Shown: in pieces, positions 1-64,000 of the stretch
Layout: every line of letters begins with the position of its first letter
Numbering within the stretch: position 1 is the first letter of the stretch
From: Escherichia phage vB_EcoM_VR7
Strand: one strand, 5' to 3'
Sequence record: NC_014792.1
Length of the DNA: 64,000 bases
Translations under genes and position numbers: made by a program
Notes under the pieces: generated by a model
The model's input: the letters and a program-made list of their open reading frames with translations, nothing else
Database searches by the model: none
Told to the model about the DNA's origin: nothing

Positions 1-317
1 GTCGTCTTACGAATATGCTGAAGAAAAATATCGGTGACGCATCCAAATATAAACTGTTTGAGCTTAACGATAACTTCACTCGTGCATCATTCCGTATGGA
101 AACTTCTCAATACTTGGATGGTATTCGTGCGCTCGGTGGCATTTATGAAGGTCGTGTAGTTTGTGATACTACCAACAACACCCCATCGGTTATTGACCGA
201 AATGAATTTGTTGCTAGCATATATTATAAACCGGCAAGGTCGATAAATTATATCGTGCTTAATTTCGTAGCAACAAGTACGGGCGCTGATTTTGATGAGT
301 TGATTGGGGTGCAATAA
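1..317 (+). CDS. 18: Tail sheath protein gp18, C-terminal fragment (5' end outside window)
   Basis: Reading frame is open from window start to TAA at 315-317; lies immediately upstream of gene 19 as in T4; identity rests on synteny, sequence was not matched from memory. Confidence 0.5.
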   Translation, partial: RLTNMLKKNIGDASKYKLFELNDNFTRASFRMETSQYLDGIRALGGIYEGRVVCDTTNNTPSVIDRNEFVASIYYKPARSINYIVLNFVATSTGADFDELIGVQ

Positions 318-357
318 GACTTTACTTCTGATTTAACTTGGGTTATAATGCGCGTAT

Positions 358-369
358 GATATAAATACG
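358..369 (+). promoter_or_regulatory. T4-type late promoter (TATAAATA) upstream of the HNH gene
   Basis: Exact TATAAATA ~18 nt before the GTG start. Confidence 0.6.
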
Positions 370-384
370 CGCAAGGATTTACAA

Positions 385-990
385 GTGATTATTTCTAAAT
401 TTGTTGAAGTTCAAATACGAAATCATGCAAAGTGGTGGAGCGAATACTTAGGTAAACCTCTAACATACCATGATGTGATTTCTGTTCCAGTTGAACAAAT
501 GCCAGATAATAGTAATAAAAAGATTGAGTGTTCCTGTGATGAATGTGGGATACATTTTGAGCGAGGGATTCAGTTGCTTCGTCGCGTTGATAAACATTTA
601 TGTAAGGCATGTTCAAGAAAAGATATTGGACAAAAGAATGTTATTGCACAAGGCGGTGTGCCAAGACCATGGCAACGTGGTGAAAAACATCATAGCTGGA
701 AAGGCAATAAGCGTGAATTCTATTTGTACGCTCAACGTGTTCATGCATTGACAAGAGCAAAACATCTAAAGAATATTTGGTCAACATGGGAAAATGCAGA
801 TAAGATAGGAAAATGTGGGGAAGAAGGTGCATACCAACTTGACCATAAAGTTTCTATTGCGTATGGATTTTATAATCATATACCAGAGACTGTTATCGCT
901 TCGCTCAACAATTTAGAAATAGTCACTTGGGAATCTAATAGGTCCAAAGGAAAATCAAATAGTATTGACTTATGGGATATATTATCCTGA
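385..990 (+). CDS. HNH-family homing endonuclease (free-standing), N-terminal Cys4 zinc-finger-like motif
   Basis: C-terminal HNH-like motif (QLDHKVSIAYGF...NNLEIVTWESNRSKGKS); N-terminal CxxC...CxxC; GTG start with AAGGA SD ~7 nt upstream; sits between genes 18 and 19 where T4 has no gene. Confidence 0.6.
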   Translation: MIISKFVEVQIRNHAKWWSEYLGKPLTYHDVISVPVEQMPDNSNKKIECSCDECGIHFERGIQLLRRVDKHLCKACSRKDIGQKNVIAQGGVPRPWQRGEKHHSWKGNKREFYLYAQRVHALTRAKHLKNIWSTWENADKIGKCGEEGAYQLDHKVSIAYGFYNHIPETVIASLNNLEIVTWESNRSKGKSNSIDLWDILS

Positions 991-1034
991 CAGTAAATGT
1001 AATTAAGCAGTAAACCGTAGAACCATTATACAAT

Positions 1035-1046
1035 GCTATAAATAAA
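1035..1046 (+). promoter_or_regulatory. T4-type late promoter (TATAAATA) inside the loop of an inverted repeat
   Basis: Exact TATAAATA between the arms ccgtagaacc / ggttctacgg. Confidence 0.55.
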
Positions 1047-1123
1047 AGCATATCATCGGTTCTACGGACTCCTCAGAGCTTCCCCAGCGACCTAAATACA
1101 TTTATTGATGAATCATATTACCT

Positions 1124-1135
1124 AGTATAAATACA
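1124..1135 (+). promoter_or_regulatory. Late promoter for gene 19
   Basis: Exact TATAAATA ~50 nt upstream of the gene 19 ATG. Confidence 0.7.
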
Positions 1136-1185
1136 TGCATCAGGGACGCGTTCGCGCGACCTGTGTCTATAAAGAGGATTCCTTA

Positions 1186-1677
1186 ATGGAGTTGACCGAT
1201 ATCACACGCGCTTTCGAATCCGGTGACTTTGCTCGCCCTAACCTGTTCGAAGTCGAAATCCCATTCCTGGGTAAAAACTTTGCTTTCCATTGTAAAGCAG
1301 CCCCGATGCCAGCAGGCATTGTAGAAAAAGTACCAGTTGGTTACATGAACCGTAAAATCAACGTCGCGGGAGACCGTACATTTGATGACTGGACTATTAC
1401 GATTTATAACGACGATGCTCATAAAGTTCGTCAAGCAATTGTTGATTGGCAAAATATGTGTCACGGTATGACCAACGAAATTACCGGTGCAGCTCCTGCT
1501 GATTATAAGAAAACCGCTACTGTCCGCCAGTTCCATCGTGATGGCAAGACCATTACTAAAGAAGTTGTTATCACCGGTATGTGGCCAACTAACGTTGGGG
1601 AAGTCCAGATGGATTGGGATTCGAATAATGAGATTGAGACATTCGAAACTACGTTTGCAATTGACTGGTGGGAATAA
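1186..1677 (+). CDS. 19: Tail tube protein gp19
   Basis: Near-identical blocks to T4 gp19 (TRAFESGDFARPNLF, MNRKINVAGDRTFDDWT, WPTNVGE, DWDSNNEI); ATG at 1186 with AAGAGGA SD; ORF-track start 1135 is an upstream extension. Confidence 0.95.
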   Translation: MELTDITRAFESGDFARPNLFEVEIPFLGKNFAFHCKAAPMPAGIVEKVPVGYMNRKINVAGDRTFDDWTITIYNDDAHKVRQAIVDWQNMCHGMTNEITGAAPADYKKTATVRQFHRDGKTITKEVVITGMWPTNVGEVQMDWDSNNEIETFETTFAIDWWE

Positions 1678-1712
1678 GTATAAATAAAGTTATTATGAGG
1701 CTTCGGCCTCAT
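1677..1712 (+). promoter_or_regulatory. Late promoter for gene 20 followed by a UUCG-loop hairpin in the 5' leader
   Basis: TATAAATA at ~1679-1686; hairpin gaggc-ttcg-gcctc at ~1697-1710. Confidence 0.7.
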
Positions 1713-1734
1713 TTCCCAAACTTCGGAGACTCTA

Positions 1735-3309
1735 ATGGCAGGTTTTAATACAATACTAAATTTTCTTAAGCCTTGGGCTAAAGAAGATGAACAAGAATAT
1801 AAGCAACAAGAAAAAAATAATTTAGAGTCAATGACCGGGCCGAAGTTTGATGATGGGGCTCGCGAAATTGAGTCACAAGAACAAAACGTCCCGTATAATG
1901 CATTGATGCAACAGATGTTCGGGAGCAACGAACCTGAAGTAAAAAACACCAGGGAATTAATTGACACATACCGCAACCTACTAAATAATTATGAAGTTGA
2001 TAACGCGGTGCAAGAAATTGTGTCTGATGCTATCGTTTTTGAAGATGGTAAAGATGTCGTAGCTCTTAACCTTGATGCTACTGAATTTAGTCAGAAAATT
2101 AAAGACCGAATTCTCGAAGAATTCTCGGAAGTTAATAACCTCCTTAATTTCGAGCGTAAAGGTTCTGACCACTTTAAACGTTGGTATGTGGATTCTCGAA
2201 TTTTCTTCCACAAAATTATCAACCCTTCAAAACTTAAAGAAGGCGTTCAAGAACTTCGTCGCCTTGACCCAAGACAAATCCAGTTCATCCGTGAAATCGT
2301 TACACGCATGGAAAATGGTACGAAAATTGTTGACGGTTACAGAGAATATTTTGTATACGATACAGGTCATGAAAGTTATTGTGCCGATGGTCGTATATAT
2401 GAAGCGGGTACTAAAATAAAAATTCCTCGTGCGGCAATTGTATATGCACATTCCGGATTACTTGATTGTTGTGGTAAGAATATCATCGGATACCTGCAAC
2501 GAGCAATCAAACCTGCAAACCAATTAAAACTATTAGAAGATGCTTTAGTCATTTATCGTATAACTCGTGCGCCAGACCGCCGAGTCTTTTATATCGATAC
2601 TGGGAATATGCCGTCTCGCAAAGCAGCAGCACATATGCAACATATTATGAACACGATGAAAAACCGTGTCGTATATGATGCAACTACGGGTAAAATCAAA
2701 AACCAACAGCATAATATGTCAATGACAGAAGACTATTGGTTGCAACGTCGCGACGGTAAAGCAGTCACCGAAGTTGATACTCTCCCAGGTGCACAAGGCA
2801 TGTCGGATATGGATGATGTTCGCTGGTTTAAGAACAACCTATATCAGGCTCTCAGAATTCCATTATCTCGTATCCCTAATGACCAGAACAGTGGCGTTAT
2901 GTTTGATGCGGGGGCGACAATTACTCGCGATGAATTGAATTTCTCTAAATGGATTAGACAACTACAGAATAAATTTGAAGAAGTTTTCCTCGACCCGCTT
3001 AAAACCAACCTTATCCTGAAAAAAGTTATTTCAGAAGAGGAATGGGACAAGGAACTAAATAATATTAAAGTTACGTTCAACCGTGATAGCTATTTCACCG
3101 AAATGAAAGATGCAGAAATCATGGAACGCAGAATCAATATGCTAACGATGGCTGAACCGTTTATCGGTAAATATATTTCGCATCAAACTGCAATGAAGGA
3201 TTTCCTCCAGATGTCTGATGAAGAAATTAATCAAGAAGCTAAGCAAATTGAATTGGAGTCCAAAGAGGCTCGTTTCCAAAACCCTGAAGAAGAAGAAGAG
3301 GATTTCTAA
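1735..3309 (+). CDS. 20: Portal vertex protein gp20
   Basis: Full-length similarity to T4 gp20 ([56 protein letters not shown]); 524 aa. Confidence 0.97.
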
Positions 3310-3566
3310 TGGATGATTTATTTGAAGCCATTAAATCAAACGACCTCGTAGCCGTTCGCAAATATTTTGCTGAAAACATTGGCCCAGTATGCGGTAGTTT
3401 GATTCAAGAACGTAAGATTGAAATTGCACGTTCCATCATGATTGAAGGCGAAGAGCCTAAAGAAGATGATGAAGACAAGGACGACGACAAAGCAGAAAAG
3501 AAAGACAAAAAAGAATCTGACGACGCTGACGAAGGTGACGACGATGAAGATGAGGACGATGAATAA
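3309..3566 (+). CDS. 67: Prohead core protein gp67
   Basis: 85 aa, highly acidic C-terminal tail; position between 20 and 68; start overlaps gene 20 stop. Confidence 0.8.
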
Positions 3567-3994
3567 TGTTTATTATCCCTGATGATTACGAATTAACTCT
3601 TGAAAACATCGAAAGTGTTTCCGAAGAAGCTCAGGGACAATTTGATTCATTATCCGAAGCCTTAGAAAAAGACGATATAAATATTATTGTAGAAAACATG
3701 TTTGCAGCCGGTGAATATGAAAAAGCAACGGTTATCGGCGCACTGAATGAAGGTGTTCAGCTTAACGAATTTATCGTTAAACATGTATCGTCTCGCGGTG
3801 AGTTAACCCGCACAAAAGACCGAGCTACTCGTAAGCGTAATGCTTTCCAAACAACTGGTCTTTCTAAAGCTAAACGTCGTCAAATTGCCCGACTGGCTAC
3901 TAAAACGAAAAGAGCAAACCCATCTACGCAAATCAGAGCAGAGCGCAAGCGCAAAAAAGCTCGAGCTAAGCGTAAAGCATTCGGACTTGATTAA
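3566..3994 (+). CDS. 68: Prohead core protein gp68
   Basis: 142 aa, basic C-terminus; position between 67 and 21. Confidence 0.75.
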
Positions 3995-4632
3995 TGGAAC
4001 AGAAACCAGAGTTACTAATCGAACACTGGGGTCAACCGGGCGAAATTAAAGATGGTGTACCGATGTTGGAATCTCATGATGGTTCCAGCAGCGGTTTAAA
4101 GCCAGGACTTTATATTGAAGGTATTTTCCTACAAGCTGAAGTTGTTAACCGTAATAAACGACTTTATCCTAAACGTATTTTGGAAAAAGCCGTTGCGGAC
4201 TATATCGCCGAACAGGTTGAAACCAAGCAGTCTCTTGGAGAATTAAACCATCCACCTCGTGCAAACGTTGACCCTATGCAGGCAGCAATTATTATCGAGG
4301 AAATGTGGTGGAAAGGGAATGATGTATATGGCCGTGCGCGTATTATCGAAGGCGACCATGGTCCAGGTGATAAACTTGCTGCGAATATAAGAGCGGGTTG
4401 GATTCCTGGTGTATCTAGTCGTGGGCTCGGTTCCCTGACTAAATCAGCAAAAGGTTATAACATCGTCAATGAAGGTTTTAAATTGACGGTTGGAGTAGAT
4501 GCAGTATGGGGGCCAAGTGCTCCGGACGCTTGGGTCAAACCAAAGCAGATTACAGAATCACAAACGGCGGAAGCCGATACAAGTGCCGACGACGCCTTTA
4601 TGGCTCTCGCAGAGGCTTTAAAGACGTTATAA
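3994..4632 (+). CDS. 21: Prohead core scaffold/protease gp21
   Basis: 212 aa, same length and position as T4 gp21. Confidence 0.9.
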   Translation: MEQKPELLIEHWGQPGEIKDGVPMLESHDGSSSGLKPGLYIEGIFLQAEVVNRNKRLYPKRILEKAVADYIAEQVETKQSLGELNHPPRANVDPMQAAIIIEEMWWKGNDVYGRARIIEGDHGPGDKLAANIRAGWIPGVSSRGLGSLTKSAKGYNIVNEGFKLTVGVDAVWGPSAPDAWVKPKQITESQTAEADTSADDAFMALAEALKTL

Positions 4633-4637
4633 ATAAA
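4626..4637 (+). promoter_or_regulatory. Late promoter for gene 22
   Basis: Exact TATAAATA ~30 nt upstream of the gene 22 ATG. Confidence 0.7.
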
Positions 4638-4664
4638 TGTATATCTTAACAACAGGACTACAAA

Positions 4665-5483
4665 ATGCTTAAAGAACAACTCATTTCTGAAGCTCAAAAC
4701 ATCGATGCTTCCGTTGCTCTCGATAGTATTTTCGAATCAGTTAATTTGTCCCCGGAAGCGAAAGCTACCTTCGGCACTGTATTCGAAGCTACCGTCAAGC
4801 AACACGCCATCAAACTGGCAGAATCTCACATTCACGCCATCGCTGAAAAAGCTGAAGAAGAAGTCGAAAAGAATAAAGAAGAATCCGACGAAAAAGCAGA
4901 GAAAAAACTGAAAGAATCTGCAGCTAAATTCCTGGACCACGTTGCTAAAGAATGGCTTGCTGAAAACAAACTGGCTGTCGACCGTGGCATTAAAGCTGAC
5001 CTGTTCGAATCCATGTTTACCGGCATGAAAGAACTGTTCGTTGAGCACAACGTTGTTGTTCCAGAAGAATCTGTTGATGTTGTTGCAGAAATGCAGGAAG
5101 AACTGGCTGAACAGAAAGAAGAAACCGCTAGTCTATTCGAAGAAGTTTCTAAGCGTGATGCTTATATCAATTATGTCCAACGTGAAGTTGCGTTGACTGA
5201 AGCGACCAAAGACCTGACCGAATCTCAGAAAGAAAAAGTTGGTTCTCTGGTAGAAGGTATGGATTATTCCGATGCGTTCGGTACCAAAATTGGCGCTATC
5301 GTTGAAATGGTTAAAGGTCAGGTAGACACCACCGAAAAACCTATCACCGAAGCAGCTATAAATAATTCTGTAGACGATGCTGCGGCACTGAATTACATTT
5401 CAGAAGCAGTTGAAGAAAAAGGCGCCAAGCCTACCCTGTCCTTCGCGGACTTGTCTGCTCTCGCAGCATCACGAATTTCTTAA
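4665..5483 (+). CDS. 22: Prohead core scaffold protein gp22
   Basis: 272 aa, acidic and helical with E/K-rich repeats; late promoter upstream; position before gene 23. Confidence 0.88.
   Translation: MLKEQLISEAQNIDASVALDSIFESVNLSPEAKATFGTVFEATVKQHAIKLAESHIHAIAEKAEEEVEKNKEESDEKAEKKLKESAAKFLDHVAKEWLAENKLAVDRGIKADLFESMFTGMKELFVEHNVVVPEESVDVVAEMQEELAEQKEETASLFEEVSKRDAYINYVQREVALTEATKDLTESQKEKVGSLVEGMDYSDAFGTKIGAIVEMVKGQVDTTEKPITEAAINNSVDDAAALNYISEAVEEKGAKPTLSFADLSALAASRIS
5355..5366 (+). promoter_or_regulatory. Late promoter for gene 23, embedded in the 3' end of gene 22
   Basis: Exact TATAAATA ~140 nt upstream of the gene 23 ATG, inside the gene 22 coding sequence. Confidence 0.65.
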
Positions 5484-5504
5484 TTTAATAAGGTTATACA
5501 ACAC

Positions 5505-7064
5505 ATGAAAAAGAATGCATTAGTTCAAAAATGGTCCGCTCTGCTGGAAAACGAAGCTCTTCCTGAAATCGTTGGTGCTTCTAAACAAGCTATCATCGCT
5601 AAAATCTTTGAAAACCAGGAACAAGATATCCTGACCGCTCCAGAATACCGTGACGAAAAAATCTCCGAAGCATTTGGTTCTTTCCTGACCGAAGCTGAAA
5701 TCGGTGGTGACCATGGTTATGATGCTACCAATATCGCCGCTGGCCAGACCTCTGGTGCAGTAACTCAGATTGGGCCGGCAGTTATGGGTATGGTTCGTCG
5801 TGCTATCCCGCATCTGATTGCGTTTGATATTTGTGGCGTACAGCCTCTGAACAACCCGACTGGCCAGGTATTTGCCCTGCGTGCAGTTTACGGTAAAGAC
5901 CCTGTAGCTGCTGGTGCTAAAGAAGCTTTCCACCCGATGTATGCTCCGAACGCTATGTTCTCCGGTCAGGGTGCTGCTGAAGCTTTCGAACCTCTGGCTG
6001 CAAGCAAAGTTCTTACCGTTGGTAAAATTTATTCTCACTTCTTCGAAGCAACCGGTTCCGCACACTACCAGGCCGTTGAAGCTGTAACCGTTGATGCCGC
6101 CGCTACTGATGCTGCTAAACTTGACGCTGAAGTTACCAAACTGCTCGAAGCTGGTAAACTGGCAGAAATCGCTGAAGGTATGGCTACCTCTATCGCCGAA
6201 CTGCAGGAAGGTTTCAACGGTTCTCAGGATAACCCGTGGAACGAAATGGGCTTCCGCATCGATAAACAAGTTATCGAAGCTAAATCCCGTCAGCTGAAAG
6301 CAAGCTACTCTATCGAACTGGCACAGGACCTGCGCGCTGTTCACGGTATGGACGCTGATGCCGAATTGAGTGGTATTCTGGCTACTGAAATTATGCTGGA
6401 AATCAACCGCGAAGTTATCGATTGGATTAACTACTCCGCACAGGTTGGTAAATCTGGTATGACCAACACCGTTGGCGCTAAAGCTGGTGTGTTCGACTTC
6501 CAGGACCCGATTGATATCCGTGGTGCTCGTTGGGCTGGTGAAAGCTTCAAAGCTTTACTGTTCCAGATTGATAAAGAAGCCGCTGAAATCGCTCGTCAGA
6601 CCGGTCGTGGTGCAGGTAACTTCATCATCGCTTCCCGTAACGTAGTTAACGTACTGGCTGCAGTTGATACCTCTGTATCTTATGCTGCTCAGGGTCTGGG
6701 TAAAGGTTTCAACGTTGACACCACTAAAGCCGTGTTCGCTGGTGTTCTGGGTGGCAAATACCGTGTCTACATCGACCAGTATGCTCGCGCAGATTACTTC
6801 ACCATCGGTTACAAAGGCGCTAACGAAATGGATGCTGGTATCTACTACGCACCATATGTTGCACTGACCCCGCTGCGTGGCTCTGACCCGAAAAACTTCC
6901 AGCCAGTTATGGGCTTCAAAACCCGTTACGGTATCGGTATTAACCCGTTCGCTGACCCGGCAGCTCAGGCTCCGACCAAGCGTATTCAAAACGGCATGCC
7001 GGACATCGTTAACAGCCTCGGCTTGAACGGTTACTTCCGTCGCGTATATGTTAAAGGAATTTAA
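5505..7064 (+). CDS. 23: Major capsid protein gp23
   Basis: 519 aa; very strong codon bias; position and size as T4 gp23; followed by a strong terminator. Confidence 0.97.
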   Translation: MKKNALVQKWSALLENEALPEIVGASKQAIIAKIFENQEQDILTAPEYRDEKISEAFGSFLTEAEIGGDHGYDATNIAAGQTSGAVTQIGPAVMGMVRRAIPHLIAFDICGVQPLNNPTGQVFALRAVYGKDPVAAGAKEAFHPMYAPNAMFSGQGAAEAFEPLAASKVLTVGKIYSHFFEATGSAHYQAVEAVTVDAAATDAAKLDAEVTKLLEAGKLAEIAEGMATSIAELQEGFNGSQDNPWNEMGFRIDKQVIEAKSRQLKASYSIELAQDLRAVHGMDADAELSGILATEIMLEINREVIDWINYSAQVGKSGMTNTVGAKAGVFDFQDPIDIRGARWAGESFKALLFQIDKEAAEIARQTGRGAGNFIIASRNVVNVLAAVDTSVSYAAQGLGKGFNVDTTKAVFAGVLGGKYRVYIDQYARADYFTIGYKGANEMDAGIYYAPYVALTPLRGSDPKNFQPVMGFKTRYGIGINPFADPAAQAPTKRIQNGMPDIVNSLGLNGYFRRVYVKGI

Positions 7065-7084
7065 TCTTAGATTAAGTTAAATAA

Positions 7085-7115
7085 AAAGGGACCCTTGAGG
7101 TCCCTTTCTTGTTTT
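7085..7115. terminator. Rho-independent terminator after gene 23 (possibly bidirectional)
   Basis: gggacc-cttga-ggtccc hairpin flanked by an A-run and a T-run. Confidence 0.8.
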
Positions 7116-7396
7116 CATACCATACCATTTAAATGAACTTCTACCCGGCGCTTGATGAGGTCTCTGAAATTAACACTGTTCTCTTGAAGTTTCAACCAGT
7201 TACCTGATTTGTCTTTGGTGTGTGTAGAATAATTACCATTCCACCAAAAATCAGTATCATATGCTAAGTTTTCATATTTTTTAACTAGTTTGTTCAGAGC
7301 ATTACCATTAACACCATTTGGGTATTTGTTGACCAATGCAACAACTTCAATTTCCAGATTTTTAAAGGTATTCCGAAGGAAAGATACTTTGTTCAT
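7115..7396 (-). CDS. Hypothetical protein (93 aa from internal ATG; ORF track gives 97 aa to 7408)
   Basis: Opposite strand to the late genes; GGAG SD before the ATG at 7396; early-type promoter (GTTTAC, ~18 nt, CATAAT) directly upstream. Confidence 0.4.
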   Translation of the reverse strand: MNKVSFLRNTFKNLEIEVVALVNKYPNGVNGNALNKLVKKYENLAYDTDFWWNGNYSTHTKDKSGNWLKLQENSVNFRDLIKRRVEVHLNGMV

Positions 7397-7430
7397 TTTA
7401 GACTCCATTGTTTGGTAACTCAGTATGAAA

Positions 7431-7464
7431 TCATTATGTCTTATCTTAATCGGGTTGTAAACAA
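7431..7464 (-). promoter_or_regulatory. T4 early-type promoter for the 7115..7396 ORF
   Basis: Minus strand reads GTTTAC, ~18 nt, CATAAT. Confidence 0.55.
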
Positions 7465-7466
7465 CT

Positions 7467-7478
7467 TTTATAAATAAA
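7467..7478 (+). promoter_or_regulatory. Late promoter for gene 24
   Basis: Exact TATAAATA ~25 nt upstream of the gene 24 ATG. Confidence 0.7.
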
Positions 7479-7501
7479 GTATATCACAAAAGGAAAGCGC
7501 A

Positions 7502-8782
7502 ATGGCAAAGATTAACGAACTGCTGCGCGAGTCAACTACTACATCCAGCAACTCATTAGGCCGCCCGAATCTTGTTGCTTTGACCCGCGCTACAACTAAA
7601 TTGATTTACCGCGATATCATCGCTGAACAACGTACTAACCAGCCTGTTGCTGCGCTGTACGGTGTTAAATATATTACTCCTGATAATGAATTCAGTTTCC
7701 AGACTGGTGCTACTTATGGTGGTGAAGTCGGTTCTAAAGACCGTACAACTATTCCAGAATTAGCCACAGCTACTCAGCCTGTTGCTAAAGGCGAATATGT
7801 AAAATATCAAAATATCGTTTACAAAGCTCTGGTGGATAATCCATTTGCAACGACTACAGAAACAGTATTATCTGATGTTCTACAGGAAGGTCTTATTGCA
7901 TCGACTATTCGTTTAGTTCCTGATGCAGCGCATACCGAGAAATTTGAAGCCGGTGATGTTGAAATTAGCAACGCCGTGTTCCAGGTTAATAAATGGAATG
8001 CTCCTGTTAAATCCCGTAAATTGAAAACTGCACTGACTGTTGAACTTGCTCAGGATATGGAAGCAAACGGTTTTAATGCTCCTGCTTTCCTGGAAGACCT
8101 GCTTGCAACTACCATGGCAGACGAAATTAACAAAGATGTTCTGCAGTCTCTGATTACCGTTTCCAAGCGTTATAAAGTCGCTGGCATTTCTGATAAAGGT
8201 TTCATCGATTTGACATATGATTCAGCTCCAGAAGGCGCACGTAAACTGTACGAACTGGTTTGCGAAATGAACTCTGAAATTCAGAAAACTACATCTTACT
8301 CTGGTACATTCGTTGTTGCCTCAAGTCGTGTGGCCGCGATGCTCGCCGGTTCCGGCTGGTTGAAACATAAACCTGAAGATGAACAATGGCTCCCGGAAAC
8401 CGCGTACGGCTATTTGATTAATGGTCTTCCTGTATTCTGTGATGTTAACAGTCCATTGGATTATGTAACCGTTGGCGTTAAAGAAAATTACGGTGGAAAC
8501 GAAGTCGTAGGCTCAATCTTCTATGCTCCTTATACCGAAGGCCTGGACTTAGATGATGAAGAACACGTAGGTGCGTTTAAGGTCATTGTGGACCCAGACA
8601 GCTTGCAGCCATCTATCTCCCTGATGGTTCGTTATGCACTTTCAGCCAACCCTTATACCGTTGCTAAAGACGACAAAGAAGCTCGTATTATCGATGCAAC
8701 TAATATGGATTTAATGGCCGGCCAGAGCAACATGTCTTATCTGCTCGGTGTTAAACTTCCACCAATCATTTATGAGGCGTAA
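7502..8782 (+). CDS. 24: Capsid vertex protein gp24
   Basis: Near-identical N-terminus to T4 gp24 (MAKINELLRESTTT...GRPNL...TRATTKLIY) and conserved blocks (KSRKLKT, VELAQD, EINKDVLQSLITVSKRYKV, ANPYTVAKDDKEARIID). Confidence 0.95.
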   Translation: MAKINELLRESTTTSSNSLGRPNLVALTRATTKLIYRDIIAEQRTNQPVAALYGVKYITPDNEFSFQTGATYGGEVGSKDRTTIPELATATQPVAKGEYVKYQNIVYKALVDNPFATTTETVLSDVLQEGLIASTIRLVPDAAHTEKFEAGDVEISNAVFQVNKWNAPVKSRKLKTALTVELAQDMEANGFNAPAFLEDLLATTMADEINKDVLQSLITVSKRYKVAGISDKGFIDLTYDSAPEGARKLYELVCEMNSEIQKTTSYSGTFVVASSRVAAMLAGSGWLKHKPEDEQWLPETAYGYLINGLPVFCDVNSPLDYVTVGVKENYGGNEVVGSIFYAPYTEGLDLDDEEHVGAFKVIVDPDSLQPSISLMVRYALSANPYTVAKDDKEARIIDATNMDLMAGQSNMSYLLGVKLPPIIYEA

Positions 8783-10066
8783 ATGCAAAAGATTAACGCA
8801 CTAATTCACGAATCAACATTAACGGCGGCCAACCAGGTCGCCCGTCCTAATTTGCTTTCTTATACTCGGGCTACGAATAAACGAATTTTTAAAGCTCTTG
8901 TGGCCGAACAGAAAACTACTCAGCCAGTCGCAGCGCTGTATGGCGTTCGTGTTCTGAACCCAGATGATAAAATGACTTATCTTGGTGGAGCAACATTTGC
9001 AGGCCAGATTGGTATGTTCGAGCGTAAGAATATTCCAGAATTTACGAACAAAGACGAAGCTTATGCAGTCGGCGACATGTTCCAGTTTGAAAGCATTGTA
9101 TTCAAAGCTTTGGAAGCTTCTCCTTTTGCCGGGACCCTCGAAACTGATTTGGGTGAAGTTATTTCTGAAGCCATTGCGGCTGGCCATATAAGAATGATGT
9201 CAGATGCGGCTTTCACTGATAAATTTGAACAAGGACATCCTGAAATTGCTGAAGCCGGTTTCCGTATCGATAAATGGCAGACTGAAGTTAAATCTAGAAA
9301 ACTGAAAACCTCTTTAACTGTTGAGCTTGCGCAGGACCTGGAAGCAAATGGTTTCGATGCAACAGACTTCATTGATAATATCCTCGGTATTCAAATGGCA
9401 GAGGAAATTAATAAGGACGTACTGCAATCTTTAATTACCGTAAGTTCACGTTTTAAAGTCCAGGGTGTTTCCGAAAAAGGTGTACTTAATCTTACTGATG
9501 CCGCTTATGATAATGCTCAGGACCGTGCTCGAACTCTGTATTATTATATGTGCGAAATGAATTCCGCAGTTCAACGTCAGACTTCGTTCGCTGGTACATA
9601 TGCAGTCGCTTCTTCCCGTTGTGCAGCTATTTTAGCCGCTTCTGGCTGGGTTGAGAAAAAGGAAGACCAAGATGAATTGGCCTATGGTGTTCTGAAGAAC
9701 GGTTTGCCACTTTATGCAGATATGAATAGCCCGTGCGATTATGTTATTGTTGGTGTAAATGCTGATATGGGTGAAGGTCAGACGGTCGCATCTTTGTATT
9801 ATGCGCCTTATACGGAAGGTCTTAGTGAAGTTGATGATGAAGGTGACACCTCGGTTGGGGAATTCAAGGTTATTGTTGACCCTGAAAGTTTACAGCCTAC
9901 AGTTGCACTGTTAGCTCGTTATGCACTGACTGCGAACCCTTATACCGTTGCTAAAGACGATAAAGAAGCTCGCATTATTGATGGAGCTGATATGGATAAG
10001 ATGGCTAACCAAAGCCAATTGAGTTCTTATCTTGGTGTTAAACTTCCACCACTGGAAAAAGAATAA
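8783..10066 (+). CDS. Second gp24-like capsid vertex protein (tandem paralog)
   Basis: 427 aa; shares the same conserved blocks as gp24 but is diverged overall (~55% identity by eye); start 1 nt after gene 24 stop; terminator follows. Confidence 0.9.
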   Translation: MQKINALIHESTLTAANQVARPNLLSYTRATNKRIFKALVAEQKTTQPVAALYGVRVLNPDDKMTYLGGATFAGQIGMFERKNIPEFTNKDEAYAVGDMFQFESIVFKALEASPFAGTLETDLGEVISEAIAAGHIRMMSDAAFTDKFEQGHPEIAEAGFRIDKWQTEVKSRKLKTSLTVELAQDLEANGFDATDFIDNILGIQMAEEINKDVLQSLITVSSRFKVQGVSEKGVLNLTDAAYDNAQDRARTLYYYMCEMNSAVQRQTSFAGTYAVASSRCAAILAASGWVEKKEDQDELAYGVLKNGLPLYADMNSPCDYVIVGVNADMGEGQTVASLYYAPYTEGLSEVDDEGDTSVGEFKVIVDPESLQPTVALLARYALTANPYTVAKDDKEARIIDGADMDKMANQSQLSSYLGVKLPPLEKE

Positions 10067-10088
10067 GGGCCTTGCGGCCCTTTTTCTT
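10064..10088. terminator. Rho-independent terminator after the second gene 24 copy
   Basis: gggcc-ttgc-ggccc followed by TTTTTC. Confidence 0.8.
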
Positions 10089-11091
10089 ATGATACTAATT
10101 CAACCCATACTGGTCGCAATACTTCTTTGACCATTTCAATTAATTCTTTCTTAACTTCTGATGGGTTATCGGTTTGTTCTAGTGTAATTCCTTCACGAGC
10201 CGATTCTTCCAGAATATCCTGGACAGTCAAACCCATTACCTTACCAAAATCTTTAGTAGTTACTTTACCAATCTTACTGATAACGTTATTAACGCGATTT
10301 AATGTAACATAACAAGCCAGAATACTAAGCAAATTATTGTCGATTTCAGACAGTTCTACTTTAGCTTTAATAGGTTTATCAGACTTTTTCTTTTCACTGA
10401 ACTTAGAGTTCTTACATTTAATCGCTACGCGATTACCGTTTGGGGCCCATTTAGGATAACATGGCTTTAGAACATAACCTTCGGCGGTAAATGTCTCGCC
10501 TTTAGCTTCAGCTTTCCAAACATGGCTGTTGGCTTCAGTCAATCCGACATTATCAACCATGAAATTATAATCAGGAACAACTGAATCTAAGTCATTTGGC
10601 AATTGAATAAGGTCTTCAAATTTACCACGCCCTAATAACGGGGCAATTTTAAAACCGAATGATTTACAGAATGAATGCATCATGTAATCATCGACATAAG
10701 TCTCATCACCACTTTCGGTCGTAACGATAATATCGAACACATAAAAGTCTTTTGTGCCATAATCAACGCCTTTCTGGATTCCGCCGCCCGCAAACTCACC
10801 AAATACCTGATAAGATACGGCAGCCGCAGTTTCCATGATTTCTTGTACAGCTTTAATAGAATCAGCGTAATTCTTCAATACAATTTCATAACCATAAAAG
10901 TCTTCAGCTGGAAGAATGGGCCCGGTGCGCTTAGCGCACGTTACTGCATCACGTTCTATGATTAAACTAAAGTTGGTTCCATGAATCTTCTCACGTGCTA
11001 CCCATTCACCATCGGTCATACCATGGGTACGGAGTTTTTCAATGAACTTATTGTTGTAGTGGTTTTCAAGACTCGAATATTTCTTAAACAT
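10087..11091 (-). CDS. rnlB: RNA ligase 2 (Rnl2)
   Basis: N-terminus [13 protein letters not shown]...[15 protein letters not shown]...CAKRTGPIL matches T4 Rnl2 including the ligase KxHGxN motif; 334 aa. Confidence 0.93.
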
Positions 11092-11102
11092 AATTAATTA
11101 AC

Positions 11103-11114
11103 CTTATAAATATC
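11103..11114 (+). promoter_or_regulatory. Late-promoter motif (TATAAATA) on the plus strand, ~700 nt upstream of the collagen-like gene
   Basis: Exact TATAAATA; no exact late-promoter octamer lies closer to the collagen-like gene. Confidence 0.4.
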
Positions 11115-11181
11115 ATTATAAATTATACCCTCTATACTTTCTTTCTCTGAAAGGAATTAATCGTATCGGAAGGTCTAGAAC

Positions 11182-11210
11182 CATTATACCACAATTTTAT
11201 TTGAAGCAAA
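11182..11210 (-). promoter_or_regulatory. MotA-dependent middle promoter for rnlB
   Basis: Minus strand reads TGCTTCA (MotA box), 12 nt, TATAAT. Confidence 0.6.
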
Positions 11211-11214
11211 AAGG

Positions 11215-11478
11215 TCAGAATTTTACATACAATGTTGGCTTGTTTTCTTGCCAATTATAATTCCAGGTAAATGATGTAAATTTTTCTGCCCGCAGAAAAT
11301 CAGATATCTTTGCGCGATTTCCTTCTTCATACTCTTTTTCAGAAACTGCCATATTAACAGCATCTTTGCCATTCTCGGCAGCGGCAATAGCCACTTTGCG
11401 AAATATAACAATAAAGTCATTTGCAACTTTATCTTGTGATTCTTTAGCCATTTGGCGTAGTTCTTCTGCGAATGTCAT
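11215..11478 (-). CDS. Hypothetical protein (87 aa)
   Basis: Start overlaps the stop of the upstream 67-aa ORF (4-nt overlap); no recognisable motif. Confidence 0.4.
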   Translation of the reverse strand: MTFAEELRQMAKESQDKVANDFIVIFRKVAIAAAENGKDAVNMAVSEKEYEEGNRAKISDFLRAEKFTSFTWNYNWQENKPTLYVKF

Positions 11479-11678
11479 TTCTTCACCTTTTTGTTAAACA
11501 ACCGCTTGCGGTATACGATTTTCTCTCGTGACTTGAACTTTTCTTTAGCTTGTTCAACATCAACCCAGGCCTTTGCCATTTCTTTAGCGGTCCCGCCTAA
11601 TACCTTGGCGATTTCAATAAATGTCATACCAGTTTCATGCAGGAAATGTACTTTAACCTTATCCATAATGATTCCCAT
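11475..11678 (-). CDS. Small putative helix-turn-helix protein (67 aa)
   Basis: Segment MTFIEIAKVLGGTAKEMAKAWV resembles an HTH; basic C-terminus; first gene of a two-gene minus-strand module. Confidence 0.4.
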   Translation of the reverse strand: MGIIMDKVKVHFLHETGMTFIEIAKVLGGTAKEMAKAWVDVEQAKEKFKSREKIVYRKRLFNKKVKK

Positions 11679-11815
11679 GGTGAGTTAGGGAAGCTATCTT
11701 AACATGGAATTTTTAACTTGTAAACAGGAGTTTTATGCCAGATATTCTTGAACGTAAAGATTTACTTTACAACCGCCACTACCTTAATAAATATTAAATT
11801 AATAACGGAGGATTT

Positions 11816-13099
<1,284 letters not shown>

Positions 13100-13226
13100 T
13101 GCTACTGGGACTACACAACACGCCCACGAAGTAAAATATTTTATAATAGGACGCGACGGTTATACGGAAAATACTTCTGTTGGTGCTACTGTTACTATTG
13201 AAAAACTCTATAACTAAGGACTACAA

Positions 13227-14045
13227 ATGGCTATTACATTAAGTCCATCTTCAATAGACGTAGAATACGGTGACTCTTATACAGTCACTGCTAATATTCC
13301 AGATATTAGCCCTGGTTCATCTATTGTGTATAACTGGACTAAGAATAAAAAATTTATTAGTTCCGGAACTAATGTATTCACTGAAATAGCATCATCGGTA
13401 GAAACATTCAGTATTGCGTGCCGAATTGAAATTATATCACCGGATAAAAACACTGAATATATTTTATCGGATTCTTGCTTGGTTAATGTTAGTAAAAACA
13501 CAAAAGCGGACGGTATAAATTCTCAGCTAGTTTATTCACCAGATGTTCATAAAATAGGTGACCAAGTTATTCTTTCTGTAGAATCCCATCATGTAGACCC
13601 TGGCTATATTAAAGGAGTTATTTGGAAAGATCCATCGGGTAATGTCGTGTCAATTGGTAAAGAATATACGCATAAGATTAAGACGACAGAAGATGTTGTA
13701 GATGTAAAAATAGATTTGGCTTCTGAAAATTATGCCTATTACAATAAAACACTTCAAATTGTTCTTAAAGCTGTTGAAGAAGATAATTCGGAGTGTAGTG
13801 TAAGATATATTCATCCTTTAGACCACAGGGATTCAGGATACATCTGGATGGGTTGGTGGGTTATGGACGAAATTGAAAGGGCGACGGTAGAAGGATTAAA
13901 TTGGAAAGCGCCGGACGGTACTGACCTGAAGTATAAGTGTGACTTGAAAACTCTTTCTATAATGCTTGACTTATATAATAATGTTGAAGTACAAGAATCA
14001 AGGAATGGTTATATTCTAAACAGGGCAGATTTACTTCCAAAATAA
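13227..14045 (+). CDS. Hoc-like protein paralog (Ig-like domains plus Hoc-type C-terminal capsid-binding domain)
   Basis: C-terminus (YIHPLDHRDSGYIWMGWWVMDEIERA...YNNVEVQESRNGYILNRADL) parallels the C-terminus of the canonical Hoc here and in T4 (YVHPLP..SAYIWCGWWVMDEIQK...YPEVDVQESRNGYIIH). Confidence 0.8.
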   Translation: MAITLSPSSIDVEYGDSYTVTANIPDISPGSSIVYNWTKNKKFISSGTNVFTEIASSVETFSIACRIEIISPDKNTEYILSDSCLVNVSKNTKADGINSQLVYSPDVHKIGDQVILSVESHHVDPGYIKGVIWKDPSGNVVSIGKEYTHKIKTTEDVVDVKIDLASENYAYYNKTLQIVLKAVEEDNSECSVRYIHPLDHRDSGYIWMGWWVMDEIERATVEGLNWKAPDGTDLKYKCDLKTLSIMLDLYNNVEVQESRNGYILNRADLLPK

Positions 14046-14068
14046 AAAAGGGCCGCAAGGCCCTTTAT
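14043..14068. terminator. Bidirectional terminator between the Hoc-like paralog and hoc
   Basis: gggcc-gcaa-ggccc with an A-run on one side and a T-run on the other, between convergent genes. Confidence 0.8.
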
Positions 14069-14070
14069 CA

Positions 14071-15174
14071 TTAATAGACGTAATCGTATATAATACCAGC
14101 TTCCAATGCCGAACGGTGGACGATACGACCGTTACGAGATTCCTGTACATCAACTTCCGGGTAATCACTAAGCATTTTGGCTAATACCGCCAGATGACAA
14201 TAATATGGTGTATCCTCTTTAGTGGCTTTTTTCCAATCTGTACTTTCAGATGTTAATTTCTGAATAGCGTCCATAACCCACCAGCCACACCAAATATACG
14301 CAGTATTACGGACAGGAAGTGGATGTACATAAATTAAAGGGCATTCTTCTGGAATAACAGGCTCTGCTTCTTCCACCGTAACAGACTTATTACCTGATTT
14401 AACTGAATTTGTAAAGCCTGTTTGCGATGCGGTAACTTCACAAGTATATGACTTCAAGCCTTCAGTGGATTCCGTTATTGCTCTTGTTGCTTCTGTTGAG
14501 TTGTCGTCCCATTTATATGCAAGAGTAGCACCAGGGATAGCAGGAGACACAGAAGCTGTCAAATTGAATGGAACATCAACCGTCGCAGTAGACGGGCCTG
14601 AAATCTCAACAGTGAACTCAGGAAATGTATTGTTTTCGACCGTAACAACTACTGCCTCAGGATTAATAACTTGATTGTCATAATCTGCAGCAGAAACGGT
14701 AATTTGACAAGTTAAAGAAACTGGTCCTGCGACAGTAGCAGTACGAGTAATATCTTTAGTAATTTCACCGGTAGACCACAAATATGCTATTGTAGCTCCA
14801 CCAGGTTCACCTGTTACGTCGGCCGAAGCGTTATATTCCTCGCCAACTTTAACGGTTGGAGTGGAAGTTGTTAATGTTGCAGTTGCAGACATAGTCTTGT
14901 TATTAACTGTAATAGTTGTTTGAGCCTCTGCCGTTTCAGGCTCTCCTTCTTCCGGCGTTGTGGTGGCAACAACTTTAATTACTTTTGAACCTGCTGGGCC
15001 AGCTGCAATATAATCCATAGTAGCAATAACAGAAGCTTGTGGAACATCATCAACGGTCCATACAAAAGATTCGGTACCAGCGACAGCGGCTCCAGCTCCA
15101 GTGGCAGTAAAATTAGTTGTTGCACCTATAACCGCTGTAGGTGTTAAAGGGGCAATTGATACAGTATAAGCCAT
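14071..15174 (-). CDS. hoc: Hoc, highly immunogenic outer capsid protein
   Basis: Ig-like repeats plus C-terminal capsid-binding domain near-identical to T4 Hoc; start moved to internal ATG (MAYTVSIAP..., GGAG SD). Confidence 0.9.
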   Translation of the reverse strand: MAYTVSIAPLTPTAVIGATTNFTATGAGAAVAGTESFVWTVDDVPQASVIATMDYIAAGPAGSKVIKVVATTTPEEGEPETAEAQTTITVNNKTMSATATLTTSTPTVKVGEEYNASADVTGEPGGATIAYLWSTGEITKDITRTATVAGPVSLTCQITVSAADYDNQVINPEAVVVTVENNTFPEFTVEISGPSTATVDVPFNLTASVSPAIPGATLAYKWDDNSTEATRAITESTEGLKSYTCEVTASQTGFTNSVKSGNKSVTVEEAEPVIPEECPLIYVHPLPVRNTAYIWCGWWVMDAIQKLTSESTDWKKATKEDTPYYCHLAVLAKMLSDYPEVDVQESRNGRIVHRSALEAGIIYDYVY

Positions 15175-15201
15175 AAAAATCTCCAAAAGGCCATAGTGGC
15201 C

Positions 15202-15882
15202 TTAGTTTAAACGAATAAAAGATGAGTTACGTGTTTCACGAATAAGAATGGAACCGTCACGATTGATATAGTAAATCAAACTAAACAATGTTTGGTGTGC
15301 GCTTGCATGAGTAAAAGAAGTAGGGCGTTCTTTCCAGTCCGGGGTCTCTTTAATCCACTGGTAAATCCACCAAGGGAGAGTACAATATCCAGGAGCTTTG
15401 CCCAGCATAAGCAGATTGGGGCTAAAATTTTTAGGCAGTGTAAATTTAGGAGTTTCAGCTTCGATGATTTGAGCGACAGCTTCTTCAAAGTCTTCGGAAA
15501 CAAACGGCACTTCAATTTCAACGAGTTTAACTTCTGATTCAGGAACAACTGCCTGGGTAACTTCGACTACTTCAACGGGTGCTTCTGGAGCATCAAACAA
15601 AAGAACAGCTTCAGGTTTAGCTGATTCTTCACCTTCAAACTTACTACCTGATAATTCATCATCAGCATTAATAAGGTCGGTGATGCTTAAGCCTTCGTTA
15701 TCGTCCGGCATAGGCATGTCAGCAAATGCTTTAAGTCCTGCTTCCAGGTCAATCAACATATTATTGAAAGTTTTTGTTTTCTTAACATCAACACCAAGCG
15801 ATGATGCATATTCAGCTAATTTTTCTTTGGCTTCTTTTTTCTCGAGGACACGAATTTCCTCAATATAGTTCTTATCAATCAT
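15202..15882 (-). CDS. inh: Inh-like protein (inhibitor of prohead protease)
   Basis: 226 aa, same size and position (between hoc and uvsW) as T4 inh; sequence not independently recalled. Confidence 0.6.
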   Translation of the reverse strand: MIDKNYIEEIRVLEKKEAKEKLAEYASSLGVDVKKTKTFNNMLIDLEAGLKAFADMPMPDDNEGLSITDLINADDELSGSKFEGEESAKPEAVLLFDAPEAPVEVVEVTQAVVPESEVKLVEIEVPFVSEDFEEAVAQIIEAETPKFTLPKNFSPNLLMLGKAPGYCTLPWWIYQWIKETPDWKERPTSFTHASAHQTLFSLIYYINRDGSILIRETRNSSFIRLN

Positions 15883-15897
15883 AATGAACCTCGGTTA

Positions 15898-15910
15898 TTG
15901 TATAAATATA
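15898..15910 (+). promoter_or_regulatory. Late promoter for uvsW
   Basis: Exact TATAAATA ~30 nt upstream of the uvsW ATG. Confidence 0.65.
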
Positions 15911-15936
15911 GATATATTTATTACCTTGGAATCATC

Positions 15937-17436
15937 ATGGATATCAAAATCAACTTTTTAAATTTTAGTCATGTACATGTTGAATGTGAAGATAGTATCT
16001 TCTATGAACTCCGTGACTATTTCAGTTTTGAAGCCGAAAACTATCGGTTTAACCCTAAATTCAAAGCGGGAGTTTGGGACGGACGTATCCGTCTCCTGGA
16101 TTATAACCGTAAATTACCATACGGCTTAGTTAACCAGATTAAAAAATTCGCTGACCAGTTTGGTTATTCATTTTGGATTGACCCTCAAATCACCGAGAAA
16201 GAGGAAATCTCTCGTGCGGATTTCGATAAATGGGTCGAGTCAAAAGAAATCTATTCAGGCCATACCAAGATTACTCCCCATTGGTACCAAACAGACGCCG
16301 TATACGACGGTCTGGTCAACAGAAGAAAGATATTGAACTTACCTACGTCTGCAGGTAAAAGCCTCATCCAGGCGCTTCTGGCGCGATATTATCTCGAGAA
16401 CTATGAAGGCAAGGTTCTTATCCTTGTACCTACAACCGCGCTTGTTGACCAGATGATTAACGATTTCGTCGATTACAGATTGTTCCCTCGAGAAGCTTGT
16501 CTCGGTATCCGTTCCGGAACTAAACGTGATTCAGATGCAATGATTTATGTGTCTACTTATCAGACGGCAGTAAAACAACCTAAAGAATGGTTTTCACAGT
16601 TCGGTCAGTTTATGAATGATGAATGCCATATGGCTACTGGTAAATCCATTTCGACTGTTATCGAAGGCCTGACTAATTGTATGTTTAAATTTGGTCTCTC
16701 TGGTTCTCTCCGTGACGGCAAAGCAAACCTTATGCAATATATGGGTCTGTTTGGTGATATCTTTAAACCAGTATCCACATCCCAATTAATGGATGAAGGC
16801 CAAGTTACTGACCTTAAGATAAATAGTATTTTCCTTCGTTACCCTGATGAATTCACCGTTAAAATGAAAGGCAAATCTTATCAAGATGAAATCAAGGTAA
16901 TTACAAAAGCTACACGTAGAAATAAATGGGTAACAAACCTCGCACTCAAGCTTGCTAAAAAAGATGAAAACGTCTTTTTGATGTTTAAGAATATCGAGCA
17001 TGGTAAATCGATGTTTGAAATGCTTAAGGAAGCAGGTCATGAGAACGTGTATTATGTTTCTGGGGAAGTTGATACAGAAACACGTAACGCATTAAAGGTC
17101 ATGGCAGAGAATGGAAAGGGAATTATCGTTGTAGCTTCATATGGTGTATTCTCGACGGGGATTTCCGTTAAAAACCTCCATCATATTATTTTCGCTCACC
17201 CGGTCAAGTCAAAGGTAATTGTACTCCAGACAATTGGTCGTGTACTTCGAAAACATGAATCCAAATCGCAAGCAAACGTTTTTGATATCGTGGATGATAT
17301 GGGTGTTAAACCTAAATCGGCAAATGCTAAAAAGAAATATGTTCATTTGAACTTCGCCCTAAAACATGGCCTTGAACGTATACAACGATATGCTGATGAA
17401 CGTTTTAACTATGTAATTAAACAGGTGGAAATATAA
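15937..17436 (+). CDS. uvsW: UvsW DNA/RNA helicase
   Basis: Matches T4 UvsW from MDIK...; helicase motifs (LNLPTSAGKS, DECH); ORF-track start 15898 is a TTG extension overlapping the promoter. Confidence 0.95.
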   Translation: MDIKINFLNFSHVHVECEDSIFYELRDYFSFEAENYRFNPKFKAGVWDGRIRLLDYNRKLPYGLVNQIKKFADQFGYSFWIDPQITEKEEISRADFDKWVESKEIYSGHTKITPHWYQTDAVYDGLVNRRKILNLPTSAGKSLIQALLARYYLENYEGKVLILVPTTALVDQMINDFVDYRLFPREACLGIRSGTKRDSDAMIYVSTYQTAVKQPKEWFSQFGQFMNDECHMATGKSISTVIEGLTNCMFKFGLSGSLRDGKANLMQYMGLFGDIFKPVSTSQLMDEGQVTDLKINSIFLRYPDEFTVKMKGKSYQDEIKVITKATRRNKWVTNLALKLAKKDENVFLMFKNIEHGKSMFEMLKEAGHENVYYVSGEVDTETRNALKVMAENGKGIIVVASYGVFSTGISVKNLHHIIFAHPVKSKVIVLQTIGRVLRKHESKSQANVFDIVDDMGVKPKSANAKKKYVHLNFALKHGLERIQRYADERFNYVIKQVEI

Positions 17437-17663
17437 TGAAGTCATTTGAAGAAATTATGTATGAAGCGGCAATTGAAAGCTTCATGTCTAAGATAGGTTC
17501 TTGTCAGACCATGGACGGTCTGAAGGAGCTGGAAGGTTATTATAAAAAGCGCAGCAAAGAAGCTGAATTGAAAGATTCCGATGATATCAGTGTTCGCGAT
17601 GCTCTAGCAGGTAAACGTGCCGAGCTTGAGGATATGGACGACGAAGAAGACGAAGATTTCTAA
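17436..17663 (+). CDS. uvsW.1: UvsW.1
   Basis: 75 aa with acidic tail directly after uvsW, as in T4. Confidence 0.8.
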   Translation: MKSFEEIMYEAAIESFMSKIGSCQTMDGLKELEGYYKKRSKEAELKDSDDISVRDALAGKRAELEDMDDEEDEDF

Positions 17664-17720
17664 ATAAAAAGGCCCCAACCAAAAAGGAAGGGGCAAAACC
17701 AAAATGGTTAACAACACTAG

Positions 17721-17888
17721 CTAAATTAAAAGTTGGGTCTCGTTCAGTTGCTCTTGAGTATTTTCCGTAACTGGCAAACTCTGAACATAATTATAACAGG
17801 CGCCCGGATGCACCGGACCTTGGTCTGTATCCACAACCAATGCAGAATCGATTGGAGTTTTACAGACAACACAAATCTTATCTGACAT
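17721..17888 (-). CDS. Small Cys-containing protein (55 aa), possible uvsY.-2 equivalent
   Basis: Manually translated, below ORF-track cutoff: MSDKICVVCKTPIDSALVVDTDQGPVHPGACYNYVQSLPVTENTQEQLNETQLLI; GAGGAG SD; downstream of uvsY on the same strand. Confidence 0.4.
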   Translation of the reverse strand: MSDKICVVCKTPIDSALVVDTDQGPVHPGACYNYVQSLPVTENTQEQLNETQLLI

Positions 17889-18021
17889 GATTGTCTCCTC
17901 AGTTAAACTTACATATCTATTTAGTGCTTCTTTAATGCGGCATTAATAAACTGTTGAAATTCACGCATCTTCTCTTCAGAAGGTTTTAATGGTTTTCTAA
18001 TATTTGCTTTACGACAACCCA

Positions 18022-18456
18022 TCATTTACCTGCCTCAAATTGTCTTATTTCTAACATATGTTTAAGTGCGAAACTTCGTGACTTAACACCATCTAATGCA
18101 GCGCTACAGAAGTCCTGGAGCAGTGCCCAATATTGAATTGAAGTATCAATCTTAAGCACGCTTGAATCTGCAGCCATGACTGTTTTCAATTCTGACTTCT
18201 CGTACACATCCATGCATACTTCTTCCCCTGGGTCACCCCTTCCTGTATAATGGTCTAGTCGTTTTTTCAGTGCAGTCTTCTTCTGAATCTCAAGACGCAT
18301 TATTTCTTTCTTGCAGTTAGTATACAATCTCAACCATTTGCTATGCAACAAAACGTTGTTTTGTGTTTCATATTGAATTTGTGTACCATCAATTTTTAAA
18401 TCTGCATCCAACTCATCCTGAAATACTTCCAACTTATATTCAATCTCTGTTTTCAT
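18022..18456 (-). CDS. uvsY: UvsY recombination mediator
   Basis: Strong similarity to T4 UvsY (YSKWL, KKEMLRIE.QKK.ALK.RLD.Y.GRGD, KSE.KTV..AD..VLK.DTS.QYW); start at internal ATG; MotA-type middle promoter upstream. Confidence 0.93.
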   Translation of the reverse strand: MKTEIEYKLEVFQDELDADLKIDGTQIQYETQNNVLLHSKWLRLYTNCKKEIMRLEIQKKTALKKRLDHYTGRGDPGEEVCMDVYEKSELKTVMAADSSVLKIDTSIQYWALLQDFCSAALDGVKSRSFALKHMLEIRQFEAGK

Positions 18457-18482
18457 AATGTATCCAATGTAAGGGTCTAGAA

Positions 18483-18511
18483 CCATTATACAGCCATAAA
18501 ATTAAAGCATT
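18483..18511 (-). promoter_or_regulatory. MotA-dependent middle promoter for uvsY
   Basis: Minus strand reads TGCTTTA, 12 nt, TATAAT. Confidence 0.65.
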
Positions 18512-18899
18512 AACCGTTTTGACTTAACTGAATCCTGATTTGTTCGAGGGTGTCAGGGTCATCAACAATGCTGAACTGAACCGTTACGATGATGGAGTTA
18601 TCATCATACATAGGGACAACCGCAACCTGTAGATTGCTTATCCTTGGTTCGAAGTTCCGCACCGCGGAGACGATGTTGCGTTTAATAGTATCTGTGATTA
18701 ATGGAGTGATATTCTCAAAAAGCTGATTACTTATATCACATCCAAATTCAGGCATAAAAGGCCTTGACCCTTTTCTTGTGGTGATTATTCCCAGAAGACT
18801 GTTCTTAACAGACCTTGCACCAGTTACTTTAGCAACGTCTTTATCCCAACTCATTGACAAGTCGGGAGGCACATCGCTATACATTTTGTTTATATTCAT
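18510..18899 (-). CDS. 25: Baseplate wedge subunit gp25
   Basis: NINK.YSD...KNSLLGIITTRKGSRPF.PEFGCD.S.QLFEN.TPL..DT..RNI.SAVRN.EPRI, near-identical to T4 gp25. Confidence 0.93.
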   Translation of the reverse strand: MNINKMYSDVPPDLSMSWDKDVAKVTGARSVKNSLLGIITTRKGSRPFMPEFGCDISNQLFENITPLITDTIKRNIVSAVRNFEPRISNLQVAVVPMYDDNSIIVTVQFSIVDDPDTLEQIRIQLSQNG

Positions 18900-19529
18900 T
18901 TACATAAACTTAAACTTAAAGAATTCTTTAAGCCCCTTAATTACATGGACAGAATGCGCTCCACACTCACAAGAGATAGGAATAGCCATTTGGACCTGTG
19001 GCTTGAGAAGTTCTTCCGTTAGTGCATTGATATCATCGAGGGTAATTGCATTGTACAGGTCCTCGATTTCGGCCTCATTTAAGTCATCAACAACGATGCG
19101 CTCGCCGCCTTCGGTGATAATATATTCAATGCAACAAGCAATCATTTTTCCTTTATCACCGTCTTCAAACAGTCCAGGATAACGGAATTTGATTTTAAAC
19201 GACCCAAAATCACGAATAACTTCAGACTCGTCCACGATGCTCGCACGGCTAATCGTTACCGGAATATCTTGTTCCTTTCCACACTCACATACCCATGTAT
19301 GCTCGACGTTGACAGCTCCGAGACTATTTGCCCAGAGATTAATAAGAAGCAGCTCGGCTTCCTGTTTGTTTAACCCTTTAGCATCAGTGCATTTATTAAG
19401 CAGTTCAATTATTGCAGGTTCCATACGCTTTTCTAATTTTGCCTGAAGCAAATCTTTATATTCGCGCAAGGTAAAAGCCCTACAATTTATAGTTTTATTT
19501 TTAATTTGGACAATAAATTCATAAGTCAT
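18900..19529 (-). CDS. 26: Baseplate hub subunit gp26
   Basis: Position and size (209 aa from MTYEF...); GGAG SD; a minus-strand TATAAATA lies ~18 nt upstream of this start, so the longer ORF-track start at 19562 is unlikely. Confidence 0.75.
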   Translation of the reverse strand: MTYEFIVQIKNKTINCRAFTLREYKDLLQAKLEKRMEPAIIELLNKCTDAKGLNKQEAELLLINLWANSLGAVNVEHTWVCECGKEQDIPVTISRASIVDESEVIRDFGSFKIKFRYPGLFEDGDKGKMIACCIEYIITEGGERIVVDDLNEAEIEDLYNAITLDDINALTEELLKPQVQMAIPISCECGAHSVHVIKGLKEFFKFKFM

Positions 19530-19543
19530 AATTTGCTCCTTTA

Positions 19544-19560
19544 CTGTATTTATAAATATC
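19544..19560. promoter_or_regulatory. Overlapping divergent late promoters for genes 26 (minus) and 51 (plus)
   Basis: Sequence TATTTATAAATA holds TATAAATA on both strands, offset by 4 nt. Confidence 0.65.
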
Positions 19561-19582
19561 AATAAAGATAAAAGGGGATTCT

Positions 19583-20335
19583 ATGGCCAATATCGTAAGA
19601 TGTGAAATGCCAGACGGAGTTCATCGTTTCAAACCGTTTACAGTCGCTGATTACCGTGATTTACTGCTTGTGCGAAACGACATGAACAACAAACCCGTCG
19701 AAGAACAAAAACAATTATTAGACGAACTGTTAGAAGATTATTTTGGAGAGTATCCGAAAGCATGGAGACCTTACATATTCCTGAAGGTATTCACTTCCTC
19801 TATCGGCAAGACGAAAGTCCCGGTAGCGTTCGAATGTCAAAAATGTAAAAAGACAAAGCAGACTTTGTTTAACATGAGCCAAGGTCCATTGATAAATCCA
19901 ACGATGGAAACCGCAGGGATAAAAATACAATTTAAGTTCCCTGAAGTGGAATATAAAGATAAGTCGGAGCTTGTTCTAAACACCATCCAGACTGTCGAAG
20001 ACTCGGAACAAAAGTACAATTGGGAAGACCTTCCTGAAGAAACGAAGATGCAGGTTATTGATGCCATTGATATAGAGAGCCTCGAAGAGCTCCTTAAGAA
20101 AATGCACTCGATTTATCTTCCATTTACATATGGTTGTTGCGAAAAGCACAAAACCGAATACACTGACCTGCTTGATGTCTTTAAGCTCATCCTTAACCCG
20201 GATGAAGTCTTTGTATTTTATCAAATTAACCACTTGCTGGTAAAGAATCAATATTCGCTGGATAGCATCATGCAAATGATTCCTATCGAACGAGGTATCG
20301 CTTTATCGTTAGTTGAGAAGGACTTGAAGAAATGA
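19583..20335 (+). CDS. 51: Baseplate hub assembly protein gp51
   Basis: 250 aa; divergent from 26 with its own late promoter; T4 gene order. Confidence 0.7.
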
Positions 20336-21501
20336 CAGCTAAATCTATGCAGCGCGAAGGCTTTCCTAATATCAGCATACGCCTTTATGAAGATTATGAT
20401 GCCTGGCTTGAACACCGTTTTGTAGAACTGGCTGCAACATTTACAACGTTAACCATGCGTGATTCCCTTTATGGAAGAAACGAGGGGCTGTTGCAATTCT
20501 ATGACACAAAGAACTTACATACAAAAATGAATGGCGAACAAATTATTCAGGTCTCCGTTAAGAATGCCAACTCAGACCGAACCCAATCCAGGATATATGG
20601 AAGCAAGCACTTTGCTGTTTCTGTGGATGCAAAGGGTGATAACATAATTACAATTCAACTGGCGCCCATTCACGAAATTGAAGACCTGAAATTTAGTCGT
20701 ATGTTTTACCCGAGTGTACAAGAAACATTAGTCGAAATGACCGGGGTAATTTATCAGGACCGACCATTACTTGCTCCTCCGATAAACGGCATAAACGTTT
20801 ATGCTCCTAATGTTCCATGGTGTGATTCGATGAACCAATATATGGAATTCATAAGGGAAGTAGGTCTTGCAGTTGAGTCTGATAAATTTGTATTTGTATG
20901 GGAAGATATCGATGGCATAAGTATTCAGGATTATGAATGGTTAACTACACAAGAGCCGATTAATTTTGTGGTGGGTGAACCTCGATTGGTTGGTCAGTTT
21001 GTACAAAACCTCGAGACTCCGTTAGCCTTCGATTTTGAATGGTTAACAAAGGCAAACCAACATACAAGAAAACCATATGAAAACGCAACCGTGTACGCAC
21101 ATTCATTCCTTGACAAGAATGCAACCAGAATAACTTTTGGGGAAGGACAAAACAGCATTCTGGTATCTCGTTCCGGGGGATATTCGGATTACACATACCG
21201 AAATGGTTTCGAGGAAGCACAACGATTAATAACCATGTCTCAATATGATGGTTACGCGCACTGCAAAACATACGGGAACTTTGAATTAACCCCGGGTGAT
21301 AAGATTAACTTCTATGACCCGAAGAACCAATTCAAATATGATTTTTACGTAGACGAAGTTATTCATGAAGTGAGTAACAATACATCAATTACAAACCTCT
21401 ATATGTTTACCAATGGTAAGCCTATCGAAGTTGAAGAACCACCGAAGGTTAAAAATGAACTTAAAACTGATTCTGCCGACGAAGAAAATACAGCTGGGTG
21501 A
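20332..21501 (+). CDS. 27: Baseplate hub subunit gp27
   Basis: 389 aa; position and size as T4 gp27. Confidence 0.8.
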
Positions 21502-21973
21502 TAAAGAGATTCATGTACCTAAGCTTGGACTTAAGCATCACAATCTGATTAAAAACGAACCTAATCCTTATGCTGCATTAAGAAAGATTATGCAATCGGT
21601 ATTCCCTAATCTTACAGCAGCCGAATCCGACTTTGTATCTTTACATCTTCTGGAATTCAATGGTAAGCTAAAAGACAAACGCGAGATTAATGGATTTACA
21701 TATAAGCTGGATGATGTTTATATCTGTCAGCGCCTTGAATTCTCTTATCAAGGAAAGACATTTAAATTCCGCTCTAATAAACCGTATGAAGAATTCGGAC
21801 CAGTTGACAATCTCCTGGAGACCCTTTATCTCGGGGAAGATGTTCCAGACTTTCTGGATATGCCTGCTTTTGTTGCTAAGTGGGCAGACGATATCACAAG
21901 CACATTAGCAATCCCGGGTCCAAATGGTCCTGTTAAGGGGTTACTGAAAATAATGGAACTCCTAAATGAATAA
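21455..21973 (+). CDS. 28: Baseplate hub distal subunit gp28
   Basis: 172 aa from ATG with GAAGG SD; overlaps the end of gene 27; position as T4 gp28. Confidence 0.7.
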
Positions 21974-23711
21974 GAACTCCGAACAAACGAGCTTCAGACG
22001 CGGTGGACCTAATAAAAAGCTTATCGAAGAATTAGCACCACAAAGGAGGGCGGAAGCCCTCTCTGCTGAACAGAATGATGAATTATCGAATCTGAATACA
22101 ACTCTTACAAATACTCAGGCTGCAACCGAACTTGTATCGGAAGCTATTGAGGATAAGGGTAATCAGATTATTGAGAATATCCAGACCAACAATGGAGTCC
22201 TCCAGGACATCAGTGCTGGGGTTGAACTGACGGCCGAAGCCACCGAGAAGACTCAACAAGGGATTAAAAACCTCACGGATATTCTCTCGGATAAGCTCGA
22301 CAAACTCAGTGCAATGATAAGCGGTAAAATAGGCGTCACGTCTCCTGTGGCTGGTTCTGAAAGCCTTAAACCTGTGGAGGACGCACTACCAGAGCCTGAA
22401 GAGAATAAGCCCACAGCGAGCGTTCCAGCGCTCATACCGCCAGAAGAACAAAAGCCCGACGCTGACTTCATTCCGGAACCAGAGCAACCAAAAACCGATG
22501 CAGAAGGTAAAGAGACTAATACCTGGTCACTTGGCGATAAGCTTGACACACTTTCGAAGATAACCGAAAAAGGATTTAAGGCATCGATTTCTGTTGCCGA
22601 CCGAATCTCCGGGATGCTGTTCAAATATACAATTACGGCAGCAGCCGAAGCGGCCAAGCTTATTGGTGGATTATTGTTGTTGGTATTCGGTATCGATGCA
22701 ATACGAGTTTACTTCCAATATTTCATGAAGCAATTCGAAAAAGGATGGGCCGAATTTAATGACAAGTTCAAAGAATGGGGACCGTTGCTCGAAGGACTAA
22801 TGACTTGGGCTAAGAATGCTGAAGCAATGTTTAGTGAAAGAAATTGGCTTGGGCTGGCAGAAGCTATTATCCGTGGAATGGTTAACTTAACGAAGAATAT
22901 GGCTCAACTTCTTATGCTTGGCATTTCAAAATTAATCTCGGCTATCTTAAGTAAAATCCCCGGGATGGGTGATTTGGCAGATAATGTGGAAGCCTCTGCG
23001 TTGATGTCTTATCAGCAAAACACGGGCGCAACCCTTGATGATGAAGACCAAACGAAGATAGCTAAGTATCACGATAAACGTTCGGCCGAAGCAATGAAAA
23101 CTGCGGAGAAGATGAATAAGAAGTATAAGGATAAACCTGAACTGATTAATCAAGCCGAAAAATATGGCAACCTTACCAAGGAACAAGCTGACCAGCTTCG
23201 TGCGGGTGGTATTGACACAAGCTTCAGAGACCTTCCAGAAGAAGAACGTCTGGACTATTTCAAGAAGCGTGATAAAACCCAAGCCGATATTATTCGTTTA
23301 ACCCAGACTGCAGATAACTTAATGAAGCCAGATGCAACCGATAAAAAGAATGCTGAAGCCTCATATAAAGCAATCCAGGAACAGTTGGCTGACCCTGTTA
23401 TGGCAAAAGGTGGAGCCCCGAAAGACCTTAATATGCATGCCCTCCTGGAAAAACTCGATAAGTCTCTTGAGAAGTTCAAAGACGAACCGAAAGTTAAACC
23501 ACCTGATGTTAAGGCTTCTCCGGATGCACAACAAGCTGCGAAGGTTGACGAAGGCATGAAGGCCAAAGAAAATAAATACAAGGATGCACCAGCTAATGCG
23601 CAAATTAACACGGTCAATAATATTCAGAAGACTTCCAGGACGCAATACAATATGCCTCCTCAAAGTTCAACCCCTGCCCCTGGTATGAGACAAGCCACGA
23701 GAATTAACTAA
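21966..23711 (+). CDS. 29: Baseplate hub / tail length determinator gp29
   Basis: 581 aa; position and size as T4 gp29. Confidence 0.8.
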   Translation: MNKNSEQTSFRRGGPNKKLIEELAPQRRAEALSAEQNDELSNLNTTLTNTQAATELVSEAIEDKGNQIIENIQTNNGVLQDISAGVELTAEATEKTQQGIKNLTDILSDKLDKLSAMISGKIGVTSPVAGSESLKPVEDALPEPEENKPTASVPALIPPEEQKPDADFIPEPEQPKTDAEGKETNTWSLGDKLDTLSKITEKGFKASISVADRISGMLFKYTITAAAEAAKLIGGLLLLVFGIDAIRVYFQYFMKQFEKGWAEFNDKFKEWGPLLEGLMTWAKNAEAMFSERNWLGLAEAIIRGMVNLTKNMAQLLMLGISKLISAILSKIPGMGDLADNVEASALMSYQQNTGATLDDEDQTKIAKYHDKRSAEAMKTAEKMNKKYKDKPELINQAEKYGNLTKEQADQLRAGGIDTSFRDLPEEERLDYFKKRDKTQADIIRLTQTADNLMKPDATDKKNAEASYKAIQEQLADPVMAKGGAPKDLNMHALLEKLDKSLEKFKDEPKVKPPDVKASPDAQQAAKVDEGMKAKENKYKDAPANAQINTVNNIQKTSRTQYNMPPQSSTPAPGMRQATRIN

Positions 23712-23719
23712 GGAATAAC

Positions 23720-24826
23720 ATGAAAGTAAAAGAACTCGATTTCGATTTCGATATTGCGGGTTTATTTAACGGAGGTTCTAAGACCTCCGCTGGGCAGTCA
23801 AAAGCTGCCCAGACTCAAGCTACTATTGTGGCGCAATATCCAGCAGAACGAGCTTCCGGTAATGATTCTTCAGATGATATGCGAGTTAATGACCTTTATA
23901 AAAATGGTCTGTTATTCACGGCATACAATTTCAGTTCAAGAACATCTCCGGAATTACGCTCAGACAGGTCAAGCCAATTGACTTCATTAAAGAAAGTTTC
24001 CAATGGTGCTTCATTTAACCCGGTTAAAAGTTTAACATCTTTTGCTAAATCAAAATTAACCGGCTCCGGTTCAACAGGTAAAAGTTTTGATTCAAACGCT
24101 GTTGCAAATATCCTGTTGCCTCGTTCGAAGTCTGATGTAGAATCCGTATCGCATCGATTCAACGATGTTGGCGAATCTCTTATTACGAAAGGTGGCGGCT
24201 CAGCTACTGGTATTCTTAGTAACATCGCATCGACTGCAGTTTTTGGCGCGCTCGAATCAGTTACAAACGGTGTAATGGCCGACCATGGTGAACAGATTTA
24301 CACAACGGCAAGAAGCATGTATGCTGGTCCGGATAACAGGACAAAAGTTTACACATGGGAAATGACTCCACGTAGCGCGCAAGACTTAATCCAGATAGTG
24401 AAGATATACGAGATTTTCAACTATTATTCTTATGGTGAAACTGGTAAAAGCTCCTTTGCTTCCGAGCTGAAAGATAAAATCGATACGTGGTATAAATCCA
24501 CCTTCCCTTCAAAAAGGAAAGCAATCGATAACTTTGACGGTAAGTTGCTCGGTGAAGAGATAACAAGCTTCTTAACGAACGTTCTGGTGGTCTCTAACCC
24601 TACTATCTGGTATATCCGCAACTTCGGTGATACAAGCTCATACGATGGCCGTGGGGAGCTATTTGGGCCATGTCAGATTCAGAGCATAAGATTCGATAAA
24701 TCTCCGGATGGTCATTTCGGTGGATTAGCTATTGCTCCTAACCTGCCATCGACTTTTGTACTTGAAATCACTTTCCGTGAAATCATTACGCTTAACCGTG
24801 GCTCACTATATGCGGAAGGTTTCTAA
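23720..24826 (+). CDS. 48: Baseplate tail tube cap gp48
   Basis: 368 aa; position and size as T4 gp48. Confidence 0.8.
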   Translation: MKVKELDFDFDIAGLFNGGSKTSAGQSKAAQTQATIVAQYPAERASGNDSSDDMRVNDLYKNGLLFTAYNFSSRTSPELRSDRSSQLTSLKKVSNGASFNPVKSLTSFAKSKLTGSGSTGKSFDSNAVANILLPRSKSDVESVSHRFNDVGESLITKGGGSATGILSNIASTAVFGALESVTNGVMADHGEQIYTTARSMYAGPDNRTKVYTWEMTPRSAQDLIQIVKIYEIFNYYSYGETGKSSFASELKDKIDTWYKSTFPSKRKAIDNFDGKLLGEEITSFLTNVLVVSNPTIWYIRNFGDTSSYDGRGELFGPCQIQSIRFDKSPDGHFGGLAIAPNLPSTFVLEITFREIITLNRGSLYAEGF

Positions 24827-25785
24827 TGTTTACTTTACAAGAATTTCAAACACAAGCGATTAATATCGACTTGCAGAGGAATAACCTTTTTAGCGTGGTC
24901 TTCGCGACCGCGCCTTCCTCTAAATCTCAGAATCTTCTGGACCAGTTCGGTGGTGCGTTATTCAGCAACCTTCCTGTTAACTCGGATTGGTTTGGTTTAA
25001 CGCAAGGCGACTTAACCCAGGGAATAACAACTCTTGTTACTGCAGGAACTCAAAAGCTTATTCGTAAATCAGGGATAAGCAAATATCTTATCGGGGCAAT
25101 GAGTAACCGTGTTGTGCAATCATTATTAGGGGAATTTGAGGTTGGTACTTACCTGCTTGATTTCTTTAATATGGCTTATCCAACGGCCGGGCTATTAGTT
25201 CACTCCGTTAAGCTTCCGGACAACACATTGAACTACGAAATGGACCTTAACCATAACGCGCCAAATATCAAGATAACAGGGAGAGAATATTCTCCGTTGG
25301 TATTAAGCTTTAGAATGGATTCAGAGGCAGGGAACTTCAGAGCATTTAACGATTGGGTCAACTCTGTACAGGACCCAGTTACCCAGCTAAGGGCTTTGCC
25401 TGAAGATGTTGAAGCAGATATTCAGGTTAACCTTCACTCACGTAATGGATTGCCACACACGGTTGTTATGTTAACTGGTTGTGTTCCTGTAAGTGTATCT
25501 GCACCTGAATTGAGTTATGAAGGGGATAATCAGATAGCTACATTTGATGTGACTTTTGCTTATCGCGTTATGTCAACTGGGGCGGTGGGAAGAAATGCTG
25601 CATTAGAATGGTTGGAAGATAAGGTTATTAAGGGTGTATCTGGTATTAGTTCAGATAACAACTTGAACGCAGAAGTTGCCAAATTGAGTCGCTTGTCTGG
25701 TGCCCAATCTGGATTAACAAGTCTGTACAATACGTTCACTGGTTCTGGAAGAGCCGTCTCTGGTGGAAGTCAACGTATATTATAA
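24826..25785 (+). CDS. 54: Baseplate tail tube initiator gp54
   Basis: 319 aa; position and size as T4 gp54; strong terminator follows. Confidence 0.8.
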   Translation: MFTLQEFQTQAINIDLQRNNLFSVVFATAPSSKSQNLLDQFGGALFSNLPVNSDWFGLTQGDLTQGITTLVTAGTQKLIRKSGISKYLIGAMSNRVVQSLLGEFEVGTYLLDFFNMAYPTAGLLVHSVKLPDNTLNYEMDLNHNAPNIKITGREYSPLVLSFRMDSEAGNFRAFNDWVNSVQDPVTQLRALPEDVEADIQVNLHSRNGLPHTVVMLTGCVPVSVSAPELSYEGDNQIATFDVTFAYRVMSTGAVGRNAALEWLEDKVIKGVSGISSDNNLNAEVAKLSRLSGAQSGLTSLYNTFTGSGRAVSGGSQRIL

Positions 25786-25816
25786 AAAGAAAGGGACCCG
25801 AAGGTCCCTTTTTTAT
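25786..25816. terminator. Rho-independent terminator after gene 54
   Basis: gggacc-cgaa-ggtccc followed by TTTTTT. Confidence 0.85.
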
Positions 25817-26103
25817 TTGCGGAATGAAATGAAACCTGCTACAGTCATTACAGCTTCTTTCTTAACAAAGACTGTAATCGCAATTGGTGCTTCAGATTCA
25901 AGCTGTCCAGTTACTATACCATTAAAAATATTTTCTGTTTGTTCAGAATTTACAAAGTTTTCAACAGGGCGAAGGTCGAATTTCTTATCTTCACCAAATA
26001 CACGTCGTAATTCATTACCCACTGCGCTGTCAAACTCTTCTGAAGCTGGGATAACATTCTCAACTACCAGTTCCTGACCATTAAAGCGAAAAGATGATTT
26101 CAT
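25813..26103 (-). CDS. Hypothetical protein (alt.-x position)
   Basis: 96 aa from internal ATG with GAGGA SD; early-type promoter (GTTTAC, 18 nt, TACAAT) upstream. Confidence 0.45.
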   Translation of the reverse strand: MKSSFRFNGQELVVENVIPASEEFDSAVGNELRRVFGEDKKFDLRPVENFVNSEQTENIFNGIVTGQLESEAPIAITVFVKKEAVMTVAGFISFRK

Positions 26104-26132
26104 TTTGTTTTCCTCATGTGCAATTGATATGA

Positions 26133-26166
26133 ACATTGTATCGCACTTCCTTGTGCTTGTAAACCC
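26133..26166 (-). promoter_or_regulatory. Early-type promoter for the 25813..26103 ORF
   Basis: Minus strand reads GTTTAC, 18 nt, TACAAT. Confidence 0.5.
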
Positions 26167-26167
26167 C

Positions 26168-28219
26168 CTATGAAAGGAATTTAGGAGGAATACTTTCCAA
26201 ATTAATACAACTAGCAAGAATACCAAGGCCTTGGTTGACTTTCTTCGTCACCCTGGAGGATGCAAACGATGCGAAGTCAACAGATTCTTCTGGTTCCTCG
26301 CCTTTATAAACGACAAGCTCGCCAGTTTCCATCAACACATCACCATCATAGATAACTGCATTTTCATCCAGTTGGTCAGTGGTCTGAATGTCAGGTTCCA
26401 GCATTTTGACGTTCGCATTTCCTTGATACGACGCATCCGTAATTTTTGTAATCTTAACTATAGTTCCACGAGGAAGAATAACTTCTTGCTCGGTCGGGTT
26501 TCCTGACAATTCACCAGGAACAATTACGTTAATTAAGTCCGCTCCAGAAATTTTCCAACCGACATGCATCATTACGTGGTCGCGGCGGGCATCCGGCATA
26601 TCTGGTAAAACAATTTCGTCATCAGCCTGGAAAGATGTCCCATCACGATAGTCCTGATGAACTGCGGCCATAGCAACGTTCGCCACCCAGCCACCAAAGA
26701 TAATCGGTTTAAACGACGTTGATACATAGTTCCTGAAATAAAATAATTTAGATTTCTTAATTTTATCAAATGTAGGAACGTTTAAATATTGACCACGCCA
26801 AAGAGTTGTATTAGGCGGCAACTTATGTCCAATTTCAAAGGCCGAATCCAATTCCTTAATTGTTTCGACAACTCTGTCTAGATTTAGGAATTCAGCTTCT
26901 TCTTCATAATATTTGCCCATCAAATAATTATTAATATCGGCATAGTTTGCTCCACAATAATCTGCAATTGCTTCTCGCTGGCCATAATGGAAACGGTTGT
27001 CAGTATACCCTGCTGTGAAATTAAGAGTATTTTCTGATGCTTCTTCGGCAAAGTCTTTAACTGCAACACGAATGGCGCTTGTGTATTCTTTTTCCCAGAG
27101 CGAGGCTGCATAAGTGGCTGCATCTAGGTTAGGAGGAGCATCATTCATTTTTCTTTCGATAAATGCGGCTTTGCGAAGGTTAAGAATCTCTGCGCATGAT
27201 TCGGCAAAAATCTGCATCTGCTTCATGCTACCAACTGGGGCACGTTTAAGTTCACGATGCATACGGTTAAAAATTGGGTCAGAGTCTTCAACACGAATTT
27301 CTTCTTTCCAAACACCATTTGCGCGCATAGCCGTATCCGCGGCGCGCATACGAGCCATAGTATTCGTTTCGGAAGGTCGAACAAAAATTTCCAGTTCTTC
27401 GGCATCATCAATTAATTCAGCAGTTGCAGGTCGACTAAACTTAGCAGCTTCTGCATCAATTTCGTCCCAACCTTCTGGCACGGAATCACTTGGTGCGTAC
27501 TGGGCTTGTGCAATAGCTCGGCGACTGATTTTAGTTTTCTGGGCAACAGCAGCGTCGGTCTTTTTGTTTGCTGCGTCAATCAGAACTTCGGCTGCGATTT
27601 CTTGTTTGGAGACTTGCGCACCGTTATCTTTATTAGTGAATACGTCGCCAACTTTTGTTGTGACTTTTTGATATTTCTCAGGGACAGGTGGCATACCATC
27701 AACCGACAGCAGGTCAACGCCCTTTTTGTACATAATTACATAAGCGTTCTTTTTACCGAGACCAGAAGCATTCGGAAGAACATGATAACGCCCGGAAGTT
27801 TTCATTTGAATCAGTCGATTCATAATACGAATAACAGCTTGCTCTTGACCTTTCATCTTTTTGGAAGGGAAACGGAACAAGACTACATCAGGTTTGCCTA
27901 GTTTGATACTTTCCCAGACTGTGGTAAAAATCAGGTTAATCGCATCAAGAGGTTTTTCACCTAGGCCACCCTTCAGAGGAACAGCATGGCCGTGTGAAGT
28001 CCCAGAGAGCAGGAATACCTCGGCAATTGCATCACCACGTTTATATTGTTTAACAGTTTCTTTGCCCGTGAATTGCATTAAACGGGCCATAAGAGAATTG
28101 GTCCCAGGAACACCGAATTGCCAAACCTGCGGGACCTTGTATTTTGGATTCATATTAATGACAGGATAACCGAAGGCTTCGATATATTTGTCAAAGAGTT
28201 CATTTAATTGTTCAGACAT
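26168..28219 (-). CDS. alt: Alt-like ADP-ribosyltransferase (virion-packaged in T4)
   Basis: 683 aa, same size and position (between 54 and 30) as T4 Alt; minus-strand late promoter directly upstream. Confidence 0.65.
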   Translation of the reverse strand: MSEQLNELFDKYIEAFGYPVINMNPKYKVPQVWQFGVPGTNSLMARLMQFTGKETVKQYKRGDAIAEVFLLSGTSHGHAVPLKGGLGEKPLDAINLIFTTVWESIKLGKPDVVLFRFPSKKMKGQEQAVIRIMNRLIQMKTSGRYHVLPNASGLGKKNAYVIMYKKGVDLLSVDGMPPVPEKYQKVTTKVGDVFTNKDNGAQVSKQEIAAEVLIDAANKKTDAAVAQKTKISRRAIAQAQYAPSDSVPEGWDEIDAEAAKFSRPATAELIDDAEELEIFVRPSETNTMARMRAADTAMRANGVWKEEIRVEDSDPIFNRMHRELKRAPVGSMKQMQIFAESCAEILNLRKAAFIERKMNDAPPNLDAATYAASLWEKEYTSAIRVAVKDFAEEASENTLNFTAGYTDNRFHYGQREAIADYCGANYADINNYLMGKYYEEEAEFLNLDRVVETIKELDSAFEIGHKLPPNTTLWRGQYLNVPTFDKIKKSKLFYFRNYVSTSFKPIIFGGWVANVAMAAVHQDYRDGTSFQADDEIVLPDMPDARRDHVMMHVGWKISGADLINVIVPGELSGNPTEQEVILPRGTIVKITKITDASYQGNANVKMLEPDIQTTDQLDENAVIYDGDVLMETGELVVYKGEEPEESVDFASFASSRVTKKVNQGLGILASCINLESIPPKFLS

Positions 28220-28242
28220 AATAGGTTCCTTATAAAATATGA

Positions 28243-28280
28243 TGTATTTATACTAAAAAAGGGCCGAAGCCCTTTTGTTA
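28243..28280 (-). promoter_or_regulatory. Ligase terminator hairpin followed by a late promoter for alt
   Basis: gggcc-gaag-ccc hairpin with T-run, then minus-strand TATAAATA ~25 nt before the alt ATG. Confidence 0.6.
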
Positions 28281-29810
28281 TTTTAACCCCGTCTGTGACC
28301 AGTCGCCAAATACTTCTTCGAAAGTATCTGCCTTATCTTTATCGAATCTGAACCCTTTGATAATCGGAAGGAACAGTTTAACAGTATTATCTTTACGAGT
28401 TTCAGAAGTCAACCAACCATTACATTCACAGTCAGCAATCATTCCAACCAATTCACCTTTACGAGCCTTAATCATAAGAGCTTCGCGGTCCATTTCATGA
28501 CGCTCATCAATTGGGATAATAGCCCATTTCTTAGTCTTCGGGTCTTTGACTTGTGTTGTATCTTTGAAGCCTGACCCACAATTGGTAACAATTTTACCGC
28601 AAGAAGATTGAAGCACAACACCACCAATTTTATTTGGGTCTTTCTCGTGCTCATAGAATCCGATAATTTCCAAAGCGATGTCAATAACTTCTTTGAACTT
28701 GTACATATTCTTAGAACGCTTGTTTTCCCAAGGAGCTGCAGTGTTTTTAAGAATAATACCTTCGAGCTTTAAAGCAATATATTTCTTATAGATGGCTTTG
28801 GCTTCTTCGAGGTTATTAACCACGTGGTTTTCAATCAGAATCATGCGGTCGTAGCCATGAAGCACCACGTTATCTGCAATCATCTTCTCTAATACCGCGA
28901 ACCGCACATCATATTTCAGAGGGTTAAGAATTTTAACATCTGAATACACTTCAATCAACGGAACATAATCCCAGACCTGGAATTTCATGCCAGCTGCTTC
29001 AACCGCAGTGATAGTTCCTTTTAATGATTTGTTCGCTAGACCGTTTGACTTAGTACGAGATTCCGCAGATTCAATTTGAGTCTCGGCTTGCTCTGTATCA
29101 TCAAAAAGGAAGGCCAACCCATCATCCTGGACAACTGTTTTCTGTTCATGGTATACTAACTCACCATCAATCAAAACGCCCTCAGGATGTCTCTCACGCG
29201 CTTCACGGGTGGCTTCAATCAATTCCTTTTTAAGAAGGTCAAGCTTAAGATACTCATTTCCAGCGCGGGATAACAATCGAACATCATCCAACTCATCGCC
29301 ACGAACTTCTGCAAAACACCGGGCGCCATCGGCTTTCAATTGTGCAAAGGCCGGGAACTTAATGTTTTTAGCAATACCTGCTTCATCGTAAGAAGAAGCA
29401 AGCATCTGTGGCTGTTCAGGAATTAAACCTTTCCAAACTTTATTCGCAATCGATACGGATGCCCCACATTCCAGGTCACGCATCATCACACGACGCAGGA
29501 CTTCAACATCATCTTTTTTACCATCAGCAATATAGCCAGATAATTCCTCGATTGCCGCATTACCTGTTAATTTACGAGGGGCTAATGTAAATTCGATAAA
29601 GTCAAGCATATCACTTATATTCAACATGCCAAAGCTTTGAGTCGTTGTCCCAGGTTTTGGCCATTTCTTGATATAGAACTGAATGCCTTTGGAATATGTC
29701 AAACGATACACACGTTTAAGCGTTTCATTTTCAGAATACGATTCCAGGATAGCTTGTTTCTCTTTCGTAGAATCGGTTGCAGCAATTTCATTTAAAATAT
29801 CTAAAATCAT
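28278..29810 (-). CDS. 30: ATP-dependent DNA ligase gp30
   Basis: Very high similarity to T4 DNA ligase over the full length (MILDILNEIA...KQAILE, KFPAFAQLKADGARCFAEVRGDELDDVRLLSRAGNEY, ECECNGWL). Confidence 0.97.
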   Translation of the reverse strand: MILDILNEIAATDSTKEKQAILESYSENETLKRVYRLTYSKGIQFYIKKWPKPGTTTQSFGMLNISDMLDFIEFTLAPRKLTGNAAIEELSGYIADGKKDDVEVLRRVMMRDLECGASVSIANKVWKGLIPEQPQMLASSYDEAGIAKNIKFPAFAQLKADGARCFAEVRGDELDDVRLLSRAGNEYLKLDLLKKELIEATREARERHPEGVLIDGELVYHEQKTVVQDDGLAFLFDDTEQAETQIESAESRTKSNGLANKSLKGTITAVEAAGMKFQVWDYVPLIEVYSDVKILNPLKYDVRFAVLEKMIADNVVLHGYDRMILIENHVVNNLEEAKAIYKKYIALKLEGIILKNTAAPWENKRSKNMYKFKEVIDIALEIIGFYEHEKDPNKIGGVVLQSSCGKIVTNCGSGFKDTTQVKDPKTKKWAIIPIDERHEMDREALMIKARKGELVGMIADCECNGWLTSETRKDNTVKLFLPIIKGFRFDKDKADTFEEVFGDWSQTGLK

Positions 29811-29820
29811 TAATCACCTC

Positions 29821-30099
29821 TTAGTCGTTGGCTCTATTATATGCCACGTCTTCCAAAAGCAAATCCAGACGCTTATGATAAGTGAACACAAATTTCGTGG
29901 CACCGTCTGGTTTCATTTTAGTCATGAAGTGAACATAAATGAATCCTTGCTCAACACATTCACGCCAAACGGGATTATCTTTAGCCGGATTAATATCAAA
30001 CGAGTAATCATGATTCACATGACGAATAAACTGGTTAACATGACCATAATCCATCGTGGTGGTTGGACCACGGTCAGAAATAGTATGAACGACAAACAT
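29821..30099 (-). CDS. Hypothetical protein (30.1 position)
   Basis: 92 aa from internal ATG adjacent to the stop of the upstream gene. Confidence 0.4.
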   Translation of the reverse strand: MFVVHTISDRGPTTTMDYGHVNQFIRHVNHDYSFDINPAKDNPVWRECVEQGFIYVHFMTKMKPDGATKFVFTYHKRLDLLLEDVAYNRAND

Positions 30100-30100
30100 A

Positions 30101-30913
30101 TTAACCCCTTCCACAGGTCGGTTGATTATACCAGTATTCAATACCAGTACCTACGCCATATTGGTATGGATATGCTGGATTATATCCAGGAGTCCATGGC
30201 TGACCTGGCTGCCAGCCTTGTTGCATTTGTTGCTGAAGACGTCGAGTTTCACGAAACAGTTCTTCCAGTTTACGGAGTTCATCTGGTGTGAATTCTGGTT
30301 TGGTCGGTTCATCTTTGTGTTTCAGTTTAAGCTGTCCAGCAACATCGTCCCAATTAAAAACTTTGGAAGCTGTTTTAGGAATAGCATCACGTTCACCACG
30401 AGCCATCCAATAAACCGGAACTGCAAGGATTTCACTCGCATGGTCGCAATGGTGAGCAAGGTCATCAATATAACAAATGACATTATATTTGTCTTTTGCC
30501 TTCTGGAACAACTCCTCTTTAGAGGCTGTATGACCACACATCATAACTTCTTTAAACGCACCAGGGAACAAAGCATTCAGGTTGAATTGACGATTCAGGC
30601 GGGCGTCAATGGAATCACCCAGGGCTGTAACGGCCACAAAATCATATTGTTCTTTGAGGTTATTAATAACCCTTAACGCATCTGCATAAGGAGACAAATA
30701 ACGAATAAAATCCGAACAGTTATATTTCTCAATCAACTGTGCGCCCAACTCTTCATCACAATTGAACAGTTTGCCCGGGGTCACAAATTTTTCATCCTGA
30801 ATCATCTTAAGGATATGTTCCAGGGGTAAATTGTATTTTTGAGCGAAATAAGGCAAGCCAGATTGCCATGACAAACATACGCCATCAATGTCTGTTAAAA
30901 TAACGGGTTTCAT
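30101..30913 (-). CDS. HAD-like hydrolase-fold protein (30.2 position) with Q/P/Y-rich low-complexity C-terminal tail
   Basis: N-terminal ILTDIDGV motif (HAD motif I, DxDG); C-terminus QQQMQQGWQPGQPWTPGYNPAYPYQYG. Confidence 0.55.
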   Translation of the reverse strand: MKPVILTDIDGVCLSWQSGLPYFAQKYNLPLEHILKMIQDEKFVTPGKLFNCDEELGAQLIEKYNCSDFIRYLSPYADALRVINNLKEQYDFVAVTALGDSIDARLNRQFNLNALFPGAFKEVMMCGHTASKEELFQKAKDKYNVICYIDDLAHHCDHASEILAVPVYWMARGERDAIPKTASKVFNWDDVAGQLKLKHKDEPTKPEFTPDELRKLEELFRETRRLQQQMQQGWQPGQPWTPGYNPAYPYQYGVGTGIEYWYNQPTCGRG

Positions 30914-31377
30914 AATGCATCTCTCAATTGGTTAAGTATGTCAATAAATTCTTGTTCAGTCAATATTGTATCATGAACAGTAAGGTGGCTCGCCATCGAA
31001 TGCTTTAAAACTTTGCCCTTTGTAGCTTGTAATGCGTCGCGGAATCCTTTGTTTTGGAGAGCTGCTTCAAAATATGCACTTGTATACAACTCTTTCCATG
31101 CTGCAGAGTATCTTGAAAAGGGAATTCCAAGCCAGAAAAGCGTCCCACGGTCCGCAGCTCTTGCATAAGCTCTTCCAGTTTGTTGTGCGACCAGCCCGGA
31201 CATCCCAAATATACGTTTTTGTTGTTCATAATTTCTCACCTTGCACCCTTGTAGGAAGCCTTCAAGACCTCCAAACTGGATACCATCCATAACAAAAGGC
31301 CATTTGGCAAAGTTACTTAATGCGCATGATGGCCACGGGAAATTGCTTCTGATTTCTAACTCAGACATCTTTGACAC
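30910..31377 (-). CDS. NADAR/YbiA-like domain protein (30.3 position)
   Basis: 155 aa with SNFPWP...FWLGIPFSRYS-type motifs that resemble the NADAR (DUF1768) family; position matches T4 30.3. Confidence 0.55.
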   Translation of the reverse strand: MSKMSELEIRSNFPWPSCALSNFAKWPFVMDGIQFGGLEGFLQGCKVRNYEQQKRIFGMSGLVAQQTGRAYARAADRGTLFWLGIPFSRYSAAWKELYTSAYFEAALQNKGFRDALQATKGKVLKHSMASHLTVHDTILTEQEFIDILNQLRDAL

Positions 31378-31573
31378 TTATAATTTCGACATCAGCCCAA
31401 TGGCCATAACCCGGTAGACGGTCCGCAATGGATAATCCGCCGTCAGTTTTGAGCATTTTAATTGTCTTAGTATATGGTTCAATATTTCGGGCCCATGGAC
31501 TTACGTCAGTCACGCGATAAGTCACTTCAACCATTTCTGTGCCCAAAATTTTCTGAATCAATTTCTTAAACAT
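31361..31573 (-). CDS. Hypothetical protein (70 aa)
   Basis: ORF in the minus-strand operon; no motif. Confidence 0.35.
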   Translation of the reverse strand: MFKKLIQKILGTEMVEVTYRVTDVSPWARNIEPYTKTIKMLKTDGGLSIADRLPGYGHWADVEIISVKDV

Positions 31574-31574
31574 A

Positions 31575-31769
31575 TTATCCTCGCTTTAAACATTTGATTA
31601 CAGACAATTCTTGCCCCATGCGGACGTCTTCAGTTCCATCAACCCACAGGACTGCATAGGCTTCTTTAATGGAAATATTACTCAATTTGAAAGCAGGCAG
31701 GACCTTGGAAATCATTCCAGGAATACCCACACCTTTTAACTGAACAGTTTGTGATAAGAATAGTTGCAT
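31575..31769 (-). CDS. Hypothetical protein (64 aa)
   Basis: ORF in the minus-strand operon; tightly packed. Confidence 0.35.
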   Translation of the reverse strand: MQLFLSQTVQLKGVGIPGMISKVLPAFKLSNISIKEAYAVLWVDGTEDVRMGQELSVIKCLKRG

Positions 31770-32086
31770 TAGAACCTCATCTGGAAACCATGTGATTTGA
31801 CATTCTTGCCATTAATATCAGATGAATTAATTTCACGTGCCGCGATTGGGTCAATATCAATGTCACGACTAAGCTTGGTGATTGCCAGAGTATCGCGCCC
31901 ATTAACAGTCCTGAATTCAACTGGGCAAACTATATCCACATAGTTTTTAATGGATTCTTTAGTTGGTTGCTTATCAGCAGGTACACCTGGACCAGCTTTG
32001 GAGAAAACAACTTCACAGAAATTTTTACGTGTATCAAAGTAAGTAGTCATAAACATAGTATTTTCCTCAAGGGGCTTTCGCCCCAT
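31769..32086 (-). CDS. Hypothetical protein (105 aa)
   Basis: ORF in the minus-strand operon. Confidence 0.4.
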   Translation of the reverse strand: MGRKPLEENTMFMTTYFDTRKNFCEVVFSKAGPGVPADKQPTKESIKNYVDIVCPVEFRTVNGRDTLAITKLSRDIDIDPIAAREINSSDINGKNVKSHGFQMRF

Positions 32087-32092
32087 TTAAGA

Positions 32093-32458
32093 TTAGATAT
32101 CAAATTCATTAAGAACTACATCAAAGATTGCTTCCAGGTGTTCAGGTTTTGCTTTGTTGCTCAGAATATGGCGAATCCAAGTTTTAACCAACAGCTTGCG
32201 ATTAACACCATTCCAGCAAGGATGAGTACCTAAATCACGTTCGCGGAAATCATCATCTAAAGCAATTTTAAAGTTAGAACCAGTCATAGTGATTGAAAGA
32301 GTGATACCATTTTCAAATCGCATATAAACGTAGTTGGGAGTCATATACTGTTCAATTTCACACACTGAACCATTTTTATGTTTCCATAAACAAATAACTT
32401 CAGAAGAACCTGGGATACAGTTAGAAACATATTTGCGTTCAAAGTTGATGTAGTTCAT
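32093..32458 (-). CDS. Hypothetical protein (121 aa)
   Basis: GGAG SD; early promoter with hairpin upstream. Confidence 0.45.
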   Translation of the reverse strand: MNYINFERKYVSNCIPGSSEVICLWKHKNGSVCEIEQYMTPNYVYMRFENGITLSITMTGSNFKIALDDDFRERDLGTHPCWNGVNRKLLVKTWIRHILSNKAKPEHLEAIFDVVLNEFDI

Positions 32459-32481
32459 TTTATTCTCCAGTTGTTTTCATT

Positions 32482-32527
32482 TGTTGGTACAGGTCTATAA
32501 TATCATAACCTGTACCAAAGTAAACTG
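32482..32527 (-). promoter_or_regulatory. Early promoter embedded in a stem-loop (PeSL-like)
   Basis: Inverted repeat ttggtacaggt / acctgtaccaa around a TATAAT-like hexamer; GTTTAC on the minus strand. Confidence 0.5.
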
Positions 32528-32529
32528 TT

Positions 32530-32898
32530 TTATGCGACTTTAATCCAATTATCTAAATTTAATTCACCCTTAGCTTTCATTTTTTCAATCAGATTATCTG
32601 CAGTGGTGCGACCATTTTGATACCAGGTTACATCTTCAGAATAACCAGTTTCTTCATCTTCATAGGTCTTACAACGAATCTTACCAAGAATTAAAGTTTT
32701 CAGTTCGTAGGTATCACCAGTAAAAAAGTTTGTTACCATAATTTTCCAGGAGAAGTCATCAGAAGGACCTTCTGGAGTCATGCAAGAAACGAATTCAAAT
32801 TGTTCTTTATACAAGTGCCATTGCATTTCTTTAGTTTCAATGGCTTTGTAACCGTCGTGGTCTTTACCTTTGATGTATGAGTTAAGATTGATTTTCAT
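32530..32898 (-). CDS. Hypothetical protein (122 aa)
   Basis: GGAG SD; early promoter (GTTTAC, 18 nt, CATAAT) upstream; 5' leader nearly identical to that of 32093..32458. Confidence 0.45.
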   Translation of the reverse strand: MKINLNSYIKGKDHDGYKAIETKEMQWHLYKEQFEFVSCMTPEGPSDDFSWKIMVTNFFTGDTYELKTLILGKIRCKTYEDEETGYSEDVTWYQNGRTTADNLIEKMKAKGELNLDNWIKVA

Positions 32899-33014
32899 TT
32901 TATTCTCCAGTGTTTTATTGTGTAACTCAGTATGGAATCATTATGCACTGGACCAACCCTGTTGTAAACCCCTTTATGGAAAATAAAAAAAGGGACTCCG
33001 AAGAGTCCCTGAAC

Positions 33015-33176
33015 TTATGCTTTCGGCTTACCAAAGCAAGCTGCATCGGCACGCAATACCGCACGAGCACGAGCCTGAAGTTTATCAGTTACCTGATTGA
33101 TTCGCTTGTTGGACGCACGCTTGTAACCAGCGCGTTTGGAGGAGCCATCAACAACTTTAACTTCTTTCTTAGCCAT
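33015..33176 (-). CDS. Small basic protein (53 aa)
   Basis: Manually translated: MAKKEVKVVDGSSKRAGYKRASNKRINQVTDKLQARARAVLRADAACFGKPKA; followed on the minus strand by a hairpin plus T-run terminator; weak SD. Confidence 0.3.
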   Translation of the reverse strand: MAKKEVKVVDGSSKRAGYKRASNKRINQVTDKLQARARAVLRADAACFGKPKA

Positions 33177-33472
33177 ATTAAATTCTCTTTAAAATAGAAT
33201 GCAGGACTTATTGACATTGCCTGCGCAAGCCCTCGAAGGGAACATTAGGTTTCGGATATTTAACGACAGGATAACCATAAACCTCGTCATCATACCAACC
33301 ACGACTTAGACAGATAACCTTTTTCTGACGCGGGGTAGTACAAAATACATTCAAGAGGTACACCACAAAATTATCGGGGTCTAAAACTATAATGATTCGC
33401 AAATCATTAATCAGATAATTCGGTGGCTCCTCGATTTTCTAGCCGCACTTAAGGTAGCGAATCACCTACAGC

Positions 33473-33727
33473 TTACTTCAGGGTTACGACAAAATGGCGA
33501 ACAGCTTTGCGCGCAGCAGATGCCAGCGGCTTAGCAAATTTCAGTTCATCTTTTGCTTCGAGCACTGCGCGAAGGTCGGTTTGAATCGGGTTAAGATGTT
33601 TGAAATACTGCAGAATTTCCAGTGCTTCGGCTTCAACATCAATAGATGCGCCGTAGTTTTCGTGACCGTTATTCCATGCAGTGCGTTGCAGTTCGAGAGC
33701 GTGTTGTAATTGTTTGTTTAAAGACAT
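33473..33727 (-). CDS. rIII: rIII-like protein (lysis inhibition accessory)
   Basis: 84 aa from internal ATG with GAGG SD; same size and position (next to gene 31) as T4 rIII; the ORF-track start at 33862 would sit at the late-promoter start site. Confidence 0.6.
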   Translation of the reverse strand: MSLNKQLQHALELQRTAWNNGHENYGASIDVEAEALEILQYFKHLNPIQTDLRAVLEAKDELKFAKPLASAARKAVRHFVVTLK

Positions 33728-33865
33728 TTTAGAAGCCTCAATATGAGGTGAATATTTGGTGGACACGTTCTTCTGAATTTCACTTCCTTTCGGCAAGTCT
33801 CTCAGTTGTAGTCCACCGTTTAGGATTCTCCGGGTAACTAACTGGTCCGGCAGCCAATCCATATT

Positions 33866-33877
33866 ATTATTTATAAC
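33866..33877 (-). promoter_or_regulatory. Late promoter between gene 31 and rIII
   Basis: Minus-strand TATAAATA just downstream of the gene 31 stop. Confidence 0.55.
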
Positions 33878-33884
33878 GCTAATT

Positions 33885-34232
33885 TTACTTATAAAGACAA
33901 GGAACAGCTTTATAATGACAGGTCACAAATTTCTGCTTAACTTCTTTAGCCTGCTTAAGTCCCAGAGCAACCAGAGGATGTGGAACGTTTGCAATCTTGC
34001 CAACCGGAAGAGGAGTCAAATCACCTACTTCACAGAAGCCTTCAGGAACATCTGGACCAATCGAAAATACTTCACACATCTCTGGGATTTCACCCTGATG
34101 GAGTTTTCCGATAACAATACCTGATGCCGTAGTTTCTTCATCGCCAGCTTGCTTTGGCTCAGAAACCAAAATAATATATTCACCTACTGCTTTAATTGGT
34201 AATTCCATATTTAATCCATGTTGTTTGGTCAT
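33885..34232 (-). CDS. 31: Co-chaperonin gp31 (GroES-like)
   Basis: [22 protein letters not shown]...[50 protein letters not shown], near-identical to T4 gp31; exact start (MTKQ... or MELP...) unresolved. Confidence 0.93.
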
Positions 34233-34263
34233 GTATTAATAATAACACGCGTTGTTTGAAGCA

Positions 34264-34563
34264 TTAAAGGACGAGCAGAGTCTCGGTCTGTAATCCATTC
34301 ACAGAAATCAATTTATTGAAACAGAATGAACGCCACTCATTAAGCTTGGTATCAAATACCCTGATATAGCTAACCGGTTCTTTACTAGCTTCTGGGCCAG
34401 GGGCCTGGATTTCTTTATACGGCAACAGGTCCAGGTCGCGAGTGCAAGTCATACGACGGATACTTCCATCTGCTTTTTCAAACAGAACTTCGTGAAAACC
34501 AACAGACAAGATAGTCTTGACTTTTTCACGGAGGCGAATTGTTTCTTGTTCAGTTAAAATCAT
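34264..34563 (-). CDS. Hypothetical protein (99 aa)
   Basis: ORF in operon. Confidence 0.4.
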   Translation of the reverse strand: MILTEQETIRLREKVKTILSVGFHEVLFEKADGSIRRMTCTRDLDLLPYKEIQAPGPEASKEPVSYIRVFDTKLNEWRSFCFNKLISVNGLQTETLLVL

Positions 34564-34565
34564 AA

Positions 34566-34799
34566 TTATTCCAAAACAGTTTTAATGGTGGTTGTACCGC
34601 GCGATTTTAAAGCGCTCAACAGGTTTTTACATTTTTCAAAAACTGGGTCCGTTTTATACCGGATGCTTTCATCAATCCATTCGGATTTATAGTAAGACTT
34701 CCAGCGAGAGAAAAAGTTCTTTTTGTATTCTACTGAAAAAGCAATTATACCAGTTCCTCTTGAACTAAGCCCGGATATTTTAACCATACGAAATTTCAT
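34566..34799 (-). CDS. Hypothetical protein (77 aa)
   Basis: ORF in operon; start adjacent to the cd stop. Confidence 0.4.
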   Translation of the reverse strand: MKFRMVKISGLSSRGTGIIAFSVEYKKNFFSRWKSYYKSEWIDESIRYKTDPVFEKCKNLLSALKSRGTTTIKTVLE

Positions 34800-35380
34800 T
34801 ATTCACCACAAAATTCGTTAATGTTTTCCCAGTTCAATTTGTCTAGACTACGCTTAGGCACATTGAACACCTCAATTCCTGCATTCTTCAAGATATCATC
34901 CCAACCAGGAATATTCTTGTCATACGTTTCACAGTAAACCAATTTCTTGATTCCTGATTGAGAAATTGCCTTCGCACAATCAGGGCAAGGAGAAAGCGTT
35001 ACATACATAGTCGCTCCCTCAATTGACGAACCCATTCTTGCTGCAAACAGAATCGCATTAAGTTCTGCGTGGATTTCGTTGTTCTTTGACCATGCAGAAT
35101 GTTCTTCACGATGAGCTTTCGCCAATACAAAACGGTCAACCTTACTGAATCTCACACATTCTGGCTTGTGGCCAGGGACGAGAACAGGTTTAGGTTTATT
35201 CAGTAACCAACCTTGCTCCTCTGCATGCTCGCAACAGTTAACCCCACCTGCAGGGGAACCATTATACCCTGTAGAAATAATGCGACCATTCTTTTCAATA
35301 ACAGCTCCCACTTTCCAGGAGCAACATTTTGATTCTTGAGATACAAGGTATGCGATTTGCAGAACAGTAGTTGGTTTCAT
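34799..35380 (-). CDS. cd: dCMP deaminase
   Basis: 193 aa; cytidine/dCMP deaminase zinc motifs (CxHAE...PCxxC); position as T4 cd. Confidence 0.92.
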   Translation of the reverse strand: MKPTTVLQIAYLVSQESKCCSWKVGAVIEKNGRIISTGYNGSPAGGVNCCEHAEEQGWLLNKPKPVLVPGHKPECVRFSKVDRFVLAKAHREEHSAWSKNNEIHAELNAILFAARMGSSIEGATMYVTLSPCPDCAKAISQSGIKKLVYCETYDKNIPGWDDILKNAGIEVFNVPKRSLDKLNWENINEFCGE

Positions 35381-35719
35381 TTACATCACCATGATATAGG
35401 CAGATTTATCAGTTTCAACACGATATAATTCATGTCGCAATTTCGTGATTGATTTAACACGTGAGGTTAATATACCATAACCATCTTTAAAGCGTTTTTT
35501 CTTATCAAAGAATACCACGCCTGCTAATGAATTACCGATTTCAACTGGTAACATAGTCAACAACACGCCATCATAATCAGCTGGGCTAATGCTTTTAAAC
35601 AAAGTATCATTCATCAACAAAGCCCGGATAAATTGTATAGCACCATCAGAGAGACCGCGATGGTCTCCATCCTTGTCTTCCTGTAATGCAGTGGTAATAG
35701 CTTCTACTAAACTAATCAT
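35381..35719 (-). CDS. Hypothetical protein (112 aa)
   Basis: ORF in operon (cd.x position). Confidence 0.4.
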   Translation of the reverse strand: MISLVEAITTALQEDKDGDHRGLSDGAIQFIRALLMNDTLFKSISPADYDGVLLTMLPVEIGNSLAGVVFFDKKKRFKDGYGILTSRVKSITKLRHELYRVETDKSAYIMVM

Positions 35720-35949
35720 TGAATATACACTCGCTGCGCTTCAACCAGACCATCAGAACCCAATTTCAATTGAGTAAACTGGTCACCATCTTTTGGATTA
35801 ATGACAATCATAAAACTGCGTGCAGATTCCTGAATAACTTTCAAAGTTGCATCAGGAAATCGCTGTGATACGCGGTTAATCATCGCTTGAGCAAATGCCT
35901 TCACTTTTTCATGGAACTCTTCAACAGTAATTGGGGTTTCGCTAAGCAT
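35716..35949 (-). CDS. Hypothetical protein (77 aa)
   Basis: ORF; 4-nt overlap with neighbour. Confidence 0.4.
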   Translation of the reverse strand: MLSETPITVEEFHEKVKAFAQAMINRVSQRFPDATLKVIQESARSFMIVINPKDGDQFTQLKLGSDGLVEAQRVYIQ

Positions 35950-36491
35950 CAGATTGTCTCCTGTTTTACTTGTTTAACGATAGAAGCTTTTGTTATATCG
36001 CCTTTGATAATATAACAATCTTCTGCAGTACCACGGTTTAACAGGCGCTCTGCTTCGTCTTCCGCATATTCTTTTGACACATGACGAGAGTTAATCTCAA
36101 TCTTGCCATTTTTAACCACAAGCAATTTCCAAACTGATGCAAGTTTTACTGGCACAGGTTCAACTTCTGGCTTAACACCAACTTCCGCCTGGATGAAATA
36201 ATCAAATTCATCAGACAATGGACCAGCAGAAACAAACAGCGCACCATGATGCCTGTTCTGTGTGCTAGATATTTTTGCCAAATCCACAAAATCATTTTCA
36301 TCAATCAAACGAATCTCACAAACTTTTCTTCCACCGCTGATGGTATCAGGTACAATTTTCACTTCAAACGGAGTCATACCGATGTATCCAGCAATTTGGT
36401 AATTAGCTGCCCAGCCTCCGGCAATAAATTGTTTTTTGGCATTTTCAGACGTGAACTTGTAAAACTTACCTTCTTCAAAGAAATCACTCAT
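35949..36491 (-). CDS. Hypothetical protein (180 aa)
   Basis: GAGGA SD; consensus early promoter (GTTTAC, 17 nt, TATAAT) upstream. Confidence 0.45.
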   Translation of the reverse strand: MSDFFEEGKFYKFTSENAKKQFIAGGWAANYQIAGYIGMTPFEVKIVPDTISGGRKVCEIRLIDENDFVDLAKISSTQNRHHGALFVSAGPLSDEFDYFIQAEVGVKPEVEPVPVKLASVWKLLVVKNGKIEINSRHVSKEYAEDEAERLLNRGTAEDCYIIKGDITKASIVKQVKQETI

Positions 36492-36518
36492 TTTGTTTTC
36501 CTCATGTGTTGATGAAAT

Positions 36519-36551
36519 TCATTATACACCATCCATGGTGAAAGTAAACAC
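36519..36551 (-). promoter_or_regulatory. Consensus early promoter for the 35949..36491 ORF
   Basis: Minus strand reads GTTTAC, 17 nt, TATAAT; leader cacatgaggaaaacaaaATG is also found upstream of the 25813..26103 ORF. Confidence 0.6.
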
Positions 36552-36557
36552 TTTAAA

Positions 36558-36836
36558 TTAAATTGCTTCTGCAATTGCAGTTTGATTCTGGAAGTCAACC
36601 TTACAAGAAACAGTCAAGGTAGCTCCATCAATTTTGAATGGAACAATTGCAAATGCTGCACCAGGGTGGAGCTGGACAGTGATTGCATCAACTGCATCCG
36701 GGAACATGATTTCCAGAATAGCAGACAAACGACCATGCACTTTTAGTTCAGTCGACACGTCGACGATTTCGTATAGATAATCAGATACAATCTGACTAAA
36801 AACTAATTTAACAATTTCAGAATATGTAGGAAACAT
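36558..36836 (-). CDS. Hypothetical protein (92 aa)
   Basis: MotA-box middle promoter upstream. Confidence 0.4.
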   Translation of the reverse strand: MFPTYSEIVKLVFSQIVSDYLYEIVDVSTELKVHGRLSAILEIMFPDAVDAITVQLHPGAAFAIVPFKIDGATLTVSCKVDFQNQTAIAEAI

Positions 36837-36881
36837 TTCTTTTCTCGCTTAGTTATTGGGGTTATCCAAAGGACCTAGACC

Positions 36882-36909
36882 CATTATAACATAAAATTTT
36901 TAAAGCATT
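36882..36909 (-). promoter_or_regulatory. MotA-dependent middle promoter
   Basis: Minus strand reads TGCTTTA, 11 nt, TATAAT. Confidence 0.55.
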
Positions 36910-37123
36910 AATGGACGGTGTGAACCCGAACATCAACAACGAATCGGTCGGTGATTTCGACCATCGGTGCAAACTCTACATGATATTCACCTTTATATCT
37001 TGTGTTCATATCATTACGAATTTTTACCAGCTCATTAATCAGGGCAGGTGACATTCCTTGCCCAGCTAGTTTGTTAAGGAAGCCGTATGCTTCCTCTTTA
37101 ATTTCATCGTGTTTATCGTACAT
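36908..37123 (-). CDS. Hypothetical protein (~71 aa from internal ATG)
   Basis: ORF track 36908..37192 overlaps its neighbour, so an internal start is assumed. Confidence 0.3.
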   Translation of the reverse strand: MYDKHDEIKEEAYGFLNKLAGQGMSPALINELVKIRNDMNTRYKGEYHVEFAPMVEITDRFVVDVRVHTVH

Positions 37124-37370
37124 AATGCTCTTCCAGGAAGTCCAGGAGGGCCGTGGCGGAGGTAAAGATACCACCATCAACCTTGTCTTCATCTTGATAG
37201 TCCATCACATCCAGACCGATACGTCCATCAGTTAGCGGCCATACGCTGAAAAAGTATTCATAACCTTTTTCAATTTCTTCAATCTTGCGAAAAATCTTTT
37301 CGATATTGTTCATAGGTTTCCACATCTCTACTACTTGAGTATAAATATAGTATATCACCAAAGAGGACAT
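37113..37370 (-). CDS. Hypothetical protein (85 aa or shorter)
   Basis: ORF; start uncertain. Confidence 0.3.
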   Translation of the reverse strand: MSSLVIYYIYTQVVEMWKPMNNIEKIFRKIEEIEKGYEYFFSVWPLTDGRIGLDVMDYQDEDKVDGGIFTSATALLDFLEEHYVR

Positions 37371-37373
37371 ACA

Positions 37374-39213
<1,840 letters not shown>

Positions 39214-39217
<4 letters not shown>

Positions 39218-39696
39218 ACACCAAGCTCCTTATAAAGTTCTTCGCGACAAGTTTTCAGAATTTTACCAGTTTCATAAGCTGTGCTTTCAGAAACATCACC
39301 AAGTGCAGCGGCAGCTTGCATTTGGCCATGGCGTTTAGCAGCATATTCAAAACTTTTTACTAGCTCACGAATACGTTCTTTTTCATTGTATTCTTCAATA
39401 AATTCTGGATATTCCCAAACAGGTCGCATCATACGATACCACAGTTGGATGGTAATATAATTACTTCCATCCAGATTAATAATTTGTGAAGGCTTAATAG
39501 CGCCAGGAGCATAAAAAGTTACCTGTCTTACTACATCAATACCATCCACAATAGCCCAAGCAAAATCGAAGGTGGCCTTCTTTTCAATTGGCGTGCTCGC
39601 ACAAGACCCTAACTTTAAGAGCTTTTGTAATACAGGAGATTTAACTCCTGAAATGTACACAGGATTAGCTACAAAGCTGTTATCACGTAATGACAT
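39214..39696 (-). CDS. Hypothetical protein (~160 aa from internal ATG)
   Basis: ORF-track start 39750 is a TTG; first ATG gives MSLRDNSF... Confidence 0.4.
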
Positions 39697-39761
39697 AATA
39701 GTTTCCTCAAATATTTTATAATCCGTAGGAGCATTATACTCTGCTCCCAAGAGTTTGTAAA

Positions 39762-39869
39762 CTACTTACCAAAAAGACCATCAATACACATGCTGAATAC
39801 AATTCCAAAACAAAAGCATGCAAAACCCAATCTAAAAACATCCCAGCCATCGATACAGGCTTCAATCAT
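39762..39869 (-). CDS. Putative small hydrophobic membrane peptide (35 aa)
   Basis: Manually translated: MIEACIDGWDVFRLGFACFCFGIVFSMCIDGLFGK; strong GAGGAG SD ~7 nt upstream; start overlaps the last codons of the o-spanin gene. Confidence 0.3.
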   Translation of the reverse strand: MIEACIDGWDVFRLGFACFCFGIVFSMCIDGLFGK

Positions 39870-40155
39870 GGCAACGCTCCTCTTTTAGTTCAGAACGATA
39901 ATAACATAACATACCTTTTTGGTCATGTACATATCTTTTTACATCATTCATCCAAATCCTGAATTCTTGCGATGCTTCAAAAGGCATACCAACCCAGGCT
40001 TGACCGTCAATAACCTTCACTTCCCATTGCTGACGGTATTCCATTAATGTCTGTGGCCAATTAGGATGAACTTGAATTGTGGGCTCCGCAACGGGCTTCT
40101 GGGCACATGAAACGAGTCCAATAGCCAAACATACTGCCATGATAGATTTCATCAT
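39862..40155 (-). CDS. Outer-membrane spanin (o-spanin lipoprotein)
   Basis: Signal peptide ending in lipobox LVSC (MMKSIMAVCLAIGLVSC); 97 aa; directly downstream of and overlapping the i-spanin gene. Confidence 0.7.
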   Translation of the reverse strand: MMKSIMAVCLAIGLVSCAQKPVAEPTIQVHPNWPQTLMEYRQQWEVKVIDGQAWVGMPFEASQEFRIWMNDVKRYVHDQKGMLCYYRSELKEERCHD

Positions 40156-40505
40156 TTGGTGAGCTCCTGGAAGTCCTGGGCGAACTTATCAAAGGACTGA
40201 TTAATCTGTTTTTCAACTAATTTAGGCTTAGCTGCCACAACCTTAGTACGTTTTGCATCTACACGAAGTTTATCATTTTCCTTCTGCAGAAGTTCAACAT
40301 ATTCCTGGCGCTCCTGGTCAAGGAGATTAATTTGATTAACCTGGTCTTTTACTGATTGCAGATTTTTCGCGTTATCTTCTGCAACTTTGGTGACCGCAGC
40401 CACCTCTGTCTTGAGATTATCCACTTTTGCTTTTAGATAGAAACCACTACCAGCAGTTACTACCAGGGCGAGCATAAGCCCCGCAGTGATATTACTTATT
40501 TGCAT
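40152..40505 (-). CDS. Inner-membrane spanin (i-spanin)
   Basis: N-terminal TM helix (ITAGLMLALVVTAGSGFYL) followed by a charged coiled-coil region; 117 aa; paired with the o-spanin. Confidence 0.7.
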   Translation of the reverse strand: MQISNITAGLMLALVVTAGSGFYLKAKVDNLKTEVAAVTKVAEDNAKNLQSVKDQVNQINLLDQERQEYVELLQKENDKLRVDAKRTKVVAAKPKLVEKQINQSFDKFAQDFQELTK

Positions 40506-40999
40506 AACTTGATGATTACCTCAACAATATCATCCTGGGATAAACCATTCAGGAGGATGTGATTTGTACTGTCAGATGCTGAAATGCGGAACTGATTACC
40601 AACTTCATCCGCCATATCATCCTGGGTTAACACTGGATGTTTAATTCCCAGGCGGTGTTGAAGTGTCAGGGGTTCAACCACAACATAACAAACACATCCA
40701 TTGATATGCACATTAGGTTGGGTCTGATTGATGAACACTTCTGCATCATATTTAACCAAATGGTTCTTTAAGAAGTCAACCATTTCAGGAACAGATTCAT
40801 GAAGTGCTTCTTTACGCTCTTCTGATTTCTTATTGCGATATTCCTTCTGTTTGGTCTTCAACTTATTATCAGACGCCAGTTTCTTTCTTAAGTCAGTAAG
40901 GAACCCAACATTTTTGGAACCTTTATAAACATAGATTCCGTCATGGCGGTCACCATATACATCAACAATCATTTCATTTGAAATCAGTTGCATATTCAT
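40496..40999 (-). CDS. alc: Alc-like protein (167 aa from internal ATG)
   Basis: Position between the spanins and rnlA and 167-aa length match T4 alc; sequence identity not recalled, so the call rests on synteny and size. Confidence 0.4.
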   Translation of the reverse strand: MNMQLISNEMIVDVYGDRHDGIYVYKGSKNVGFLTDLRKKLASDNKLKTKQKEYRNKKSEERKEALHESVPEMVDFLKNHLVKYDAEVFINQTQPNVHINGCVCYVVVEPLTLQHRLGIKHPVLTQDDMADEVGNQFRISASDSTNHILLNGLSQDDIVEVIIKLCK

Positions 41000-41009
41000 A
41001 ATATTTTCC

Positions 41010-41276
41010 TCAATAGCGGTTATAACCTCTAGGACCAAAAGAGTTTGCACCCAGGCGCTCATCTTTCTTTTTGGCTCTTGCTCTAAACCCAGAATCACCT
41101 GTTTGGTCTTTCAGTTCTTTTAACAATTTGGCCTTCAGGTCAGTAATGAAACCAATCCGGCGGTCTCCCTTGTAGACATAGATTCCATCATTTCTGTCAC
41201 CATATGCCTTTGTAACTCTGTCATTTGAAATTAAGTTTAACATGTTTTGGTCCTCATCAGTAGTTGATGGAACCAT
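41010..41276 (-). CDS. Truncated paralog of the Alc-like N-terminal domain (88 aa)
   Basis: LISNDRVTKAYGDRNDGIYVYKGDRRIGFITDLKAKL aligns with LISNEMIVDVYGDRHDGIYVYKGSKNVGFLTDLRKKL of the downstream gene. Confidence 0.4.
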   Translation of the reverse strand: MVPSTTDEDQNMLNLISNDRVTKAYGDRNDGIYVYKGDRRIGFITDLKAKLLKELKDQTGDSGFRARAKKKDERLGANSFGPRGYNRY

Positions 41277-41287
41277 TATGTATAGAA

Positions 41288-41316
41288 AGAAGGGGCTTGT
41301 ACACCCCTTTTTTATT
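41288..41316. terminator. Hairpin plus T-run terminator downstream of rnlA
   Basis: gggg-cttgtaca-cccc flanked by T-runs on both strands. Confidence 0.6.
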
Positions 41317-42451
41317 ATTCAGGCAGGATTACATCCGCTTGGTAGTCCGCTGGGATGTAAAGTTTATGATTTTTAAGGAAAACATTATTGATTTGAGCGA
41401 TGGTTTGCTCTGTTTCCTGGGGACGTTGATACGTGTTCATTAATACGGAGAACAAACCCGGATATGGTTTACACAGTTCTTGACCTTTAATCGCAAACTC
41501 GCGTCGGTCTTTTCCTGCCAACTGTTTCTGGGCATCAAGCAACAGTCCCAGGGTATTGGACAGATAATCCAGATGGGTCAAAGTAAAGGCATTAACTTTT
41601 TCACGAGCATAATCATCGCCAGTAAACATGGCAATAACATCATCTGCACCGCCTGCGACAACAACTTCAAAAAGACGCTGGTTATTGTTAACAGAATCCT
41701 TTGTATGGTGTAAAGCACAATACCATTCTGTCTTAACTTTAAATTTGCGACCATCGACCAGCTCATAGACAAAGCCTTCAATCTCTTTCATATCACGGAC
41801 GTTTTCAATTGTAGCCGGGTCATATGCTTCAACCAGGAATGGGCGAAGCGCGGCATCTTTAAACAAATCCCGATAAGGGATATATTCACCAGTTTCATTA
41901 TGGCGAACGTTCAGTAAAATCAGGTCACGTTCCTGGTAAGGCAAAACAATGCGGTTGGTTGGCGCAACATATTCCATATTGCATGTATAACCAGCTTCAG
42001 TAATTTCAGTTACACGCTCACGGAAAGCTATACGGTGTTCTTGTTTGAATACCTGCAGGGCTTCTGCTGCCTGGGAGCTTTTGATTGACCCTTTGGATTT
42101 AAAAGCAATATTGGTCTGGTCCATATAAGTGGAGACAAGAGAGCCATCAGCCTTGGTCATGACCAGCGCAACTTCATCCATATTGATATCCATGGTCAAC
42201 GGATTTTCGCCCAAGTTAAAGAACTTTTCCATAGGACGAGCCGCAATACGAACTGGACCATCTGCATCCATTTCAAACATAATGCCACGGCACTCTAATG
42301 CATCATCAAGGAGCCAATCACTATAGGAAGCATAGTTATAGCTAAAGATGCGGAACTTAGTTTCAAATGGAGAAACGAAATCAGTATAGAAAAACTTACC
42401 TTTTTCAGATTCAGCGCACAGCTTCATTAAGTTGTCATATAATTCAATCAT
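41315..42451 (-). CDS. rnlA: RNA ligase 1
   Basis: Strong similarity to T4 gp63 (FRIFSYNYASYSDWLL.DALECRGIMFEMD...PVRIA.RPMEKFFNL.ENP, KADGSLVSTY, GKDRK). Confidence 0.95.
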   Translation of the reverse strand: MIELYDNLMKLCAESEKGKFFYTDFVSPFETKFRIFSYNYASYSDWLLDDALECRGIMFEMDADGPVRIAARPMEKFFNLGENPLTMDINMDEVALVMTKADGSLVSTYMDQTNIAFKSKGSIKSSQAAEALQVFKQEHRIAFRERVTEITEAGYTCNMEYVAPTNRIVLPYQERDLILLNVRHNETGEYIPYRDLFKDAALRPFLVEAYDPATIENVRDMKEIEGFVYELVDGRKFKVKTEWYCALHHTKDSVNNNQRLFEVVVAGGADDVIAMFTGDDYAREKVNAFTLTHLDYLSNTLGLLLDAQKQLAGKDRREFAIKGQELCKPYPGLFSVLMNTYQRPQETEQTIAQINNVFLKNHKLYIPADYQADVILPE

Positions 42452-42864
42452 TTCTTCACCTTATGTTGGTAGTTCCACGGGGGATTAAAAAGCTTTATGA
42501 ACATCGGCTCTTCCAGAGACATAGTTTCGACTGACATCGTACCAAGTTCATTGGTCATTGATAGATTGAAACATTGTCGTGCATAGAATACCACCTTTTG
42601 ACCTGCATGTAAAGCTTCATGTATCATCCGGGATTTGTTTGAATCACTCGTTTGTTCTATACGATTGATTGCAGTCCGGTAATAATTGATTCGCTTCTTC
42701 AGGTTGTTCGTCTTACCAATATACACTAGTTCATCGTCAACTGAAATAGCGTAGATAACATTTTTCTTGTTCGCGAGTGTAAGGGTAGGGATTTTACCAT
42801 CGACTAACTCTAACTCCGCATATTTTATAAAACTGTATTCGTCAGCGATTTGTTTCATAGACAA
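42448..42864 (-). CDS. denA: Endonuclease II (GIY-YIG family)
   Basis: Near-identical to T4 DenA (EYSFIKY.ELEL, NVIYAI...DELVYIGKT.NL.KRINYYRTAINR, VFYARQCFNLSMTNELGTM, FIKLFNPPWN). Confidence 0.92.
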   Translation of the reverse strand: MSMKQIADEYSFIKYAELELVDGKIPTLTLANKKNVIYAISVDDELVYIGKTNNLKKRINYYRTAINRIEQTSDSNKSRMIHEALHAGQKVVFYARQCFNLSMTNELGTMSVETMSLEEPMFIKLFNPPWNYQHKVKK

Positions 42865-42886
42865 AAAGGGCCGAAGCCCTTTCCTT
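42862..42886. terminator. Terminator hairpin between nrdB and denA
   Basis: gggcc-gaag-ccc with flanking A/T runs. Confidence 0.65.
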
Positions 42887-44063
42887 ATAGATATTTACGG
42901 AAACCAGCAAGAACATTCTCATCGACGTCATTGTCAATCTGGGCTACCAGGTAAGCGGACAACTCAACTTCTTGTGGCGCAGATTGCACATTATCAGAAT
43001 TGAGATATTCGCGAATCCATGGAATCGGGTGCTTAGTAGATTCTAACACGATTTCACAAGGGAGACCGCATTGCTTCATACGAGAAACTGTCAGGTAATC
43101 GATGAACCGGTTAAGAATCTCGACGCTCAGCCCGGGGAGTCCACCATCTTTAAACAGATGCACAGCCCATTCTTTTTCCTGACGATTGACTTCCATGAAA
43201 ATAGCTGCGGCTTCTGCTTCACATTCGTGAGCAATTTTAACCCATTCGTCACCGTCAACACCAGTCTGCAGCTGACGAAGAATATATTGGGTTCCCTTAA
43301 GGTGGAGCTGCTCATCACGTGCGATGAACTTCATTATCTTCGCATTGCCTTCCATGATTTCCATGTTCTTATGGAAGTTGAAAGTACAAGCAAAAGATAC
43401 ATAAAAACGAATTGCTTCCAGGGCGTTAATGACATGCAGGCAGAGATAAAGAGATTTCATCAATGCTCGTTTGGCAATAGCTTCTTGTTTGATAGCTCGT
43501 TCCAAACGTTGGTCCACTTCGGGAGTTTCTTTGGCCAGTTCAACAAAAGCAATCTGGTTTTGCCATTGACGAGTTTTATTCAGAACATCATCATAGTAAT
43601 AGCCAATTGATTCGGCTCGCTTCATGATTGCATCATCTAACAGGATTTCGTCGAATACCTTCGCCGGGTCTGTATAGAGATTTCGCATGATGTGTGTATA
43701 AGAACGAGAGTGAATTGTCTCGCTGAATGTCCAGGTCTGAATCCATGTATCAAGACTCGGGTCAGAAACTAATGCGGCTAATGCTGCAGCCGGAGCACGA
43801 CCCTGGATACTGTCCAGAAGTGATTGGTACTTCAGGTTATTGGTAAAAATATTTTGTTGATGTTCAGGAAGCTTATTAAATTGAGCTCCGTCCATCATCA
43901 GGTTTACTTCCTCGGGCCGCCAGAAGAATGACAATTGCTTTTCTGTTAATTCTTCAAAAACTTTATGACGCTGGATATCATAACGGGCGATGCCCAATCC
44001 TGAACCAAAAAACATCGGCTCGGCTAAAACATCCACCGGAGTGGTATTAAAAACTGTACTCAT
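42885..44063 (-). CDS. nrdB: Ribonucleotide reductase small subunit
   Basis: 392 aa, class Ia R2 fold; position as T4 nrdB; uninterrupted (no intron). Confidence 0.93.
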   Translation of the reverse strand: MSTVFNTTPVDVLAEPMFFGSGLGIARYDIQRHKVFEELTEKQLSFFWRPEEVNLMMDGAQFNKLPEHQQNIFTNNLKYQSLLDSIQGRAPAAALAALVSDPSLDTWIQTWTFSETIHSRSYTHIMRNLYTDPAKVFDEILLDDAIMKRAESIGYYYDDVLNKTRQWQNQIAFVELAKETPEVDQRLERAIKQEAIAKRALMKSLYLCLHVINALEAIRFYVSFACTFNFHKNMEIMEGNAKIMKFIARDEQLHLKGTQYILRQLQTGVDGDEWVKIAHECEAEAAAIFMEVNRQEKEWAVHLFKDGGLPGLSVEILNRFIDYLTVSRMKQCGLPCEIVLESTKHPIPWIREYLNSDNVQSAPQEVELSAYLVAQIDNDVDENVLAGFRKYL

Positions 44064-44101
44064 TTTATTTCCTCAATAGCTCATCCATGAGCATAATTAT
44101 A

Positions 44102-46357
44102 TCAAAGTTTACAAGCGGAGCAGTCTTCTGCTTTAGGAGCTTCGATTTCGTAATCGTCTGTTCCGGAACCGTCTCTAGTGTTATGATAATAAAGGTTTTT
44201 TCCACCAAAATACCAGAAGTACATCAAGTCGTCAAGCATAACTGACATCGGAACTTTTCCTTTCGGAAAAATCTGTGGGTCATAGTATGTGTTTGCTGAA
44301 GCTGATTGACATACCCATTTCAACATAATAGCTACCATCGTAAGATAAGGTTTATTACCTTTCTTAGCTAGCACCCATGCATAATCGTACAATCCTTTAT
44401 TGTGCTCAATATTGGGCACGACTTGATTAAAGGAACCCTCTTTTGACTCTTTAATAGAGACTGGTCCACGCGGAGGTTCGATACCGTTTGTACTGTTAGA
44501 AACTTGGGAAGATGACTCACAAGGCATAAGTGCTGATAATGTGCTATTACGGATGCCATATGCAACCAGGTCTTCCCGCAACTGCGCCCAGTCACAAACG
44601 TAGTTTGGAGCTGCGATTTGGTCAATCTTTTTATTGTACCAGTCGATAGGTAATTCGCCTCGAGCCCAACGAGTGTCTGAATAATATTCGCAAGGTCCTT
44701 TTTCTTTGGCGAGCTTGATTGATGCTCGGATAAGGCCATATTGTAATCTCTCAAATAATTCATGGGTTAAATCGTTTGCATCAGCGTAAGAAGCGAAATT
44801 GCTTGCCAGCCATGCAGCATAGTTAGTAACCCCAACACCCAGGTTACGGCGTTTTTTGGCTTTCAGAGCTTCTTTAACCGGATAACCTTGGTAGTCCAAC
44901 AGGTTATCAAGAGCACGAACTTGAACTTCAGCCAGCTCGTTAATCTTGTCTTGGTCCTGCCAGTCAAAACTATCCAGAACAAATGCAGACAATGTGCACA
45001 ATCCGATTTCAGCGTCTTCACTGTTTACATCAGTAGTCGGGATTGCAATTTCACAACATAAATTCGATTGACGAATCGGAGCCTTATCGCGGATGAACGG
45101 AGTATAGTCATTCACATTATCAACGAACTGCGGATAAACTCGGGCAGTGCCGGAACGTTCGGTCATGAATAATTCGAACAGGTCTTTTGCTTTGATGCGC
45201 TTCTTACGAACTGTCGGGTCTTTTTCCAAGGCTTCGTATAACTCACGGAATTTATCCGGGTTATCAAAATATGAATAATACAATTCACCACCGGCTTCGT
45301 GTGGACTAAACAGAGTGATGTAATCATTCTTAGCCAGTCGTTCCATCATCAGGTTATTCAACTGAACACCATAGTCCATATGTCTGATGCGGTTTTCTTC
45401 AACGCCCTTGTTGTTCTTCAGAACGAGTAAATTTTCAACTTCCAAATGCCATAAAGGATAATAAGCAGTAGCAGCGCCGCCACGGATTCCACCTTGTGAA
45501 CAGGATTTAACAGCCGTTTGGAAATGTTTCCAGAACGGAATAACACCAGTATGCTTGACTTCACCCATACCGATTTTCGAACCTTCAGCACGAATCATGC
45601 CAACGTTGATACCGATACCCGCCCGCTTACTGATATATTCGATGATTGAATTGGCGGTCTTATTGATTGACTTCAGGGAGTCAGCAGCTTCGATAACCAC
45701 ACAGGAACTGAACTGCCGGGTAGGTGTTCTGGCGCCCGCCATGATAGGTGTGGGCAACGAAACCTGTCTTGTGGATACTGCATCATAAAAACGGCAAACG
45801 TGCTTCAGACGGTCCGTTGGTTCATCCTGGTGCAGTGCCATGCCGATAGCCATGATAGCGAATTGCGGAGTCTCGTAGATTTTACCGGTGGTTTTATCTT
45901 TAACCAGGTATTTCTCTTTCAACTGCATCGCGCCTGCATAAGTCAGGTCAAAATCACGTTCGTGTTTGATACGAGATTCCAGATAAGTAATCTCTTCGGC
46001 GGAGTAGCTTGACAACAGTTCCGGGTCATATTTGCCTTCATTGACACAATAAGAAATCTGGTCAATAAAAGAACGTGGCTCGAACTGACCATAGACATCT
46101 TTACGCAGAGCAAACATCGTAGCTTTGGCCGCAACATATTGGTAATCTGGTTCTTCAACCGAGATAAGTCCAGCAGACACTTTGATGATAACCGTCTGAA
46201 TATCGCGAGTAGTCATACCATCGCGCAGATGTGGTTTGATTGTTTCGTATAATTCATACGGGTCGATATTAGTTCCTTCACATGACCAGGAAAGAACTTT
46301 AATAATTTTCTGGCCATCAAAATCTTGAGATACGCCACTACTTTTTTGTACTTGCAT
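44102..46357 (-). CDS. nrdA: Ribonucleotide reductase large subunit
   Basis: 751 aa; conserved RNR catalytic motifs (e.g. NLCCEI); position as T4 nrdA. Confidence 0.95.
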   Translation of the reverse strand: MQVQKSSGVSQDFDGQKIIKVLSWSCEGTNIDPYELYETIKPHLRDGMTTRDIQTVIIKVSAGLISVEEPDYQYVAAKATMFALRKDVYGQFEPRSFIDQISYCVNEGKYDPELLSSYSAEEITYLESRIKHERDFDLTYAGAMQLKEKYLVKDKTTGKIYETPQFAIMAIGMALHQDEPTDRLKHVCRFYDAVSTRQVSLPTPIMAGARTPTRQFSSCVVIEAADSLKSINKTANSIIEYISKRAGIGINVGMIRAEGSKIGMGEVKHTGVIPFWKHFQTAVKSCSQGGIRGGAATAYYPLWHLEVENLLVLKNNKGVEENRIRHMDYGVQLNNLMMERLAKNDYITLFSPHEAGGELYYSYFDNPDKFRELYEALEKDPTVRKKRIKAKDLFELFMTERSGTARVYPQFVDNVNDYTPFIRDKAPIRQSNLCCEIAIPTTDVNSEDAEIGLCTLSAFVLDSFDWQDQDKINELAEVQVRALDNLLDYQGYPVKEALKAKKRRNLGVGVTNYAAWLASNFASYADANDLTHELFERLQYGLIRASIKLAKEKGPCEYYSDTRWARGELPIDWYNKKIDQIAAPNYVCDWAQLREDLVAYGIRNSTLSALMPCESSSQVSNSTNGIEPPRGPVSIKESKEGSFNQVVPNIEHNKGLYDYAWVLAKKGNKPYLTMVAIMLKWVCQSASANTYYDPQIFPKGKVPMSVMLDDLMYFWYFGGKNLYYHNTRDGSGTDDYEIEAPKAEDCSACKL

Positions 46358-46377
46358 GTTTTCCTCTGTTATAAAAT

Positions 46378-46430
46378 GGGGTCATGCTTATACTAACACA
46401 TGACCCCTGGAGCGGAATCGTATTTATAGA
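46378..46430 (-). promoter_or_regulatory. 9-bp stem hairpin plus a late-promoter-like TATAAATA between td and nrdA
   Basis: ggggtcatg-cttatactaaca-catgacccc; minus-strand TATAAATA at ~46421-46428. Confidence 0.4.
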
Positions 46431-46488
46431 AGGAAGTTAAGTCCGACCATTACGACCAAAAATAAAATGCCAGCAATTTGAATTTTCA

Positions 46489-48147
<1,659 letters not shown>

Positions 48148-48151
<4 letters not shown>

Positions 48152-48486
48152 TTTAATTCCTTAACTGCCTTTTTAATGGCAGTAAAATCTTTGCGAATAT
48201 CGAGAACCAATTTGTAAAGATGTTTAATTGTATCTGTATCAAAATATGATACCGCGCAACGTGATTGGCGAATATCTTCTAATGAATATTTGCTTTCGCT
48301 TGTGCCATATCCAATGATACCACTAATGCACTTGTCATTAAGCGTATACTTCTGGGGGACATCAATAATATTTTTAGGATAGATGTAAAGGCTCCAATCA
48401 AATTTTTGTTCAAGCGTATTAACCTTAACTTCAAGAACCAGTTCAGGATGCGCATCATCTTTAGCAAAACAAGTGTATTCAACAAG
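48148..48486 (-). CDS. Hypothetical protein (~113 aa from internal ATG)
   Basis: ORF-track 48148..48726 overlaps the neighbouring ORF in another frame, so an internal start is assumed. Confidence 0.3.
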
Positions 48487-48499
48487 CATTATATTTTCC

Positions 48500-48739
48500 T
48501 CACGCTTTCTTAGCGATTTTCCAGTCAGCTTTAAATTGGTCAACATCAGAGTGGTGAATCCAGAAACCAGATGAGCTACCATCTTCATAAAGAGGACAAC
48601 CATCACACTCATCTTTCCAACCCATTGCACACAAAGTTTCTTCTGCTTTTTCCAGAGCTTCTGGATTGTTACCTTGGATTGTGAAGTACCATTTGCCTTT
48701 AACTTCTGAATCTTTGATGCTCTCACGTTTTAATTTCAT
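48500..48739 (-). CDS. Hypothetical protein (79 aa)
   Basis: ORF; early promoter and hairpin upstream. Confidence 0.35.
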   Translation of the reverse strand: MKLKRESIKDSEVKGKWYFTIQGNNPEALEKAEETLCAMGWKDECDGCPLYEDGSSSGFWIHHSDVDQFKADWKIAKKA

Positions 48740-48798
48740 TTTATTCTCCTCAAGTTGGTAAGGCTATAGTATCACTACCATAGCCCTGTTGTAAACAT

Positions 48799-49026
48799 TT
48801 ATTTTTGAATTAAGCCCATATAAAATTCAGCATCTTCAACATGCATACCATCACAATACTCGTCAGTCATAAAACGAGTCAGGTCTTCAAGAGGGCCTTG
48901 AACTTCAATTTGGATACTAAAGAATTGAGTATCTTTTATGTAAGTCATACTCAAAGAAGGATAACGATTACGGATAACTTCGTAAGTGTATTCAAAATCA
49001 ACAATATCAATATTAACTTTAGCCAT
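48799..49026 (-). CDS. Hypothetical protein (75 aa)
   Basis: ORF; early promoter and hairpin upstream. Confidence 0.4.
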
Positions 49027-49090
49027 TTTATTTTCCTCATGTAGTTGATAGGTCTATAGTATCTCAACCATAGACAGTGTACACTACTTT

Positions 49091-49357
49091 TTAAATTTTA
49101 TCAAGCCATTTGCCAAGTTTAGTCATTTCTTTAGTAGCTTTTTCTAGACTTCTGAACTTGACTAACAAAGGATAAGTATCTACACCCATAACTAAAGTGG
49201 TTACAAGACTATGCTCGCCTACAAGCCATAGAGAATACGTTTGAACATCAAGTCCGTAATTTCGGTCTTTATGAACACGTACACCCATCACTTCAAACTG
49301 TTCGCTGGCTTTTTCTACTGCATCCAGGAAATCATCTTTAGTCATATTAAATTCCAA
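49091..49357 (-). CDS. Hypothetical protein (88 aa)
   Basis: ORF. Confidence 0.4.
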   Translation of the reverse strand: MEFNMTKDDFLDAVEKASEQFEVMGVRVHKDRNYGLDVQTYSLWLVGEHSLVTTLVMGVDTYPLLVKFRSLEKATKEMTKLGKWLDKI

Positions 49358-49718
49358 AGGTAGCTTTAATCAAGGCAATGACTTCCGCTGCATTTTTGTG
49401 ATTAACCTGCACATGAATGGTTTGCGTGTCAACAACAGGAGCTGGAGCTTCATCCACTTCTAAGAAGTATTGGAATTCACCTTCAGCGAGCTCGAAATAG
49501 TATTCACCTTTCATGTCCATGGAAGTAAAGATTGTCCCGTCTTTCATTTCAATCATTTCAACAAAATACTCACCATAATAGCATCCCATATCCAGAACTT
49601 TAAAGGTGTCACCACACTCTGCCATCCGCTTAACCATAAGTGCATTATCATCTGGACAGTCAGCGATGAAACGTTTTTTAGCAGCGGGGTCTAATACGTA
49701 AGTTTTACCAGTTTCCAT
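49347..49718 (-). CDS. Hypothetical protein (123 aa)
   Basis: ORF; early promoter and hairpin upstream. Confidence 0.4.
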   Translation of the reverse strand: METGKTYVLDPAAKKRFIADCPDDNALMVKRMAECGDTFKVLDMGCYYGEYFVEMIEMKDGTIFTSMDMKGEYYFELAEGEFQYFLEVDEAPAPVVDTQTIHVQVNHKNAAEVIALIKATFGI

Positions 49719-49792
49719 TTTTATTTCCTCAGTTGTTATCAGCAGTTGATGGAATCATTATGCCTTAGCTCAAGGAGCTTGTACACTACTTT

Positions 49793-49826
49793 TTGAAAAT
49801 AAAAAAGGGACCCGAAGGTCCCCTTA
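49793..49826 (-). terminator. Rho-independent terminator after gene 32
   Basis: gggaccc-gaa-ggtcccc with a T-run on the minus strand. Confidence 0.8.
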
Positions 49827-49828
49827 TA

Positions 49829-50740
49829 TTAAAGGCCAGCCAGAAGGTCGTCAAGACCATCATCAGAAGGCTCTGGAGTGCTTGGAGCAGTCGCAGTGCG
49901 TTCAGACTTAGCAGGTTTGTTGGAAGTGAAGTCTTCCATATCTTTATCAAAATCGTCCAGGTCAGCGCCCAGTTTATCAGCTTGTGCAGCAGCTTTAGAA
50001 GCAGCACCGCCGAGAGCAGCCGTACCCATTACTTTAGAGAATTTCTTCTGATTCTCTTCAAGGGATTTAAACACCAGCAATTCATTCAGGTCAGACATTT
50101 CGTCCCAAAGTTTTTTCTGGAACGCTTCATCATTGATGCCAGCGATTTCAGACTGGTTCATGAATTTGGAATCATCGTAGTTTTTATAACCGGAAACCAT
50201 TTTAGATTTCAGTACGAAGTTCGCACCTTCAAAAGGACAAGTTACATCAATAGCTGTTTCGCCCATGTCAACATCGACTTCAACCATCTGGTTGATTTTG
50301 TCCATGATTTTCTTACCGAAGCGGTATTTGAATACTTGACCTTCGTTAGACGGAACAGCAGGGTCTTTAATGACCAGGATGTTAGCCCAGTAAGAAGTAT
50401 TACGCTTCAGTTTACGATATTCGGATTCGTTTGTATTGTACAGGTCATTCTTATTCATGTACGCACACACAGGACAGTTTTCATAGTCGCCGTGAGTAGA
50501 AGTACAGTTTTCAATATACCATTGACCAGCATTTTTAAAGCCGTGGTTAACCAACTTAATGAACGGAGATGGATTTTCTTCATTCTTAGAAGGCAGGAAA
50601 CGAATAACCGCAGAGCCGACGCCATCAGTATCTTTCAGTTTCCATTCTTTTTTATCGTCAGAAGAGAAACCGGCACCACCTTTCAGAGCGTTCAGGGAAG
50701 CGGCGAGGTCAGCTGGGTTACGACGTTTAAACATAGACAT
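49829..50740 (-). CDS. 32: Single-stranded DNA-binding protein gp32
   Basis: Strong similarity to T4 gp32 ([78 protein letters not shown]); acidic C-terminus. Confidence 0.97.
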
Positions 50741-50921
50741 AGTGATTTCCTTAGATTATTTGATTTTAACAGTTGTTTTGATTACGTATTAATTATACTA
50801 CTTTTTATTTAAAGCGCATTTATCACGGTGACGTTTTAAATGATTTATAGATGTTTCATATCCACATAAATCACAAATGGCCCTTGGTAATTTTTTACCT
50901 TTAAACCCTTTGGGATGAATA

Positions 50922-51470
50922 TTATCTGGGTTTGAGTAACGGCGCTTTAGCAGAATCACTAAGAGTTTTTATCACTTCAATACCTCTGATATTATTTATT
51001 TTATCATCTTTTTCATAAAAGCGATTTAAGCCTTCAGAAATTGATTTCTTATGCTCCGTGCTTTTTGGAACATCCTTTTGTGCTTCCGAAATACATTGAT
51101 TTGTGTATATGGAATTTTTCATTCCATATCTTGGTGCGCGTTCACCGGCACCACCAAATGCACCATGAGCTGTTGCTTTATTAAAGAATAGCGGTGATTT
51201 TGGTATATTATAATGAGAGTGGTACCACTCTTCCTCGTCCAAAACATCTTCACAGACATCGAGTATTTTAACTGTCGGCTTTTCGAGTTGAATAGCTTCA
51301 AGAAAATCAGCTTGCTCACATGAGGACCAATATTCTCTTCTTGAAGTATATTTCAAATCAATTATAACACCATTTTCAAAAGCGCAATTATGCTTTGACC
51401 CAATGTAAAAATAAGGAGGTGTTTTATTTTTCAGACGAGTTTCAAATGTAAACCAATATACAACATTCAA
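50922..51470 (-). CDS. Putative GIY-YIG-type homing endonuclease (SegG-like position next to gene 32)
   Basis: N-terminal VVYWFTFETRLKNKTPPYFYIGSKHN resembles a degenerate GIY...YIG motif; sits between genes 59 and 32 where T4 has segG. Confidence 0.45.
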   Translation of the reverse strand: MNVVYWFTFETRLKNKTPPYFYIGSKHNCAFENGVIIDLKYTSRREYWSSCEQADFLEAIQLEKPTVKILDVCEDVLDEEEWYHSHYNIPKSPLFFNKATAHGAFGGAGERAPRYGMKNSIYTNQCISEAQKDVPKSTEHKKSISEGLNRFYEKDDKINNIRGIEVIKTLSDSAKAPLLKPR

Positions 51471-52120
51471 AACTTACACCCTTTAACAGTCTCGATGAAC
51501 AATTTACGAGCTTCAAGAGCATCTATATTTAAGATTTTCTTATAAGCATTTAGTTTGGTTGAATACTTATCCCAAACCAAATCGTTAGTCTGTTCATCAT
51601 GTTTATTTATTATATGCAAAAATGAGTCAAGCAAACAAAACGTTTCAAATGAGATAACATTCGATTGGAGAAGTTTGAAAATATAACTTGTGTTCACTTT
51701 AGTATTATACTCAAAAATCTCTTGAAGCGATTTGACTTCACTTTTCTTACTAAAGTAATAGATGTTCTTTATATCATCTTCGTATACTTGTTTAATTCTT
51801 TTAAGTCTGCCGATGTATTCCCTATAAAATATCAGAGCATCGGCATCACTTATATCACCTATCCATGCATCCTGGTTCGCGACCAGGTTTGACATGAATA
51901 TTAACGTTAATTCTTTGAGAGTGTACTTATCGCTAAGCTTTTCGAAAAAATACTTGTCACGACGTTTTTGATAAGCACTATCGGAGATTCGCATGGTCCA
52001 GTTATATTTGATAATATCATAACGACCCGAAAAATGCTGTTTGATGGATAAGTACAGTTGATATACTGATTTACCATTTATGTATCGGTTGTTATTTGGA
52101 GGCATGCGAATCGTAATCAT
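51467..52120 (-). CDS. 59: Helicase loader gp59
   Basis: Near-identical to T4 gp59 (GKSVY.LYL.IKQH..G.YD.IKYNW.MR.SD.AYQKRRDKYFF.KLS.KY.LKEL.LIF.SNLVANQDAWIGDISDADAL.FYREYIGRLK); 217 aa. Confidence 0.95.
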   Translation of the reverse strand: MITIRMPPNNNRYINGKSVYQLYLSIKQHFSGRYDIIKYNWTMRISDSAYQKRRDKYFFEKLSDKYTLKELTLIFMSNLVANQDAWIGDISDADALIFYREYIGRLKRIKQVYEDDIKNIYYFSKKSEVKSLQEIFEYNTKVNTSYIFKLLQSNVISFETFCLLDSFLHIINKHDEQTNDLVWDKYSTKLNAYKKILNIDALEARKLFIETVKGCKF

Positions 52121-52437
52121 AACAAAAAGTCCAGCGTATTAGTTTTCTGTGTACGAGACATACTTGGACGAAGCAGGTTATCATCATATGCTTCGTTCAT
52201 AATCTTATCAATGATTCCTGCCGGGATATATCGAGCAAAATTACCCTCAGGAACACCACGTTCTTCTAACCAGGCAGTCGTAGCTTCCAGATAAGACATT
52301 TCAGTTGACTCAACCATGGCTTCAATATCAAGCCCGTTTTGCTGTTTACTAATCGCCCCGGAAGGCGATTCAGTTTTCTGTGTATCAAAATTAACTAAAG
52401 AGGACATCATAGAGCTCCACAGCTTCGGTTTTTTCAT
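52117..52437 (-). CDS. 33: Late transcription accessory protein gp33 (start uncertain)
   Basis: Position between 59 and dsbA as in T4; ORF-track start 52506 would overlap dsbA extensively, so an internal Met is assumed. Confidence 0.55.
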   Translation of the reverse strand: MKKPKLWSSMMSSLVNFDTQKTESPSGAISKQQNGLDIEAMVESTEMSYLEATTAWLEERGVPEGNFARYIPAGIIDKIMNEAYDDNLLRPSMSRTQKTNTLDFLL

Positions 52438-52660
52438 CTTCAAAACGCTCACGAGTACCTTTATGATACAGGCCGAGCTGTGTATTGAACATCTTACCGT
52501 CAACACCTAATTCAGTTTTTGCCTTATCTTTAAGGTCTTTAATTTCGTCTGCATATGCTTCCATTTTTAATTTAGTATCGGAAGCAGCTTTAATCAGCTT
52601 GGCCAGTTCAGCACCGTGAGTATCAGGACAAAATTCAACTTTCACTTTTTTCTCTTTCAT
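52391..52660 (-). CDS. dsbA: dsDNA-binding late transcription enhancer
   Basis: 89 aa, same length and position as T4 DsbA. Confidence 0.65.
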   Translation of the reverse strand: MKEKKVKVEFCPDTHGAELAKLIKAASDTKLKMEAYADEIKDLKDKAKTELGVDGKMFNTQLGLYHKGTRERFEDEKTEAVELYDVLFS

Positions 52661-52668
52661 AATATACC

Positions 52669-53613
52669 TTAATAAAATTCAGCAATATTTGCAGTTAGTT
52701 TAGACAGACCAGACTTAACAAAGTAAGGATAAACTTTACTTTTGGCTGGGATAGTGTAGTTATTATATCGTTCTAAGATTGAAGCGGATATTTCCGTTGG
52801 GATAAAGTCCATATCAATCAACAATTGGTTTTCACAGAATCTATTATATTGCTCTTCTGTTAAAAGCGTTTTCAGGACGTCATGGTCGTAATAGTTGAGC
52901 GCAATTTGTTCAAGCTCAGCAGCACGGGTCGGTGGAGTACGTTCACCTTCTTCGTGAGTGTAATAAAAATCACCACGAACTTTGATGCTTGACACGTTAT
53001 CTTTTTTGTCGCCTTTAACAACTTTTGTTACGCAATCCATAAGGGCATCGCCAGATTTTGTTTTTACATATTTTTTCTGCATCGGGGACCATTGTTTTAC
53101 CCCAGGGAATTTATGCAACTGGGTAAAGTCACCATCCGAAGAAACAATCATAACCGGATGTCCGAGACCGGTGAGCAACTTCGTTAATACTGCAATATGG
53201 TCGTCTGCCTCAACTTTATCCATATTCATCACGATGTAAGGCATGTATTTTTCCATTTCATCAATGATGATGTGCATGGCAGCATGTAGACCTTCCCAAT
53301 CGAATTGAGACTCTTCACGAGCTTTCGCACGGTTTTTCTTATAATAATAAGATTTCGTCCGGCGCCAATAACCATTCTTCGAGTTATCAACACAAATAAT
53401 TGGAATCGTATAACCGAGCTTCTTGAACTGCACAATATTTTTTCTGATGGAGTTCAGAACCAGGTGGCGGGTCATTGCGGTTGTTACCTTTGGATAACCA
53501 GCGTCTTTGCCGAATTCCTGGAATGCCGCAGCCATGATTAGCTGACTAAAATCGAGTAACTGAAAACCTTCTTTTTGACGGTCTTCTTCAGGGAGTAAAA
53601 AATCTAAATTCAT
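52669..53613 (-). CDS. rnh: RNase H (FEN-1 family 5' nuclease)
   Basis: 314 aa; acidic active-site clusters typical of 5' nucleases; position as T4 rnh. Confidence 0.9.
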   Translation of the reverse strand: MNLDFLLPEEDRQKEGFQLLDFSQLIMAAAFQEFGKDAGYPKVTTAMTRHLVLNSIRKNIVQFKKLGYTIPIICVDNSKNGYWRRTKSYYYKKNRAKAREESQFDWEGLHAAMHIIIDEMEKYMPYIVMNMDKVEADDHIAVLTKLLTGLGHPVMIVSSDGDFTQLHKFPGVKQWSPMQKKYVKTKSGDALMDCVTKVVKGDKKDNVSSIKVRGDFYYTHEEGERTPPTRAAELEQIALNYYDHDVLKTLLTEEQYNRFCENQLLIDMDFIPTEISASILERYNNYTIPAKSKVYPYFVKSGLSKLTANIAEFY

Positions 53614-53668
53614 ATGAACCTCTGTTCAATTAGTTGACTCGATTATATTAGCATAAAATTTTTAAAGC

Positions 53669-53680
53669 AATATAAATACA
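53669..53680 (+). promoter_or_regulatory. Late promoter for gene 34
   Basis: Exact TATAAATA ~30 nt upstream of the gene 34 ATG. Confidence 0.7.
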
Positions 53681-53708
53681 CGTATACCAATCAATAAGGA
53701 TAAAGCAC

Positions 53709-56700
53709 ATGGCCGATATTTTAAAACCAGCATTCAGAGCAACATCCGGTCTCGATGCTGCTGGTGAGAAAGTCATTAATGTCGCTAAAGCTGATTACTC
53801 AGTTTTGTCAGACGGCGTGAACGTAAACTTCTTTATAGAAGAAAACACAATTCAACAATATGATGCAACACGCGGATATAAGAAAGATTTTGCAGTTATT
53901 TATGATAACCGTATTTGGGTTTCCCAACGCGAAATCGCAGAACCAGCAGGCTCATTTGTTCAGCAATATTGGACTGCAACCCGTACTGACCCGAAATGGG
54001 AAACTGTTGCATCACCGACTCGTCAGCTTAATTCCGGGGAATTTATCGCGGTCGACTCAGCTGCAAGCTTTACCACATTTACATTGCCTCCGAACCCGAC
54101 TGATGGTGATACCATCGTTATTAAAGATATCGGCGGCAATACCGGTTATAATGAAATCAAAGTTCAATCTAGCAATGTGCCGGGGCAAGGTAACCAAAAA
54201 ATTGTTCGTTTTGGTAATCAGTATTCAGAAGTTTTAATTACCAAACCGTTCTCTTATAACATGCTTATTTTCTCCAACCGTTTATGGCAGTTCTGGGAAG
54301 CAGGGAACGAAGAACGTGGAATAAGAATTGAACCAAGCTCTGGTAAATATCGTGCTCAGGCTGCAGACTTTATTATGCGCCGCTACACGACTGCAGAGAA
54401 GATTACATTTGTTCTTCCTAAGTATGCTAACCAAGGTGATATTGTCAAATCGGTAGATATAGATGGATTAGGGCCATTATATCACCTGGATGTTGAAACG
54501 TTTGACGAGTCAAGCTCTCTGGGTAAACAGGGACAGCACAGTATGGAATTCCGTACAACTGGTGATGGCTTCTTCGTTTATAATGCCACTGAAAAACTGT
54601 GGGTGACTTGGGATGGTGATAACAAAACTCGCCTGCGTGTAATCCGTGACAGTGTGAAATTGCTGCCAAACGAAAGCATTATCGTATTTGGTAATGATAA
54701 CAGCACTCCACAGACAATTAACATCGACCTTCCAACGGGTGTTCGTCCTGGGGACGTAGTTAAGATTGCTCTGAACTATCTTCGCAAGGCACAGACTGTT
54801 AATATTAAGGCCACCGCGCTTGATAAAATCGCGTCTTCTGTTCAGCTGCTTCAGTTCCCGAAACGTTCGGAATATCCACCTGACACTGAATGGGTATTGG
54901 TTGACTCTTTGACTTTCAATGGCAACATAAGTTATACGCCGGTTATCGAATTAAGTTATCTTGAAGATACGGTTAAGAACATTAACTATTGGGTTGTTGC
55001 ACAAAACGTTCCGACTGTTGAGCGTGTTGACTCAAAAGATGATTTGACCCGAGCTCGTCTGGGTGTTATTGCACTGGCTAACCAGGCTCAGGTTAACGTT
55101 GACCATGAAAATAACCCTGAAAAAGAATTAGCAATTACCCCGCAAACTTTAGCTAACCGTGTGGCTACTGAATCACGCCGCGGTATTGCACGAATCGCTA
55201 ACACAGCACAGGTTAACCAGGATACGACTTTTGCTTTCCAGGATGATATTATCGTTTCTCCGAAAAAGTTAAACGAACGTACAGCTACAGAAACAAGACG
55301 TGGGCTCGCAGAAATCGCCACACAGCAAGAAACTGATGCAGGTATAGATGATACCACAATCATCACTCCACGCAAGCTACAAGCTCGCCAGGGCTCCGAA
55401 AGCTTATCGGGTATTGTCAAGTATGTTCCTACTACTGGGACTACTCCAGCTGCAAGTCGTATAACTGTTGGGACTAACGTTTATAATAAGAACACAACTA
55501 ATTTAGTTATTTCTCCTAAAGCTTTAGACCAATATAAAGCTGACCAGAATAACCAAGGTGCTGTATATCTAGCAACTCAGTCAGAAGTTAACGCAGGGGC
55601 AACAAATACAGGATTCAGTAACTCGGCAGTAACTCCTGAAACATTAGGTGCTCGCAGAGCAACAGATTCAAACCACGGTTTAATCGAGATTGCAACTCAG
55701 GTTGAAACTAATGCCGGTACTGATTATACCAGAGCTGTAACTCCTAAAACGTTGAATGACCGTAAAGCAACAGAATCATTATCCGGCATAGCCGAGATTG
55801 CTACGCAATCAGAATTTGATACTGGAACTGATGATACTCGTATTGCAACGCCATTAAAAATTAAAACTAGATTTAATAATACTGCTCGTACTTCTGTTAT
55901 TGCAGCAAGTGGTTTAGTAGAAACAGGGACGCTCTGGGACCATTATACGCTGAATATTCTTGAAGCAAATGAGACTCAACGTGGCACCGCAAGACTGGCT
56001 ACTCAGTTGGAAGTAAACACGGGTACTGACGATAAAACAATCGTTACTCCGCTTAAGTTGATGTCGAAAAAAGCTACAGAAGGCACCGAAGGTATTGTTC
56101 GCATCGCTACTCGCGCAGAAACCATCGCAGGAACAAGTTCAGTTCTGGCTGTTTCTCCGGTAAGTCTGAAATGGATTGTACAGTCCGAACCAACATGGGC
56201 AGCAACCACGACGACACGCGGCTTTGTTAAGATGTCTGAAGGCGCAATTACTTTTGTCGGTAATGCAACCGCAGGTTCCACTCAGGCTCTTGACCTGTAC
56301 GAGAAAAATAGCTATGCTATTTCGCCATACGAGTTAAACAAAACCCTTGGTAACTTCCTGCCGCGTTTGGCAAAAGCGGTAGACTCTGATAAATTGGACA
56401 ACCTGGACAGTACGCAGTTCGTTCGTCGTGATGTAGCCCAGGATATTAACGCTGCTATGACATTTAAACAGCCTGTAAGAATTGAAAGTACTTTAACCGT
56501 TACAGGTGTGGTTAATTTGAGTGGTTCTATTACTTCAAATAATACTACATTAACCGGTTCTACTACAATCAATAGCAATTCTACAGTAGGTGCTCTGAAT
56601 TACATTGAGTTTACTTCAGAATCTCAAGGCTCCGGTACTTGGAACTCCCAACATGATAGTAATGTTAAAGCTCCTGTATTTTTAAATATAACTACTCCGG

Positions 56701-57584
56701 TAGGCTCATCTAGATATGTTCCTTTAATTAAGCAACGTTATAAAGATGGGACATTTACCTTTGGTACATTGATAAATGAACCCACCTCAAATGATGAGGG
56801 TGCTTTTATTCTTCACTATATAGATGCGGTAAAACCCCAGCGCAAATGGACCTTTAGACGTAACGGCGATTTAGAAATAACTGCAGGTAATTTCGTTCTT
56901 GGTAATGGGTCTGCTATAATTAACGGGGGTCTTAGTGTTACTAAAGCTTCAGGTATCACAACCACCGGGCTAGTTGCTAATAGTGAATCTAGATTCGAAG
57001 GCGCTGTTACTATTAACAACTTCCTTACGGTAAGCAACAAAGCTACACTTAACAACGGCTTAGCTGTTCAGAAATATGCAAGGGTTGCAGGAGATAAGAC
57101 TTCTGATATCTATAGTAGAAAACCTACAATGGATACCGCAGGTTTTTGGTCTGTTGACATTAATGATTCAGCCACATATAATCAGTTCCCGGGTTATTTC
57201 AAAATGGTTGAAAAGACCAACGAAGTAACTGGTCTGCCTTATTTGGAGCGTGGTGAAGAAGTTAAATCACCGGGTACATTAACTCAGTTTGGTAACACAC
57301 TGAATTCACTCTATCAAGATTGGATTACTTATCCGAATACGACCACGGCAAGCACCACTCGCTGGACTCGTACATGGCAGCAGAACAAAAATGCATGGTC
57401 TGGTTTTGTTCAGGTCTTTGATGGTGGTAACCCACCGCAGCCTTCGGATATCGGTGCATTGCCTGCTGATAACGCTTCGATGAGCAACCTGACTATCAGA
57501 GATTGGTTAAGAATCGGTAACGTACGTATTGTTCCGGACCCAGTAACTAAATCCGTTAAATTCGAATGGATTGATACACCATAA
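53709..57584 (+). CDS. 34: Long tail fibre proximal subunit gp34
   Basis: 1291 aa; many near-identical blocks to T4 gp34 (LLQFPKRSEYPP, TAVTPKTLNDRKATESLSGIAEIATQ, WDHYTLNILEANETQRGT, FPGYFKMVEKTNEVTGLPYLERGEEVKSPGTLTQFGNTL, GNVRIVPDP). Confidence 0.97.
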   Translation: MADILKPAFRATSGLDAAGEKVINVAKADYSVLSDGVNVNFFIEENTIQQYDATRGYKKDFAVIYDNRIWVSQREIAEPAGSFVQQYWTATRTDPKWETVASPTRQLNSGEFIAVDSAASFTTFTLPPNPTDGDTIVIKDIGGNTGYNEIKVQSSNVPGQGNQKIVRFGNQYSEVLITKPFSYNMLIFSNRLWQFWEAGNEERGIRIEPSSGKYRAQAADFIMRRYTTAEKITFVLPKYANQGDIVKSVDIDGLGPLYHLDVETFDESSSLGKQGQHSMEFRTTGDGFFVYNATEKLWVTWDGDNKTRLRVIRDSVKLLPNESIIVFGNDNSTPQTINIDLPTGVRPGDVVKIALNYLRKAQTVNIKATALDKIASSVQLLQFPKRSEYPPDTEWVLVDSLTFNGNISYTPVIELSYLEDTVKNINYWVVAQNVPTVERVDSKDDLTRARLGVIALANQAQVNVDHENNPEKELAITPQTLANRVATESRRGIARIANTAQVNQDTTFAFQDDIIVSPKKLNERTATETRRGLAEIATQQETDAGIDDTTIITPRKLQARQGSESLSGIVKYVPTTGTTPAASRITVGTNVYNKNTTNLVISPKALDQYKADQNNQGAVYLATQSEVNAGATNTGFSNSAVTPETLGARRATDSNHGLIEIATQVETNAGTDYTRAVTPKTLNDRKATESLSGIAEIATQSEFDTGTDDTRIATPLKIKTRFNNTARTSVIAASGLVETGTLWDHYTLNILEANETQRGTARLATQLEVNTGTDDKTIVTPLKLMSKKATEGTEGIVRIATRAETIAGTSSVLAVSPVSLKWIVQSEPTWAATTTTRGFVKMSEGAITFVGNATAGSTQALDLYEKNSYAISPYELNKTLGNFLPRLAKAVDSDKLDNLDSTQFVRRDVAQDINAAMTFKQPVRIESTLTVTGVVNLSGSITSNNTTLTGSTTINSNSTVGALNYIEFTSESQGSGTWNSQHDSNVKAPVFLNITTPVGSSRYVPLIKQRYKDGTFTFGTLINEPTSNDEGAFILHYIDAVKPQRKWTFRRNGDLEITAGNFVLGNGSAIINGGLSVTKASGITTTGLVANSESRFEGAVTINNFLTVSNKATLNNGLAVQKYARVAGDKTSDIYSRKPTMDTAGFWSVDINDSATYNQFPGYFKMVEKTNEVTGLPYLERGEEVKSPGTLTQFGNTLNSLYQDWITYPNTTTASTTRWTRTWQQNKNAWSGFVQVFDGGNPPQPSDIGALPADNASMSNLTIRDWLRIGNVRIVPDPVTKSVKFEWIDTP

Positions 57585-57592
57585 GAGGTATT

Positions 57593-58729
57593 ATGGAAAA
57601 ATTTATGGCTGAATTTGGACAGGGATATGTCCAGGTTCCCGTGCTTTCTGAAAATAACGCAGTAAGATATAAATTGTCGATTGCAGGGACTTGTACTAAA
57701 TCGCCAAACTATCCCTACGTTAAGTTTCAAGATGAGGCCTTCGGGCCTCAGAACTTCCAGAATGGATTAAACCTTATTGAAATCGACCCGGTAACAAATA
57801 CAATTACAGCAACCAAAAACTATGGTTTCACAAAGGATTATGATGTAATTTCACAAGCTTTTGTGACTTACATTAATTCAATCCCGGCTGGTAGAATTGT
57901 TTGTTTGATATCACAGGGTAAATTAAATGCATCACAGACTTTAATAAATTGGTTTCGTACCCATGGTTCGACTGCATTCCCAGATAAGTGGTTAATCGAC
58001 CAGGTTGACACATCTTATGCAGCCTTTTATATCTCAGGTCGAAATGCAATCGTTAAAGAACATGTGCTGTATAATGATGGGGTAACTGTTGAGGATGTAT
58101 TGACTCCATTGGAAATGGTGTACGACGACTTTGCTGATGTGGGTGGCACAGGCTTCCCTGTACGAGTCGTGGAAGACGAAAATACATATTACAATAATGT
58201 TACACAAGAAATAAAACGCTTCCCCACAGACGACCCTATCACTCCTGTGGCCGCATATAATATGGCTCCTGGTGATACATTTTATCTGAAGTTTCAATTG
58301 ACATATGACCAGGCCCTTAAAGACCTTGGGACAACTCAAATGTCTGTACGATTCTTTACTGGTCAGACAATGATTCAGTCAAATGATTATGATATCCCGG
58401 CGACTGGTCAGGCAAGTCCGCCAGCTGGTGCATGGATGACGTTTGAACGTTATGTAGTTGTTCCACCGAATGCTGATGGATTTACATTATATGCAAGGAA
58501 GACTGTAACCGCAGGTCAGGGTGGAGTAAGGAATATTTTCTTCACAGAAATAGCGAGACAAGAAACTCAAGCCAAATCTGCTGAAATCGGTGTCAACGGT
58601 ATAAGAATGGTTGTTGCCGGAGAACCAGGTAATATGGGTAATGTCATTGCACAATTGAATGATAAAAATGCAACAAGGTCCAGTCAAGCTGGATTCGTAT
58701 TTGCGGCTGAATTCAGAGAAAAACAATAA
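57593..58729 (+). CDS. 35: Tail fibre hinge connector gp35
   Basis: 378 aa; position and size as T4 gp35; terminator follows. Confidence 0.8.
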   Translation: MEKFMAEFGQGYVQVPVLSENNAVRYKLSIAGTCTKSPNYPYVKFQDEAFGPQNFQNGLNLIEIDPVTNTITATKNYGFTKDYDVISQAFVTYINSIPAGRIVCLISQGKLNASQTLINWFRTHGSTAFPDKWLIDQVDTSYAAFYISGRNAIVKEHVLYNDGVTVEDVLTPLEMVYDDFADVGGTGFPVRVVEDENTYYNNVTQEIKRFPTDDPITPVAAYNMAPGDTFYLKFQLTYDQALKDLGTTQMSVRFFTGQTMIQSNDYDIPATGQASPPAGAWMTFERYVVVPPNADGFTLYARKTVTAGQGGVRNIFFTEIARQETQAKSAEIGVNGIRMVVAGEPGNMGNVIAQLNDKNATRSSQAGFVFAAEFREKQ

Positions 58730-58762
58730 GGGCCTTCGGGTCCTTTTTTCGTTATAAATACT
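58727..58762 (+). promoter_or_regulatory. Terminator after gene 35 followed by a late promoter for gene 36
   Basis: gggcc-ttcg-ggtcc hairpin with TTTTTT, then TATAAATA at ~58753-58760. Confidence 0.75.
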
Positions 58763-58785
58763 CCTATCTAATAAGGGGAACTAAT

Positions 58786-59445
58786 ATGGCCGATTTAAGA
58801 GTAGGCTCAACGACTGGCGGGTCAGTAATATGGCACCAGGGTAATTTTCCGTTGACGCCGGTTAGCAACGATGTTTTTTACAAAACATACAAAGTATACA
58901 CAGAATTCAATAAACCACAAGCAGCAGATAACGACTTTGTTTCTAAAGCAGCAGGTGGGACATATCTGAACACTGTAGGGTTTGATAAAGATTTACAGTT
59001 TAAAGACACCGATGGGTATTGGGTTAAATTAGGACGTAAAGTAAACAACTCCCCAATGTCTGCTACATATTCTTTCTCTTTTAGAATGAGTAAAGGAATG
59101 GGCCTTGAGACATCTGATGGTACTCCGTTTGTAATTTTTGACCCGACTACTGTTGTAGGTGCAAACCGTCTTACTGTAATGGGCGATATCCTTGGTCGTC
59201 AAATTAAAGACGAATCAGGTCGAGTGTTTTCTCCAGGGAATACTCCGTCAAAAGCACAAGTTGGCTTGAGTGATGTGGATAACGCCAAACAGGTCCAAAT
59301 AAATAATAGTAACATACAATCAATGGCTGGTGTTCTTTCAGCCCCAAATTTTATATCTAGGAACCCAGGTACGTTGAACGAACACGTTCCTCGTATTGAC
59401 CAGGTTGTTCTTAGAGGTACATACGAAGATTTTGGATATTATTAA
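58786..59445 (+). CDS. 36: Long tail fibre distal connector gp36
   Basis: 219 aa; late promoter upstream; position as T4 gp36. Confidence 0.8.
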
Positions 59446-59453
59446 GAGGCAAT

Positions 59454-62400
59454 ATGGCTACTTTAAAAGCGATACAATTTAAAAGAAGTAAGACAGCTGG
59501 TGCCAAGCCTACTGTAGACCAGTTGGTTGAAGGTGAACTGGCTATTAACTTACGCGACCGTACTATTTTTACCAAGTCTGACCAGAACCAGATTATTGAC
59601 CTTGGTTTTGCTAAAGGTGGTCAGGTTGACGGCAACGTTACTATTAACGGACTTTTGACCCTTAATGGCGATTACACCCAAACTGGTGGGATGCAAGTAA
59701 CTGGTGATATTTACTCTGGTGCAGGCGTTAGCGCCTTAGTTTATCGAGCAAGAAATGGCTCTTTTTATTCAAGAGCATCAAATGAGACGTCTAACGCCCA
59801 CATGTGGTTTGAAAATGCAAATGGTTCTGAACGTGGTGTTTTATATGCCAAACCACAGCTTGAAAATGAAGGTACTATTACCATGCGAGTTAAGCAGGGT
59901 ACAGCAGCAGGTGCCGGCAATATAGAATTCCATTTTATTTCTTCAGGTGGTGGTATTTTTCAGGCCCCTATTTTAAAGGCTACGACATCTATCACCACTC
60001 CTACTATTACGGTTAACCTGGTCAATCATGATTTCAAAGCGTTTGGTCAATACGACAGTCAGTCTTTAGTTAACTATGTTTATCCTGGAACCGGCGAAAC
60101 GAATGGTGTAAACTATCTTCGTAAAGTTCGCGCTAAGTCCGGTGGCACTATGTGGCATGAGCTTTGTACTGCTCAATTAGGCCAAGCTGATGAAATTTCT
60201 TGGTGGACAGGTAATACTCCACAGTCAAAACAGTATGGTATTCGTAACGACGGACGAATGGCCGGCCGTAATAGCCTTGCATTAGGTACATTCACTGAAG
60301 GTTTCCCATCTAGTGATTATGGTAGCTTCGGTGCAATGGGCGATAAGTATCTTGTTCTCGGTGACATTGCAACTGGTCTGAAATATATCAAACAAGGTAA
60401 TTTTGATTTAGTTGGCGGCGGATATTCTGTTGCGTCAATTACCACAGACGGGTTCCGTGGCACAAGTAAAACCTTATTTGGCCGTAGTAATGACCAAGGT
60501 TTAACATGGCTTCTTCCCGGCCAAAACTCCTCAATGGTTTCAATTCGTACAGAAATTGATGGTAATAACTCCGGTGACGGACAAACCCACCTTGGTTATA
60601 ACAGTAATGGTAAACTTTATCACTATTTTCGTGGTACAGGTCGTGTAGCTATTTCAATGGCTGAGGGGCTTATTGTTGAGCCAGGAATTTTAGATATTAA
60701 AACCGGTTCCAATGGCGTTGCTATTAGAGCGGACGGAACAGTATCTTCAATACAAAGAATTAAATTTGATAACGGATTAGTTCTTACTGGTGCTAGACCC
60801 GACGGTATTCAACTTGACGCTCCTACAGCAGCAGATGGCACTAAAACTATACTGTGGGCTGGTGGTACTCGCACAGGTCAGAATAAAAGTTATGTATCTA
60901 TTAAAGCGTGGGGTAATTCATTTAATGCCACTGGTGATAAATCTCGTGAATCTGTTTTCGAGGTTGCTGATGGTAACGGTTATTATTTTTATGCTCAACG
61001 CGTAGCTCCTACTGGTGTTGAAACGGTTGGTCCTGTGGTTATGCAATTAGCGGGTAGTTTATTGGCCCGTGGTACATTAAACACTGATAGCAATCTTTAT
61101 GTGAAAGGATTGAGTACACATGAAGGTGCTGTGACCATGAATAATGGTCTTCGCTTAGTCGGTGGTTCTTCTATTACCGGCCAAGTTAAAATCGGCGGAA
61201 CTGCTAATGCATTAAGAATTTGGAATGCCGAATACGGTGCTATTTTCCGTCGTTCTGAAAGTAACTTTTATATTGTTCCAACCAATCAAAATGAAGGCGA
61301 AAGTGGAGACATTCACAGCTCTTTAAGACCAGTGAGAATAGGATTAAGCGATGGTGCAGTTGGGTTAGGAAGAGATTCTTTTATAGTAGATCAAAATAAT
61401 GCTTTAACTACGATAAACAGTAACTCTCGCATTAATGCTAACTTTAGAATGCAATTAGGACAATCCGCTTATATTGATGCTGAATGTACTAACACAGTTA
61501 GCCCGGCTGGTGCAGGGACTTTTGCTTCACAAAATAATGAAAACGTTCGTGCTCCATTCTATATGAATATTAATCGTACAGATACAAGTACTTACGTTCC
61601 TATTTTGAAACAACGATATGTCCAAGGAAACAGTTGTTATTCTCTGGGAACTCTACTTAACGGCGGTAACTTCAGAGTTCATTATCATGAAGGCGGCGAC
61701 AATGATTCAACAGGCCCTTTAGTTAAATACTATGGGTGGGAATTCAATAGAACAGGCGATTTTATTTCCCCTGGTAAATTAGGTGCTGGTGCGGTTCGTA
61801 TTGGTACTGACGGTAATATTACAGGTGGTTCTGGCAACTTTGCTAACTTGAACAGTACAATCGAATCGCTTAAAATCGATATTGTATCAAGCTATCCAAT
61901 TGGTGCCCCTATTCCATGGCCAACAGATACTCCTCCTGCTGGTTATGCTTTAATGACGGGTCAAACCTTTGATACCGGAGCTTATCCTAAACTGGCTGTT
62001 GCGTATCCTAGTGGGGTTATTCCGGATATGCGTGGACAAACTATCAAAGGTAAACCAAGTGGTCGAGCTGTGTTGAGTGCGGAAGCTGATGGTATTAAGT
62101 CTCACAACCATGGCGGCTCTGTTGCGAGTACTGATTTAGGTACTAAGACCACCTCATCATTTGATTATGGTACTAAGACCACCTCATCATTTGATTATGG
62201 TACTAAAACCAGTAACACAACAGGTAACCATAACCATAGCGTTAGTGGTACTACTAGCTCGGCTGGTGCTCATACCCATACACTTACATTTCATAATGGC
62301 GCTTCCAGCGGTGGTTCTGTGGTCGGTGCAAGTCCTTCCGATTATACGGCAAAAACTACAACTACTAGTTCAGCCGGTGCTCATACTCATACTTGGTCAG

Positions 62401-62594
62401 GTACTACCAACACTACCGGTAACCATGCCCACACCGTTGGTATTGGTGCTCATAGCCATTCGGTCGGCATTGGTGCTCATACGCACACAGTAGCAATCGG
62501 GTCCCACGGTCATGGTCTTACCATAAATAGTACAGGTAATACAGAAAACACGGTTAAAAACATTGCTTTTAACTATATCGTTCGTTTAGCATAA
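59454..62594 (+). CDS. 37: Long tail fibre distal subunit gp37 (receptor-binding fibre) with His-rich C-terminal repeats
   Basis: 1046 aa; position and size as T4 gp37; C-terminal HxH-type repeats (GAHTHT, GNHAHT, GAHSHS, GSHGHG). Confidence 0.9.
62139..62216 (+). repeat. 30-bp in-frame tandem repeat in the gp37 C-terminal tip region
   Basis: ggtactaagaccacctcatcatttgattat x2 plus a partial third copy; encodes [10 protein letters not shown] repeats next to the His-rich motifs. Confidence 0.85.
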
Positions 62595-62597
62595 GGA

Positions 62598-62616
62598 GAG
62601 GGGCTTCGGCCCCTTC
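62598..62616 (+). promoter_or_regulatory. UUCG-loop hairpin immediately upstream of the gene 38 start
   Basis: ggggc-ttcg-gcccc between the gene 37 stop and the gene 38 ATG. Confidence 0.45.
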
Positions 62617-62621
62617 TGAAT

Positions 62622-63167
62622 ATGAAAATTTATCACTTTTATTTTGACACAAAAGAATTTTACAAAGAAGAAAATTATAAACCCATTAAAGGTCTTGGTC
62701 TTCCTGCTCATTCAACAATTAAAAAACCTTTAGAACCTAAAGAAGGTTTCGCTGTTATATTTGATGAACGCACTCAAGACTGGATTTATGAAGAAGACCA
62801 TCGAGGCAAACGTGCATGGACTTTTAATAAAGAAGAAATCTTAATAAATGACATAGGAAGTCCGATTGGTATAACTTTCGATAAACCTGGTGAGTTTGAT
62901 ATATGGACAGATGATGGCTGGAAAGAAGACGAAACATATAAACGAGTAATGATTCGTAATCGGAAAATCGAGGGGTTTTATAAAGAATTCCAGGTATTAA
63001 GTAATATGGTTGAAGCCTCTGTTGCTGATAAGAAAGAAAAATTCTATCACCAGAATCTTAAACGTTTCTTTGCTCTTTTAGAAAAACACGAACACTTAGG
63101 TGGTGAATTTCCGGCTTGGCCAGAGAAAGAGAAAAAATCCTTTTTCAAAAGATTGTTTAAAAAATAA
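62622..63167 (+). CDS. 38: Tail fibre assembly chaperone gp38 (T4 type)
   Basis: Near-identical to T4 gp38 from the N-terminus (MKIYH.YFDTKEFYKEENYKP.KGLGLPAHSTIKKPLEPKEG.AV.FDERTQDWIYEEDHRGKRAWTFNKEEI). Confidence 0.95.
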   Translation: MKIYHFYFDTKEFYKEENYKPIKGLGLPAHSTIKKPLEPKEGFAVIFDERTQDWIYEEDHRGKRAWTFNKEEILINDIGSPIGITFDKPGEFDIWTDDGWKEDETYKRVMIRNRKIEGFYKEFQVLSNMVEASVADKKEKFYHQNLKRFFALLEKHEHLGGEFPAWPEKEKKSFFKRLFKK

Positions 63168-63179
63168 TAACGCAAAAGC

Positions 63180-63191
63180 ATTATAAATATC
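63180..63191 (+). promoter_or_regulatory. Late promoter for holin gene t
   Basis: Exact TATAAATA ~20 nt upstream of the t ATG. Confidence 0.7.
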
Positions 63192-63207
63192 TTTAAAGGA
63201 GAAAAGT

Positions 63208-63861
63208 ATGGAACCAAAAGTAGGAATCTCAATTCCCGACCTACTTTTTGGACTTCTTGATAGAATTTTTAAAGATAATGCAACCGGGAAAGTTGTTTTT
63301 TCCCGGGTACTAGTTATTGTTCTATTATTTTTAATGGCGGTAATCTGGTATAAAGGTGATGCAATTTTAGATGCGTATAGGGATGCTTCATATGCCTCGT
63401 ACACAGAAATGATAAGGCAAGACCAGGATAACAGATTTAAAATTGCAGCTATCGAGCAAATCCAGATAGTTCACTCATCAAGCGGAGCAGACTTTACAGC
63501 GATATATTCCTTTAGACCCACTAACCTTAACTACTTCGTGGATATGGTGGGGTATGAGGGGATATTACCTGAATCAGTTGACGAAAAAAATTTGGGTGGG
63601 TTTCCAATAGATAAGACTTCAGCGGAATATTTGGCGGGGGTTAATGGTAATTATTTTGAATCTGGTACGGAATCTGTATTCTTACCAACAAAGAAAAAAA
63701 GCAGCTTCGCATATATGTTCAGCTGCCCATTCTTTAATTTGGAAAACGTTTATGCTGGCACGGTTTCGCTGTACTGGTATAAGCAAAAACCCGACCTTGG
63801 TTTTGATAGACTTTCTGCTATGTGTGGACAAGCAGGTCGTACGCTCGGGCGTACACGTTAG
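63208..63861 (+). CDS. t: Holin T
   Basis: Strong similarity to T4 T (D.LFG.LDR.FKDNATGKV, one N-terminal TM helix, VYSFRP.NLNYFVD, CPFFNL.N.YAGT...YWY); 217 aa; late promoter upstream. Confidence 0.95.
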   Translation: MEPKVGISIPDLLFGLLDRIFKDNATGKVVFSRVLVIVLLFLMAVIWYKGDAILDAYRDASYASYTEMIRQDQDNRFKIAAIEQIQIVHSSSGADFTAIYSFRPTNLNYFVDMVGYEGILPESVDEKNLGGFPIDKTSAEYLAGVNGNYFESGTESVFLPTKKKSSFAYMFSCPFFNLENVYAGTVSLYWYKQKPDLGFDRLSAMCGQAGRTLGRTR

Positions 63862-63862
63862 A

Positions 63863-64000
63863 ATCCGGAGGTATACATCATCAGATATCGGTGTATATCT
63901 TCGAATCCTTCGTTAAATTGTTCAATGATTTGTTCAATTTCATCTTCAGATAAACTTTTAAACAACTTGTTAAACGATACATTGTTTAACTCATTCCCAT
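63863..64000 (-). CDS. asiA: Anti-sigma factor AsiA, C-terminal portion (5' end outside window)
   Basis: Minus-strand frame ends ...EQFNEGFEDIHRYLMMYTSGF*, matching the T4 AsiA C-terminus (...DEFNEGFEGVYRYLEMYT..). Confidence 0.7.

What the first reader, a model, noticed from the sequence alone, without database searches (positions are those of the whole stretch)
40496..41276. Alc-like gene with a truncated tandem paralog of its N-terminal domain
The 88-aa ORF upstream of the 167-aa Alc-like gene repeats its N-terminal ~40 aa (LISN..YGDR.DGIYVYKG...GF.TDL) and then diverges into a basic tail. This looks like a partial tandem duplication. If the larger gene is Alc, a stand-alone copy of its N-terminal domain could modulate its activity.
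Basis: partly seen in the sequence, partly recalled or inferred. Interest (0 to 1): 0.45.

Follow-up and report, generated by a model that had tools for sequence, protein, structure and literature searches.

The report
Short conserved paralog of phage Alc
A T4-like phage carries, just upstream of its host-transcription shut-off gene alc, a small conserved gene that copies only the front part of Alc; the gene is real and under selection, it is already annotated in related phages, and nobody has tested what it does.

Summary
On the minus strand, rnlA (41315-42451) is followed by a short gene and then by alc (40496-40999, 167 aa; Pfam ALC E=2e-51). The short gene is 77 aa (41010-41243), not 88: the upstream ATG lies in the promoter -10 element and is cut off by a stop in SP18 and P896. 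Its residues 2-57 match Alc 4-59 (BLASTP E=6e-18; hhalign 99.5%).

The window is a Gaprivervirus, 99.3% identical to vB_EcoM_VR25. Shigella phage SP18's GenBank record already names the pair alca and alcb, and the short protein has its own family, PHROG 17715.

New findings:
- The paralog is intact in about 33 Gaprivervirus records and in two diverged metagenomic lineages.
- It is under purifying selection (pN/pS 0.12, like alc).
- AlphaFold predicts Alc's N-terminal module plus a disordered basic tail ending in a conserved motif, G-x-NSFGP-x-G-x-N-[KR]-[FY].
- It lacks Alc's C-terminal domain, which resembles the T4 MotA DNA-binding domain.
- It sits behind an early promoter like the one single-copy phages have before alc. 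alc follows with only a ribosome-binding site.

The function is inferred: it probably occupies the Alc N-module's partner, likely host RNA polymerase, and so tunes Alc. Interest is moderate to low.

The parts
41010..41243 (-). alcB: the 77-aa short Alc paralog, including its TGA stop at 41010-41012.
   Evidence: PHROG 17715 E=5e-54 over residues 12-88 of the 88-aa ORF. Pfam ALC 36.8 bits. Annotated at this extent in SP18 (alcb) and VR25 gp201. pN/pS is 0.12 within Gaprivervirus. The protein is identical to that of VR7, VR25 and VR26.
41103..41243 (-). alcB codons 1-47: a copy of the Alc N-terminal module (short helix, beta-hairpin, start of the long helix).
   Evidence: BLASTP and hhalign against Alc. 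AF2 of the fusion gives H7-14, E22-25, E28-32 and H33-47 with pLDDT 77-92, the same elements as Alc 1-47. The Alc N-module residues I6, G16, D20, G21, I22 and G32 (invariant) and D36 and L37 (nearly invariant) are all retained.
41013..41102 (-). alcB codons 48-77: a Gly/Pro/Ser-rich basic tail (net charge +4), predicted disordered.
   Evidence: pLDDT is about 30 for residues 49-77. No detectable homology to Alc beyond AlcB residue 57. pN/pS is 0.05 for codons 46-77. Composition.
41013..41051 (-). Conserved C-terminal motif G-x-NSFGP-x-G-x-N-[KR]-[FY] followed by the stop (residues 65-77).
   Evidence: G65, N67, S68, F69, G70, P71 and N75 are invariant across Gaprivervirus, L003/L004 and L008, although overall identity is only 48-50%.
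40496..40999 (-). alc: the 167-aa full-length Alc.
   Evidence: Pfam ALC E=2e-51 over residues 1-166, and PHROG 1253 E=3e-75. AF2 pLDDT 92.9: N-module, long helix 34-80, alpha/beta C-domain 87-166. The top PDB fold matches lie in the MotA C-terminal DNA-binding domain.
41006..41011 (-). Shine-Dalgarno GAGGAA of alc. It overlaps the alcB stop codon, and 10 nt separate the alcB stop from the alc ATG.
   Evidence: Read directly from the sequence. L003 and L008 have the same stop/SD overlap and 10-nt gap. SP18 and VR20 have an extra TAA stop and a 13-nt gap. The string ATGAGGAAAATATTATG is identical in the single-copy alc leader of L005.
41275..41303 (-). T4-early-type promoter upstream of alcB: GTGTACA, 17 nt, CATAAT.
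   Evidence: The scan reports it at 9/12. A similar element (GTTTAC[A/T], 17-nt spacer, -10-like hexamer) occupies the same position, just after the rnlA stop, before alcB in L003 and L008 and before single-copy alc in RB32, JS98 and L005. Calling this homology rests on position and sequence, and activity is inferred.
41240..41281 (-). Leader hairpin that pairs the -10 region and the bases just downstream with the alcB Shine-Dalgarno sequence and AUG.
   Evidence: dG -13.2 kcal/mol, z -3.4 in the window. L003 gives -20.7 (z -7.0) and L008 gives -21.8 (z -7.9), and their arm sequences differ from each other while keeping the pairing. It is weak or absent in the single-copy alc leaders. A regulatory role is inferred.
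41290..41309 (-). Terminator-like GC hairpin just after rnlA, overlapping the promoter -35 element.
   Evidence: AAGGGGTGTACAAGCCCCTT followed by CTTTCT. Function was not tested.

Best explanation
What is shown:
- The 77-aa gene (alcB) comes from an old partial tandem duplication of the 5' end of alc. That end covers the Shine-Dalgarno sequence and about the first 60-77 codons.
- It has been kept as a working gene in Gaprivervirus and its near relatives.
- It encodes the Alc N-terminal module (helix, beta-hairpin, first four turns of the long helix). Attached to this is a roughly 30-residue disordered basic tail that ends in a conserved motif.
- It lacks the Alc C-terminal alpha/beta domain, which has the fold of the DNA-binding domain of T4 MotA.
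- It is the first cistron behind an early-type promoter like the one that precedes alc in single-copy phages. alc follows 10 nt later with only its own Shine-Dalgarno sequence.

What is inferred:
- The Alc N-module is the part that docks on a partner, most likely host RNA polymerase. Genetics implicates dispensable region I of the beta subunit in Alc action. The C-domain would then read the DNA.
- AlcB therefore occupies the same docking site without the DNA-reading domain. That would tune or limit Alc-dependent termination early in infection.
- Its conserved tail may make an extra contact of its own.
- The leader hairpin would restrict AlcB synthesis to transcripts that start at its own early promoter, because read-through RNA keeps the ribosome-binding site paired. 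The AlcB:Alc ratio would then fall as infection proceeds.
For: Homology and domain limits.

Conservation: about 33 Gaprivervirus records carry two Alc-N places, while the other roughly 755 Alc-bearing records carry one. The gene has the same length and position in L003/L004 and L008, whose Alc is 78-80% identical. There are 38 distinct sequences on more than 170 contigs, essentially all 77 aa.

Selection: pN/pS is 0.12 for alcB, against 0.12 for alc and 0.10 for rnlA. The tail gives 0.05. In deep comparisons dN/dS is about 0.18-0.19.

Expression signals.

Literature: the Alc mechanism is unknown, and mutations in beta dispensable region I block it (PMC2988021).
Against: - No direct evidence shows which part of Alc contacts RNA polymerase, or that Alc binds DNA. 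[quoted passage not shown]
- The fusion model gave pTM 0.51 and a disordered tail, so it shows no docked AlcB-Alc state. It returned no coordinates or PAE, so it cannot be taken further.
- An antagonist made from the same mRNA as its target looks wasteful unless the ratio changes with time.
- AlcB evolves about 2.7 times faster than Alc (dN 0.49 against 0.18). That fits a new function as well as it fits a shared site.
- One metagenomic contig (L013) carries a 35-nt deletion that frameshifts the tail.
Confidence: 0.45

Rival explanations
1. AlcB is a subunit rather than a competitor. It pairs with Alc through the shared N-module or long helix, forming a mixed complex, and the conserved tail adds a contact that single-copy Alc lacks.
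For: The two are adjacent and probably translationally coupled, which would favour co-assembly. Alc has an exposed 47-residue helix (34-80) that would suit oligomerisation. AlcB 1-47 reached high pLDDT in the fusion despite only 7 rows of alignment.
Against: pTM is only 0.51 and the tail stays disordered next to Alc. Within Gaprivervirus, the two Alc N-module alleles (VR25/SP18 type and VR20/M719 type) do not co-vary with AlcB changes. AlcB keeps only about 14 residues of the long helix.
Confidence: 0.2
2. AlcB has a separate job. It uses the old N-module as a scaffold and the new tail motif to hit a different host target, and it does not act on Alc. One example would be a share of the nucleoid-unfolding (unf) activity genetically assigned to T4 alc.
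For: The tail is the most strongly constrained part (pN/pS 0.05) and has no counterpart in Alc. AlcB evolves faster than Alc. The motif looks like a short linear docking motif in a disordered region.
Against: Every conserved Alc N-module residue is kept in AlcB, which argues that the old binding function persists. No partner can be named. The motif occurs nowhere else in the window.
Confidence: 0.2
3. alcB matters mainly as an upstream reading frame. Translating it delivers ribosomes to the alc start (coupling), and the peptide itself is of little importance.
For: The alcB stop overlaps the alc Shine-Dalgarno sequence with a 10-13 nt gap in all lineages. alc has no promoter of its own.
Against: A pure coupling ORF would not keep its amino-acid sequence, yet pN/pS is 0.12, the tail motif is invariant, and the length is fixed at 77-78 aa across saturated dS. 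alc has a strong Shine-Dalgarno sequence of its own.
Confidence: 0.1
4. The short ORF is a decaying remnant of a duplication, or an annotation artefact, with no function.
For: It is a truncated copy. One contig (L013) has a 35-nt frameshifting deletion in it. No experimental data exist.
Against: It is intact in about 33 isolates and three diverged lineages, with dS saturated between lineages and pN/pS 0.12. It has its own Shine-Dalgarno sequence, promoter and structured leader.
Confidence: 0.03

Closest known systems
Bacteriophage T4 Alc (Pfam PF17527, PHROG 1253), a transcription terminator specific for cytosine-containing DNA.
   Same: The 167-aa gene in the window is an ordinary member. It gives a full-length profile match, has the same length, and sits in the same position between rnlA and pseT.3. 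AlcB shares the first 55-60 residues, including every conserved N-module residue.
   Different: AlcB stops at 77 aa and lacks two thirds of the long helix and the whole C-terminal domain. It carries a tail with a motif that Alc does not have.
alcb of Shigella phage SP18 (ADO19581.1), VR7 gp243 and PHROG 17715.
   Same: This is the same gene. The window protein is identical to the VR7, VR25 and VR26 copies and 94% identical to SP18 alcb. The SP18 record already notes 'similar to N-terminal region of JS98 Alc'.
   Different: Nothing in the sequence differs. The database entries carry only a name copied from Alc ('inhibitor of host transcription'). The searched literature contains no analysis of the tail motif, selection, promoter or leader.
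T4 MotA (activation domain plus C-terminal 'double-wing' DNA-binding domain), and N-terminal-fragment inhibitors of two-domain transcription factors.
   Same: The Alc C-domain has MotA's C-terminal domain as its best structural match. Alc therefore looks like a two-part factor with a docking module and a DNA-facing domain. On that logic AlcB corresponds to a docking module expressed alone. From memory, and not checked here, the isolated MotA N-terminal fragment interferes with MotA activation.
   Different: There is no sequence similarity (12-14% identity). The Alc N-module (helix plus hairpin) is unlike the all-helical MotA N-domain. DNA binding by Alc has not been shown.
T4 genes whose ribosome-binding site is hidden in read-through transcripts and freed in transcripts from a proximal promoter (e, soc, 49, I-TevI). 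This comparison rests on established T4 knowledge.
   Same: In the alcB leader, the -10 region and the first bases after it pair with the Shine-Dalgarno sequence and AUG. A start at the proximal promoter would remove the 5' arm of the hairpin.
   Different: Here the proximal promoter is of the early type rather than the late type. No transcript mapping exists for this case.

Membership tests
Alc family (Pfam PF17527): the 167-aa gene | Full-length match to the ALC profile above the gathering score. | tested here: met
   174.5 bits against a cut-off of 25; residues 1-166 on profile positions 1-176 of 177. PHROG 1253 E=3e-75.
Alc family (Pfam PF17527): the 167-aa gene | Conserved genome position between rnlA (gene 63) and pseT.3/pseT.2 in T-even phages. 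| tested here: met
   The gene order matches RB32 (a T4 relative), JS98, SP18 and VR25.
Alc family (Pfam PF17527): the 167-aa gene | Terminates host RNA polymerase on cytosine DNA but not on modified DNA, and depends on dispensable region I of the beta subunit. | not testable with these tools
   This needs in vitro transcription or genetics. The property is known only for T4 Alc (PMC2988021).
Alc family (Pfam PF17527): the 77-aa gene (AlcB) | Match to the ALC profile above the gathering score. | tested here: met
   36.8 bits against a cut-off of 25, but only profile positions 3-62 of 177. hhalign probability 99.5% over 56 columns.
Alc family (Pfam PF17527): the 77-aa gene (AlcB) | Full Alc architecture: N-module, long helix and C-terminal alpha/beta domain, about 165 aa. 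| tested here: not met
   The protein ends at 77 aa. Nothing aligns beyond Alc residue 59, and the tail is predicted disordered. It is therefore a domain-sharing paralog, not an Alc orthologue.
PHROG 17715 (short 'inhibitor of host transcription') | End-to-end match to the 77-position profile. | tested here: met
   E=4.8e-54; residues 12-88 of the 88-aa ORF on profile positions 1-77 of 77.
MotA C-terminal 'double-wing' DNA-binding fold (Alc C-domain) | Structural superposition over the whole domain. | tested here: inconclusive
   [not shown]
T4-type early promoter | -35 GTTTAC, a spacer of about 17 nt, and a TATAAT-like -10 element, conserved in position among relatives. | tested here: inconclusive
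   The window has GTGTACA-17-CATAAT. Relatives have GTTTAC[A/T], a 17-nt spacer and a -10-like hexamer at the same position. The consensus is quoted from memory. The scan finds as many promoter-like sites in shuffled sequence (8 found against 7.0 expected), so the support is the positional conservation, not the score.

The most novel reading that the evidence does not exclude
AlcB could be a natural N-module-only antagonist or tuner of Alc. On this reading it evolved in a T-even lineage (Gaprivervirus) whose DNA carries modified but unglycosylated cytosines, made without the T4 gene-42 pathway. It would adjust how strictly, or when, RNA polymerase is stopped on imperfectly protected templates. 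It would also mark the N-terminal 47 residues as the polymerase-docking part of Alc and the MotA-like C-domain as the part that reads cytosine modification. That would give a first domain-level model for a terminator whose mechanism has been unknown since 1993.
Probability: 0.15. Interest if true: 0.6.

Novelty: new variant of a known kind. Interest (0 to 1): 0.33.

Why it matters
Alc is a classic host shut-off factor whose mechanism is still unknown (PMC2988021), and the PDB sequence search here found no solved structure of it.

A naturally occurring, selected protein that consists of only the Alc N-terminal module is a ready-made tool for asking what each half of Alc does. The predicted MotA-like C-domain gives a concrete hypothesis for how Alc senses cytosine modification.

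The paralog is confined to a genus reported to lack the hydroxymethylase gene while still having modified cytosines (PMC12115623, PMC8056088, PMC6326788). It may therefore be linked to a different DNA-modification chemistry.

As a genome feature, however, it is ordinary: a small lineage-specific paralog that has been in GenBank and PHROGs for years.

Tried and rejected
- PDB sequence search with Alc found nothing meaningful; the best hit was a primase at E=0.32. NCBIfam had no model for either protein.
- A k-mer homology search with AlcB found only near-identical proteins.
- The exhaustive profile search found 8 hits. Two were long surface-repeat proteins with GDGTYTY-type repeats. I regard these as a summed beta-hairpin motif resemblance, not homology.
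- I tested whether the tail is Alc residues 46-77 read in frame or frameshifted. The DNA alignments show only a faint ER..A..S.P resemblance, and hhalign stops at residue 57. The result is undecided, so I do not claim it.
- A neighbour-joining tree of the 48-aa N-modules is unresolved. AlcB copies are as far from each other as from the Alcs, so the single origin rests on the shared tail motif and position, not on the tree.
- RNAalifold on eight leaders returned no consensus structure because the hairpins are out of register in the alignment. I folded each leader separately instead.
- The AlcB-linker-Alc fusion was meant to test docking. It returns only pLDDT, pTM and secondary structure, so it can neither show nor exclude a complex.
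- A read-through or frameshift fusion of AlcB to Alc is rejected. alc is one base out of frame, and SP18 has two tandem stops.
- The tblastn with T4 gp42 could not be filtered by genus. I therefore checked synteny in VR25 and otherwise rely on the papers for the absence of gene 42.
- A literature search for SP18 alcb found nothing in the library.

Full report
**What is there.** All the genes in question lie on the minus strand of the window. In order they are:

| Gene | Coordinates | Product |
|---|---|---|
| rnlA | 41315-42451 | RNA ligase 1 |
| short ORF | 41010-41276 | 88 aa as listed (real gene 77 aa) |
| alc | 40496-40999 | 167 aa |
| pseT.3 (spanin) | 40152-40505 | 117 aa |
| pseT.2 (spanin) | 39862-40155 | 97 aa |

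The 1-kb stretch 40400-41400 is 99.3% identical to Escherichia phage vB_EcoM_VR25 and at least 93% identical to 32 records of the SP18/VR group, the genus Gaprivervirus. The window is therefore a T-even phage of that genus.

- The 167-aa protein matches the Pfam ALC profile end to end (174.5 bits, E=2e-51) and PHROG 1253 (E=3e-75).
- It sits where T4-type phages keep alc.
- The short ORF matches the first 60 positions of the same Pfam profile, above the curated threshold (36.8 bits against 25).
- BLASTP of the two window proteins gives 48% identity over 62 residues, E=6e-18.
- The profile-profile comparison gives 99.5% probability, with AlcB 2-57 aligned to Alc 4-59.

**The gene is 77 aa, not 88.** A GAGGA lies 7 nt before the ATG at 41243. 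The upstream ATG at 41276 overlaps the promoter -10 hexamer. In SP18 and P896 an in-frame stop lies directly upstream of the 77-aa start. PHROG 17715, a 77-position profile, matches residues 12-88 at E=5e-54. Thirty-eight distinct cluster members on more than 170 contigs are essentially all 77 aa.

**It is already annotated.** The 2010 GenBank record of Shigella phage SP18 names the two genes alca and alcb. It describes alcb as 'similar to N-terminal region of bacteriophage JS98 Alc'. RefSeq copies label it 'inhibitor of host transcription' by transfer. I found no paper in the searchable library that discusses it.

**Distribution and age.**
- A tblastn search with the 77-aa protein hits 789 phage records through the Alc N-terminus. 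Only about 33-34 have a second place, and 33 give a full-length match. These are the Gaprivervirus records.
- RB32 (a T4 relative), JS98 and the metagenomic lineage L005-L007 go straight from rnlA to alc.
- Two metagenomic lineages whose Alc is 78-80% identical to the window's do have the short gene. It is in the same place and has the same length: L003 and L004 at 77 aa, L008 at 78 aa.
- An exhaustive profile search of 1.84 billion representatives adds no further stand-alone family.

The duplication is therefore a single old event in one branch of the T-even phages.

**Selection.** Nei-Gojobori counts over seven Gaprivervirus genomes:

| Region | pN/pS |
|---|---|
| alcB, whole gene | 0.12 |
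| alc | 0.12 |
| rnlA | 0.10 |
| alcB codons 46-77 (tail) | 0.05 |

Between lineages dS is saturated, yet dN/dS stays near 0.18-0.19. AlcB does change faster than Alc: dN between the window and L003 is 0.49 for AlcB against 0.18 for Alc. One metagenomic contig (L013) has a 35-nt deletion that frameshifts the tail. It is a single assembly and may be an error.

**Anatomy of the proteins.**
- AlphaFold2 on a 26-sequence alignment models Alc at pLDDT 92.9. The elements are a short helix (8-15), a beta-hairpin (23-26 and 29-33), one long helix (34-80) and an alpha/beta domain (87-166).
- In a fusion model, AlcB residues 1-47 take the same helix, hairpin and helix-start shape at pLDDT 77-92. Residues 49-77 have pLDDT near 30, so they are predicted disordered.
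- The Alc N-module residues I6, G16, D20, G21, I22 and G32 (invariant) and D36 and L37 (nearly invariant) are all kept in AlcB.
- The tail is basic (net +4 to +5) and rich in Gly, Pro and Ser.
- Across three lineages that are only 48-50% identical overall, the tail keeps G52-F53 and a C-terminal motif, G-x-NSFGP-x-G-x-N-[KR]-[FY]-stop.
- The last 20 residues have no detectable similarity to Alc.

**Expression signals.** Directly after rnlA there is a terminator-like hairpin (41290-41309). It overlaps a promoter-like element, GTGTACA-17-CATAAT (41275-41303). The scan score alone is no better than chance. What supports the element is position. At the same place relative to the rnlA stop:
- L003 has GTTTACA-17-TAGTAT and L008 has GTTTACT-17-CATAAT, in both cases before alcB.
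- RB32, JS98 and L005 have GTTTAC[A/T], a 17-nt spacer and a -10-like hexamer before single-copy alc.

This is the -35 shape that I recall for T4 early promoters. On that reading AlcB took over the ancestral alc promoter. In the window, L003 and L008, alc has no such element between alcB and its own start. It keeps only a Shine-Dalgarno sequence that overlaps the alcB stop, with a 10-nt gap (13 nt in SP18 and VR20). The string ATGAGGAAAATATTATG before alc is identical to the single-copy leader of L005.

**A structured leader.** In all three alcB-bearing lineages, the RNA from the -10 hexamer to the AUG folds into a strong hairpin that buries the Shine-Dalgarno sequence and start codon:

| Leader | dG (kcal/mol) | z |
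|---|---|---|
| window (alcB) | -13.2 | -3.4 |
| L003 (alcB) | -20.7 | -7.0 |
| L008 (alcB) | -21.8 | -7.9 |
| RB32 (single-copy alc) | -9.4 | -1.7 |
| L005 (single-copy alc) | -7.9 | -1.7 |
| JS98 (single-copy alc) | essentially none | 0.1 |

The L003 and L008 arm sequences differ from each other but keep the pairing. A transcript starting about 7 nt after the -10 hexamer would lack the 5' arm. By analogy with T4 e, soc, 49 and I-TevI (established T4 knowledge), only promoter-proximal early transcripts would then translate alcB. Read-through RNA could still translate alc. This is inference, and no transcript data exist.

**How it most likely works.** The following is shown: AlcB is a selected protein, probably expressed early, that consists of the Alc N-module plus a motif-bearing disordered tail and has no C-domain. 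The following is inferred: the N-module docks on the partner that Alc uses, most likely RNA polymerase. AlcB would then occupy that site and tune Alc-dependent termination, with the tail adding a contact of its own. I put this at about 0.45. The rivals are:
- a true AlcB-Alc complex (0.2);
- an independent new function driven by the tail (0.2);
- a mainly translational-coupling role (0.1);
- a dead remnant (0.03, contradicted by the selection data).

The lack of co-variation between the two Alc N-module alleles in Gaprivervirus and AlcB changes weighs slightly against a symmetric heterodimer.

**Context that could raise the interest.** Two comparative papers report that Gaprivervirus has alc, denA, denB and dCTPase but no dCMP hydroxymethylase gene. 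They suggest an unknown base (PMC12115623, PMC8056088). In VR25 the slot that holds gene 42 and beta-gt in RB32 contains a single 167-aa protein of unknown function, PHROG 1754. A BREX study describes VR7 DNA as having modified, unglycosylated cytosines (PMC6326788). The only genus with AlcB is thus also the one with an unexplained cytosine modification. That is a single phylogenetic coincidence and not evidence of a link.

**Verdict.** It is already present in public annotation and has never been functionally studied. It is a variant of a known kind. Interest is moderate to low, and it would rise if AlcB turns out to reveal how Alc is built and docked.

Noticed in passing
[not shown]
   Followed up: partly
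window 40865-40999 (alc codons 1-45) compared with the rest of alc: Within Gaprivervirus the first 45 codons of alc are much more divergent (pS 0.34, pN 0.056) than the rest of the gene (pS 0.08, pN 0.001). Two N-module alleles exist, a VR25/SP18 type and a VR20/M719/YenP8 type. This suggests a recombination breakpoint inside alc.
   Followed up: no
L013:2440-2667 (ENA contig k141_9694): This Gaprivervirus-type contig has a 35-nt deletion in the alcB tail. The deletion frameshifts the ORF into the alc start region. It could be a natural loss-of-tail variant or an assembly error.
   Followed up: partly
L017:6423-6926 (VR25 gp048; outside the window): Between uvsX and imm, where RB32 (a T4 relative) has gene 42 (dCMP hydroxymethylase) and a glucosyltransferase, VR25 has one 167-aa protein of unknown function (PHROG 1754, no Pfam hit). 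This fits reports that the genus lacks gene 42 although VR7 DNA has modified cytosines.
   Followed up: partly
window 41290-41309, minus strand: A GC-rich hairpin followed by a T-rich run sits right after rnlA and overlaps the -35 element of the alcB promoter. On the plus strand the same hairpin is followed by TTTTTT, so it may act as a two-way terminator.
   Followed up: no
P0036 (1414 aa) and P0039 (1163 aa), from the representative search: These large surface-type proteins have 9-11 tandem repeats of the form ..TNNGDGTYTYVNERG... They score against the AlcB profile (E 9e-10 and 2e-7). This is probably a repeated beta-hairpin motif resemblance and not homology.
   Followed up: no
window 40496-40505: The 3' end of alc overlaps the start of the i-spanin gene pseT.3 by 10 nt. 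pseT.3 in turn overlaps pseT.2 by 4 nt. alcB, alc and the two spanin genes therefore form one tightly packed unit.
   Followed up: no
P0035 (63 aa, T4-type): A T4-type Alc truncated after residue 47 by a frameshift appears in the protein library. It is reminiscent of the spontaneous alc mutations carried by cytosine-DNA T4 strains, and it is not a counterpart of AlcB.
   Followed up: no

Follow-up and report, generated by a model that had tools for sequence, protein, structure and literature searches.

A candidate promoter/stem-loop cassette upstream of nrdA in Gaprivervirus and Dhakavirus coliphages

The 71 nt that precede nrdA in this phage can be read as a single composite promoter/stem-loop cassette of the PeSL type, in its middle-promoter variant PmSL, and on the sequence evidence we hold this reading with somewhat more belief than doubt. 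The hairpin likely brackets a MotA-type middle promoter of the form GCTCCA-12 nt-TGtTAGTAT, the extended −10 of which lies in the loop. This MotA-box/extended −10 promoter was absent from a preliminary description of the region and is better supported than the late-promoter reading advanced there.

Results

The window, by which we mean the whole 64,000-nt stretch that was analyzed, comes from a VR25-like Gaprivervirus, a relative of T4, and shares 99.4% identity with Escherichia phage vB_EcoM_VR25 (Tevenvirinae), in which td and nrdA are annotated. Every gene of the region is carried on the minus strand, in the order frd, td, nrdA. The thymidylate synthase gene td (46489..47349, 286 aa) and the gene for the large subunit of class Ia ribonucleotide reductase, nrdA (44102..46357, 751 aa), were both identified from the ORF list, the VR25 annotation, and PHROG searches (PHROG 160, E = 1e-112, for td; E = 0 for nrdA). 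The td frame is uninterrupted from 46489 to 47349, and the phage thus has neither the group I intron of T4 td nor I-TevI. On the minus strand, the td-nrdA gap reads TAATG, a 21-codon ORF, TATAAATA, cgattcc, GCTCCA, GGGGTCATG, the loop TGt TAGTAT aag, CATGACCCC, ATTTTATAACA, the Shine-Dalgarno (SD) sequence GAGGAAAA, c, and the nrdA ATG, with SD and start codon spanning 46355..46366 and the ATG at 46357..46355.

The 21-codon ORF (46424..46489, minus) is unannotated in the window and absent from the VR25 and SP18 annotations. Its ATG overlaps the td stop codon and, judging from this TAATG overlap, its start is coupled to the td stop; its own stop codon TAA (46426..46424) lies inside TATAAATA and supplies three of the eight bases of that motif. 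The peptide is conserved in Gaprivervirus and Dhakavirus relatives, mostly by way of synonymous changes, and the window and VR20 versions differ by five synonymous and two conservative substitutions. A PHROG search with the 21-aa peptide gave no match; its hydrophobic sequence could possibly form a single membrane helix.

The preliminary description placed a hairpin with a 9-bp stem between td and nrdA, and a perfect 9-bp stem is present at 46378-46407. The 5′ arm GGGGTCATG (46399..46407, minus) fills the spacer between the Mot box and the −10, and the 3′ arm CATGACCCC (46378..46386, minus) is followed by ATTTTAT (46377..46371). The loop is 12 nt long in the window phage, and 11 nt separate the end of the hairpin from the nrdA SD. 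Folding of 101 nt as RNA gave −23.6 kcal/mol (z = −3.5), an energy that none of 200 shuffled sequences equalled, and the hairpin folded alone gave −16.7 kcal/mol. Perfect hairpins of at least 9 bp with loops of 3 to 16 nt number eight in the 64-kb window against 4.1 in simulated sequence, and those with at least five GC pairs number five against 0.9; a single such hairpin in 64 kb is therefore unremarkable alone, and the significance of this one is its intergenic position and its conservation. A covariance-model search of 46250-46600 against Rfam returned no match at E ≤ 10. The 78-nt element occurs at one place per genome record, without dispersed copies.

The promoter elements are arranged around and within this hairpin. 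A degenerate MotA box, GCTCCA, lies at 46408..46413 (minus), where alignments give GCTTCA, GCTTTA, or TGCTTAA in relatives, and the extended −10 TGtTAGTAT follows 12 nt away in the loop (46390..46398, minus), predicting a middle-mode start near 46383, inside the 3′ arm. MotA boxes, (a/t)(a/t)TGCTT(t/c)A, are centered near −30 and stand 12 ± 1 bp from a sigma70 −10 that carries TGn in about half of cases; middle promoters normally require an excellent −10 (TAtaaT), and single changes in the Mot box are tolerated in T4 (PMC2988021). The window Mot box (cGCTcCA) matches TGCTTYA at five of seven positions, and those of the SP18 type (cGCTTCA), UPEC07 (cGCTTTA), and Dhakavirus (TGCTTaA) each match at six. 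Likewise, the window −10, TAGTAT, agrees with TATAAT at four of six positions, against five for the TATTAT or TAGAAT of relatives and six for TATAAT, with TGn present in all. The spacing from Mot box to −10 is 12 nt in the window and in Dhakavirus and 11 nt in the SP18 and VR26 types, within the 12 ± 1 of T4. Relative to outgroups, the window lineage has three derived changes, GCTT to GCTC, one extra G, and TATTAT to TAGTAT; the extra G lengthens the hairpin stem, the three together lower the promoter match, and the middle promoter of the window phage looks weakened relative to those of its relatives.

The window phage clearly uses the Mot-type promoter class, as judged by motif counts. The pattern GCTTYA-N11-13-TANNNT occurs 14 times against 4.8 expected, with 13 occurrences on the early (minus) strand and one on the plus strand (2.5 expected per strand). 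A relaxed Mot pattern with TGn occurs six times on the minus strand, the nrdA site among them, and not at all on the plus strand, with 0.41 expected per strand. Another group of T4-like contigs, L033-L035 (about 74% NrdA identity), has GCTTAA-N12-TATAAT at the homologous place.

The most informative comparison came from surveying the sequences ahead of nrdA in IMG/VR and GenBank, where Dhakaviruses were represented by 51 records (JS98, JS10, VR5, IME341, QL01, and others). These phages share the 71-nt layout; their arms, AGGTTCTA/TAGAACCT where the window has GGGGTCATG/CATGACCCC, pair completely, and the order is CTATAAATA-TCAGTCCA-TGCTTAA-C-AGGTTCTA-loop TGtTATTATagatg or TGaTAGAATaatt(g/a)-TAGAACCT-AACATATT-GAGGAAATTATG. 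Pairs were tabulated by script in a hairpin-centered register because a plain MAFFT alignment, which aligns the −10 elements, sets the hairpins of the two genera one column out of register. In this comparison, which amounts to essentially one evolutionary event, four stem pairs are invariant, three are fully compensatory (G-C/T-A, A-T/T-A, and T-A/A-T), and three more have changed on both sides. Across eight haplotypes no stem pair is broken except the terminal pair in SP18-type sequences and TH54, and changes within a genus keep or improve pairing (U·G to C-G in P896, U·G to U-A in ESCO10/QL01, and, between the two loop alleles of Dhakavirus, TA exchanged for AT). Both of these loop alleles retain TGn and TAnnnT 12 nt from the Mot box, with TGaTAGAAT among the −10 elements found in relatives. 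In all, TGn plus TAnnnT (TAGTAT, TATTAT, or TAGAAT) is retained in four different loop sequences, 11 to 12 nt from GCTTnA. Since the arms differ yet still pair and the loop keeps its −10, stem structure and loop −10 are conserved independently. Moreover, the stem has been kept by compensatory change and not by repeat copying, which argues that the stem-loop has a function of its own; judged by this pattern of substitution, the hairpin is selected as a structure.

A canonical intrinsic terminator was considered and rejected. The stem is GC-rich, but the loop is 10 to 12 nt, the U-run (AUUUUAU) is short, and a consensus terminator scan did not call the nrdA-upstream hairpin. In Dhakavirus, the hairpin ends 8 nt 5′ of the SD and its tail, AACAUAUU, has no U-run; because of this tail and the long loop, canonical intrinsic termination is unlikely as the conserved function. 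Also rejected was an outer helix that would hide the nrdA SD by pairing UUCCUU or UUCCGCU with GAGGAA, as seen in short folds, since it is not conserved across four upstream contexts. In longer native sequence, the mean unpaired probability of the SD was 0.45 to 0.71 over five contexts.

Within Gaprivervirus, the exact element is carried by only about nine phages, whose alignment we compared together with neighboring sequences. VR25, CJ20, SP18, phage 212, and P896 have the window order of td, 21-codon ORF, and nrdA; in VR20, TH54, and TH57, nrdA.1 is inserted after the 21-codon ORF; and VR26, UPEC07, Yersinia phage P8, and PSD2001, a type common among Gapriviruses, have both nrdA.1 and nrdA.2. 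The hairpin is present with and without nrdA.1. In sequences of the SP18 type its loop contains TGtTATTAT at a spacing of 11 nt, and in those of the window type TGtTAGTAT at 12 nt. Common to all Gapriviruses is CGATTCC-GCT(T/C)(C/T)A, located 3′ of (C/T)ATAAATA. In the nrdA.2-bearing VR26, UPEC07, P8, and PSD2001, the homologous spot reads CGCTT(C/T)A-N11-TGaTATAAT, with no hairpin, followed by the nrdA.2 RBS. By its sequence, this promoter ahead of nrdA.2 is a textbook T4 middle promoter, and its presence in genomes without the hairpin indicates that the hairpin is unnecessary for promoter function.

Across Gapriviruses and Dhakaviruses, nrdA.1, nrdA.2, a 65-aa ORF, and the 21-codon ORF are each present or absent in the td-nrdA interval, the first three at the borders of the cassette. 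The interval is modular (L003 1712-2336; L004 1712-2614; L017 2212-3108), with junctions at start/stop overlaps, CTATGA versus CTATAA. A search of IMG/VR with a conserved 17-mer yielded VR20, VR25, and VR26 and, beyond these, just three chance hits in unrelated contexts, and one metagenome scan with an nrdA start pattern yielded one contig of the nrdA.2 type and no new hairpin variant.

The minus-strand late-promoter-like motif reported previously between td and nrdA was found as an exact copy of TATAAATA, the 8-bp TATA box that forms the T4 late-promoter core, at 46428..46421. In the direction of transcription it lies 5′ of the hairpin and is separated from it by 13 nt. T4-type late promoter boxes occupy −13 to −6, and although an AT-rich melting segment follows them, only the TATA box is required (PMC2988020); the predicted late start in the window is near 46415. 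The box lies at exactly −71 from the nrdA ATG in both Gaprivervirus and Dhakavirus and was found in 10 of 10 Dhakavirus sequences read, in both upstream contexts. The motif itself is fourfold enriched in the window (19 copies against 4.8 expected), with 17 of the 19 copies outside called ORFs and most of them 17 to 48 nt 5′ of a co-oriented start codon. The nrdA copy is intergenic and co-oriented with nrdA but, at 63 nt, is farther from its ATG than usual, and the segment after it, cgattccg, has an A+T content of only 3/8, which ties for the lowest among the 19 sites, most of the others having 6 to 7 of 8. At many TATAAATA sites (for example 4628, 7469, 15901, 37340, and 53671), (T)ATAT(C) occurs 3 to 4 nt later, as in TATAAATAaagTATATC, and may be a conserved initiation-region motif of the phage; the nrdA site lacks it.

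In Gapriviruses with nrdA.1, CATAAATA replaces TATAAATA, and its TAA is the nrdA.1 stop codon. In Gapriviruses without nrdA.1, TATAAATA arises because the last codon of the 21-codon ORF, CTA, abuts TAAATA, so that in Gaprivervirus a perfect late motif exists only at the deletion junction. Upstream of nrdA in distant T4-like contigs, TATAAATA occurs in L047 and AATAAATA in L036, L037, and L049.

The window contains one other clear promoter-in-hairpin, at 32484-32518 (minus), with a stem sequence unrelated to that of the nrdA hairpin. It is a perfect 11-bp hairpin (fold z = −4.3) with a 13-nt loop that holds the extended −10 TGaTATTAT, part of an early-type promoter GTTTAC-N17-TATTAT (GTTTAC at 32525..32520, TATTAT at 32502..32497, minus), and it is flanked by a stop codon (32532..32530) on one side and by the SD and ATG (32458) of the next gene on the other; by analogy, it looks like a classic PeSL. 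A third, weaker case is at 39700-39760 (minus), where an early-type GTTTAC-N18-TATAAT, with its −10 at 39738, lies inside a 6-bp inverted repeat, GGAGCA/TGCTCC.

Two structured sites on the plus strand involve copies of the late motif. At 349-373, a perfect 9-bp hairpin, TGCGCGTAT-gatataa-ATACGCGCA, has TATAAATA (360-367) spanning its loop and 3′ arm and lies directly 5′ of AAGGA and a possible GTG start at 386, resembling the T4 e/soc arrangement. At 1017-1065, the inverted repeats GTAGAACC...GGTTCTAC flank a copy of TATAAATA at 1037 and have an inner ATGC/GCAT pair; TAGAACC/GGTTCTA, a 7-mer of this site, is identical to the Dhakavirus nrdA hairpin arms, possibly by coincidence.

Discussion

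The arrangement upstream of nrdA belongs to a cassette type already known in T4-like phages, and the current picture of T4 gene regulation is not overturned by it. PeSLs (promoter-early stem-loops) were described in RB49/phi1 and extended to PST/T4 and nt-1/KVP40 as a succession of an upstream stop codon in an AT-rich stretch, a promoter, a stem-loop, an SD, and an ATG, with the stem-loop most often in the −35 to −10 spacer or overlapping the −10 box (PMC2839356, PMC4122927). They cluster at indels, and one stem-loop, when tested in a reporter, acted as a terminator (Arbiol et al. 2010, PMC2839356); the name PmSL was given to a variant that has a Mot box and a TATTAT −10 (Comeau et al. 2014, PMC4122927). 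The nrdA element resembles these in being an intergenic unit from stop codon to ATG, with a promoter and a stem-loop that overlaps the −10, and in sitting where ORFs have been gained or lost between close relatives. TATAAATA itself falls in the AT-rich, stop-codon-bearing 5′ part that is expected anyway of a PeSL-type cassette. The nrdA element differs in being single-copy rather than a member of a dispersed family of near-identical repeats, in lying between core nucleotide-metabolism genes whereas PeSLs lie in the hyperplastic ORFan region, and in adding a perfect late-promoter motif; in addition, the Dhakavirus version has no U-tract, and terminator activity is only putative. The cassette is described here for Gaprivervirus and Dhakavirus, genera outside those covered in PMC2839356 and PMC4122927.

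That nrdA should have a promoter of its own is not new, because T4 has a mapped middle promoter, PnrdA, with a start at T4 position 142726, 46 nt upstream of nrdA (Hinton 2010, PMC2988021, Table 1). Both promoters are of the MotA type, with TGn and a −10 directly before nrdA, and T4 GTCATGGTGATATAAT resembles window GTCATGTGTTAGTAT. In contrast to the window, the T4 promoter is embedded in the coding sequence of nrdA.1, a gene that overlaps the start of nrdA; the window −10 is the poorer of the two, and no bracketing hairpin or TATAAATA was noted in the T4 sequence there. A homologous element in T4 was rejected on the same ground, as nrdA.1 overlaps nrdA and leaves no intergenic gap. By analogy, the nrdA cassette is best filed as a PmSL-like promoter/stem-loop unit and a functional equivalent of the T4 PnrdA region, with a possible extra late promoter.

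According to the cassette model, transcripts reading through from the frd/td promoters, among which may be counted a sigma70-like site with TG in front of frd, would contain both arms, and the hairpin would fold. Once folded, it would attenuate transcription or protect the 3′ end of the upstream td message, and we infer that its role is such attenuation, or stabilization of the read-through RNA. RNA polymerase modified by MotA/AsiA would then initiate anew near 46383; with this start inside the 3′ arm, middle-mode nrdA mRNA would lack the hairpin, and its 26-nt leader would be free. Late firing from TATAAATA may also occur, and the hairpin would then occupy about +8 to +37 of the transcript.

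An alternative is that the inverted repeat acts as DNA, such that under negative supercoiling the non-template strand extrudes and offers sigma70 or MotA/AsiA polymerase a −10 (TGnTAnnnT) already melted in the loop. Phage N4, with its hairpin promoters, provides a loose analogue of such a structured-DNA promoter. If true, this would account for the fact that one middle-type and one early-type promoter of the window each place the −10 in the loop of a long perfect stem, and an RNA hairpin and a sense-strand DNA hairpin are not distinguishable from sequence; nevertheless, we consider this reading extremely unlikely.

The main question raised by the preliminary description is whether TATAAATA adds late transcription to nrdA, and here the outcome is mixed. 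We give a little less than an even chance to an active gp55-dependent late promoter that keeps nrdA transcribed late, with the hairpin as a 5′-proximal stabilizer, a reading that is compatible with the cassette model. The likeness to T4 late promoters is a perfect 8-bp TATA box, upstream of and co-oriented with the gene (Geiduschek and Kassavetis 2010, PMC2988020), which is sufficient in T4 (PMC2988020). The enrichment of the motif, nearly all copies of which precede genes, its intergenic position, its fixation at −71 in two genera, including all ten Dhakavirus sequences read, and the late-like motifs before nrdA in distant contigs (TATAAATA in L047; AATAAATA in L036, L037, and L049) all point the same way and make late transcription from this site plausible. 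What does not fit is that a stop codon accounts for three of the eight bases, that most Gapriviruses, those bearing nrdA.1, have CATAAATA instead, that the motif coincides with an ORF-deletion junction, and that the leader to the ATG is longer than usual (63 nt against 17 to 48). The case is further weakened by the GC-rich downstream flank, in which the segment expected to melt is 3/8 A+T. The companion suggestion, which gives the hairpin a part in RNA processing or stability, is less likely than not. As an exonuclease barrier at the 3′ end of td mRNA, or as a 5′ stabilizer of a processed nrdA mRNA, it would have no effect on transcription. Such a role fits the compensatory conservation of the stem in the absence of a conserved U-tract, the G·U pairs of the extended Dhakavirus stem, which make the structure specific to the sense strand, and the AU-rich single-stranded flanks, which suit RNase E. 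Against it, no cleavage motif or Rfam family match was found, the conserved promoter elements would be left unexplained, and sequence alone does not separate it from attenuation.

The hairpin might instead be a plain intrinsic terminator or attenuator that closes the frd-td unit, with the promoter-like sequences incidental. The GC-rich Gaprivervirus stem (−16.7 kcal/mol) followed by AUUUUAU would suit such a role, terminator-like hairpins precede nrdA in other T4-like phages (e.g., GGCAGCC-TTCG-GGCTGCC+ATTTT and AGGAGGC-GAAA-GCCTCCT+TTTTT), and efficient termination was seen in a reporter for one PeSL stem-loop (PMC2839356). We find it unlikely in view of the 10- to 12-nt loop, the Dhakavirus stem that was kept by compensatory change without a U-tract, and the negative scan; furthermore, four loop variants keep TGn and TAnnnT at Mot-box spacing, which a plain terminator loop would not need. 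That the palindrome and motifs have no function and are by-products of the recombination that removed nrdA.1 and nrdA.2 is a very unlikely explanation. The site is an indel hotspot, TATAAATA arises exactly at the nrdA.1 deletion junction in the window lineage, and chance alone would give about 0.9 GC-rich 9-bp hairpins per window; however, the architecture recurs in a second genus, where the stem differs in sequence and is fully complementary, substitutions within genera keep the pairing, and the hairpin is found with and without nrdA.1. There is likewise only a slim chance of translational occlusion of the T4 e/soc/49/I-TevI type, in which the nrdA RBS would be hidden in read-through RNA, leaving transcripts from the internal promoter as the only ones translated. 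As in those leaders, the middle-promoter start lies inside the structure, so that RNA started at an internal promoter is missing the 5′ arm and only read-through RNA can fold into the structure (PMC3014915), and some folds pair UUCC(G)CU or UUCCUU with the GAGGAA of the SD. Unlike those leaders, the window hairpin excludes the SD and AUG, and a late-type transcript would hold the whole hairpin. The SD stands outside the hairpin in both genera (by 11 nt in Gaprivervirus and 8 nt in Dhakavirus) and is about half unpaired in longer native sequence (probability 0.45 to 0.71), and the outer helix differs or is absent across the four upstream contexts.

The promoter/stem-loop cassette, if this reading is correct, extends the PeSL/PmSL idea to a position between core nucleotide-metabolism genes of T-even-like coliphages. 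It also provides a testable regulatory map of nrdA in two genera of therapeutic-type coliphages, in which read-through, middle, and possibly late transcripts would reach the gene with different 5′ leaders.

Follow-up and report, generated by a model that had tools for sequence, protein, structure and literature searches.

A frameshifted SegG-family homing endonuclease gene between genes 59 and 32 of Escherichia phage vB_EcoM_VR7

In bacteriophage T4 the interval between genes 59 and 32 is occupied by segG, whose product is described as an active GIY-YIG homing endonuclease that excludes gene 32 of phage T2 (Liu et al. 2003, as cited in PMC2330249 and PMC2988022). The T4 gene 32 promoters are located inside segG (PMC2988022), and the gene 32 operator, which includes a pseudoknot, is likewise found upstream of gene 32 (PMC535899). 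For RB49, no gene 32 pseudoknot has been reported (PMC535899). T4 also keeps in its genome I-TevIII, which the cited account presents as a defunct, truncated homing endonuclease (PMC2790892). The gene family, its location and the general logic of such a locus are well known from T4 biology, and the existing annotation of gp32.1 of Escherichia phage vB_EcoM_VR7 (VR7) names it a putative homing endonuclease. Here we compare the VR7 locus with these systems.

The window analysed is a stretch of 64,000 nucleotides from sequence record NC_014792.1. All genes of the locus region lie on its minus strand. Gene 59, which encodes the helicase loader (51467..52120, 217 aa), and gene 32, which encodes the ssDNA-binding protein (49829..50740, 303 aa), are both identified by Pfam (T4_Gp59_N/C, 1.9e-48 and 4e-39; gp32, 7.7e-51). 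Between the two, an earlier note made from the sequence had placed a degenerate 182-aa gene with a GIY-YIG-like N-terminus, at the position of T4 segG and followed by a structured leader of about 180 nt. The 182-aa ORF is indeed present at 50922..51470 on the minus strand, co-oriented with its neighbours and at the same site as segG, and corresponds exactly to YP_004063938.1, VR7 gp32.1 “putative homing endonuclease”. As in T4, it abuts the 3' end of gene 59. However, the VR7 gene starts with TTG and overlaps the gene 59 stop codon, whereas T4 segG starts with ATG and is merely adjacent, and the VR7 allele is frameshifted. A putative Shine-Dalgarno sequence, AAAGGGTG (51477..51484, minus strand), is borne on the inserted cassette 6 nt upstream of the TTG codon. 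A second ORF of 53 aa, in another frame of the same strand (50798..50959), overlaps the end of the 182-aa ORF. An ORF of 339 aa that runs antisense to gene 32 on the plus strand is probably spurious.

The explanation that we favour, and consider quite probable, is that a free-standing homing endonuclease gene, a member of the T4 SegG family, is inserted at the 3' end of VR7 gene 59, just ahead of gene 32, and that this endonuclease gene is frameshifted, its product being most likely defunct or crippled. The SegG-type GIY-YIG catalytic domain corresponds to codons 1-105 (51156..51470, minus strand), with VVY3-5, Y22-I-G24-S-K26, Y47, S50, E80 and N97 as its landmarks. With T4 SegG, residues 1-113 share the invariant residues and 54 % identity over an alignment of 115 aa (E 3e-42). 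The same domain is 73 % identical between the proteins of phage TH15 (MT446392), the closest record in the phage collection, and of Shigella phage SP18. The match to phrog_7504, the PHROG family of SegG (E 1.3e-48), covers only profile positions 1-114 of 210. The C-terminal halves of the VR7-type protein and of T4 SegG cannot be aligned, and collinearity with full-length SegG is not observed.

An exhaustive profile search found the N-domain in 228 clusters at 50 % identity. Seven residues, Y5, Y22, G24, Y47, S50, E80 and N97, are invariant in 49/49 diverse representatives, while V4, P19, I23, K26 and F96 are nearly so (K26 in 98 %) and R12 is conserved in 86 %. The VR7 protein possesses all of these residues, R12 included. 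The GIY-YIG hairpin motif is recognizable near the N-terminus as VVY (3-5)…Y22-I-G24, although the spacing between its two halves amounts to 16 residues, with a short helix inside, instead of the usual 10-11. It is followed by a second hairpin of similar appearance, G34-V-I-I…Y47-W-S-S50, which makes the motif assignment ambiguous. E80 and N97 fit the catalytic Glu and Asn of I-TevI (E75 and N90) in order and spacing. Their equivalence, which we infer, is supported by colinearity with the Pfam SegE_GIY-YIG domain in P0050. No invariant Arg that could correspond to I-TevI R27 follows the YIG element in the 49 homologues, and position 55 is R in T4 SegG and D in the VR7 protein. The unusual spacing with its second hairpin and the lack of an identifiable R27 equivalent are common to T4 SegG, which is active experimentally, and are no sign of decay in the VR7 copy.

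As to the fold, neither Pfam GIY-YIG nor NCBIfam matches the VR7 ORF or the TH15, SP18 and T4 SegG proteins, and among the 49 relatives sub-threshold Pfam matches concern SegE_GIY-YIG in 15/49 and GIY-YIG in 5/49. Sequence profile searches of the PDB with N-domain alignments of 18 and 49 sequences yielded nothing or chance matches. Foldseek found no significant match in the PDB for the N-domain model, and for the full-length model it returned only local matches of zinc-finger size, with I-TevI at rank 30. A hhalign comparison of the family profile with I-TevI, tried for the catalytic residues, gave a probability of 1 %, aligned the second hairpin and was not relied on. Nevertheless, the N-domain model (pLDDT 93.4) resembles the catalytic domain of I-TevI with a fold comparison score of 6.4 (76 residues aligned), followed by PD-T4-3 (4.7), T4 EndoII (4.1), the UvrC N-domain (4.0) and R.Eco29kI (3.5). 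A GIY-YIG fold, the absence of which would have spoken against the earlier note, is thus predicted for the N-domain. As Foldseek did not recover the likeness, the evidence for the fold, though coherent, is of moderate strength. The 182-aa ORF is supported as a SegG-family GIY-YIG homing endonuclease gene. What does not stand is its description as degenerate: besides the complete set of family-invariant residues in the catalytic domain, the first 110 codons show a dN/dS of 0.07 between VR7 and TH15, so that the VR7 catalytic domain is not degenerate. The lesion that the gene does carry, a frameshift further downstream, had been missed.

Database searches indicate that two architectures share the N-domain, class A being that of VR7 and class B that of T4 SegG and SP18. 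Class A comprises 11 proteins of 213-229 aa that are 49-100 % identical to the TH15 protein. Whereas T4 SegG and SP18 have a C-terminal domain of their own type, the unrelated C-terminal half of the VR7-type protein consists of NUMOD3-like repeats and a C2HC knuckle. A linker and the repeats extend over approximately codons 113-175 (50946..51134, minus strand), with G118MKNS…ISEAQ, KSTEHKKSISEGL and further elements. A profile of residues 108-182 built from the 11 homologues matches, in a 46-sequence set, the segments of relatives that Pfam assigns to NUMOD3 (E 1e-9 to 1e-4). Pfam detects NUMOD3 in 29/49 family members and stays below threshold on the VR7 protein itself. At the C-terminus, the motif C-x2-C-x11-12-H-x3-C is invariant in 11/11 class A proteins, and a C2HC knuckle motif is present in 25 of the 49 diverse family members. 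In the full-length model, Foldseek matches the knuckle locally to UBZ/C2HC zinc fingers (probability ~0.9, E ~1). The intact 223-aa protein is a divergent GIY-YIG nuclease domain followed by NUMOD3-like DNA-binding repeats and a C2HC zinc knuckle. The 212-aa SegG proteins of SP18 and UPEC07 come from the same genus, Gaprivervirus, and from the same site, and their first ~38 codons are nearly identical in DNA to those of VR7. However, SP18 carries the T4-type C-terminal domain, and its ORF reads through the native promoter sequence.

The frameshift becomes apparent when VR7 is aligned with TH15, in which a single 223-aa ORF runs without a break through this locus and which is 94-94.8 % identical in DNA over the region. 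The DNA alignment contains a single indel, GCTAAAGCG in VR7 and GCTAAGCG in TH15, which corresponds to an extra A in the A-run at 50946..50948 (minus strand; AAA in VR7, AA in the intact TH15 allele). The frame is thereby shifted after codon 175, and in the VR7 ORF the 175 native residues are followed by APLLKPR, 7 aberrant residues, and a stop codon. The reading frame is thus interrupted, and the remaining 48 codons of the endonuclease gene (147 nt; codons 176-223 and the stop of the intact allele, 50798..50944, minus strand) are out of frame. They would encode RRYSNPDNIHPKGFKGKKLPRAICDLCGYETSINHLKRHRDKCALNKK up to the stop and contain the zinc-knuckle codons C199-x2-C202…H214-x3-C218 (50816..50875, minus strand). 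The predicted VR7 product therefore lacks its last 48 aa, the zinc knuckle included. Deleting the extra A in silico restores a 223-aa protein with 11 differences from that of TH15. The TH15 allele and the metagenomic proteins P0001-P0011 are otherwise like VR7 in architecture and site, and differ in being intact. All other members of the 90 %-identity cluster (9/9) have 223 aa, and the 182-aa form is confined to the VR7 record; none was seen in metagenome assemblies.

Between VR7 and TH15, dN/dS is 0.094 for the whole endonuclease gene and 0.044 for the out-of-frame tail (5 synonymous and 1 non-synonymous substitutions); genes 59 and 32 give 0.095 and 0.058, respectively. Since the whole gene, its out-of-frame part included, still looks purified by selection, the lesion would be either very recent or a sequencing error, and the frameshift appears to be the sole lesion of the VR7 endonuclease gene. 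An error of sequencing or assembly in the VR7 record, the phage in reality encoding an intact and active 223-aa enzyme, is a possibility to be taken seriously but one that we consider doubtful. In its favour, just one base is in excess, within an A-run; the out-of-frame segment has kept its excess of synonymous over non-synonymous changes; an intact gene is seen in the near-isogenic contig L007 and in the 9 other members of the cluster; and the short form has never turned up in metagenome assemblies. On the other hand, the A-run is only three bases long, and a real mutation of very recent date would leave dN/dS just as low, a value which rests on 6 substitutions. We lean somewhat towards a real frameshift that leaves the enzyme non-functional or strongly impaired.

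The frameshift could also be real and the 182-aa protein, with its nuclease domain and NUMOD3-like repeats, still at work, perhaps with relaxed specificity. The catalytic domain is intact, the knuckle motif is missing in 24/49 family members, and I-TevI tolerates the loss of its zinc finger with altered control of cleavage distance. This alternative is nonetheless unlikely: within this architecture the knuckle is invariant in 11/11 homologues, it constitutes the C-terminal module, which is where GIY-YIG homing endonucleases usually have their main DNA-binding element, and the family members without a knuckle have other C-terminal modules rather than nothing at all.

A still less probable explanation, to which we give very little credence, invokes +1 ribosomal frameshifting at CCC-AGA-UAA (50922..50930), which would join the two frames (…KP to DNIHP…), restore the zinc knuckle and keep a toxic enzyme at a low level. 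If tRNA-Pro slipped from CCC to CCA immediately ahead of the stop, translation would indeed re-enter the native frame with 5 residues changed, and the downstream frame is apparently under purifying selection. However, the relatives need no frameshift and the lesion is unique to one record. Moreover, AGA accounts for 16 % of the Arg codons in the window and is therefore not a hungry codon, and a stimulatory Shine-Dalgarno sequence or structure is lacking at the site. No tRNA genes were found in the window. If it were true, +1 frameshifting would throttle a selfish and toxic nuclease at the level of translation.

The frameshifted gene, which remains the preferred reading, also accounts for most of what had been taken for a leader. 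The 181 nt from the stop of the 182-aa ORF to the gene 32 ATG (50741..50921) are AT-rich, as previously remarked, with 27.6 % GC compared with 40.7 % for the window, a value in the lowest 0.1 % of all 181-nt windows. But 147 of these 181 nt are the tail of the same endonuclease gene in another frame, overlapped by a putative middle promoter, and the true intergenic spacer, or gene 32 5' leader, measures 57 nt (50741..50797, minus strand, 21 % GC).

MotA-dependent middle promoters consist of a MotA box (…TGCTTtA) and, 11-13 bp further downstream, a TAnnnT -10 element, and this T4 consensus is the basis on which the motif GCTTYA-N11-13-TATAAT, for which the sequence was scanned, is read as a middle promoter. 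It occurs 8 times in the window (0.16 expected), 7 of the 8 copies being on the minus strand that carries genes 59 and 32. The copy upstream of gene 32 reads cGCTTTA-N12-TATAAT (50792..50815, minus strand), with GCTTTA at 50810..50815, a 12-bp spacer and TATAAT at 50792..50797. The GCTTTA box is made by the codons that follow the last zinc-knuckle Cys (…TGC GCT TTA AAT AAA AAG TAG), and TATAAT comes immediately after the stop. By analogy with the T4 consensus, we infer this element to be the MotA-type middle promoter of gene 32. It is kept in all Gaprivervirus loci examined, namely SP18, UPEC07, TH15, L007 and the insert-free VR20 and VR25, and in the insert-free phages it falls in the last codons of gene 59. 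A further copy within gene 59 (GCTTCA-N13-TATAAT, 51704..51728, minus strand), which is also found in SP18, TH15, VR25 and L007, is a candidate promoter for both the endonuclease gene and gene 32. A scan for sigma-70 promoters and terminators detected fewer promoter-like sites than in shuffled sequences and no terminator-like hairpin, and the late promoter motif TATAAATA is absent near gene 32.

The leader downstream of the promoter reads ACGUAAUCAAAACAACUGUUAAAAUCAAAUAAUCUAAGGAAAUCACUAUG. Within it, CAACTGTTAA (50766..50775) and AAGGA (50748..50752) line up with elements of the unstructured half of the T4 operator. In a manner reminiscent of the gene 32 operators of T4 and RB69, VR7 has an A/U-rich, apparently unstructured tract in which CAACUGUUAA, AAGGAAAU and the AUG follow one another in the same order and spacing; from CAACUGUUAA to the AUG, AAGGAAAU included, there are 30 nt in T4 and 28 nt in VR7. 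In contrast to T4, which has several copies of UUAAA, VR7 has one. The main stem of the T4 pseudoknot, GCUAUGA/UCAUAGC, which folding recovers in T4 and which overlaps the segG stop (PMC535899), has no VR7 counterpart, and where T4 has its pseudoknot of ~28 nt, VR7 has the promoter -10 element. In its lack of a pseudoknot VR7 resembles RB49 (PMC535899). The proposal that the region contains the gene 32 operator hence survives only for the last ~35 nt before the ATG, which resemble the unstructured half of the T4 operator; its pseudoknot half is without counterpart. Nor is there any sign of structure in the leader: folding of 50721..50840 is no better than that of shuffled sequences (z-score +0.31) and Rfam gives only chance sub-threshold matches over 50600..51600. 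Local pairing in the leader is limited to 4-5 A-U pairings and to the 4-bp hairpins GUAU/AUAC and AUUA/UAAU, the loops of which are too short for an H-type pseudoknot, and a pseudoknot was therefore rejected. A 6-bp hairpin, CUUCAA/UUGAAG, exists in the insert-free phages and in SP18 and is disrupted in VR7 and TH15. The VR7 gene 32 leader appears from its sequence to be AT-rich, unstructured and devoid of a T4-type pseudoknot. As a side observation, a transcript from the middle promoter would start downstream of the position of the T4 pseudoknot.

An intact but degenerate 182-aa GIY-YIG ORF followed by a structured untranslated leader of ~180 nt that contains the gene 32 operator is accordingly a most improbable description of the locus. 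It has in its favour the AT-richness of the region, the location of the T4 operator upstream of gene 32 (PMC535899) and the collinearity of CAACUGUUAA and the Shine-Dalgarno sequence with T4. It is contradicted by the TH15 alignment, in which 147 of the 181 nt correspond to the conserved frame of the intact allele, and it fits neither the folding results and the missing T4 stems nor the conservation of all catalytic residues.

Insert-free relatives provide the empty site. In VR20, VR25 and many other Gapriverviruses genes 59 and 32 are adjacent, and the VR7 insert starts directly after GTTAAA (51482..51487), the sequence diverging from that of the insert-free phages from 51481 on. The cassette supplies the last 4 codons of gene 59 and its stop (…VKGCKF in place of …VKNCQITLQSL in the insert-free relatives), so that the gene 59 product has 217 aa with the insert and 222 aa without it. 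Similarity to the empty site returns at CGCTT…GTATAAT. Class A homologues down to 49 % identity are always located between genes 59 and 32, with a start codon overlapping the gene 59 stop. The phages of the distant class A homologues differ in synteny further downstream and have the same 59/32 site. Presence or absence at a constant site is, as judged from these genomes, the pattern expected of a site-specific homing element. Close relatives have at the 59/32 site either no insert, a T4-type SegG or an exchanged DNA-binding module. Between VR7 and the near-isogenic contig L007, the endonuclease of which is intact, a single block has been exchanged that spans the DNA-binding half, promoter and leader of gene 32, and the initial 7 codons of that gene.

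By analogy with T4 SegG, the target of the intact enzyme in insert-free relatives would lie in gene 32 or close to the 59/32 junction, and repair of the cut by recombination would copy the cassette in. The one-base insertion in VR7, by removing the C-terminal 48 aa, would most likely abolish or cripple site-specific cleavage by the product. The 3' end of the endonuclease gene would nevertheless be retained together with the gene 32 promoter that it carries: because the presumed MotA-type middle promoter of this essential gene overlaps the last endonuclease codons, these cannot be freely lost. An endonuclease gene that persists after losing its C-terminal DNA-binding part recalls T4 I-TevIII. 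However, I-TevIII is reportedly an intron-encoded HNH enzyme which lost that part by deletion, whereas the VR7 gene is free-standing, of the GIY-YIG type and altered by a 1-nt frameshift. Overlap between gene 32 regulatory DNA and the 3' end of the endonuclease gene is itself shared with T4, where it involves the pseudoknot and promoters (PMC535899, PMC2988022); in VR7 it involves the putative middle promoter.

The finding is largely ordinary, since the supposed leader turns out to be mostly an out-of-frame tail and the gene 32 promoter. New are the diagnosis of the frameshift, the architecture made up of nuclease domain, NUMOD3-like repeats and C2HC knuckle, the reassignment of the leader and the absence of a T4-type pseudoknot. 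For annotation, VR7 gp32.1 is best described as a 223-aa endonuclease of which the VR7 copy is frameshifted, and the AT-rich stretch before gene 32 as a coding remnant and promoter rather than an RNA element. The 59/32 junction of Gaprivervirus offers a compact natural example of homing endonuclease gene evolution, in which one SegG-type nuclease domain occurs at a single site joined to two or more unrelated DNA-binding modules, and the last codons of a selfish gene are interleaved with regulatory DNA of an essential one. The locus also points to a genus without the T4-type gene 32 pseudoknot, in which autoregulation by gp32 in the absence of a pseudoknot would be directly testable.

In VR7, gene 59, the frameshifted SegG-type endonuclease gene (50798..51470, minus strand) and gene 32 lie in a row. 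Positions 2860..3360 of a near-isogenic relative, the metagenome contig ERZ13616301 NODE_4183 (L007), were set against window ~50718..51110. L007 and VR7 share 98–100 % identity across gene 59, over the first 120 or so endonuclease codons and again in gene 32 from codon 8. Between these near-identical flanks, identity is only 40–68 %. A single block has been swapped here, comprising the endonuclease's DNA-binding half, the promoter with the leader, and gene 32 codons 1–7; its left breakpoint lies immediately past GGAATGAAAAATTCC.

L007 possesses two tandem copies of the middle-promoter motif (a T4-type MotA box plus a -10 element) 5' of gene 32, at 3173..3196 and 3255..3278, the first coinciding with the end of the endonuclease gene and the native copy lying 82 bp downstream, and it has about 90 nt extra between the two genes. 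In the whole VR7 window, GCTTYA-N11-13-TATAAT is matched 8 times against 0.16 expected, with seven of the eight matches on the minus strand (11183, 18485, 36883, 50792, 51704, 52762 and 55942); the gene 32 copy occupies 50792..50815. Matches to the late-promoter motif TATAAATA number 19 in the window against an expectation of 4.8, and most of them lie on the plus strand below 16 kb.

In SP18, a relative with the T4-type SegG C-terminal domain, the SegG frame reads across the native MotA box, spacer and -10 element as …ATC GCT TCA ATC ACT TTG AAG TAT AAT TAA, and the C-terminus of this SegG is therefore chimeric; the segments concerned are L001 2162..2188 and L003 1253..1276. The promoter DNA within the frame can also fold into a hairpin of 6 bp, CUUCAA/UUGAAG; this hairpin is broken up in VR7 and in TH15, the carrier of the intact 223-aa allele. 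Among more distant phages (L009 3140..3184; L010 3120..3171), just 12–26 nt separate the endonuclease stop from the gene 32 ATG, and the UUAAA-rich gene 32 leader lies inside the final endonuclease codons.

The SegG-type nuclease domain (residues 3–50; window 51330..51462) comprises two successive GIY-YIG-like hairpins, VVY…YIGSK followed by GVII…YWSS. In this active family, no conserved counterpart of the I-TevI R27 arginine could be identified. At synonymous sites the endonuclease gene is about twice as diverged from TH15 as its neighbours (dS 0.22 versus 0.12 for genes 59 and 32), and its GC content of 35 % is below the window mean of 41 %. On the plus strand, a 339-aa ORF (49793..50812) runs antisense to the entire gene 32; it is probably a by-product of opposite-strand codon usage.

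Alignment of the gene 59 end (window 51467..51481) with L003 1240..1268 and L005 1470..1500 reveals a product of 217 aa ending in …VKGCKF* in insert-carrying phages and of 222 aa ending in …VKNCQITLQSL* in insert-free ones. The insertion rewrote the C-terminal end of this essential replication protein. Gene 32 codons 5–7 (window 50720..50728) form a small hypervariable patch that varies with the endonuclease allele, reading KRR (AAACGTCGT) in VR7 and TH15, RRK in L007, and KRK in SP18, UPEC07 and the insert-free VR20 and VR25. For the class A enzyme, which has the TH15 architecture, the patch could serve as a target site or in immunity.

Follow-up and report, generated by a model that had tools for sequence, protein, structure and literature searches.

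The long-tail-fibre locus

The stretch of DNA analysed here (the window, 64,000 nucleotides from Escherichia phage vB_EcoM_VR7, NC_014792.1) belongs to a T4-like myovirus whose genome backbone is 97.6% identical to that of Escherichia phage VR25 and whose nearest relatives are Dhakavirus and Gaprivervirus phages. The 3' end of the window carries a classical long-tail-fibre block, composed of gene 34 (53709-57584), gene 35 (57593-58729), gene 36 (58786-59445), gene 37 (59454..62594, + strand) and gene 38 (62622..63167, + strand), with the holin gene t (63208-63861) lying 3' of gene 38. The order 34-35-36-37-38-t is common to T4 and the window. The open reading frame of gene 37 encodes the distal long-tail-fibre subunit, a protein of 1046 aa that is 70% identical to T4 gp37 from end to end and matches PHROG 1699 (E=1.7e-271). 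Gene 38 encodes a protein of 181 aa with 88% identity to gp38, the T4 chaperone, and a match to PHROG 105 (E=1e-42; 'tail fiber assembly'). The Pfam and NCBIfam searches of gp38 and the NCBIfam search of gp37 gave no match, and the identities of both proteins were settled by PHROGs and by direct comparison with T4.

The type of gp38 determines where receptor specificity is to be looked for. In phages of the T2/T6 type a gp38 adhesin of ~260 aa caps a cleaved gp37 (PMC3157838). That adhesin shares with the window gp38 its location 3' of gene 37, and its task is likewise host recognition at the fibre end, but it is an unrelated protein working by an unrelated mechanism; the 181-residue gp38 of the window is of the T4 chaperone type and not a separate ~260-aa adhesin. 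An earlier note, made from the letters of the window, had proposed that gp38 is a T4-type chaperone and not an adhesin, a proposal borne out by the identity to T4 gp38 and the PHROG assignment. Because gp38 is of this type, specificity is expected to reside in gp37 and not in gp38, as it does in T4.

Gene 38 starts 27 nt downstream of gene 37. The junction (62593..62624, + strand) contains AAGGAG, then the hairpin GGGGCTTCGGCCCC (62600-62613) and then the ATG of gene 38, and it is 96-100% conserved with VR25, P896 and T4. The RNA fold of the hairpin has an energy of -15.8 kcal/mol, with z -1.4 against shuffled sequences, which is not significant. A role of the hairpin as terminator was rejected, since no T run follows it and its fold energy is not significant against the shuffles.

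The patch that diverges from VR25 extends from ~59630 to 62978, inside gene 38, and the next 429 bp are identical in the two phages. Within the patch the affinities change along the sequence: the shaft of gene 37 is nearest to P896 and T4, whereas in the collar and the stem, and again in the 5' part of gene 38, the nearest phage is ESCO10; the tip cassette described below is nearest to nothing sampled. Such mosaicism fits the plasticity already described for the fibre locus of T-even phages (PMC3157838).

The collar-needle domain of gp37

The T4 collar (D10) is formed by residues 811-881 and 1010-1026 of gp37, and the needle (D11) is inserted into it (PMC6957217). The needle stem comprises residues 882-931, outgoing, and 960-1009, returning, while the tip subdomain, residues 932-959, is the distal pole, where recognition of LPS and OmpC has been placed by alanine scanning and binding assays (PMC6957217). 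The final 260 residues of the window gp37 match the crystal structure of the T4 gp37 needle (PDB 2XGF) with a phmmer E-value of 1e-100 (query residues 8-267 against residues 2-242 of the chain), and a Foldseek search of the PDB with a model of the tip returned 2xgf_A as the sole significant match (E=3.8e-13).

The collar core, residues 817-864 (61902..62045, + strand), is recognised by Pfam as PF07484, Collar (E=2.7e-10), and aligns to 2XGF; the conserved 15-residue C-terminal collar strand is also present, so that the collar domain brackets an inserted hairpin-like needle, as in the 2XGF fold. The needle itself, stem and tip together, spans residues 883-1029 (62100..62540, + strand) when the T4 limits given in PMC6957217 are transferred by the phmmer alignment. 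It corresponds to T4 residues 882-1009, and relative to T4 it shows exactly two insertions: the outgoing strand is 10 aa longer, by the second 10-residue unit of the tandem repeat described below, and the returning strand 9 aa longer, by an extra HxHxVGIGA box. The segment 62100-62594, singled out by the earlier note, thus consists of D11 and the last collar strand up to the stop codon. With T4 gp37 the window protein shares the collar-stem-tip layout, the HxH boxes, the 34-aa tip insert and the last 45 residues, which are nearly identical; it differs in having one extra stem rung and 8 HxH boxes against 7 in T4. The region therefore belongs to a known family, that of the T4-type gp37 needle tip, for which there are a solved structure, a mapped function and a known chaperone.

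HxH boxes and the tandem repeat

The HxH boxes, eight in number, start at gp37 residues 884, 926, 940, 977, 991, 1000, 1009 and 1018. About 0.09 such motifs would be expected in that stretch from the overall histidine frequency of gp37, and 17 of its 27 histidines fall within 142 residues; the multiple HxH boxes that had been noticed near the C-terminus are thus a real enrichment. Three boxes lie on the outgoing strand and five on the returning strand, and the histidine columns are invariant in the alignment of relatives. On the outgoing strand, box 1 (H884-N-H886; 62103..62111, + strand), invariant in that alignment, and box 2 (H926-N-H928; 62229..62237, + strand), identified by its HxH motif, are followed by box 3 (H940-T-H942; 62271..62279, + strand), which is equivalent to the T4 iron ligands H929 and H931, both essential in T4 (PMC6957217). 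On the returning strand, boxes 5-8 (H991, H1000, H1009 and H1018) belong to four descending 27-bp (9-aa) His-box modules (62424..62531, + strand), a repeat family with HxH spacings of 9, 9 and 9. T4 has three such descending 9-aa modules and the window four. The HxH boxes of the T4 needle hold seven iron ions. By the same arrangement, the eight boxes of the window would imply eight axial iron sites per gp37 trimer, a prediction to be compared with the seven of T4.

Tandem Repeats Finder located 2.7 copies of a 30-bp repeat, with 94% matches, at 62132-62211. Its core is formed by two perfect units (62139-62168 and 62169-62198; together 62139..62198, + strand; residues 896-915), the 'A' rungs of the ascending strand, which are identical at 30/30 nucleotides and encode the same 10-residue peptide. 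A degenerate third unit of 10 aa (62199..62228, + strand), related to the repeat family at 63%, runs into His box 2. A perfect adjacent 30-mer rules out chance, and the 30-bp tandem repeat claimed earlier for the gp37 C-terminal region is present as these two in-frame units and the degenerate third. Mapped on T4, the repeat belongs to the ascending strand of the stem, near the collar, with His box 1 on one side and His box 2 on the other. The stem that carries it is among the most conserved parts of D11, with a mean entropy of ~0.5 bit, and two units are commonly found in T-even relatives such as TuIb, VR25, P896, AV116-118 and GiZh and in many prophage fibres.

A stem probably built of paired rungs

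The spacing of the HxH boxes was compared in the window and 201 homologues, composed of 120 proteins from a large database together with relatives from IMG/VR loci, TuIb, T4 and P896. The lengths of the ascending and descending strands fit asc = 22+10a+14b and desc = 9(a+1)+14b in 201 of the 202 sequences (132 of 133 unique ones), a count that includes one sequence a single residue short. Six (asc, desc) classes occur: (42,27), (46,32), (52,36), (56,41), (66,50) and (70,55). T4 corresponds to a=1, b=1, with 7 boxes, and the window to a=2, b=1, with 8 boxes. Where the distance from box 1 to box 2 is 32, 42 or 52 residues, the number of 9-residue intervals at the C-terminal side is two, three or four, respectively, while the 14-residue interval beside the tip is found on both strands, on neither, or doubled on both. 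Each 10-residue outgoing unit is hence matched by a 9-residue returning His box in 201 of 202 sequences, although the independent evolutionary events behind this covariation are few. The sole real exception is a metagenomic contig (L003) with two outgoing units and three returning boxes. It may be a genuine mismatch, in which case the coupling would not be absolute, or it may reflect misassembly or collapse of a repeat.

The same exception can be invoked for the idea that the repeat of the window is itself an artefact of assembly or sequencing, as assemblers can miscount short perfect tandem repeats and L003 may be a case of this kind. In the window, however, the reading frame is intact, the two units agree with the four 9-residue boxes as they do in more than 45 other sequences, and the perfect-repeat structure is common to three independently sequenced phages. 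An artefact is accordingly extremely improbable.

Periods of 10 and 9 residues cannot hold a constant register along the stem. In T4, the crystal contacts G921-F970 and H929-G964 give i+j ~1892 (quoted in PMC6957217), a register that maps to 1913 in the window gp37. An AlphaFold2 monomer model of the 267-aa tip, computed from a 52-sequence alignment, is of low confidence (pLDDT 58, pTM 0.23), and its hairpin has this same register of 1913 (strands 147-166/189-208 and 132-141/214-223). Structure prediction of the tip, put forward in the earlier note as a check, was of use for the register of the hairpin strands, but the coordinates, coming from a monomer at pLDDT 58, were left aside. With the register at 1913 each outgoing decamer would face one His box. 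From the model and the T4 contacts we infer that the stem has gained one rung, made up of the second 10-residue unit together with the extra box (H1000/H1002), a gain that would lengthen the needle by ~3 nm relative to T4, taking a rise of ~3.3 Å per residue in a β-strand.

The whole arrangement would then work as follows. The gp37 chain would leave the collar, run out along the stem, make the tip and run back, and the HxH boxes of the three chains would coordinate iron ions on the axis of the fibre. Each outgoing 10-residue module would lie level with one returning 9-residue His-box module (HxHxVGIGA), the two forming a paired rung. The choice of receptor would fall to the insert of 34 residues that separates His boxes 3 and 4, and its folding would be assisted by gp38 and by gp57A, which is encoded elsewhere in the genome. 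Together with its two flanking 11-residue repeat boxes this insert behaves as a recombination cassette. That the region is a T4-type gp37 D11 needle, with a paired-rung stem and a swappable, receptor-choosing tip insert of 34 residues, is the reading that we hold to be very probably correct.

Evolution of the repeat units

In ~55 relatives with two units the units share only 18-28 of 30 nucleotides, even where their peptides are identical (22/30 in TuIb). Four T-even phages depart from this pattern, having units identical at 30/30 positions, each phage with its own unit sequence: the window (GGTACTAAGACCACCTCATCATTTGATTAT), VR25 (GGTACTAAAACCACATCAAGCTTTGATTAT), ESCO10 (GGTACTAAAAACACCTCATCATTTGATTAT) and 348Ecol098PP (GGTACTAAAACCACCTCATCATTCGATTAT), in all cases as two identical units. 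In ESCO10 a Thr-to-Asn change is found in both units. The perfect 60-bp repeat could stem from a recent in-situ duplication in a T4-like ancestor with one unit, and the contrast between 30/30 in the window and 18-28/30 in most relatives speaks for such an event. Nevertheless, the extra returning His box that matches the additional unit has diverged from the boxes beside it (20/27 and 15/27 nt), the close relatives all have two units, and the window, VR25, ESCO10 and 348Ecol098PP are each perfect but with different unit sequences, which makes a recent duplication very improbable. Because the extra His box has diverged from its neighbours the two-rung state must be old; the two-unit state of the perfect repeat in the window gp37 is ancestral and is compensated for on the opposite strand.

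A difference between genomes that recurs in both units of each genome is the mark of concerted evolution. The comparison of the units indicates that they have repeatedly been homogenised by gene conversion or by cycles of unequal exchange, not by one fresh duplication. Judged from these sequences, the repeat is recombinationally active while its peptide and its copy number stay constant, and this constancy is consistent with a need to match the opposite strand.

Another alternative gives the repeat a more direct role. The tandem repeat itself could be the host-range determinant, lying close to the receptor and tuning specificity by its copy number or its sequence. It is located within the receptor-binding domain, it is present as one, two or three units across the family, and duplications in the C-terminus of T4 gp37, the subject of Tetart et al. 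1996, are reported to expand host range. However, relatives that differ widely in their tips and hosts have an almost unchanged peptide; the homology with 2XGF puts this peptide within the stem, close to the collar and well away from the distal pole; and changes in the number of units are balanced by a His box of the opposite strand, which argues that the repeat is a structural and not a binding element. A repeat that determines host range is thus very improbable.

The paired-rung needle admits a more far-reaching version, in which the stem is a quantised ladder of paired modules, the perfect tandem repeat is the trace of ongoing unequal exchange or gene conversion, by which the two units stay identical inside a genome and drift apart from one genome to another, stem length is a second axis of host adaptation and the cassette confers a specificity so far unsampled. 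Taken as a whole this version is possible, if clearly tentative. In it the partner of a 10-aa outgoing unit would be a 9-aa His box, and 14-aa units would pair with each other, selection keeping the two strands in step. If so, the length of the needle (7, 8, 9 or more iron sites) would be heritable, beside the swappable cassette, and could set the reach of the fibre through O-antigen or capsule layers.

The tip insert and its exchange cassette

The tip insert comprises residues 943-976 (34 aa; 62280..62381, + strand) and aligns to T4 residues 932-965, spanning the mapped 932-959; it is the predicted receptor-contact subdomain. Among 36 unique 8-box relatives it is hypervariable, with 22 distinct inserts of 30-52 aa that are mutually unalignable, while the outgoing stem, which includes the repeat, and the returning stem have a column entropy of ~0.5 bit each. 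At the nucleotide level, the window agrees least with VR25, P896 and T4 over 62261-62380. Far from being invariant across phages, which in the earlier note would have spoken against a part in host range, the segment 62100-62594 holds the most variable stretch of the locus. The idea that the gp37 tip is a likely host-range variable region setting specificity therefore stands as regards the segment, inside which the variable element is found, but does not extend to the repeat, which is conserved and lies in the stem.

The limits of the exchange are best seen against ESCO10, a Dhakavirus. The flanks 61941-62248 and 62396-62870 are 93-100% identical in nucleotides between the two phages, and the sequence enclosed (62249..62395, + strand), made up of the tip insert and both flanking His boxes, is unalignable. 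At its borders lie two copies of an 11-aa direct repeat, the left one at residues 933-943 (62250..62282, + strand) and the right one at residues 970-980 (62361..62393, + strand), the latter including His box 4. The copies are exact at the 11 residues, and 28 of 32 nucleotides (88%) are identical. On this alignment, 62249-62395 is taken to be a discrete cassette bounded by the 11-residue direct repeat. Separately, these repeats could support duplications of the Tetart type, of which none is present in the window.

The sequence of the insert has no close counterpart in the sets searched. When the tip alone was compared with 5.8 billion proteins, the best match reached 51% identity, and for the whole D11 the best match among 50,697 phage records was 69%. 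The nearest tip class is the type of AV116/AV118 and E. coli prophages, with the pattern SM(Q/T)FVSGG...S(P)DY...TSSAGA. T4 shares with the window ~9 of the 34 residues of the insert. Of the residues essential in T4, H929, H931, N937, G938, G942 and G943 are kept in the window gp37, and three are changed (G940 to S, S947 to G and Y949 to S). Among phages with a T4-type gp37, it is mainly in the head domain that the differences lie, and host range and receptor change in step with them (PMC10844046). Taken with the location of the variability, the 34-residue tip insert is most likely the part that sets which bacteria the phage attaches to.

The resemblance to AV118 could suggest OmpC as the receptor, an assignment that was rejected: AV116 and AV118 have identical D11 sequences and have nonetheless been assigned different dependencies (PMC10844046). 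The discrepancy calls for caution in reading the receptor from sequence. Since no match is closer than ~50% identity, the tip allele of the window may recognise a receptor variant outside those covered by the characterised phages.

Relatives of the window fibre

The T-even gp37 proteins with 8 boxes (TuIb, VR25, ESCO10, P896, AV116-118 and GiZh) have the architecture of the window, with box spacings (42,14,x,14,9,9,9) and two GTKxxSSFDY units. They differ from it in the insert, which is of 48-53 aa in VR25, ESCO10, P896 and TuIb against 34 aa in the window; in AV116/AV118 it is of 32 aa and only ~50% similar to that of the window. By these comparisons the window tip is best described as a new allele in the common 8-box form of a well-known family.

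For phage engineering and the prediction of host range, the part of a T4-type gp37 fibre to swap or mutate would be the cassette of ~150 bp that lies between His boxes 3 and 4, and not the repeat, and any change in the number of repeat units would have to be matched on the opposite strand. The rung rule and the concerted evolution of the units give a hint of how a fibrous fold can change its length without misfolding; they are modest additions, by which the established picture of the domain is refined and not changed.

The closest database relatives of the collar-needle module are fibres of Shigella and E. coli prophages, with 73% identity and the same 8-box architecture. They also contain the closest class of tip insert, HTHSMTFVSGGSSGAPGSGASDYSKY..., of which 22 of 38 positions are identical to the window. 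These side tail fibres of enterobacterial prophages, the lambdoid ones included (Stf-like, with a collar domain and PF03335 repeats), are proteins of 220-460 aa that have unrelated N-terminal shafts and a temperate context, whereas in the window the collar-needle module ends a T-even gp37 of 1046 aa.

Concerted evolution of the stem repeats

The two 30-bp units that encode part of the outgoing strand of the gp37 stem (window 62139-62198) are identical at all 30 positions, and the same occurs inside VR25 (L002), ESCO10 (L088) and 348Ecol098PP (L089), although the unit itself varies in sequence from one of these four phages to another. In ESCO10 both copies carry a nonsynonymous change of Thr to Asn. 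In 12 further T-even phages the two units share 22-28 of 30 positions. Comparison of these sequences indicates that the two units of the gp37 stem evolve in concert. Only one homologue violates the coupling of stem lengths, by which each outgoing 10-residue unit is matched by one returning 9-residue His box: the metagenomic locus L003 (IMGVR_UViG_3300030021_000020, match 2501-3328), with two outgoing GTK units and three His boxes, not four. Either this needle is mismatched in nature or the 27-bp repeat was collapsed in the metagenome assembly.

Origin of the module and receptor dependence

The gp37-gp38 module, from around 59630 to 62978, is a mosaic patch in a genome otherwise similar to that of VR25. 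Identity with VR25 ends about 180 bp inside gene 37 and returns abruptly at 62979, within gene 38, being perfect for 429 bp; inside the patch, an island identical to VR25 (62524-62650) covers the end of gene 37, a hairpin and the start of gene 38. The nearest database relatives of the collar-plus-needle module (P0001-P0120) belong not to other T-even phages but to prophages of Shigella and E. coli; they are tail fibres with up to 73% identity and likewise an architecture of eight HxH His boxes. Several of these entries are fusion proteins or carry a wrong label as portal, terminase or S49 peptidase. The sequence of the needle tip may not by itself predict receptor dependence, since the needles (D11) of AV118 (L084) and AV116 (L085) are identical and the reported dependences differ: OmpC is the confirmed receptor of AV118, and dependence on LPS has been suggested for AV116 (PMC10844046).

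The gene 37-38 junction and the window end

At the junction (62593-62624), conserved at 96-100% against VR25, P896 and T4, a Shine-Dalgarno-like AAGGAG overlaps the stop codon of gene 37, and the hairpin GGGGCTTCGGCCCC, with a UUCG tetraloop, is located between this motif and the gene 38 ATG. Gene 38 of T4 is a described example of a hairpin that moves a distant Shine-Dalgarno sequence near the start codon. The fold energy of the junction hairpin did not differ significantly from that of shuffled sequences (z -1.4). Downstream of the holin gene, the window stops inside a minus-strand gene (63862-64000), and the gene at the matching position in P896 and T4 is asiA, encoding the anti-sigma-70 factor.
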